Shown: positions 1 through 10,142 of the stretch, in pieces | Layout: each line of letters starts with the position of its first letter | Position numbering within the stretch: position 1 is the stretch's first letter | Source: a virus | Lineage: Duplodnaviria > Heunggongvirae > Uroviricota > Caudoviricetes | IMG/VR virus record: IMGVR_UViG_2671180673_000014 | Length of the DNA stretch: 10,142 nt | Strand: one strand, 5' to 3' | The notes under the pieces: model-generated | The model's input: only the letters and a program-made list of their open reading frames with translations | Databases searched by the model: none | Told to the model about the DNA's origin: nothing | Program-made: the position numbers and the translations under genes

Positions 1-19
1 CTATTTGATAAATATTAAA

Positions 20-1315
20 TTAATTTTTCATTGCTTCGTTATGGGGCATGGTTGGGGCAAACTCGCTTAACTGTGTATTTAACAAAGCTACCTGTGCATT
101 ATTGTTTTCAGACATCCATTTTCCGTATACCTGAAATACCATTTGCGCATCTGCATGGCCCATCTGGTTTGCTATAAATGCCGGGTTAGCACCAGCTGTC
201 AGCGACCAGCAGGCATAAGTATGTCTCGACTGATATGATTTTCGATGGCGGAGTCCGGCACGTTTTATCGCTGCGTCCCACATCTGCCTTATTGAGTCAA
301 CGGTAAAATGGTCACCATAATTTTTTACTCTCGCTGACACTTCAGGTTGAAAAACAAAGGTGCATTTTTGTTTTTCTGTTCTGCCATACTCTCTGAGGTG
401 AACATCAATGATATGCTCTTTGCTCAGTCTCGTTAATGTCATCTGACTCCGGAGAGCGTCGATTGCTGGCTTAATAAGATGAATGACCCGATTGGTTCCC
501 GCCTGTGTTTTTGGTACCGTGAAACGGTCTTTTGCTAAATTTCTCCTGATCATCATTGTTCCATTTTTCAGATCTATGTCCTCCCATCCAAGTGCACACA
601 GCTCACCAGGGCGAACTCCAGTATAAACAGAAACACACCATAAATTTTTTGCTTGCTGATTTCTGCACGCATCGATAAGACGGATAAATTCTTCCCGCGA
701 AAGAGGATCCGGAATGGTTCTTGATTCCTTTAATGGCGAGATCCCCTTAAACGGATTATCTGCCAGGTAACCGTTATCAACACCAAACTGGAACACGGCG
801 TTAAGATTTGTCATGTAATTATTTACAGTTACAGCCGATCTCCCTGGTTGTGTAACAATATAGTTACTTTTGGGGATCTGGTATCCAGTCAGTAACTCTT
901 TACGAACCTCCAGTAATTTTTCTTTATTAATCGATGAGGCAAGATTTTTTTCACCGATTATGCTCAGGATATTTTTGATGACGGCACGGTATGTGTTGAG
1001 TGATGTTTTGGCGACTTCAGTTTCTTTCAGTGCCAGAAATTTTTCAGCCAGTTCTTTTATGGTTAAATCTTGTCGGGCCTCACCAAATTTTTCCAGATTG
1101 CGTGAGGAGGGAAACTGTTTTGCATAGTCGAAAACACCAGTTTTTATTGCGTAACAAACAGAGGAGCGTAGTTCACCTGCAACGCGCCTGTTTTTTGCTG
1201 TGTCAGGAACCCCCAGATTTTCCCTGACTCTTACGTCTTTATAAACAAACCAGATACGTAATTTCCCTCCATGGTTTTCCACGCCTGTCGGATATTTCAT
1301 TTCAACTTCTCTCAT
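20..1315 (-). CDS. Phage integrase, tyrosine recombinase of the lambda Int family (431 aa as drawn; alternative in-frame ATG at 1298-1300 gives 426 aa)
   Basis: Long minus-strand ORF at the element edge. The translation shows the catalytic-domain signature: conserved Arg in TGVRPGE, the SRHTYACW box (H-x-x-R-like), and a C-terminal Tyr in VYGKW. It sits directly downstream of a small Xis-like ORF, the canonical xis-int arrangement. Stop TAA at 20-22. Confidence 0.9.
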   Translation of the reverse strand: MREVEMKYPTGVENHGGKLRIWFVYKDVRVRENLGVPDTAKNRRVAGELRSSVCYAIKTGVFDYAKQFPSSRNLEKFGEARQDLTIKELAEKFLALKETEVAKTSLNTYRAVIKNILSIIGEKNLASSINKEKLLEVRKELLTGYQIPKSNYIVTQPGRSAVTVNNYMTNLNAVFQFGVDNGYLADNPFKGISPLKESRTIPDPLSREEFIRLIDACRNQQAKNLWCVSVYTGVRPGELCALGWEDIDLKNGTMMIRRNLAKDRFTVPKTQAGTNRVIHLIKPAIDALRSQMTLTRLSKEHIIDVHLREYGRTEKQKCTFVFQPEVSARVKNYGDHFTVDSIRQMWDAAIKRAGLRHRKSYQSRHTYACWSLTAGANPAFIANQMGHADAQMVFQVYGKWMSENNNAQVALLNTQLSEFAPTMPHNEAMKN

Positions 1316-1334
1316 TAGTTAGTGTGGCTTTTAG

Positions 1335-1586
1335 TCAAGTAAGATGACGTCTTGGTCTCGCTGATGCCTGGCGCTCAATCCAGCGATCAATTTCTTCCAG
1401 GTTGTAAAAGCATGGACTGTTATCCCATGGCATACCGTCATGAGCGACATGCTTATATTCCCTTCCTTCCATAAACGATTTTTCCCGGGCCTTTTTTAAC
1501 GTACCTTTTTTTATTCCTTTCAGCGCAATTAACTGCTCTTCGGATACCCATTTGCCGGGAGAGACAATCATGATTACTTCGCTCAT
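1335..1586 (-). CDS. Excisionase-like small protein (83 aa; alternative start at 1569-1571)
   Basis: Small ORF immediately upstream of and co-oriented with the integrase, separated by 19 bp, with a basic lysine-rich N-terminal half. The call is by position and size; no motif was verified. Confidence 0.5.
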   Translation of the reverse strand: MSEVIMIVSPGKWVSEEQLIALKGIKKGTLKKAREKSFMEGREYKHVAHDGMPWDNSPCFYNLEEIDRWIERQASARPRRHLT

Positions 1587-1658
1587 CGATTTCTTTATCT
1601 CTTACATCAGACGAGCGCCGGTTGCAGAATACCAGTCACAACCGGCGACAGTTGAACA

Positions 1659-4130
1659 TTAAGAATCAGCCTGACTCGGGATCAGTTTTTGCCAGATAAC
1701 TGAAACGTATTTTGCCTGGTAACGGGCGTCATCAAGTGCATTATGGCGCTCACCTTCGAATGGAATAGCCGTTCTGGCATCGAAGTCTATGGCTTTCCCC
1801 AGCTCAACGATTGTGCGTACATCGCGATCGTTGTAGTAACGCCACGGGCAGGGGATCCCCTGCCGTTCGTATGAACGGCGCAAAATCGTGTTGTCGAAGT
1901 TGGCTCCATTTCCCCAAACCTGAACAAAAAATTCACCGGAGTTTTCGTCGATAAATTCTCGCAATTGTAACAGTGCATCATCTAACGGGATTTCATCGGT
2001 CATAATGGCAGATTGCGCTTCGCGTGATTGCTTAAGCCACCATTTAATGGTGTCCCGATCAATGACTCCGCCAGCAGTTTCCAGATCGATAGTCTTACTA
2101 AATTCCGGTCCCATATCTCCGGTTTGCGGATCGAAAAATATTGCACCTATTGAGATGATCGGGGCATCAGGATTTTTTCCCATGGTTTCAAGGTCGATCA
2201 TTAGATGGTCACACGTCCTGCTGGTGGATGTGATTTCGTGATGACCGTTCACCTTAATTGGGTGATCTGCCGTCTCGCCAGTTTCATTATCGCTATTGTG
2301 ATGCTGATTGCCGCCAGTGTTCTCCTTGTGTGGATGTTCAGCGCCTTCCATTTCCTCCGGATCATCTTCCTGAACTTCAACCTGATACTCTTCATCGAAT
2401 GTTTCTTGGTATGTTGCGTCGCCCATCACCGCGCCACAATCAGGGCAGTTGCCGCCGCCGGTCTGACCGCAGGCGGTGCAGACTTTTTCCACTTCCTGTT
2501 GCGCTACTGGTTCAGGCTGTTTCGTTTCTGGCTCGTTTTGTAACGCATTTGGACTGTTTTGTTCCGCTTTTTGGTAGTTCCGTTCCGATTCATGCTGGTT
2601 CTGGTTCACAGAATCGCGGGTCTGGAGCCCCTTAACCCATTTCGGATCATTCGGGTCACTAATCCCTTCAACAAATTCACCACGTGATGCAGCAAGCAAC
2701 TTATCGGCGTCAGGCTGGCTGATATTGGCTGCCTGCATAATTTTGTTTACTTCGTCAGCGGTAACTTTTATCGGCTCTGGTTGTTCTGAATCTTCAGCGG
2801 TATCTACATTTTGCGGTAAGCCCGTGTATGTGCCATTTTTTCGGGCAAAATATTCTTCTTTTGTGATTTCAGTGGCGCCAGCAGCCAGTGCCTTATCCAG
2901 ACCAGAGAGTTTGTTTGCGCGACCGTATTTTTCTCCGTCCTTATCTGCGAAGAGGAAATAGAACGGCCCCTCACGCTCTACAGATGGTTCAGCTTCCGGC
3001 GCGGTTTCATTTTTTGGGATATCAGATACCTCAGTTTCCACTGCATCAGTTTGTGTTTCTGATGACTGGAGAACATCAACAGTGCCCAGGTCTGTTTCTT
3101 CATTCTCAAACACGCCCTTTGTCGTCAGGTATTCGCAGATATATTTGTTCAGTGCTACGGGATCTTTGTGAATGTCGATCGGACGCTCACGGACAAGGCC
3201 AAAAATAGTTTGGCGGTCGTAGCGAAGGGCATCAGGCTGTTTGCGCATTGATGCCGAGATACGCTTCCAGTCTTCGCGGTCGTTGTCGATAACTTCTTTT
3301 TTTGCCCAGCGATGGATGCTGCCGTCAATGTTTCCGGCATCCACATCACTAGGCCAGAGAGCGTAGGCCAGTTCGTCATCCAGTGTTTTCCATGTCTGCT
3401 TGTATTCGCGATGAATGGCAGCAATGACCGGGCTGATTTTTCCTGTTGAATTTTCAGTGTACTGTTGATTGGCTCTGGCGCGGGCGAGATCAACAACAGA
3501 CGTGTATTTTCCGGTTTCCTTGCGTTCACCTTCGCGACGTTTTTTCCAGATGCGCATCTCTGCCTGAATTTCGGGCCATTTAGCACCAGGAATACATTTA
3601 TGCTTAACCCACCCAATGGCGTGCAACTTAAGCTCCGGATACATGGCGTTAACTTCTGGCATTTTCATCAACGCTTCAACGATATGTCCGTCGAATGTTG
3701 CCATGTCTTCCTGCAACAATTCCTGTGCGCTAATAACCATATCAACGGTGATGTTTTCACATGTGTCGAACTTAACCATGACAGCGTTCTGTACTTCAGG
3801 GGCCAGCTTGTCAAAAGTGACGTTCATCGGATCGGATTCAGTCTCAACCGGGACAAAAGAAGCAGACTCCTCATCCCAGCGGTTTTCCTGCATATATTCA
3901 GCATCCCATGAATCGAGGGCAGGGCGGGGTATGCCAGGTTTATCCTCGCAGACAATAAATTTATAAGCGCAGTCCTGAGCAGCCGGATAATGTTCCAGGA
4001 ATTGCCAGTGAAATTTTGCTCGAGCACGGCGTTCGTCGCCAGCTTCAATGGCTGTGGCTACAGCCACAGCGCCTTCTTCCCTTGTTGCCAGTTCGTCAGG
4101 AATAGCGGCGCAAATAAAGACTTTACTCAT
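1659..4130 (-). CDS. Exodeoxyribonuclease VIII-like large protein with C-terminal DnaQ-type (DEDDh) 3'-5' exonuclease domain (823 aa from ATG at 4128-4130)
   Basis: The ORF as drawn starts on TTG at 4166; the in-frame ATG at 4128-4130 is preceded by AGGT about 8 nt upstream, giving MSKVFICAAIPDELATREEG. The C-terminal ~180 aa carry DEDDh motifs: MIDLETMG (codons at 2181-2204), WGNGANFD and HNALDDARYQ. A C-x2-C-x7-C-x2-C knuckle (VCTACGQTGGGNCPDCG, about 2427-2483) and a long acidic linker lie upstream. It occupies the lambda exo/bet position between ydfD and xis. Confidence 0.8.
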   Translation of the reverse strand: MSKVFICAAIPDELATREEGAVAVATAIEAGDERRARAKFHWQFLEHYPAAQDCAYKFIVCEDKPGIPRPALDSWDAEYMQENRWDEESASFVPVETESDPMNVTFDKLAPEVQNAVMVKFDTCENITVDMVISAQELLQEDMATFDGHIVEALMKMPEVNAMYPELKLHAIGWVKHKCIPGAKWPEIQAEMRIWKKRREGERKETGKYTSVVDLARARANQQYTENSTGKISPVIAAIHREYKQTWKTLDDELAYALWPSDVDAGNIDGSIHRWAKKEVIDNDREDWKRISASMRKQPDALRYDRQTIFGLVRERPIDIHKDPVALNKYICEYLTTKGVFENEETDLGTVDVLQSSETQTDAVETEVSDIPKNETAPEAEPSVEREGPFYFLFADKDGEKYGRANKLSGLDKALAAGATEITKEEYFARKNGTYTGLPQNVDTAEDSEQPEPIKVTADEVNKIMQAANISQPDADKLLAASRGEFVEGISDPNDPKWVKGLQTRDSVNQNQHESERNYQKAEQNSPNALQNEPETKQPEPVAQQEVEKVCTACGQTGGGNCPDCGAVMGDATYQETFDEEYQVEVQEDDPEEMEGAEHPHKENTGGNQHHNSDNETGETADHPIKVNGHHEITSTSRTCDHLMIDLETMGKNPDAPIISIGAIFFDPQTGDMGPEFSKTIDLETAGGVIDRDTIKWWLKQSREAQSAIMTDEIPLDDALLQLREFIDENSGEFFVQVWGNGANFDNTILRRSYERQGIPCPWRYYNDRDVRTIVELGKAIDFDARTAIPFEGERHNALDDARYQAKYVSVIWQKLIPSQADS

Positions 4131-4222
4131 TTGTTTTAACCTCATGACAGATTTAAGGATGAACAAATCCCTGCCATTGCTGGCATATAAGAATGAAACC
4201 GGATATTTATTACGGAACTGTT

Positions 4223-4414
4223 TTAAAGACCTGCCGGGATTTCGATATTATCCTGGTGAATAACTTTATCGACCGGGTAACAGTTACCGGGAATTTTCTG
4301 TTCGGTTGCTGCAGTCATACACTCCTGCATTGTCCTGTGAACACTGACTGCAATATCAACTGGCTCTCCGGAAACAAGAAAAACTGTCAGAACAAGCACA
4401 AATGCTGAATTCAT
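4223..4414 (-). CDS. ydfD: YdfD-like small lysis protein (63 aa) with N-terminal hydrophobic segment
   Basis: Translation MNSAFVLVLTVFLVSGEPVDIAVSVHRTMQECMTAATEQKIPGNCYPVDKVIHQDNIEIPAGL matches my recollection of K-12 YdfD. Its ATG (4412-4414) overlaps the dicB TGA stop (4411-4413) as ATGA. Confidence 0.8.
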   Translation of the reverse strand: MNSAFVLVLTVFLVSGEPVDIAVSVHRTMQECMTAATEQKIPGNCYPVDKVIHQDNIEIPAGL

Positions 4415-4599
4415 TGTGCACATCCTTTTGGCATCAGACGTAAACGAGCCAGCATTGAAACAATGCATATTTTATTTAATAGCTCCCGTTCGTGTTTTCT
4501 CTTGTTAATGGCATCTTCAGTAAATACTGGGTTACTGATAGTGACACCAATTTCAAAACAACCTTCAGACGTATTAACGTTTGGTAATAACGTTTNCAT
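4411..4599 (-). CDS. dicB: Cell division inhibitor DicB (62 aa); codon 2 contains an ambiguous base (n at 4596)
   Basis: Translation M-X-TLLPNVNTSEGCFEIGVTISNPVFTEDAINKRKHERELLNKICIVSMLARLRLMPKGCAQ. ATG at 4597-4599 with GAGGA 9 nt upstream on the minus strand. The longer 97-aa ORF in the track is an upstream in-frame extension without a credible start. Confidence 0.85.
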   Translation of the reverse strand: MXTLLPNVNTSEGCFEIGVTISNPVFTEDAINKRKHERELLNKICIVSMLARLRLMPKGCAQ

Positions 4600-4773
4600 T
4601 ATCGCGTCCTCAACAATGAATTTTGTGATGCNGTGCCTGGTGCNTCCAGGTGACGTTAACCAGTTAACAATTAACGCCGGATACAGAGAATCCACCCATA
4701 ACACTGTTTTTGGTTTTAACTGTTCCGCGTGCGCTCAGCCGCATTCACCNCATCACAAAATTCACTTTAAAAA

Positions 4774-4826
4774 GGGCGGCAGAGCAGTCACGGAGTAAAA
4801 CTGATACCGCCAAACGTCACCAGAAA
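4774..4826 (-). ncRNA. dicF: DicF small regulatory RNA (53 nt), antisense regulator of ftsZ and other mRNAs
   Basis: The reverse complement of 4774-4826 is TTTCTGGTGACGTTTGGCGGTATCAGTTTTACTCCGTGACTGCTCTGCCGCCC, followed by TTTTTAAAG. This matches the K-12 DicF sequence as I recall it, including the GGCGG...CCGCC 3' hairpin and U-tract. It lies between ydfC and dicB as in the K-12 dicB operon. Confidence 0.85.
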
Positions 4827-5166
4827 ATTGATAACAGAGGGCGTTGCAGCGGGGTTGTCACTTAAGCGTATGGTCAACCTGACAACCCGGTGTCCTCAAC
4901 GGGGAAGGAATAACCCCGCCATACTNACCGCCGCGCCATTTCGCGGNTTGCCACAACCGGAAGCGCACGGTCGACGAAAATTTAACGACAGGCTATCTAT
5001 GAACCAGCTACCTCGCCGTGCGCTTTCGCGTTATGGTCTGACTTTTCAGGGAAATATCCTTTCAGTAAACTGTCAGTTCCGGATGCGCACCCGTGTCCGG
5101 CGCACGCACTCCACCTCACCCGTGGAGAACTCCTTAATTACTAACCTTAGCTTTGTTGATTAGCTA

Positions 5167-5385
5167 CTAACGCGGGTATGTAATCATTCTGGCAATGCTT
5201 AATGCCGCTGCTTTTTCCAGATTGGTGATATCCTGCTCCAGAGCGGACAGATTTTCAGCCTGCTTAGCCCTGGCTTCATTAGCCCATTTCAGATCCTGCG
5301 CTGCATTAATTTTCTGGCGCATCCACTCATAAAGTTCATCATCGGTATAGTCTGGCGCGATGATGACGGGTTCTCGTTTCTGCAT
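5167..5385 (-). CDS. ydfC: YdfC-like protein (72 aa)
   Basis: ORF MQKREPVIIAPDYTDDELYEWMRQKINAAQDLKWANEARAKQAENLSALEQDITNLEKAAALSIARMITYPR. ATG at 5383-5385 is preceded by GAGGAA. Position and sequence match my recollection of K-12 YdfC. Confidence 0.8.
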   Translation of the reverse strand: MQKREPVIIAPDYTDDELYEWMRQKINAAQDLKWANEARAKQAENLSALEQDITNLEKAAALSIARMITYPR

Positions 5386-5414
5386 ACTGATTCCTCGCGG
5401 TGCTGTTTCGCTTA

Positions 5415-5543
5415 TCAGCCGTTAGATTTTGCCGAACTGGAAAGCGCCTGTTTAAACTCACTGAAGCTGAGAGCTTCTTCGCCTTCGGCAAGGCCTTCGA
5501 AGTATTCTTCGTAAGCCTTTTCCATGATTGTGTCGAAATCCAT
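5415..5543 (-). CDS. ydfB: YdfB-like small protein (42 aa); absent from the supplied ORF track because it is below the length cutoff
   Basis: Hand translation of the minus strand from ATG at 5541-5543 gives MDFDTIMEKAYEEYFEGLAEGEEALSFSEFKQALSSSAKSNG, ending at TGA 5415-5417. AGGTGA lies upstream. The start is 1 nt after the ydfA stop. Confidence 0.7.
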   Translation of the reverse strand: MDFDTIMEKAYEEYFEGLAEGEEALSFSEFKQALSSSAKSNG

Positions 5544-5544
5544 A

Positions 5545-5700
5545 TCACTCACCTGAGTTTCTTTCCAGCCAGCGACGGGCACCATTTTCGGTTTTAAACG
5601 TTTTGCTTTTGGTATACGTCATTGCGGTGAACGTGCCGTCCTGGTTTGGAAACACGCCGTACACCAGAGATTCGTTGTTGCCAAGATCGATAGTATCCAT
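5545..5700 (-). CDS. ydfA: YdfA-like small protein (51 aa)
   Basis: ATG at 5698-5700 preceded by GAGGT. Translation MDTIDLGNNESLVYGVFPNQDGTFTAMTYTKSKTFKTENGARRWLERNSGE. The longer track ORF (to 5778) is an upstream extension running into the promoter. Confidence 0.75.
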   Translation of the reverse strand: MDTIDLGNNESLVYGVFPNQDGTFTAMTYTKSKTFKTENGARRWLERNSGE

Positions 5701-5777
5701 GCTGACCTCATTTCCCCTTAACGCTGGGGTAGCGGAACTGTTTGCTGAGAACACCGTGCGGTGTGTTGATGCAAACA

Positions 5778-5806
5778 AGATTAGCCATGACTAACATATC
5801 GGTCAA
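5778..5806 (-). promoter_or_regulatory. Sigma70-type promoter of the leftward dicB operon
   Basis: On the minus strand: -35 TTGACC (plus 5801-5806), 17-bp spacer, -10 TAATCT (plus 5778-5783). It lies about 70 nt upstream of ydfA, and operator-like palindrome O3 overlaps the -10. Confidence 0.55.
5781..5794. promoter_or_regulatory. Operator-like palindrome O3 (TTAGC-CATG-ACTAA) within the dicB operon promoter
   Basis: 14-bp inverted repeat with the same architecture as O1 and O2 in the dicA-dicC intergenic region. It overlaps the -10 and spacer of the leftward promoter. Confidence 0.5.
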
Positions 5807-5866
5807 GTGATTTTGTATGCTATAGCTAACATGATTGATGTAGTAAAAGATAACTCATTGATGATG

Positions 5867-6274
5867 TTATCTTTTATTTGTCCGCTGACGGGCTTTTAGT
5901 AATTCTTCAAAGAGTTTATTGAAGTTTTTTACTCGAGCTCGCATTTCGGCGAGCTGGGTATCCTGTTCTGATTCTGGCAGTGCATTAAACAGCTCAAGGA
6001 GCTCTAGTTCTTTGGGGGATAAGGCAACTGGCTTCTCAACAGGTGGTGTTGGTTGCTTGTCTTCATCGCCAAATAGAATCCATGTTGGTGAGCATTGCAA
6101 TACTTTGCTGAGGGCAAAAAGGTTCTTCCCTGTAGGTTCACTATCACCCCGTTCCCATTGTGATACAGACACATGGGAGATTTTCAGGGCTTTAGCAAGA
6201 GACCTTTGGGTGTGTTTGAGGTTTTTCCGACGATACCTGATGCGTTCGCCGATAGTTAAATTTTTTGTTTCCAT
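5867..6274 (-). CDS. dicA: DicA repressor, XRE-family HTH, cI-like (135 aa)
   Basis: Translation METKNLTIGERIRYRRKNLKHTQRSLAKALKISHVSVSQWERGDSEPTGKNLFALSKVLQCSPTWILFGDEDKQPTPPVEKPVALSPKELELLELFNALPESEQDTQLAEMRARVKNFNKLFEELLKARQRTNKR, with the helix-turn-helix at HTQRSLAKALKISHVSVSQWE. It is divergent from a Cro-like gene. Confidence 0.9.
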   Translation of the reverse strand: METKNLTIGERIRYRRKNLKHTQRSLAKALKISHVSVSQWERGDSEPTGKNLFALSKVLQCSPTWILFGDEDKQPTPPVEKPVALSPKELELLELFNALPESEQDTQLAEMRARVKNFNKLFEELLKARQRTNKR

Positions 6275-6276
6275 AG

Positions 6277-6290
6277 TTAGCTAATGCTAA
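6277..6290. promoter_or_regulatory. Operator-like palindrome O1 (TTAGC-TAAT-GCTAA) next to the dicA start codon
   Basis: Perfect 5-bp inverted arms with a 4-bp spacer, 3 bp from the dicA ATG (6272-6274). Confidence 0.5.
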
Positions 6291-6296
6291 ATCGTA

Positions 6297-6325
6297 TTGA
6301 CTATGTTTTTGTTAACATCTATCTT
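6297..6325 (+). promoter_or_regulatory. Sigma70-type promoter of dicC (rightward, Cro-like transcription)
   Basis: -35 TTGACT (6297-6302), 17-bp spacer, -10 TATCTT (6320-6325); predicted start site about 6332, with dicC ATG at 6358. Confidence 0.5.
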
Positions 6326-6343
6326 GTTAGTTATGACTAACAA
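6324..6343. promoter_or_regulatory. Operator-like palindrome O2 (TTGTTAGT-TATG-ACTAACAA; core TTAGT-TATG-ACTAA at 6327-6340)
   Basis: Perfect 8-bp inverted arms with a 4-bp spacer, overlapping the -10 and start site of the dicC promoter. Confidence 0.55.
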
Positions 6344-6357
6344 TAAAGGTGTTTTAA

Positions 6358-6588
6358 ATGCTTAAAACTGACGCTCTTTTGTATTTCGGTTCAAAAACAA
6401 AACTTGCACAAGCAGCAGGTATTCGTTTGGCTTCGCTTTATAGCTGGAAAGGGGATTTAGTTCCCGAAGGTCGCGCGATGCGTCTACAGGAGGCATCTGG
6501 CGGGGAGCTTCAGTATGATCCCAAAGTTTATGATGAATATCGTAAGACGAAGCGGGCGGGGCGGTTGAACAATGAAAATCACTCCTGA
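6358..6588 (+). CDS. dicC: DicC, Cro-like regulator (76 aa)
   Basis: Translation MLKTDALLYFGSKTKLAQAAGIRLASLYSWKGDLVPEGRAMRLQEASGGELQYDPKVYDEYRKTKRAGRLNNENHS. AGGTG lies 7 nt upstream. Divergent from dicA. Confidence 0.85.
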   Translation: MLKTDALLYFGSKTKLAQAAGIRLASLYSWKGDLVPEGRAMRLQEASGGELQYDPKVYDEYRKTKRAGRLNNENHS

Positions 6589-7093
6589 ACAGGCTCGTGA
6601 GGCTCTGGATGCCTGGATATGTCGACCAGGAATGACACAGGAGCAGGCGACGATATTAATCACTGAAGCATTCTGGGCTTTGAAAGAGCGCCCGAACATC
6701 GATGTTCAGCGTGTCACATATGAAGGTGGCGCGATTGATCAGCGAGCGCTTGGCGTTAATCGAGTGAAGATATTTGAACGCTGGAAGGCTATCGACACCA
6801 GGGATAAGCGTGAAAAGTTCACGGCGCTAGTGCCTGCAATTATGGAGGCTATCCGGATTAATGATTTCAGGTTGTATCGTGAAATTACTGACGGAAAAAG
6901 CATCACGTGCATGATCGCCGGGTTAAACAAAGAATATGGCGATGTGGTGGAGTCCGGACTGCTTTTTGCTGATCCTGCCGTAGTGGATCGTGAAACTGAC
7001 GAACTTATAGAAAAAGCAATTGCTTTCAAACTTGCGTATCGACAGCAATACCAACAAAAAGCTGGATGGAATTATGAGCCTTCTTTTTGCTGA
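6572..7093 (+). CDS. YdaT-like protein, putative CII functional analogue (173 aa)
   Basis: Position immediately after the Cro-like gene, overlapping the dicC 3' end by 17 bp. The segment DKREKFTALVPAIMEAIRINDFRL resembles the corresponding motif of Rac YdaT as I recall it. The family assignment is tentative. Confidence 0.5.
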   Translation: MKITPEQAREALDAWICRPGMTQEQATILITEAFWALKERPNIDVQRVTYEGGAIDQRALGVNRVKIFERWKAIDTRDKREKFTALVPAIMEAIRINDFRLYREITDGKSITCMIAGLNKEYGDVVESGLLFADPAVVDRETDELIEKAIAFKLAYRQQYQQKAGWNYEPSFC

Positions 7094-8039
7094 ACGCCCA
7101 CTGGTTATAAACACGCAGCTGGCAATGAAAATTGGCTTAAACGAAGCCATTGTTTTGCAACAACTGCACTACTGGTTGAGAGATACCAACTCCGGCATGG
7201 AATGTGATGGTGTTCGCTGGATTTATAACACAACGGAACAATGGCTGGAACAGTTCCCATTCTGGTCAGAGTCAACGTTAAAGCGCGCGTTTGCAAGTCT
7301 GAAAACGCTGGGGCTTTTGCGTTGTGAAAAGCTCAATAAATCAAAGCGCGATATGACCAATTTCTACACGATCAACTATGGGAGCGAGCTTTTAGATGGT
7401 GGCAAATTGAGCGAATCCATCGGTTCAAAATGCGCCGCTCCATCAGGTCAAAATGACACGATGGAAGAGGTCAAAATGAAACGCTCCATTGGTTCAAAAC
7501 GACCCAATGTCATCGGGTCAAAATGGCCTGATGATCTTACAGAGAATACAACAGAGATTACTACAGAGAATAAAAACACTTTTCGTCCGGAAGCTTCGCA
7601 ACCGGACCCGCAGACGACTGAACAGGATTTTTTAACCCGGAACTCCGACGCGGTTGTGTTTAGTGCGAAAAAACGCCAGTGGGGTAGCAGGGAGGATTTG
7701 GCGTGTGCGCAGTGGATCTGGGGGCGGATCGTGGGTCTCTACGAACAGGCAGCCAGTGATGATGGCGAGATCATGCGACCAAAAGAGCCTAACTGGACTG
7801 CCTGGGCCAATGACGTGCGCACAATGCGGATGCTGGATGGCAGAAGCCACAGACAAATTTGCGAAATGTTTGGTCGGGTTCAGCGAGATCCATTCTGGGT
7901 AAAAAACATCATGAGCCCGTCAAAGCTCCGCGAAAAATGGGACGAACTGGTCATCCGCCTGGGACGTTCACCTGTACAGCGTTGTGTTAATCATATTTCT
8001 GAACCGGATACAGAAATTCCGCCTGGTTTCAGAGGATAA
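7074..8039 (+). CDS. Phage replication initiator (O-like) with N-terminal winged-helix region, iteron-encoding linker and DnaT-like C-terminal domain (321 aa from ATG at 7074; the track ORF starts on TTG at 7020)
   Basis: The C-terminus SEPDTEIPPGFRG closely parallels the C-terminal tail of E. coli primosomal protein DnaT as I recall it (SEPDSQIPPGFRG). The N-terminal region is helix-rich (LAMKIGLNEAIVLQQLHYWL). Five direct repeats lie inside the gene. Confidence 0.75.
   Translation: MSLLFAERPLVINTQLAMKIGLNEAIVLQQLHYWLRDTNSGMECDGVRWIYNTTEQWLEQFPFWSESTLKRAFASLKTLGLLRCEKLNKSKRDMTNFYTINYGSELLDGGKLSESIGSKCAAPSGQNDTMEEVKMKRSIGSKRPNVIGSKWPDDLTENTTEITTENKNTFRPEASQPDPQTTEQDFLTRNSDAVVFSAKKRQWGSREDLACAQWIWGRIVGLYEQAASDDGEIMRPKEPNWTAWANDVRTMRMLDGRSHRQICEMFGRVQRDPFWVKNIMSPSKLREKWDELVIRLGRSPVQRCVNHISEPDTEIPPGFRG
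7416..7525 (+). repeat. Five direct repeats (iterons) at 23-24-bp periodicity, putative replication origin inside the initiator gene
   Basis: R1 7416-7432 tccatcggttcaaaatg; R2 7439-7455 tccatcaggtcaaaatg; R3 7462-7478 tggaagaggtcaaaatg; R4 7485-7501 tccattggttcaaaacg; R5 7509-7525 gtcatcgggtcaaaatg. Analogous to lambda ori iterons within gene O. Confidence 0.6.
7538..7578 (+). repeat. Three tandem ~12-bp A-rich repeats (ACAGAGA-A/T-TA) flanking the iterons
   Basis: tacagagaataca / acagagattact / acagagaataaaaaca, directly downstream of the iterons, where an A+T-rich unwinding region would be expected. They encode the repetitive linker TENTTEITTENKN. Confidence 0.4.
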
Positions 8040-8079
8040 GTGTTGATTTCAGGTCATGAGGTAATTTTAAGGGGGACTT

Positions 8080-8502
8080 GTGGCAAAAGTTTTTACACAA
8101 GAAGAGCGGGAAAAAATTAAATGGCAGGTGGTGGAACTCGTGCGCCAGAGCGGCCGTGAGACGTTACGGCAACTGGAAGCTAAAACAGGTGCGACTAGAT
8201 ATCTGATGAGCGTTCTTGCCAGAGAGCTGGTAGCCAGTGGCGATGTATACAACTCCGGCTACGGGTTATTCCCCTCTGAACAGGCGCGTAAGGACTGGCA
8301 AAACGCCCGCAAAAAACTCTCGAGGGCAAAGGTGAAGAAACCTGCTGTGGTTGATCCGGACCTTATCTGGTCATCACCTGACGGAGAAATACGTCGCTAC
8401 GACAGTCGCCTAAACATAATCTGTCGCGAGTGCCGGAAGAGCGAAGTTATGCAGCGCATACTGGCTTTCTATCAGGGTAATTTTCAGGACGTGGCGCAGT
8501 GA
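8080..8502 (+). CDS. Hypothetical protein (140 aa, GTG start) with a possible helix-turn-helix segment
   Basis: GTG at 8080 is preceded by AAGGGGG. The segment RETLRQLEAKTGATRYLMSVLARELV looks HTH-like. Its TGA stop (8500-8502) overlaps the GTG start of the next gene (8499-8501). Confidence 0.55.
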   Translation: MAKVFTQEEREKIKWQVVELVRQSGRETLRQLEAKTGATRYLMSVLARELVASGDVYNSGYGLFPSEQARKDWQNARKKLSRAKVKKPAVVDPDLIWSSPDGEIRRYDSRLNIICRECRKSEVMQRILAFYQGNFQDVAQ

Positions 8503-8945
8503 GTGCACCGGCAACCATTCTTGATATGTGCTGTGGCAGCCGCATGTTCTGGTTCGATAAGTCTGACGAACGGGCGATATTCAGCGATATCAGAAAAGAA
8601 GGATACACATTACGCAATGGGAGACGCTTGATTATCAGCCCTGACATTATCGCAGATTTTCGTGCATTATCATTTGCAGACGCATCTTTTTCGATGGTTG
8701 TATTAGACCCTCCGCATCTTGAGAGTGTTGGTGATAACGCCTGGATGGGAAAGAAATATGGACGGCTGAATAAAGATGCCTGGCGTGATGATTCGCGACA
8801 GAGATTTAAAGAAGCCTTTCGGGTGTTGAGGCCGCACGGCGTTCTGATTTTTTAATGGAATGAAACGCAAATACCGGTAAGCCAGATTCTGGCACTGACA
8901 GACAGAAAACCTGTTATCTGTCAACGAACAGGGAAAAAACGATAA
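8499..8945 (+). pseudogene. Small SAM-dependent (DNA) methyltransferase interrupted by an in-frame TAA at 8853-8855; the frame continues for 29 codons to TAA at 8943-8945
   Basis: The translation carries motif I-like ILDMCCGSR and motif IV-like VVLDPPHL. After the ochre codon the same frame reads WNETQIPVSQILALTDRKPVICQRTGKKR. TTT-TAA-TGG is one substitution from TTT-AAA-TGG. Confidence 0.5.
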
Positions 8946-9117
8946 AACCCACTGGATTATTTTTATGAAAGAGGCATCCAGTGAGTAGATTCGTAAGGCT
9001 ACAGATACGTATATCTGAATAATTAAATTCAGTTCTGTAAATAAAATTTAATCCTTAACCGGATGGATTTCCGCACCCTCAGAACATCAGGAGGCCGCCC
9101 GAAAGGGCGGTAGTGAA

Positions 9118-9228
9118 ATGCGAAAGTTCAAAATTATTATTGAAACGGGAATAGCTGGTGGAGATTTTGAGGATGTATTCGAAGTGGACGATGACGCAAC
9201 ACCTGAGGAAATTCATGACGGAGCATAA
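9118..9228 (+). other. Short acidic ORF (36 aa, MRKFKIIIETGIAGGDFEDVFEVDDDATPEEIHDGA) behind an SD-hairpin-ATG arrangement
   Basis: AGGAGG at 9089-9094 is followed by the perfect hairpin CCGCCC-GAAA-GGGCGG (9095-9110), then ATG at 9118. Looping out the hairpin would bring the SD to about 7 nt from the start. The ORF is too short for a confident coding call. Confidence 0.25.
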
Positions 9229-9277
9229 GAAATTTTCTTTAACTACTGCAATTACTCATACCACGAAATAAAAGACG

Positions 9278-9469
9278 ATGAGGAAGAACAAAGTGGCTGA
9301 TTTTTGTTCAGCTAAATATAACATCAGTTTTGAAGAGCGGGATGAACTATTAATGGACTATGGTGAGTTACGCGGTGGAAGTGCTGCTGATGTCGAATCC
9401 TAGCGTGATGACTATGAAGCGGGAAAAACTCCGGTCGAAGCATATTGTGATGAGTGGGGCGATGAATGA
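9278..9469 (+). pseudogene. Small acidic ORF interrupted by an in-frame amber codon (TAG at 9401-9403); 63 codons if read through
   Basis: MRKNKVADFCSAKYNISFEERDELLMDYGELRGGSAADVES-(TAG)-RDDYEAGKTPVEAYCDEWGDE. The terminal TGA (9467-9469) overlaps the ATG of the next ORF (9466-9468) as ATGA, typical phage gene packing. Confidence 0.3.
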
Positions 9470-9753
9470 GCGAGATTAATTATCAGGAAGGGCATGAAAC
9501 GGCGGGGCAAGCAAAACCAGTGGCATGGCGATATCGCTACGTGAAAAAAGGCGTTACGGACTTTCAGGGGAAGTAGTGGTCTGGTGACTGGAAATATGTA
9601 CCGAAAAAAGAGGATTGTAACGACAGGCCGAACTATCAAATTCAGGCCTTATTCACTGCCTCACCAGTCCCAGTTACATCAGAAGAACTGGTTAAAGCTG
9701 TGCACTTTTATGAACAACTAAAACGCGAAAATCCACCAACATCCGGCAACTAG
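9466..9753 (+). pseudogene. Phage-like ORF interrupted by an in-frame amber codon (TAG at 9574-9576); 95 codons if read through
   Basis: MSEINYQEGHETAGQAKPVAWRYRYVKKGVTDFQGK-(TAG)-WSGDWKYVPKKEDCNDRPNYQIQALFTASPVPVTSEELVKAVHFYEQLKRENPPTSGN. The post-amber portion stays open for 58 codons in the same frame. Confidence 0.35.
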
Positions 9754-9892
9754 ATTAATGGATTAACTATGTCGGTTAAACGACCAGCCAACTGAAAAAG
9801 CGGAAACCTGATTACAGGTTGCCAGATAAGGCAATGAGCTACCTGGCGCGGAACGGACTGATAAGTATGGGGAATGTTTTACGATGAACCTT

Positions 9893-10142
9893 TAGACTGG
9901 ATTTGCCCCTATATTTCCAGACATCTGTTATCACTTAACCCATTACAAGCCCGCTGCCGCAGATATTCCCGTGGCGAGCGATAACCCAGCGCACTATGCG
10001 GATGCCATTCGTTATAATGCTCGAACGCCTCTGCAAGGTTCTTTGCTGCCGTTAACCCGTCTGGTTTGGGCATGATACTGATGTAGTCACGCTTTATCGT
10101 TTTCACGAAGCTCTCTGCTATTCCGTTACTCTCCGGACTCCG
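9893..10142 (-). mobile_element. Right end of an IS2 (IS3-family) insertion sequence, continuing beyond the window
   Basis: The terminal sequence tagactggatttgcccctatatttccagacatctgttatcacttaaccc matches the IS2 right inverted repeat as I recall it; the exact boundary is uncertain between 9893 and 9898. The adjacent minus-strand frame encodes the InsD C-terminus. Confidence 0.8.
9909..10142 (-). CDS. insD: IS2 transposase OrfB (InsD), C-terminal part only; the N-terminus lies outside the window
   Basis: The minus-strand frame, open to the window edge, reads [77 protein letters not shown]. This is the end of the IS3-family integrase-core (rve) domain, with the HSALGY box. Stop TAG at 9909-9911. 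Confidence 0.8.

Follow-up and report, generated by a model that had tools for sequence, protein, structure and literature searches.

The viral DNA analysed here (10,142 nt, hereafter the window) contains, in intact form, a prophage gene that is very common in E. coli. Comparison of its product with known proteins indicates that the nuclease domain of RecE and the partner gene recT have been replaced in this phage by a 3'-5' exonuclease domain resembling T4 DexA. The protein is best explained as a mosaic member of the RecE/YdfE family among the lambdoid early-left-operon proteins. The gene has already been annotated (as an exonuclease) and catalogued, and the present result is the re-identification of a known gene class, not a discovery. 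No functional study of ydfE, or of an Rv2179c-type protein in a phage, was found in the literature searched.

Gene and domain organization

The open frame extends over 1659..4166 of the minus strand, and the ATG at 4130 gives a protein of 823 aa (ORF list). This start codon, which has a GAGG 9 nt upstream, agrees with the PGAP choice in other genomes. The protein is 100% identical to XSB42569.1 of phage PhiR42_1 and is spanned over its full length (residues 1-822 of 823) by PHROG 2082 'exonuclease'. A homologue search with the full protein was dominated by E. coli copies 88-94% identical to it. The domains of the protein and the neighbouring genes are listed in Table 1.

Table 1. Position of the gene, its domains and its neighbours in the window.
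Feature	Position	Strand	Basis and remarks
Tyrosine integrase	20..1315	-	ORF list; annotation of the identical PhiR42_1 gene
Excisionase (DUF1233), directly downstream of the gene, no gene between	1335..1586	-	Pfam PF06806, E 1.6e-31
Complete gene, 823-aa YdfE-family exonuclease	1659..4130	-	ORF list; stop codon 1659-1661
Predicted DEDDh 3'-5' exonuclease domain, aa 641-823 (last 183 residues)	1662..2210	-	Pfam PF16473
Acidic low-complexity linker, aa 576-640, mosaic junction	2211..2405	-	28% D+E, 5% K+R; pLDDT about 30
Chi site GCTGGTGG inside the gene, phage top strand	2220..2227	+	Same site in PhiR42_1 and Tritos
Zinc knuckle C551-x2-C554-x7-C562-x2-C565	2436..2480	-	Regex on translation
Conserved block DADKLLAASRGEFVEGISDPNDPKWVKG, aa 471-500	2631..2720	-	Alignment A4
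Small beta-hairpin/helix domain, aa 390-435	2826..2963	-	AF2 pLDDT 92-95
Disordered acidic linker, aa 346-389	2964..3095	-	pLDDT <50; 27% D+E; dN/dS 0.5-1.0
Helical middle domain, aa 245-345, YdfE_C type, common to RecE 278-340	3096..3398	-	AF2, BLASTP
N-terminal domain, aa 1-225, alpha/beta plus helical, Pfam YdfE_N type	3456..4130	-	
ydfD (DUF1482 lysis protein), directly upstream in the operon	4223..4414	-	Pfam PF07358, E 4e-26; annotation in relatives
dicB, cell-division inhibitor	4411..4599	-	Pfam PF05358, E 2e-39
DicF sRNA	4774..4825	-	Rfam RF00039, 76.7 bits vs gathering score 48
DicA-like repressor controlling the operon	5867..6274	-	ORF list; cI/DicA annotation in relatives

The precomputed Pfam families of the N-terminal part of the protein are YdfE_N and YdfE_C (PF27430 and PF27432). 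The YdfE_C-type helical domain (pLDDT 91-97 in the AF2 model, dN/dS 0.08-0.18) occurs in both N-terminal types of the family, and the strongest purifying selection within the protein (dN/dS 0.02-0.06) was found in the small domain at aa 390-435. The core of the conserved block, RGEFxxGISDPxDPKW, is nearly invariant throughout the RecE/YdfE family; in an alignment of 20 diverse members (alignment A4) its R, G, I, S, D, P, D, K and W are each at least 90% conserved. The cysteines of the zinc knuckle are invariant in 18 close homologues and are also present in RecE, but since the knuckle is missing in some DEDDh-bearing relatives (P0122, P0142 and P0242 in alignment A4), it is not essential to the architecture. 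The linker at aa 576-640 showed a dN/dS of 0.8-1.1, and it is here that the RecE-homologous DNA stops. The searches made found neither a recognisable fold nor a partner for the scaffold, which makes up three quarters of the protein.

The C-terminal domain as a predicted DEDDh exonuclease

The first-pass annotation, made from the sequence without database searches, had assigned the C-terminal domain to the DnaQ-type DEDDh nucleases and not to the PD-(D/E)xK enzymes. This was borne out by Pfam PF16473 (Rv2179c-like), which matched aa 642-813 with an E of 2.4e-67 (226.5 bits against a cut-off of 27, profile positions 2-177 of 177), and by the catalytic residues; a weak Pfam match to RNase_T (E 4e-4) was also obtained. 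D646, E648, D746, H796 and D801 are all present, covering the motifs Exo I (DxE), Exo II (D) and Exo III (Hx4D). They line up in invariant columns with those of T4 DexA and two standalone lambdoid homologues (alignment A3), and in alignment A1 (n=18) four of the five are invariant and E648 is found in at least 90%. The dN/dS of this domain was 0.11-0.23. In the PDB sequence search, T4 DexA (8KEL, E 1.5e-6) was the sole match, and Rv2179c itself gave no match at E <0.01. The AF2 model of aa 471-823 is of moderate confidence (pLDDT 55 overall, 60-87 within the DEDDh domain), and the best Foldseek matches of this low-confidence model (REXO2, 3'hExo and Orn) reached a probability of 0.9, but an E of only 0.014-0.13. 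Because the model is only moderately confident and these matches, though of the right family, are weak, the DEDDh assignment rests on the HMM evidence.

It is highly unlikely, in our view, that the protein acts as a 3'-5' exoribonuclease that trims or turns over phage or host transcripts, such as DicF precursors. PF16473 does bear the name of an exoribonuclease, Rv2179c of M. tuberculosis, which is also a counterpoint to the DNA-end role proposed below; many copies of the protein are called '3'-5' exoribonuclease domain-containing protein' by NCBI, and REXO2, 3'hExo and Orn act on RNA. These structural matches, however, derive from the low-confidence model (pLDDT 55, E about 0.01), and the only solved protein detectable by sequence is a DNA exonuclease, DexA, and not Rv2179c. 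Furthermore, the close standalone homologues lie in DNA recombination modules, and the scaffold is common to the DNA enzyme RecE.

Relation to RecE and to ydfE of K-12

Sequence comparison shows that the likeness to ExoVIII (RecE) is real but partial. BLASTP aligned aa 262-627 with residues 278-592 of Rac RecE (E 3e-62), and the GISDPNDPKW block, the zinc knuckle (C551-C565) and the acidic linker are nearly identical in the two proteins; the ExoVIII-like central region with knuckle and linker had been correctly recognised at the first reading. The NCBIfam RecE model NF007259 matched aa 246-623 through its positions 271-600 (of 877), with 281.6 bits, far under the equivalog cut-off of 1269. At the DNA level, megablast revealed about 86-91% identity to Rac recE, in nt 1420-1867 of the gene only. 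Both genes occupy the same early-left-operon position just upstream of xis/int.

The homology ends where the PD-(D/E)xK nuclease of RecE starts (this domain comprises residues 564-866 according to a review). RecE carries this 5'-3' nuclease at its C-terminal end, whereas the window protein lacks it and has the opposite predicted polarity, 3'-5'. Pfam PDDEXK, YqaJ and DUF3799 did not match the window protein, and no BLASTP match to RecE 600-866 was obtained. The profile-HMM searches suggested in the first-pass annotation had been expected to return an ExoVIII N-terminal domain together with the Rv2179c-like C-terminal one. The C-terminal match was obtained, as described above, but the N-terminal one had to be discarded: the ExoVIII N-domain PF06630 did not match the window protein at E up to 1, and the N-terminus is of the YdfE_N type. 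PF06630 is present in the relatives P0128 and P0122.

The first-pass annotation described the K-12 counterpart as split by IS2, and this proved accurate. In K-12 the gene extends to nt 767 and then gives way to IS2, and ydfE is an IS2-truncated remnant of this gene.

Distribution and selection

Of 5426 complete E. coli genomes, 3537 (about 65%) carry the gene, with a median of two and up to ten homologous matches, full-length or partial, per carrying genome. It is carried by Stx2a-converting and other EHEC prophages and by viable isolated or induced phages (Tritos, HannyBb, mEp460_ev081, Evi and PhiR42_1). The dN/dS of the folded domains ranged from 0.02 to 0.25 and that of the linkers from 0.4 to 1.1; every folded domain is under purifying selection. 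A decaying pseudogene was ruled out by dN/dS, prevalence and presence in viable phages. The related proposal, that the gene is functionless mosaic debris produced by illegitimate recombination in a decaying prophage, could draw on the IS2 truncation of the K-12 copy and on the many fragments in databases, but it is exceedingly improbable given the number of genomes carrying the gene, the purifying selection on folded domains while the linkers drift, the conservation of the catalytic residues and the carriage by plaque-forming or inducible phages.

Operon context and absence of an annealase

As first read from the sequence, the gene lies in the early-left slot, in the last position of the early-left (dicB) operon, adjoining xis and int. 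The dicB-ydfD-ydfE transcript is repressed by DicA (PMC11430063). A promoter/terminator scan of 1200-6400, which is weak evidence, gave no promoter-like site on the minus strand upstream of the gene, so there is no sign of a promoter of its own; promoter-like sites in this region were fewer than in shuffled sequences.

Pfam detected no annealase domain in the ORFs between int and the replication genes of the window, and the window yielded no annealase, SSB or anti-RecBCD gene. The whole phage PhiR42_1, which is nearly identical, yielded none either among its other non-structural ORFs. The first-pass annotation had stated that the gene has no annealase partner, and this holds for RecT, Bet, Erf, Rad52 and Sak4 in the window and in the whole phage PhiR42_1. 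Here and in nine further related loci xis follows the gene directly, and recT is absent.

The RecE/YdfE family has a modular build: its members show two N-terminal types and three C-terminal states. In Rac, recT comes after recE. The relative P0131 (YdfE_N + YdfE_C + PDDEXK) has behind it a RecT-family gene (PF03837, E 2e-36), which was assigned by Pfam, its BLASTP comparison with Rac RecT being insignificant. In the DEDDh variants, whichever of the two N-terminal types they carry, and in the nuclease-less variant, xis/int come directly next. Among the relatives there is thus a cassette rule: the scaffold with PD-(D/E)xK precedes a RecT-family gene, and the scaffold with DEDDh or without nuclease precedes xis/int. 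An annealase adjacent to the gene in related prophages, considered at the outset as a sign of an ordinary RecET-type pair, was found as a RecT-family gene only after the PD-(D/E)xK relative and never after DEDDh variants, an outcome in favour of the first-pass reading.

Chi sites and proposed role in the lytic cycle

PhiR42_1 contains four top-strand and two bottom-strand Chi sites, all within the right 42% of the cos-linear map, and Tritos contains nine and two, respectively, with eight of the nine top-strand sites on the right. Base composition would predict about 0.9-1.0 top-strand and 0.4-0.5 bottom-strand sites in these two phages. PhiR42_1 is modestly enriched, with 6 sites where 1.5 are expected, and none of 100 shuffles reached 6. 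Zheng, Casjens, Davidson, Amundsen and Smith 2025 (PMC12315714) show that phages without an anti-RecBCD function are rich in Chi sites and that RecBCD can aid them. Given the lack of annealase, SSB and RecBCD inhibitor together with correctly oriented Chi sites at the right end, recombination-dependent replication probably proceeds through host RecBCD and RecA.

We give roughly equal odds for and against the following role: the protein would be a 3'-5' exonuclease acting on DNA ends during the lytic cycle of a phage that depends on host RecBCD, Chi and RecA. Being the last gene before xis/int in the DicA-repressed dicB operon, it would be expressed on induction or during lytic growth and not in the lysogen. 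A conserved non-catalytic scaffold (YdfE_N, the YdfE_C helical domain, the small beta domain, the invariant GISDPxDPKW block and an optional zinc knuckle) bears, through a long acidic tether, the DexA-like DEDDh domain, which takes the place of the PD-(D/E)xK nuclease of RecE, with recT gone. From its family, the domain is expected to be a Mg2+-dependent 3'-5' exonuclease, most likely acting on DNA ends or 3' tails, as T4 DexA does. Such an enzyme would not make the 3' tails needed by an annealase; most plausibly it trims 3' tails or flaps, which could blunt ends for RecBCD loading or tidy recombination or replication intermediates.

There are counterpoints to this proposal, among them the modest Chi enrichment of PhiR42_1 and the scaffold's lack of a recognisable fold or partner. 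RecA depends on 3' tails, which a 3'-5' exonuclease would destroy, and other prophages, which are usual in lysogens, could provide an annealase in trans. Zheng et al. (PMC12315714) also caution that one-gene Rec 'modules' are suspect and note that cellular DnaQ-like exonucleases usually inhibit recombination.

The first-pass annotation had suggested that the gene may serve host DNA processing or anti-defence instead of recombination. Comparison with DexA and EcD brings in two other possible roles. Plasmid-expressed EcD, a standalone E. coli DexA homologue, protects against T4; it degrades T4 DNA and leaves unmodified dsDNA undigested (Kang et al. 2025, PMC12153337). The gene might accordingly encode a prophage defence or superinfection-exclusion nuclease of the 'HREX' type that degrades the 5hmC DNA of incoming T-even phages. 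The reported anti-T4 protection by EcD (PMC12153337), the shared Pfam family and catalytic residues and the extremely wide distribution in E. coli are consistent with this idea. We nevertheless regard it as quite unlikely, because the gene lies within a DicA-repressed lytic operon with no promoter-like site upstream on its strand, and the domain is fused to a RecE scaffold instead of standing alone. At the residue level, the proposed 5hmC-recognition positions are lost in the MAFFT alignment (DexA W152 corresponds to Y766 and D169 to A780, a weak negative since the D169 region is loop-rich), and the tetramer residue D90 is retained (D718) where EcD has an alanine. PADLOC gave just a generic match to a Cas-associated DEDDh (E 1.8e-5), which was not accepted as evidence that the protein belongs to a defence system.

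T4 DexA also has a documented part in scavenging host DNA (PMC12153337), and the gene shares its operon with the host-directed toxins dicB, DicF and ydfD, as might be expected of a nuclease that degrades host DNA fragments for nucleotides during lytic growth. No recognisable phage endonuclease to open the host DNA was found in the window or in PhiR42_1, however, and wholesale degradation of host DNA is not a known feature of lambdoid phage growth. Such a function would leave the large conserved scaffold shared with RecE unexplained, and we consider it very unlikely.

The scaffold itself invites two further proposals. In one, the protein would be a counter-defence factor whose scaffold docks on a host immune or repair complex while the DEDDh domain destroys a nucleic-acid signal or guide. 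This proposal, decidedly improbable to us, has circumstantial points in its favour: a conserved scaffold of no recognised fold, an invariant short linear motif inside disordered sequence, a swappable C-terminal domain and an int-proximal location, outside the canonical Rec-module position as set out in PMC12315714. Against this, the searches made showed no likeness to any known anti-defence protein, and scaffold versions without nuclease and with PD-(D/E)xK exist, the latter working in recombination. The other proposal, unlikely in our estimation, treats the scaffold as a targeting platform with interchangeable 'warheads', the DEDDh version being not a recombination enzyme but an inter-phage or counter-defence weapon or a 'RecBCD-feeding' factor. 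The 'warheads' would be PD-(D/E)xK with RecT, DEDDh without annealase, or none. Such a weapon might, for example, attack the modified DNA of T-even competitors or an immune signal made of nucleic acid; as a 'RecBCD-feeding' factor it would blunt 3'-tailed ends so that Chi-rich phages exploit host RecBCD.

Comparison with known systems

The gene is among the most widespread prophage genes of E. coli, and its family is a natural experiment on the RecE scaffold, which is found with a 5'-3' nuclease and an annealase, with a 3'-5' nuclease without annealase, and with no nuclease. The role of the DEDDh version would bear on the purpose of the 600-residue N-terminal part of RecE, which matters for linear-linear recombineering in direct cloning, on the recent proposal that recombination in Chi-rich lambdoid phages is left to RecBCD, and on whether the DexA-like nucleases of bacterial genomes are phage replication tools or defence genes.

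Compared with T4 DexA (8KEL/8KEN), the domain shows 27% identity, the same Pfam family and the same DEDDh residues, but it lacks the DexA insertions. Whereas DexA and EcD stand alone, with lengths of about 180-230 aa, the domain here forms the C-terminal quarter of 823 aa.

DnaQ-like nucleases have been described in lambdoid Rec modules by Zheng et al. (PMC12315714). Standalone lambdoid exonucleases of this kind, such as gp34 of epsilon34, are temperate enterobacterial early-left-operon genes whose products are 56-61% identical to aa 641-823. The gene of epsilon34 gp34 (56% identical) lies within a recombination module with a Rad52-family annealase (Pfam), SSB, exonuclease and Abc2; the window protein, in contrast, is fused to the RecE/YdfE scaffold and has none of those neighbours. 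The 'RecE-2' proteins without nuclease domain of PMC12315714 are probably the YdfE_N + YdfE_C proteins without recognisable C-terminal domain (P0126 and others). These have the same scaffold and the same place before xis/int, but the window protein has an intact nuclease.

A further known system is phage Tritos, presented in PMC12315714 as the prototype of the Chi-rich 'nuclease only' class of lambdoid Rec modules, which has neither annealase nor anti-RecBCD. TRITO_27, the only nuclease-like gene annotated in the early-left operon of Tritos, encodes a protein 99% identical to that of the window, and the Tritos operon has the gene order of the window (cI-ydfABC-DicF-dicB-ydfD-exo-xis-int). Like the window phage, Tritos has no SAP, SSB or anti-RecBCD, and its top-strand Chi sites are clustered rightward. 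Relative to the top/bottom Chi range of the class given in PMC12315714 (21/6 to 7/2), PhiR42_1 (4/2) stands at the low end. The window is another member of the Tritos 'nuclease-only' class, with no material difference.

Genomic context of the exonuclease gene

The window is an arm of a lambdoid prophage of the Qin/Tritos type. Except for one substitution and six N bases, it is identical to positions 1046 to ~10943 of the whole Escherichia phage PhiR42_1 (PV340562.1); this identity ends at window position 9898, beyond which the sequences differ. The DicF sRNA is located between ydfC and dicB, the same placing as in K-12 Qin and in phage Tritos, whose operon is the same as that of the window. 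The ATG at position 4130, with GAGG 9 nt upstream, was assigned as the start of the exonuclease gene (product of 823 aa) and is the same start used by the NCBI pipeline in other genomes.

Features located in the window
Feature	Position	Strand	Evidence or remark
int	20-1315	-	ORF list and Pfam
xis	1335-1586	-	ORF list and Pfam
YdfE-family exonuclease gene	1659-4130	-	ORF list and Pfam
Chi site	2220-2227	+	inside exonuclease gene
Conserved motif (aa 471-500)	2631-2720	-	
ydfD	4223-4414	-	ORF list and Pfam
dicB	4411-4599	-	ORF list and Pfam
111-aa ORF	4463-4798	+	probably not a gene
DicF sRNA	4774-4825	-	Rfam RF00039, 76.7 bits; full-length antisense sRNA
111-aa ORF	4828-5163	+	probably not a gene
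ydfA, ydfB, ydfC	between dicA-like repressor and DicF	-	ORF list and Pfam
dicA-like repressor	5867-6274	-	ORF list and Pfam
173-aa ORF	6572-7093	+	cII position
118-aa ORF	8499-8855	+	
Chi site	9154-9161	+	
ORF past divergence point	9909-10106	-	

The six N bases lie only in the dicB-DicF region (4596, 4632, 4644, 4750, 4926 and 4947, reading respectively T, A, C, A, T and G in PhiR42_1), and one of them falls within codon 2 of dicB. Two 111-aa ORFs are found opposite dicB and DicF; the plus strand of PhiR42_1 carries in the same region two annotated hypothetical proteins (5508-5843 and 5900-6208), neither with a Pfam match. The ORF in the cII position contains a YdaT_toxin domain (Pfam E 4.5e-5) and not the lambda CII fold, and its PhiR42_1 counterpart is annotated as 'cII'. 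Only fragmentary methyltransferase-domain matches were obtained for the 118-aa ORF, which is probably a SAM methyltransferase, either short or truncated. Past the divergence point, one ORF appears to resemble the C-terminus of a transposase/integrase core from an insertion sequence, and the segment 9899-10142 likely represents a different insertion-sequence arrangement in the source strain from that in PhiR42_1.

The C-terminal nuclease domain

The first-pass annotation had read the C-terminal part of the protein as a DnaQ-type (DEDDh) nuclease. This was confirmed by Pfam PF16473 (Rv2179c-like), which covered residues 642-813 over the whole profile (E 2.4e-67), and by the presence of all the DEDDh catalytic residues (D646, E648, D746, H796 and D801), the five of which pair in the alignment with those of T4 DexA and two standalone lambdoid homologues. 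T4 DexA (8KEL/8KEN) was the only solved structure detectable by sequence (E 1.5e-6). One standalone homologue, gp34 of epsilon34, is 56% identical to the DEDDh domain, and its gene is wedged between the SSB and Abc2 genes, beside a Rad52-family annealase. Judging from its sequence, the domain is very probably a Mg2+-dependent 3'-5' exonuclease, and DNA is its probable substrate. The family name suggests instead an exoribonuclease, against which stand the fact that the nearest characterised relative is DexA and the DNA-related nature of both the genomic contexts and the scaffold.

The DexA-like domain might also serve as an anti-phage nuclease, as in the HREX type of defence, in which EcD, a standalone DexA homologue of E. 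coli, guards against T4 by cutting 5hmC DNA (Kang et al. 2025, PMC12153337). However, residues W152 and D169 of DexA are aligned with Y766 and A780, the PADLOC match was to a generic DEDDh only, and the gene lies within a repressed lytic operon, all of which argue against such a defence function.

The RecE-related scaffold

The zinc knuckle and acidic linker previously noticed in the centre of the protein were both located (C551-x2-C-x7-C-x2-C565, and residues 576-640 with 28% D+E). Its description as ExoVIII-like held for the middle region and failed for the N-terminus. The NCBIfam RecE equivalog model matched at positions 271-600 only, scoring 282 bits (cut-off 1269), and BLASTP aligned residues 262-627 with residues 278-592 of Rac RecE. 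The near-identical stretch runs from the DADKLLAASRGEFV.GISDPNDPKWVKG block across the knuckle and acidic linker, and the alignment ends exactly ahead of the RecE nuclease domain. At the DNA level, recE homology was restricted to nucleotides 1420-1867 of the gene (86-91% identity). On sequence grounds, this end of homology at the domain boundary is a typical lambdoid mosaic joint. Of the two profile matches that had been expected, the Rv2179c-like one was obtained at the C-terminus, whereas the ExoVIII N-terminal family PF06630 gave no match in the Pfam search of the 823-aa protein; precomputed Pfam annotation of the family places the N-terminal parts in two newer families, YdfE_N (PF27430) and YdfE_C (PF27432).

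With 32 diverse family members as input, AlphaFold2 gave a confident model of residues 1-470 (mean pLDDT 81), which contained three folded units between disordered acidic segments: an alpha/beta unit plus helices (residues 1-225), a helical unit (245-345) and a unit of beta-hairpins plus helices (390-435). In the model of residues 471-823 only three elements were ordered, namely the conserved block (short), the knuckle (a weak hairpin) and the nuclease domain. No recognisable fold was found for the scaffold.

The motif RGEF(V/I)xGISDPxDPKW, at least 90% conserved over the RecE/YdfE family including Rac RecE, is flanked by disordered sequence and looks like a candidate short linear docking motif for some partner. 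A counter-defence role of the protein would have in its favour this conserved linear motif and the unassigned scaffold, and nothing further positive.

Distribution and selection

Of 5426 complete E. coli genomes, 3537 carried the gene at ≥80% coverage. Carriers had a median of two matches to it, whether full-length or partial, and at most ten. The gene has its own PHROG (2082), is annotated in databases as "exonuclease" or "3'-5' exoribonuclease domain-containing protein", and occurs in the sequenced phages PhiR42_1 (100%), HannyBb (99.8%), Tritos (99.0%), mEp460_ev081 and Evi, as well as in PPompW and Stx2a-converting phages. The K-12-type Qin copy consists of the first 767 nt of the gene followed by IS2, in agreement with the first-pass annotation, and K-12 ydfE is thus a truncated stump.

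Pairwise dN/dS was calculated among four prophage copies with 88-95% DNA identity; a fifth copy (99.6% identical, too close) and that of phage 813R8 (N-terminal half too divergent) were left out of the ranges. Values were 0.08-0.12 for the N-domain, 0.08-0.18 for the middle domain, 0.02-0.06 for the small beta domain, 0.16-0.27 for the conserved block plus knuckle, 0.11-0.23 for the DEDDh domain and 0.4-1.1 for the three disordered linkers. This indicates that all the folded parts are kept by selection. The idea that the gene is functionless debris is contradicted by these values, by its frequency in complete genomes and by its presence in sequenced phages. The protein is an intact, selected, DexA-like DEDDh domain carried by a RecE-derived scaffold.

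Modularity of the scaffold family

An exhaustive HMMER search with residues 1-640 over 1.84 billion representatives retrieved only 247 clusters, indicating a narrow family. Its architectures were established by domain-wise BLAST and by Pfam, with precomputed Pfam assignments for four members. The N-terminus is either YdfE_N or ExoVIII PF06630; the YdfE_C region and a nearly invariant RGEFxxGISDPxDPKW motif are common to the family, the zinc knuckle is optional, and the C-terminus is DEDDh, PD-(D/E)xK or nothing recognisable.

Rac RecE (PF06630 plus PD-(D/E)xK) is followed by recT, and the family member P0131 (YdfE_N, YdfE_C and a DUF3799 PDDEXK domain) by an overlapping RecT-family gene (PF03837, E 2e-36). 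P0128 joins a RecE N-terminus 100% identical to that of Rac to a DEDDh domain 99% identical to that of the window protein; its operon resembles that of Rac, containing kilR, ydaE and sieB, and the genes that come next are a xis-like one and int. P0122 (PF06630, YdfE_C and DEDDh) precedes an integrase gene, and P0126 (YdfE_N and YdfE_C, lacking a nuclease) precedes xis and int. When related prophages were checked for an adjacent annealase gene, xis followed the window-type gene at eight independent loci, covering at least three integration sites and five phages, which favours the view that the gene is no ordinary half of a RecET pair. Presence of recT thus follows a cassette rule: the annealase gene goes with the type of C-terminal nuclease, and the exchange was of a nuclease domain together with recT for a DEDDh domain.

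In the database protein P0201 (703 aa), the N-terminal ~500 residues of Rac RecE are in frame with RecT sequence and the nuclease domain is gone, apparently through a deletion that joined the two genes.

Annealase search and Chi sites

The lack of an annealase partner proposed in the first-pass annotation was borne out: no RecT/Bet, Erf, Rad52, Sak4, SSB, Gam or Abc2 domain was detected by Pfam in the early-operon ORFs of the window or in the remaining non-structural ORFs of PhiR42_1.

Zheng et al. (PMC12315714) describe lambdoid phages without anti-RecBCD function as enriched in top-strand Chi, clustered at the right end, and report better growth with RecBCD for at least one Rec-less phage (LLS). 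The Chi counts of PhiR42_1 and Tritos agree with this pattern. In PhiR42_1 six Chi sites were counted where 1.5 would be expected, a number not reached in any of 100 shuffles; after re-linearisation at cos, the right 42% holds all of them, four being top-strand sites. In Tritos the top strand carries nine sites and the bottom strand two (roughly 0.9 and 0.4 expected), with eight of the nine on the right. Two Chi sites (GCTGGTGG), both top-strand with respect to the phage, were found in the window, where 0.22 would be expected over the two strands, and the one inside the exonuclease gene is kept in PhiR42_1 and Tritos.

Outside the window, directly upstream of Q, PhiR42_1 encodes YdfU (15873-16799, plus strand), a DUF968/HNHc_6 protein also found in Tritos, with a faint match (E 0.003, under the cut-off) to the P1 Ref family of RecA-dependent nucleases. 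YdfU may be of relevance to a phage reliant on host RecA.

Expression and proposed role

In K-12, ydfD and ydfE are covered by the transcript from the dicB promoter, which DicA represses (PMC11430063); hence, the exonuclease should be a lytic-cycle product. A promoter scan found no promoter-like site upstream of the gene on its strand, which is weak evidence. Acting on DNA ends, the enzyme would trim 3' tails or flaps as the phage DNA replicates and recombines. More specifically, since the phage would depend on host RecBCD, Chi and RecA, it might turn 3'-tailed ends into blunt ones on which RecBCD can load, a role that we put forward tentatively; for the DNA-end exonuclease and this role taken together, the chances appear evenly balanced. 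What mainly speaks against this picture is that such an exonuclease, with its 3'-5' polarity, also endangers the 3' tails used by RecA, and Zheng et al. remark that cellular DnaQ-like exonucleases usually lower recombination (PMC12315714). Scavenging of host DNA by the exonuclease is opposed by the lack of a recognisable phage endonuclease for making ends in that DNA.

Comparison with known recombination modules

The gene is real, very common and already annotated, and the observation and interpretation of the first-pass annotation were correct. Its status as a nuclease without annealase was catalogued in 2025, when Zheng, Casjens, Davidson, Amundsen and Smith (PMC12315714, Table 1) named Tritos as the prototype of the class "nuclease +, SAP -, SSB -, anti-RecBCD -". 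The nuclease scored there would be TRITO_27, because the Tritos operon has no other gene annotated as nuclease-like. The same paper reports DnaQ-like 3'-5' nucleases in lambdoid Rec modules, describes DnaQ-type nuclease genes as sporadic near int, and applies "RecE-2" to proteins without the nuclease domain. To this catalogue the present analysis adds a scaffold without recognisable fold, domain-resolved selection, the exact mosaic boundary and the cassette rule.

Follow-up and report, generated by a model that had tools for sequence, protein, structure and literature searches.

A 53-nt sequence identical to the K-12 sRNA gene dicF between ydfC and dicB of an Escherichia coli prophage segment

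Introduction

DicF is a textbook prophage sRNA, which blocks the synthesis of FtsZ and retunes metabolism. Its 3' region pairs with the ribosome-binding site of ftsZ and its 5' end with xylR and pykA, as established by compensatory mutations (PMC5069750). RNase E generates the 5' end of DicF (PMC10448788, PMC5069750), and the 3' end of the 53-nt form results from Rho-independent termination (PMC5069750, PMC9438474). Two longer forms depend on RNase III. A 72-nt form is produced by RNase III processing of the full-length read-through transcript (PMC5069750, PMC9438474), and a 190-nt precursor owes its 5' end to an upstream RNase III cut, no internal promoter having been found (PMC10448788). The downstream site is reportedly dispensable, since dicF on a plasmid retains its function when this site is missing (PMC6582626). 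The promoter of the operon, dicBp, is repressed by DicA and can be turned on by the antirepressor Rem, by spontaneous switching, by urea and by heat (PMC10448788). DicF resembles CpxQ, SroC and SdhX, sRNAs derived from mRNA 3' regions, in having a terminator-set 3' end and a 5' end made by RNase E from a coding transcript (PMC9438474), but unlike them it is prophage-borne, lies inside an operon and has RNase III acting on both of its sides as well (PMC9438474, PMC10448788).

Here we describe a DicF sequence in a stretch of 10,142 nucleotides, referred to below as the window. An earlier note, made by reading the window without database searches, had claimed an exact DicF with an intact downstream processing region, and these claims were followed up by alignment, covariance-model searches and RNA folding.

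Identification of dicF

The sequence under study and the tract following it are listed below.

4774..4826, minus strand: dicF, DicF sRNA (Rfam RF00039, 53/53 identity to b1574, fold matching the family consensus)
4769..4773, minus strand: U-tract UUUUU of the intrinsic terminator (read directly, same as in K-12; 3' end of the short form)

Read from 4826 to 4774 on the minus strand, the 53 nt are UUUCUGGUGACGUUUGGCGGUAUCAGUUUUACUCCGUGACUGCUCUGCCGCCC, and UUUUUAAAGUG comes directly after 4774. In a four-way alignment all 53 bases were shared with dicF (b1574) of E. coli K-12 MG1655, where it is an annotated ncRNA (L003, 3883-3935). The exact DicF on the minus strand between ydfC and dicB announced by the earlier note was thus found at the coordinates given there. 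The note had proposed an Rfam search and an alignment to K-12 as checks. In the first, the DicF model RF00039 matched 4825..4774 on the minus strand over model positions 1-52 of 52 with 76.7 bits (E = 5.7e-16), well above its gathering score of 48, and DicF was the sole Rfam family reaching threshold when the whole window was compared with all families. In the second, there were 0 substitutions in the 3' region that pairs with ftsZ; the identity to K-12 also includes the 5' part that pairs with xylR and pykA (regions as in PMC5069750).

In the predicted fold of DicF (-15.9 kcal/mol), about 15 nt at the 5' end are single-stranded, and the terminator stem-loop comes next, formed by 4811..4805 with 4781..4775 and by 4803..4799 with 4789..4785. 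Both the minimum-free-energy fold and the centroid fold reproduce the Rfam consensus structure. A scan with consensus promoter and terminator patterns missed both dicBp and, on the minus strand, the DicF terminator; the latter escapes a simple pattern because its stem has an internal bulge and only five U follow.

The identity extends beyond the gene. Over 621 nt from the end of ydfC into dicB, 614 positions are identical to K-12, and the differences are C for T at 5018, the lone true substitution in the ydfC-dicB stretch, and six N. The downstream string tttttaaagtgaattttgtgatgNggtgaatgc, which the note quoted as agreeing with K-12, is indeed identical apart from an N at 4750, where K-12 has T. 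Taken together, there is very little doubt that 4826..4774 on the minus strand is a genuine and intact dicF gene. It is an already known, ordinary element at its canonical locus and represents the commonest allele, shared by 73 of 132 collected copies.

Ambiguous positions around dicF

The only N of the window are at 4596, 4632, 4644, 4750, 4926 and 4947. They are clustered within 350 bp around dicF, and none of the six lies inside it. It is a serious possibility, though one that we do not quite favor, that the local sequence is an assembly consensus of at least two slightly different dicF-dicB copies, from paralogous prophages or mixed strains, and does not represent exactly one physical locus. 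This would account for the confinement of all six N of a 10-kb window to 4596..4947. Moreover, among about 100 copies there are six columns in 4590..4950 with a minor allele of at least 30%, and the window has N at four of them (hypergeometric P = 3e-7). Multiple copies are common, as the 621-nt region was found in 4610 E. coli genomes at a median of 2 and a maximum of 9 places. On the other hand, the columns of 4644 and 4926 hardly vary among the copies, so that the N there are left unexplained, single genomes match the window outside the N at 99.9% over its full length, and deliberate masking of single bases may be the source of the N. Since DicF itself contains no N, the identification of the gene is the same if the sequence is such a consensus. 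The N may well flag a second, slightly different dicF-dicB copy, which matters for counting the copies of division inhibitors in the source strain.

Prophage and operon context

The DNA is that of E. coli, and the entire window aligns to strain 582 with 99.9% identity. In this strain the minus strand of the window carries dicA, ydfA, ydfB, ydfC, an unannotated dicF, dicB, ydfD and the genes for an exonuclease, an excisionase and an integrase, and then the chromosomal genes rspB and rspA. The opposite side has dicC, a YdaT-family gene, a gene for a hypothetical protein of 321 aa (replication protein O in the annotation of related records), DUF977, a methyltransferase gene, two pseudogenes and IS2. 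The order dicBp-ydfA-ydfB-ydfC-dicF-dicB-ydfD-exonuclease-xis-int matches that of annotated genomes, and dicF is located between ydfC (5385..5167) and dicB (4599..4411). The neighboring features are as follows.

6358..6588, plus strand: dicC, Cro-like regulator, divergent from dicA (same as K-12; P22_Cro, 44 bits)
5867..6274, minus strand: dicA, repressor of 135 aa (same as K-12; HTH_3, Phage_CI_repr)
5778..5806, minus strand: candidate dicBp, -35 TTGACC at 5806..5801, 17-nt spacer, -10 TAATCT at 5783..5778 (read by eye)
5700..5545, minus strand: ydfA (protein same as K-12)
5543..5415, minus strand: ydfB (protein same as K-12)
5385..5167, minus strand: ydfC (protein same as K-12)
4611..4607, minus strand: dicB Shine-Dalgarno GAGGA (read from the sequence)
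4411..4599, minus strand: dicB, division inhibitor of 62 aa (Pfam PF05358, 135.4 bits)
4223..4414, minus strand: ydfD, 63 aa, annotated lysis protein (same as K-12; Pfam DUF1482, 91 bits)

The DicA, DicC, YdfA, YdfB, YdfC and YdfD proteins are identical to those of K-12. The earlier note had described two division inhibitors, DicF and DicB, and the lysis protein YdfD. All three are encoded, but DicB is not fully that of K-12: it has His36 in place of Gln36 (Q36H), and its codon 2 reads NAA, that is, AAA for Lys or GAA for Glu, each of which is common among the copies. His36 is also annotated in strain 582 and in a record labelled DH5alpha. From the identity with K-12 we infer that the operon can be expressed and is under the control of DicA.

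Positions 1..9898 share 99.9% identity with Escherichia phage PhiR42_1 (48.7 kb; PV340562.1; host E. coli ECOR13), whereas the final 244 nt, 9899..10142, are the end of IS2 (IS3-family). Since the similarity to PhiR42_1 and to many prophages ends at 9898 and IS2 lies beyond, the prophage is interrupted at 9898/9899, in which it differs from PhiR42_1. Around dicF, 451 nt match PhiR42_1 at 100% identity. Related lambdoid phages are PPompW, Tritos, HannyBb and Stx2-converting phages.

The element is a Qin-type lambdoid prophage arm that is less decayed than the Qin prophage of K-12. Both have the order dicA/dicC-ydfABC-dicF-dicB-ydfD, the same 53 nt of dicF and, in the genome nearest to the window, the rspB neighborhood. 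In contrast to K-12, where ydfE is a pseudogene truncated by IS2E and intQ is a pseudogene, the exonuclease gene is full length here and the integrase and excisionase genes are intact; ydaT-like, replication-O-like, DUF977 and methyltransferase genes are retained to the right of dicC. Pfam confirmed the tyrosine integrase, the excisionase and an 823-aa protein with a 3'-5' exonuclease domain. This protein is encoded at 1659..4166 on the minus strand, with 823 aa as annotated elsewhere or 835 aa from an upstream TTG, and its C-terminal domain is a Rv2179c-like 3'-5' exonuclease domain.

Processing and flanking RNA structures

The spacer between ydfC and dicB is highly structured: an N-free twin of it folded at -215.6 kcal/mol (z = -4.47), and none of 100 shuffled sequences folded as well. 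Three predicted structures flank or overlap DicF. Their pairing was counted in an alignment of 92 distinct copies.

4951..5036, minus strand: helix I, 23 bp, 5036..5011 with 4976..4951 (predicted in three folds; about 95% paired in 92 copies)
4815..4836, minus strand: RNase E hairpin, 8 bp, 4836..4829 with 4822..4815 (predicted in two folds; 99.7% paired in 92 copies)
4746..4766, minus strand: left arm of helix II, AGUGAAUUUUGUGAUGNGGUG (predicted in three folds; includes the N at 4750)
4615..4635, minus strand: right arm of helix II, CACNGCAUCACAAAAUUCAUU (predicted; just upstream of the dicB Shine-Dalgarno; includes the N at 4632)

The RNase E position 4827|4826 (UCAAU|UUUCUGG), which was derived from the annotated 5' end of DicF in K-12, would lie in the A/U-rich loop of the predicted 8-bp hairpin, where cleavage would create the 5' end of DicF. 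Further upstream, helix I is the probable RNase III substrate for the 190-nt precursor. An RNA of this size ending at the DicF terminator would begin at about 4959-4963, in the middle of the 3' arm of helix I, and it is on this size that the assignment to the helix rests. The C at 5018 turns a U.G pair of K-12 into C-G within helix I; the pair is CG in 91 of the 92 copies and UG in one.

Helix II is a long-range helix of 21 bp (4766..4746 with 4635..4615) that closes a multi-hairpin domain of 110 nt. It is 99.1% paired across the 92 copies, and the terminator hairpin 99.8%. The two polymorphic positions of helix II switch only between U.G and C-G and between G.U and G-C, two sequences having U-A. 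One pair shows a two-sided change (in 2 sequences). Because the copies are so similar, compensatory changes are rare; the helices are well conserved, and their support by covariation is weak. The 72-nt form would have its 3' end (53 + 19 nt, about 4755) halfway along the 5' arm of helix II, to which this RNase III product may be assigned. Both sizes known from the literature, 190 nt and 72 nt, thus map to the centers of predicted helices of at least 21 bp. If the published RNase III position 813/814 (PMC10448788) lies in helix I, transcription would start at about 5771-5776. With such a start, and on the assumptions entering this arithmetic, the lengths 813/814, 1146 and 1608 of the same study fit ends at about 4631, in the right arm of helix II, and at about 4169, past ydfD.

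The claim that the downstream processing region is intact needs qualification in two respects. An RNase III step leading to the 72-nt form is documented, but the 53-nt form is made by termination and RNase E, and functional DicF reportedly does without the downstream site. In addition, 4750 and 4632, both of them in helix II, are N, although the T and C alleles both keep the pair. As the ends of the 53-nt form come from termination and RNase E and the upstream RNase III cut gives the precursor, the processing region of DicF is mostly the upstream flank. This flank, with helix I, is just as intact.

Helix II can be extended in the model to 28 bp (4607..4635 with 4746..4773), in which the U-tract of DicF would pair, largely by G.U, with the dicB Shine-Dalgarno GAGGA. 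Such a pairing, if true, might couple RNase III cleavage to the translation of dicB.

A further pairing appeared when DicF was folded in a context of 458 nt. In the minimum-free-energy structure the G-rich segment 4937..4913 paired over 21 bp with the 3' half of DicF (4796..4774), replacing the terminator, and for a precursor ending at the U-tract this alternative had -102.6 kcal/mol versus -99.2 kcal/mol for the terminator fold. Such an antiterminator-like structure was rejected: the 92 copies contain no compensatory change and their variable positions break pairs, 41 of 500 shuffled sequences equalled the duplex energy, and the upstream complement is absent from a DicF-like locus of Salmonella. 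The pairing of 4937..4913 is probably non-functional.

The dicF-dicB spacer

The spacer following DicF, 4776..4567 on the minus strand, aligned to the full 206-position model of STnc100 (RF02076) with 34.4 bits. This is below the gathering score of 47, and the spacer was not accepted as a member of this family. It shares with STnc100 the closing long-range helix of the model and the hairpin CACCNGGAGGCACCNGGCAC. STnc100 was above threshold next to DicF in none of 14 other loci, and the canonical STnc100 copies of EHEC lie elsewhere in prophages (PMC5331693, PMC12370729). STnc100 has been related to the PasD prophage sRNAs (bioRxiv 10.64898/2026.05.13.724894). It is conceivable but unlikely that RNase III cleavage of helix II sets free the 110-nt domain (about 4745..4636), with its sub-threshold likeness to STnc100/PasD, as another stable RNA, and that the extended 28-bp helix also couples processing to dicB translation. 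If true, the dicBF transcript would yield two non-coding RNAs.

Targets and function

In 5389 of 5425 E. coli genomes the ftsZ leader is conserved at 99% identity or more, and the target of DicF is therefore present. In a crude RNAduplex prediction the duplex between DicF and this leader spans the Shine-Dalgarno sequence, but 105 of 1000 shuffled sequences paired equally well. Because the predicted energy is no better than that of shuffled sequences, the claim of ftsZ pairing rests on the published compensatory mutations.

Following K-12, with which the region is identical as described above, the operon would be held off by the CI-like repressor DicA, and derepression would give a polycistronic RNA starting upstream of ydfA, with DicF embedded in the long, highly structured ydfC-dicB spacer. 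The 3' end of DicF would be set mainly by its own stem-loop and U-tract acting as an intrinsic terminator, and its 5' end by RNase E cleavage at 4827|4826. RNase III would cut in the upstream 23-bp helix to give the 190-nt precursor and, on read-through RNA, in the downstream 21-bp helix to give the 72-nt form. The 3' part of Hfq-bound DicF would then pair with the ribosome-binding site of ftsZ and block its translation, and the 5' part would pair with xylR and pykA. For the source strain, we infer the cleavage positions and the regulation of these targets from the model and from K-12.

The prophage is interrupted by IS2, and transcription is not provable from the window alone, so one may ask whether the locus is a silent relic, in which the prophage decays and its dicF, though perfect in sequence, is never expressed and has no function in the host. 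We regard this as very improbable. Identity to K-12 covers the promoter region, the repressor, every upstream gene and the processing flanks on either side, and stationary-phase cells of K-12 accumulate DicF, while a subpopulation turns the promoter on spontaneously (PMC10448788). In addition, 3947 of 5426 complete E. coli genomes have kept the exact 53-nt sequence, with a maximum of 7 copies, which argues for its maintenance. That the hairpin is merely the transcription terminator of ydfABC and its likeness to the sRNA incidental is practically out of the question: although the 3' two-thirds of DicF are an intrinsic terminator, and a Salmonella locus (L006) conserves only this part and differs in the 5' part, the single-stranded 5' seed is identical to K-12 and almost invariant in 130 copies, and compensatory mutations show direct pairing with ftsZ, xylR and pykA (PMC5069750) for the K-12 sequence, to which the present one is identical. 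We therefore retain the reading of the locus as an intact dicF gene.

Distribution and annotation

A copy at 99% identity or more was carried by 3761 records. A degenerate pattern of the DicF core retrieved at least 120 viral contigs and also matched genomes labelled E. coli, E. ruysiae, Shigella flexneri and Salmonella enterica. The remark of the earlier note that ORF and gene finders overlook DicF was borne out, as no feature is annotated at this place among the listed 53-nt matches and in the two genomes inspected. The exceptions among the inspected records are MG1655 and phage Tritos, the latter with the annotation 'DicF antisense sRNA, inhibits ftsZ'; most of the listed phage and RefSeq records leave it unannotated. 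With the gene mostly lacking an annotation, direct reading or a covariance-model scan is needed to detect it. Beyond correct annotation the importance of the present copy is small, since it is identical to the DicF already studied.

Three contigs with DicF (L008, L009 and L010) bear the labels of metagenome-assembled genomes, namely of Veillonella parvula, of Collinsella sp. and of a 'Proteobacteria bacterium' from soil, and are most likely mis-binned contigs of enterobacterial prophages. Two viral contigs carry isrK and C4 antisense RNA genes downstream of DicF and on the same strand, at a distance of about 220 nt in one (L057, 1796..2260) and about 1.1 kb in the other (L103, 4337..5650), so that the DicF module also adjoins a different immunity/antirepressor cassette.

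Follow-up and report, generated by a model that had tools for sequence, protein, structure and literature searches.

The stretch of DNA analysed in this study (10,142 bp, hereafter the window) contains the immunity region of a Qin-type lambdoid prophage. About 1.5 kb around the palindromes described below matches several E. coli chromosomes at 100% and K-12-lineage genomes at 99.8%, and in the matching E. coli chromosomes it is annotated as dicA, dicC, ydfA, ydfB, and ydfX/YdaT. Escherichia phage PhiR42_1 shows 100% identity to the window over 901 bp. The genes present are dicA, dicC, ydfABC, dicF, and dicB. The dicA gene (5867-6274, minus strand) encodes a CI-like repressor of 135 aa with an N-terminal HTH_3 domain, dicC (6358-6588, plus strand) encodes a Cro-like repressor of 76 aa belonging to the Pfam family P22_Cro, and ydfA (5545-5700, minus strand; DUF1391) is the first gene of the dicBF operon. 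The initial annotation had named these three genes correctly. The DicF RNA (4774-4825, minus strand) was the only match in an Rfam scan of the window, and the regulatory regions matched no RNA family.

DicA matches the HTH_3 (1.3e-16) and Phage_CI_repr profiles, its best match in the PDB is the N-terminal domain of the P22 c2 repressor (E 8e-20), and DicC matches P22_Cro (1.7e-11). The two genes are divergent, with 83 bp between them. The locus therefore shows the divergent repressor/cro pair, the HTH repressor, and the Cro-family partner by which a lambdoid CI/Cro switch is recognised, as well as intergenic dyads overlapping both promoters and dyads of the same family at a PL-like promoter. 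The LexA-like (S24) autocleavage domain that allows RecA/SOS induction is the exception, since a profile search gave no Peptidase_S24 match in the 135 residues of DicA. DicA also has no Ala-Gly cleavage site and is not induced by mitomycin C, being controlled by the antirepressor Rem instead (PMC10448788). Because it lacks the S24 domain and the cleavage site and responds to Rem, DicA belongs to the antirepressor-controlled subgroup, like the Gifsy repressors. On the other side of dicA, a perfect 11-bp inverted repeat (5844-5876, minus strand) spans the stop codon; it is likely the dicA terminator, which would insulate the dicB-operon promoter (dicBp), and hairpins also follow the repressor stop codon in other immunity classes.

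Three 14-bp palindromes of one family had been reported in the initial annotation, and the sequences are found exactly there. O1 (6277-6290; TTAGCTAATGCTAA) reads TTAGC-TAAT-GCTAA and O2 (6327-6340; TTAGTTATGACTAA) reads TTAGT-TATG-ACTAA, both with perfect 5-bp arms, and O3 (5781-5794; TTAGCCATGACTAA) reads TTAGC-CATG-ACTAA with arms paired at four of five positions. The common pattern TTAGYNNNNRCTAA (TTAGY-N4-RCTAA) has exactly three matches in the 10,142 bp when both strands are searched, where 0.03 are expected, and none of 200 dinucleotide-preserving shuffles of the window gave three matches. The reading in which the three matches arose by chance in AT-rich intergenic DNA has the AT-richness of the regions, and nothing else, in its favour. 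In addition to the above counts, it is opposed by the comparison of related loci: the pattern occurs three times per locus, at kept positions, in the five loci of the DicA class, and it is absent from the other 25 loci. Therefore, the operator palindromes are real and far from chance, and the chance reading, whose probability is negligible, is already refuted.

O2 corresponds to the operator Oc of the literature, at which DicA binding has experimental support. Its arms can be extended to 8 bp (TTGTTAGT/ACTAACAA, 6324-6343), and a still longer, imperfect dyad was found there by inverted-repeat search; the reverse complement of O2 is the 20-nt Oc, TTGTTAGTCATAACTAACAA, cloned by Yun et al. (PMC3441716). 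In that study of 2012, multicopy PdicAC clones were obtained only with point mutations in Oc, repression through Oc in vivo was DicA-dependent and was abolished by one base change, and an EMSA with crude extract was positive for Oc (PMC3441716). Cloned Oc is toxic since it titrates DicA. DicA represses dicC via Oc, yet it is required for the activity of the dicA promoter (PMC3441716). Reg-Seq work also recovers a DicA site at dicC, annotated at -8..+12.

The dicC promoter (dicCp; 6297-6332, plus strand) has a -35 hexamer TTGACT at 6297-6302 (-35..-30), a 17-nt spacer, and a -10 hexamer TATCTT at 6320-6325 (-12..-7), with +1 at 6332. This start point is the one on which the -11 A rule, applied with the +1 mapped by 5'RACE (PMC3441716), and the DicA site at -8..+12 agree. 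The 20-bp operator (6324-6343) thus occupies -8..+12 of dicCp. The initial annotation had placed O2 over both the -10 and the start of dicCp. The 14-bp core (-5..+9) does cover the start, but the -10 is reached only by the extended arms, and by 2 bp. A generic promoter scan returned dicCp as its sole match, and the dicA promoter (dicAp) and dicBp fell below threshold with 3-4 of 6 positions in the -10 hexamer; for these two promoters the hexamers were assigned manually, that of dicA from its published transcription start site (TSS) and those of dicBp from conservation across immunity classes.

The dicA start is also published. In K-12, the dicA TSS is at 1645954 and the coding sequence starts at 1645957, giving a leader of 3 nt (PMC4681348 supplement); dicA is among five E. 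coli mRNAs classed as leaderless, with the TSS from dRNA-seq confirmed by RLM-RT-PCR (PMC4681348). It also appears in lists of known leaderless genes. On the window, this start gives a dicAp core at 6277-6289 (minus strand), in which +1 is 6277, the first base of O1, and the -10 hexamer TAGCAT (6284-6289; -7..-12) lies entirely within O1. O1 thus spans +1..-13 of dicAp and contains its -10. Upstream of the dicA ATG there is no Shine-Dalgarno sequence, the leader being ACU; with a TSS within a few nucleotides of the start codon and no Shine-Dalgarno sequence, the dicA mRNA is of the leaderless type. The suggestion in the initial annotation of a leaderless or short-leader mRNA is therefore borne out by the published TSS 3 nt upstream of the ATG (PMC4681348). 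That annotation had also placed O1 3 bp from the ATG (6272-6274); O1 does abut the start codon, but the gap is 2 bp (6275-6276). An alternative -10, CATTAG, which would suit a transcript beginning with the AUG itself, was rejected since the published 3-nt leader puts TAGCAT at -12..-7.

No recognisable -35 for dicAp was found in the upstream sequence, which accords with the view of Yun et al. that dicAp does not follow the consensus and needs DicA (PMC3441716). Since O1 spans +1..-13 of dicAp, a protein on O1 must block dicA transcription. Autoregulation through O1 had been proposed in the initial annotation. dicA is indeed autoregulated, but what has been demonstrated is positive control via Oc, as opposed to negative control via O1. 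The -35 of dicCp falls at -20..-25 of dicAp, so that both RNA polymerase sites overlap. Therefore, relief of competition from the strong dicCp could make up part of what is called 'activation' of dicA when DicA is at Oc.

O1 is almost certainly the site Oa, judging from the names. Oa and a further site, Om, were predicted from sequence by Bejar et al. in 1988, as stated by Yun et al., who also report that isolated Oa and Om showed no DicA binding in vivo, the sole reported test and one with data not shown (PMC3441716). Published evidence of DicA binding, from genetics, an in vivo assay, and the crude-extract EMSA, is confined to Oc.

Beyond the three palindromes, the window contains two weaker candidate sites, which the initial annotation had overlooked. 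The first, at 6302-6315 (TATGT-TTTT-GTTAA; 7/10 to the consensus), lies in the dicCp spacer and, from its position and the name, is almost certainly the published Om. Its centre is exactly midway between the strong intergenic sites, 25 bp from each; the centres of O1 (6283.5), Om (6308.5), and O2 (6333.5) thus follow each other in 25-bp steps. The second, O4 (5816-5829), lies upstream of the dicBp -35 and reads TATGC-TATA-GCTAA, with two mismatches. When up to two mismatches are allowed, the window holds 17 matches to the pattern where 11.8 are expected. Since the enrichment is then gone, Om and O4 are supported by comparative evidence and not by window statistics.

The dicB-operon promoter was placed at 5771-5806 (minus strand), with a -35 hexamer TTGACC at 5801-5806 (-30..-35), a 17-nt spacer, a -10 hexamer TAATCT at 5778-5783 (-7..-12), and a predicted +1 at about 5771; its -35 and its layout are conserved across immunity classes. 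O3, at about -10..-23, is the putative promoter-proximal operator of dicBp; other immunity classes keep a site at this position, with the sequence specific to the class. In the initial annotation, O3 was said to cover the -10 of this promoter. It does overlap 3 bp of the -10 (5778-5783), but the remaining 11 bp lie in the spacer. O4 is a putative weak distal operator at about -45..-58, with its centre 35 bp from that of O3. In an 89%-identical locus (L002), the equivalent of O4 is TTTGCCATGACTAA, with one mismatch, and classes B and D have an almost perfect palindrome in its place. It appears that O3 would be the main operator of dicBp and O4 an auxiliary one.

It is established that DicA represses dicBp, by 22-fold in the study of Ragunathan et al. 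2023, where the DicA operators overlapping dicBp are still only 'predicted' (PMC10448788). The Reg-Seq compilation of 2020 graded the DicA site at dicB as low-evidence and gave its location as unknown; the comparative evidence places this operator at 5781-5794, with a weak partner. The proposal of one repressor family acting at three promoters, made in the initial annotation, agrees with the published action of DicA on dicC, dicA, and dicBp.

When arms of 7-8 nt are considered, the half-site consensus of the dic operators is about (A/T)TGTTAGY. Both halves of O2 fit it perfectly, and O3, O4, and Om have one good half each (ATGTTAGT, ATGTTAGC, and ATGTTAAC, respectively) and a poorer other half. 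The halves of O1, AGTTAGC and ATTTAGC, keep the TTAGC core and miss the outer TG of TGTTAGY. The arms, of 5-8 bp around N4, are conserved in all immunity classes and the central 4 bp vary. P22 c2 repressor binds 18-bp dyads of which the central 4 bp are not contacted, and contacts positions 2-7 of each half-site. By sequence, the arms and spacing of the dic operators fit this c2-type architecture, and the predicted contacts would be similar, with a half-site of about TGTTAGY around 4 bp that are probably left uncontacted. In P22 the half-site is TTAAG, and in the dic operators it is TTAGY. Since P22 repressor contacts positions 2-7, the lack of the outer TG in O1 could explain why DicA would bind isolated Oa weakly.

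To compare immunity classes, loci were collected by megablast among E. coli prophages with conserved flanks (ydfA, YdaT-like) and replaced repressor/cro N-termini and regulatory DNA. Further loci, from Citrobacter, Enterobacter, Rahnella, Symbiopectobacterium, and others, came from scanning species-representative genomes with a protein pattern. Among the repressors, the C-terminal half is conserved and most of the variation falls in the HTH, and the Cro proteins differ, by immunity class, only in the first ~33 residues. The layout of the regulatory DNA is constant. Read in the repressor sense, a first dyad is at -66..-63; next comes a dyad or half-site whose end immediately precedes GTCAA (the -35 of the cro promoter), and a further dyad stands 1-2 nt from the ATG of the repressor gene; past the repressor stop codon follow a hairpin, a dyad, a -35 CTTGMC, a dyad, and a -10. 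At the O1 slot, 1-2 nt from the repressor ATG, a palindrome of the class family is found in seven of nine immunity classes. Under the 5-N4-5 model, classes I and J (SHVTIFKW and SSVSVFKW) have no clear dyad in this slot, and the conservation of O1 is therefore claimed for the seven classes. The Om slot, directly after the -35 TTGAC, opens in other classes with the half-site of the class, TTAGG in two classes and TTGAG in one.

The half-site differs with the recognition helix of the repressor. SHVSVSQW, the helix of DicA (the window and L002), goes with TTAGY; AHVTISQW (L003, L008, L011, and L014-L017) with TTAGR; SGSSISLW or SDSSISLW (L004 and L023) with TTGAG; and SSVSVFKW (L024 and L025) with (A)TAAC. 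Counts of exact patterns behave in the same way. As TTAGY..RCTAA is confined to DicA-class loci, so TTAGR..YCTAA occurs two to four times per locus of the AHVTISQW class, three frameshifted remnants included; outside this class and its remnants there is one site only, in the related SHVTISQW locus L022, and the window has none. At 35-42% identity, the remnants (L027-L029) resemble distant relatives; as they derive from class-B repressors by frameshift, they did not count as a class of their own.

The covariation was scored with one representative for each of the nine classes, the O2-equivalent of each class being compared with the DNA downstream of the repressor genes. The best two downstream sites scored 16.8/20 with their own class and 14.1 with other classes, a difference reached in none of 20,000 permutations. 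At the O1 slot the scores were 7.2/10 for the own class and 6.2 for other classes (p about 0.001). Across the classes, the half-site thus changes together with the recognition helix, and this covariation supports all of the sites, including O1, as putative operators; the helix-3 residues SHVSV, AHVTI, and SGSSI appear to pair with the changes at positions 3-5 of the half-site. For O1, Om, and O2 the covariation could partly be co-inheritance because these sites are tightly linked to the HTH codons of the repressor. For O3 and O4 it is a stronger argument for function since the conserved half of the repressor gene separates them from the HTH codons.

This comparison bears on whether O1 is an operator at all. 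If the O1 palindrome were a by-product of the dicAp -10 TAGCAT and the initiation region, one would expect to find the -10 and +1 of dicAp inside O1, as is the case, and the negative binding result for isolated Oa (PMC3441716) would also follow. However, a -10 requirement would constrain one arm only, and in the O1 slot both arms track the half-site of the class, being, for example, TTAGC/TTAGC in the DicA class and TTAGA/TTAGG in the AHVTISQW classes. A by-product of the promoter is therefore quite improbable.

The same covariation argues that the palindromes are read by proteins of the phage. A host factor, either the TetR-family protein YjdC/DicD or an H-NS/Cnu complex, might be proposed instead, as YjdC is enriched at dicABC by ChIP-qPCR, CnuK9E with H-NS antagonises DicA at Oc (PMC3441716), and the crude-extract EMSA contains an additional, DicA-independent shift (PMC3441716). 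However, a host protein cannot explain half-sites that co-vary with the phage repressor/Cro regions within one host species, and single-base mutations of Oc remove the DicA-dependent repression (PMC3441716). It is thus very improbable that such a factor is the reader of these sites.

It is highly probable that in the Qin-type switch DicA and DicC, both dimeric HTH proteins, read one family of dyad operators at five sites. Three of these (Oc/O2, Om, and Oa/O1) would lie between the divergent dicC and dicA promoters, and O3 and O4 would flank the -35 of dicBp. The most likely mechanism is a bistable switch like those of P22 and lambda; in the following scheme, what O1, Om, O3, and O4 each do, the order in which either protein prefers the sites, the cooperativity, and the promoter competition are inferred. 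DicA dimers would occupy Oc first, which would silence dicCp and permit or activate dicAp; at O3, and probably O4, DicA would silence dicBp, so that DicB and DicF stay off. DicA is inactivated by Rem, heat, or urea, and DicC is needed for switching (PMC10448788). Upon inactivation DicC would be made, would bind the same operator family and block dicAp via O1, and would lock the opposite state. The occupant of O1 that silences dicA may thus be DicC, in the manner of Cro at lambda OR3, or else DicA, either bound cooperatively or present at high concentration.

The occupancy by DicC itself is established: ChIP-seq of DicC gives two sites flanking dicA and a matching motif, and overexpressed DicC occupies the intergenic region and represses dicA 48- to 84-fold. 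These results may be taken further, to suggest that O1 (Oa) serves DicC (Cro) essentially alone, as the analogue of OR3, and that DicA uses only Oc and O3. Such a division of sites would account for the lack of DicA binding to isolated Oa in vivo (PMC3441716) as well as for the strong repression by DicC from the intergenic region. It would also suit the outer TG of TGTTAGY, which is missing in O1 and present in O2, O3, and O4, and the Cro N-termini, which vary with immunity class as the repressor does. However, the negative Oa test is based on data not shown and on an isolated site, which excludes cooperativity, and the resolution of ChIP-seq is too low to split O1 from Oc, 50 bp apart. In lambda, P22, and 434, the repressor and Cro share all three OR sites, which they bind with opposite preference orders. 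A site for DicC essentially without DicA is therefore possible but somewhat doubtful; it refines the five-site model, and the two are not mutually exclusive. Under the five-site model, the more specific proposal is that Oa/O1, in spite of the negative published test, is a selected operator which doubles as the -10 and start of dicAp, and which may serve as an OR3-like off-switch, with DicC as its first occupant and with DicA binding there only by cooperativity or when its concentration is high. Taken together with a recognition code between helix 3 and the half-site, this proposal has about an even chance of being correct.

The arrangement can be compared with the well-known switches. P22 immC (c2, Cro, OR1-3/OL1-3, and PRM/PR/PL) is alike in its divergent genes and promoters and in its dyads with a 4-bp centre; it differs in that a short helical C-terminal domain in DicA replaces the LexA-like autocleavage domain, and in that dicBp, the PL-like promoter, has only two evident sites where P22 has three. 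As at lambda OR/PRM, the intergenic operator at dic is tripartite with a spacing of ~25 bp, and the repressor-proximal operator overlaps the repressor promoter, O1 at dicAp corresponding to OR3 at PRM. The lambda cI mRNA is leaderless, and the dicA mRNA is nearly so, with a leader of 3 nt instead of 0. Relative to the dicA TSS (6277), the centres of O1, Om, and O2 are at -6.5, -31.5, and -56.5, whereas the centre of lambda OR2 is at about -42. Therefore, a lambda-like activation by sigma contact from the middle site is not obvious at dic. The dic switch is bistable like that of lambda, but its induction is by the antirepressor Rem and not by RecA (PMC10448788).

Overall, the palindromes are a correct rediscovery of the operators of the DicA/DicC immunity switch, a known system studied since the 1980s: the operators received their names in 1988, validation of Oc followed in 2012, the short leader of dicA was reported two years later (2014), and the DicC motif dates from 2024. 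All elements of the interpretation in the initial annotation were already in the literature, and the operator layout explains the toxicity of cloned Oc and the flipping of the cryptic prophage between states, all of which are established. What this study adds is that the -10 and +1 of dicAp fall within O1, where the operator pair at dicBp lies, and that sites and repressors covary across classes. The comparative evidence argues that Oa is functional; it is useful for annotation and for the design of footprinting experiments, and leaves the general picture unchanged. The K-12 Qin dic locus (Oc, Om, and Oa; Bejar et al. 1986/1988) is the same locus, and its intergenic dicA-dicC DNA, which holds the mapped starts of dicC and dicA, is identical to the window base for base. 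In the dicA-ydfA spacer, K-12 differs by two substitutions (5835 and 5844), both outside O3 and O4. Compared with K-12 Qin, the window comes from a more complete relative, with intact integrase, excisionase, and exonuclease VIII (835 aa), but its regulatory DNA is not different.

Alignments of dicA (5867-6274, minus strand), which encodes the CI-like repressor, and dicC (6358-6588, plus strand), which encodes the Cro-like protein, with the related immunity modules of loci L002-L008 revealed abrupt mosaic boundaries within both genes. Between immunity classes, the hetero-immune versions of this module, there is almost no variation at repressor residues ~60-135 or at Cro residues ~34-76, and the N-terminal, DNA-reading part of each protein is swapped. 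The conserved C-terminal domain of DicA could be the shared target of the Rem antirepressor.

A perfect inverted repeat with 11-bp arms and an 11-nt loop (5844-5854 / 5866-5876) lies across the dicA stop codon, and a different hairpin occupies the same position in other immunity classes. The repeat is probably the dicA terminator; if so, it would shield the promoter of the dicB operon from read-through. Downstream of that promoter, within the stretch predicted to be the operon's 5' leader (approximately +8 to +21), there is a perfect 14-bp palindrome, ACACCGTGCGGTGT (5751-5764), which is unchanged across loci from three immunity classes (A, B, and C). Since its sequence does not change with the class, the palindrome is not an immunity operator; it could instead form a 5' stem-loop or be the site of another factor. 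Six single N bases were found in the dicB-dicF region (4596, 4632, 4644, 4750, 4926, and 4947), the first three of which fall within the dicB-containing ORF; the rest of the window has no comparable N bases.

Over the 901 bp that were compared, the window is 100% identical to Escherichia phage PhiR42_1 (PV340562.1), which is from ECOR13. In K-12 Qin, the integrase, excisionase, and exodeoxyribonuclease VIII are decayed, whereas all three, including an 835-aa exodeoxyribonuclease VIII, are intact in the window. Therefore, DicA-type immunity is also carried by a far more complete phage, which is possibly active. The PhiR42_1 record labels the ydfA (DUF1391) region (5646-5855 of that record) as 'head-DNA stabilization protein D' and a YdaT-family gene (6673-7194) as 'cII'; a Pfam search of the window proteins gave no support for either label. 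The same record annotates mobile-element genes immediately past the position equivalent to window 9909-10106, where the end of a short minus-strand ORF resembles the C-terminus typical of IS3-family (rve) transposases. Together, these two features indicate that an IS element is inserted in the early-right region.

Frameshifted remnants of class B repressor genes occur in E. coli and Shigella flexneri genomes (L027-L029), and they retain several TTAGR-N4-YCTAA operators as well as the promoter layout. Immunity regions of the E. coli-type DicA family were also found on short contigs binned into Collinsella sp. (L010), 'Bacillota bacterium' (L020), and Veillonella parvula (L021) metagenome-assembled genomes; the L010 repressor is 99% identical to DicA. 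These contigs are most likely Enterobacteriaceae prophage DNA introduced by binning contamination.

Follow-up and report, generated by a model that had tools for sequence, protein, structure and literature searches.

The question raised by this locus is why neighboring genes of a prophage should each be interrupted by one in-frame stop codon. The initial annotation of the window, the whole 10,142-nt stretch of DNA analyzed here, counted three such genes. There are four, since the DUF7167 gene between the first and the second, with a TAA at 9226-9228, had been overlooked. The block lies downstream of the replication genes and encodes a phage DNA methyltransferase, a DUF7167 protein, and two proteins of unknown function. 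The nonsense changes, one per gene, are AAA>TAA, AAA>TAA, TGG>TAG, and CAG>TAG in this order, and two of the genes carry indels as well. The reading we favor, with a probability of roughly 0.87, is ordinary neutral decay of four small early genes in a Qin-type cryptic prophage, in which the lesions are old and fixed.

Identity and surroundings of the element

Judged by its gene content (int, exo, dicB, DicF, dicA, dicC, and replication genes), the window belongs to a lambdoid prophage of E. coli of the Qin type, of which it covers the early side. The DicF RNA, located between ydfC and dicB as expected of Qin, was the only hit in an Rfam scan of the whole window. The dicA/dicC immunity pair, together with dicB, ydfD, and ydfA-C, was named by PGAP on the DNA of E. 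coli FDAARGOS_1249 and likewise marks the element as Qin-type. The chromosome of this strain (L001) is 100% identical to the window over 8040-9800 and 99.8% identical over its whole length. The 8040-9800 stretch is found at 99% identity or more in approximately 500 records, and 338 complete genomes match at least 80% of the 10.1-kb window at 99.9%.

The gene order annotated by PGAP in FDAARGOS_1249 begins with the integrase, excisionase, exonuclease, ydfD, dicB, ydfC, ydfB, ydfA, dicA, and dicC. These are followed by a YdaT-family protein, a 321-aa replication-type protein, DUF977, and a "class I SAM-dependent methyltransferase", and then by a DUF7167 pseudogene ("internal stop") and a hypothetical pseudogene ("frameshifted; internal stop"). 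Further downstream are IS remnants, ydfW, flxA, relBE, hok, rem, ydfU, ydfT, and cspF/B. In FDAARGOS_1249, dicB and ydfC are also separated by an additional IS3-family element that the window lacks.

In ECOR13, the element is identical over 8499-9898 and has been deposited as a 48.7-kb "complete phage genome" (PhiR42_1, L008). This record, of which the first 30.9 kb were scanned, carries a full set of lambda-like head genes. Because this copy is a 48.7-kb "phage" with a full head-gene set, the Qin-type element as a whole may not be fully defective. A literature search on the ECOR13 prophage PhiR42_1 returned nothing relevant.

The features of the window that bear on the decayed block are listed in the table. 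The gene string is linked by stop/start overlaps (GTGA, A/GTGGCTGA, and ATGA). The TGA of the DUF977 gene overlaps the GTG start of the methyltransferase gene in the GTGA at 8499-8502, and the ATGA lies at 9466-9469, so that the preserved overlaps described in the initial annotation are indeed present. Just 5' of the DUF7167 start, a hairpin with a 6-bp GC stem and a GAAA loop (CCGCCC-GAAA-GGGCGG, 9095-9110) is present at every orthologous locus, although some copies have single changes that are not compensated. As no T-run follows the hairpin, it is no typical terminator. At the 3' end, the full-length window matches H42 and H44 have "IS3-like element IS2 family transposase" as their annotation. 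Other strains run into an ISEsa1 remnant at this position.

Table. Coordinates of the decayed block, its flanking features, and DicF in the window
Feature	Coordinates	Strand	Remarks
DicF RNA (RF00039)	4774-4825	-	Full-length Rfam match, 76.7 bits against a gathering score of 48
DUF977 gene	8080-8502	+	Intact; Pfam DUF977, E=5e-29; called intact by PGAP on near-identical DNA
Phage DNA methyltransferase pseudogene	8499-8988	+	Repaired product matches phrog_954; Lys to stop and a +1 G
DUF7167 pseudogene	9118-9300	+	In-frame TAA at 9226-9228; ancestral AAA, Lys
58-codon gene, phrog_519 family	9293-9469	+	TAG at 9401-9403; ancestral TGG, Trp; CCTGG>CCTAG
Last pseudogene, phrog_660 family	9466-9887	+	TAG at 9574-9576 and two deletions; ancestral stop TGA at 9885-9887
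IS2 end	9899-10142	-	Directly 3' of the decayed block; window departs from the FDAARGOS_1249 chromosome exactly at 9899

Homology across the stops

Re-translation of 8040-9900 placed the three stops of the initial annotation where it had put them, at 8853-8855 (TAA), 9401-9403 (TAG), and 9574-9576 (TAG), and returned the same open stretches of 29 codons in the methyltransferase gene and 58 codons in the ORF at 9466. Comparison with orthologous prophage genes had been suggested there as a check. The orthologues compared here come from other prophages and phages and are 74-93% identical. Sense codons occupy all four sites in these orthologues (Lys, Lys, Trp, and Gln or Met), and the residues beyond the stops are conserved. 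Because of these sense codons, and because homology runs past every stop, the four stops are read as nonsense substitutions and not as native gene ends. By chance alone, open frames as long as those that follow the stops (29, 23, 21, and 58 codons) would arise together with a probability of about 0.002; the decisive evidence is the homology across the stops rather than these lengths.

The methyltransferase frame opens with GTG at 8499, meets the TAA at 8853-8855, and then stays open to a TAA at 8943-8945. Alignment of orthologues gives AAA (Lys) as the ancestral codon. This lysine is found in the copies of O157:H7, an Stx2c phage, a Klebsiella phage, and Salmonella phage Oslo, within ...LIFKWNETQ... 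or ...LIFKWNETQIPV.... Further along, GGG at 8931-8933 stands against GG in the orthologues, and this +1 G puts the last ~15 codons out of frame; ancestrally, the protein ended in ...GKNDKTHWIIFMKEASSE, followed by TAG at 8986-8988. The stop-repaired product of 162 aa matches phrog_954, "DNA methyltransferase", over residues 4-161 (E=6e-80), past the stop. The truncated product of 118 aa (WP_001310834.1) is called intact by PGAP in some genomes and a pseudogene in others, and the gene is flagged as a pseudogene in the 99.1%-identical variant described below. Members of this methyltransferase family are broken elsewhere too. The copy in an O157:H7 prophage (L003, 1503-1976) has an internal stop, a CCTGG>CCTAG amber, and that of Salmonella phage Oslo (L012, 286-800) appears to be frameshifted. 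The copy of the Klebsiella phage is intact.

In the DUF7167 frame, the TAA is followed by 23 open codons up to a TGA at 9298-9300, and the orthologues carry AAA (Lys) at 9226. The repaired product is recognized by Pfam DUF7167 (E=1e-13) and by phrog_1997 over residues 1-57 of 57, spanning the stop. PGAP assigns an "internal stop" to this gene on the near-identical DNA of FDAARGOS_1249.

The 58-codon gene was assigned a start at 9278 in the initial annotation. An ATG is present there, from which the frame runs to the TAG at 9401-9403 and then through 21 open codons to a TGA at 9467-9469. However, this ATG arose through a GAA>GAT change specific to the window; the start used by the orthologues corresponds to 9293, where ATG has become GTG in the window. 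Four of the five orthologues (L002, L006, L007, and L009) read ...AEAWRDDYEAGK... with TGG (Trp) at the site of the stop, and the repaired product matches phrog_519 (E=3e-13) across it. The gene has no PGAP annotation at all. In the 9398-9403 segment (TCC TGG > TCC TAG), the mutated G pairs with the inner C of CCWGG, which makes this a Dcm site. In phage vB_EcoM-606R7 (L010, 1579-1587), whose local haplotype differs, this Trp codon is likewise TAG. Since the allele had an exact match in 0 of 5,426 E. coli genomes, it represents either an independent event private to this phage or an error. The idea of a conserved TAG at this codon was rejected on the same ground.

The last pseudogene begins with the ATG at 9466, is interrupted by the TAG at 9574-9576, and stays open until a TAG at 9751-9753. 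The interrupted codon is CAG (Gln) in the orthologues and ATG (Met) in one. Compared with a 171-aa orthologue, the gene lacks ~92 nt at the 9740/9741 junction and a further 4 nt at 9784/9785. The repaired product matches phrog_660 across the stop, and PGAP calls the gene "frameshifted; internal stop" on the near-identical DNA of FDAARGOS_1249 (10427-10848). The initial annotation had stated that there are no frameshifts. This holds within the coordinates that it quoted; the two deletions and the +1 G of the methyltransferase gene lie just outside them.

Fixation and age of the lesions

A 782-nt query covering all four stops was searched against 5,426 complete E. coli genomes, with matches required over at least 80% of the query length. 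The four-stop block was found in 389 genomes at 98.6% identity or more, and the next class of matches lies at ~92%. These carriers come from many hosts, countries, laboratories, and sequencing platforms, and include NCTC strains, ATCC 8739, and O55:H7. The whole block is therefore reproduced in 389 independent assemblies.

Window 61-mers with each stop repaired to the orthologous sense codon were searched in the same genomes. At none of the four sites was the sense allele found on the 61-nt haplotype of the window among the 5,426 genomes, and the best full-length hits were one base off. For 8853, no full-length exact match was obtained in this collection, and the best full-length match had one mismatch. 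For 9226, there was again no full-length exact match. The repaired 9401 allele was present in 0 of 506 matched genomes, all of 95-99% identity. The repaired 9574 61-mer matched ~1,150 genomes with one to three mismatches and none exactly over its full length. The search for an immediate ancestor, from which the order of the mutations could be read, thus gave none in this genome collection.

A variant in strain ZYS9073 (L004), which is 99.1% identical, has all four stops. In this variant, G>A at 9403 turns the TAG into TAA, and there is an extra 1-nt deletion at 9550. Such additional changes are what a drifting pseudogene would be expected to show. The 9574 TAG and the deletion at 9740 are also common to L002 and L009, which are prophage or phage lineages otherwise ~92% identical to the window. 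In both of them the last pseudogene (9466-9900) is nearly identical, and the neighboring 9118-9465 segment differs by ~9%. Near identity amid diverged neighbors implies mosaicism, in which an already dead allele of the last gene would have been spread by recombination.

These comparisons show that the lesions are old and that this prophage lineage is fixed for them, with hundreds of strains having inherited them. The proposal of nonsense pseudogenization in a cryptic prophage, made in the initial annotation, is borne out by the orthologous sense codons and by homology through the stops. The word "recent" that accompanied it does not stand, because all four stops occur in a variant diverged by 0.9% and in 389 genomes from many hosts and countries, and the 9574 TAG and the adjacent deletion occur in other prophage lineages.

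Probable neutral drift, its alternatives, and known systems

Window-specific changes were set with the help of orthologues, which gave ~81 nucleotide differences over the four genes. A random substitution creates a stop in 3.7-6.2% of cases, depending on the gene. Approximately 3.8 nonsense changes are thus expected among 81 under neutrality, and four were observed (P(>=4)=0.53). With relaxed constraint for only half of the differences, the probability becomes 0.125. An excess of nonsense mutations was rejected on this basis, and the run of nonsense lesions is not as uncommon as had been supposed. In the window lineage, the DUF7167 gene and the 58-codon gene together show 15 changes that are nonsynonymous or nonsense and 4 that are synonymous, close to the neutral ratio of ~4.4:1. 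The N:S ratios of the methyltransferase gene (~1.2:1) and the last gene (~1.1:1) are below the neutral ratio, with poor polarization for both; the methyltransferase differences are unpolarized and include divergence from the functional period. Exactly one nonsense change in each of four adjacent genes has a probability of 5.6% under random placement. This pattern is mildly uneven and not compelling, especially as the lesions of the last gene were inherited as a separate mosaic segment.

Neutral decay of this kind may be explained as follows. Lytic-cycle accessory genes are repressed in the lysogen and dispensable to a decaying prophage, and would be free to drift. In a string of overlapping genes, a first hit would abolish translational coupling and, through Rho-dependent polarity, silence the genes behind it. 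The lesions may cluster because of this polarity. At the 58-codon gene, TGG>TAG within a CCTGG Dcm site is what deamination of 5-methylcytosine would be expected to leave behind. Both AAA>TAA changes are transversions, with no evident hot spot around them, and CAG>TAG occurred in the context AAGCAGTGG.

The alternative that fares best, though we consider it unlikely, is that the knock-outs were positively selected. An orphan methyltransferase and small early proteins would harm the lysogen if leakily expressed, and the genes would have been inactivated independently. The 5.6% probability of one stop per gene is in favor of this, as are the independent inactivations of the methyltransferase family in O157:H7 (amber) and Salmonella phage Oslo (frameshift) and the TAG of vB_EcoM-606R7 at the same Trp codon on a different haplotype. 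However, the total nonsense count equals the neutral expectation, and N:S is about neutral in two of the genes. The lesions of the last gene came as a shared mosaic segment and do not represent an independent hit. The TAG of vB_EcoM-606R7 is private, and the Trp codon offers one of the few transition routes to a stop in the 58-codon gene. A general rule, by which orphan methyltransferases and their coupled neighbors in lambdoid prophages are recurrently and selectively knocked out in lysogens owing to costly leaky expression, is similarly doubtful. If true, it would explain the one-stop-per-gene pattern and the inactivations in O157:H7 and Oslo.

Far less probable is readthrough of the stops, either by a suppressor tRNA of the host or prophage or by programmed readthrough, with full-length proteins still being made. 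The frames do stay open for 21-58 codons past each stop, but two stop types are involved (TAA twice and TAG twice), and the local genes end in TAA, TAG, and TGA alike. ARAGORN found no tRNA in the window, in a 19.8-kb stretch of the FDAARGOS_1249 chromosome, or in the first 30.9 kb of the ECOR13 record. The stops are not conserved, since diverged orthologues carry sense codons and the sole TAG at a shared site, in vB_EcoM-606R7, is private. Furthermore, two of the genes are additionally frameshifted or deleted, in the ZYS9073 variant the TAG has drifted to TAA beside a new 1-nt deletion, and the substitutions of the lineage look neutral. A suppressor background, which the initial annotation had offered as an alternative, is effectively excluded by the lack of a tRNA in the scanned stretches and by the indel-broken frames.

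The same holds for its other alternative, errors of sequencing or consensus in a draft assembly; beyond the a priori possibility, nothing speaks for this negligible option, and the stops are identical in FDAARGOS_1249, and different laboratories have recovered them independently of one another in hundreds of complete genomes (98.6% identity or more). Equally implausible is that the stops are native gene ends followed by chance open frames: PGAP does take the 118-aa methyltransferase as a normal protein in some genomes, but the orthologues read Lys, Lys, Trp, and Gln at these sites and go on with residues that are conserved, and PHROG profiles align across every stop.

Neutral decay in a cryptic prophage is thus the reading we retain, and its biological weight is small, as this is textbook gene decay in a domesticated lambdoid prophage. 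RefSeq annotation already flags three of the four genes as pseudogenes. Three practical points follow from the analysis. WP_001310834.1, which is present in hundreds of RefSeq genomes, is the product of a truncated pseudogene, the 58-codon gene has been left unannotated, and the four fixed lesions are handy lineage markers for this Qin variant.

Several known systems can be compared with the block. Deamination of 5-methylcytosine at Dcm sites (CCWGG) is reportedly the classic amber hot spot in the lacI work of Coulondre and Miller. The window stop at 9401-9403 and the O157 methyltransferase amber (L003, ~1780-1790) are both CCTGG>CCTAG, whereas the other three window stops lie outside Dcm sites. 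Compared with the small class I SAM-dependent DNA methyltransferases of phages (phrog_954), the repaired window product aligns over 158 residues and keeps the LDMCCGS and DPPH motifs. Unlike them, the protein as encoded in the window is cut at residue 118 of ~162 and its tail is frameshifted. As with other prophage pseudogenes annotated by PGAP, the DUF7167 gene and the last gene are flagged, and so is the methyltransferase gene in ZYS9073. The block departs from such calls in that the 58-codon gene is left without annotation and the truncated methyltransferase is often called "intact".

The closest system is Qin (Kim) of E. coli K-12, with which the window shares DicF, dicA, dicC, dicB, and ydfA-D. 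Genomes with the window DNA also have relBE, flxA, hokD, rem, ydfU, ydfT, and cspB/F downstream. In K-12 Qin, the stretch between dicC and ydfW has presumably been lost. The window variant differs from K-12 Qin in keeping the integrase, exonuclease, YdaT-like, O-like, and DUF977 genes as well as the decayed four-gene block, and the ECOR13 copy of the element differs further in its 48.7-kb length with lambda-like head genes.
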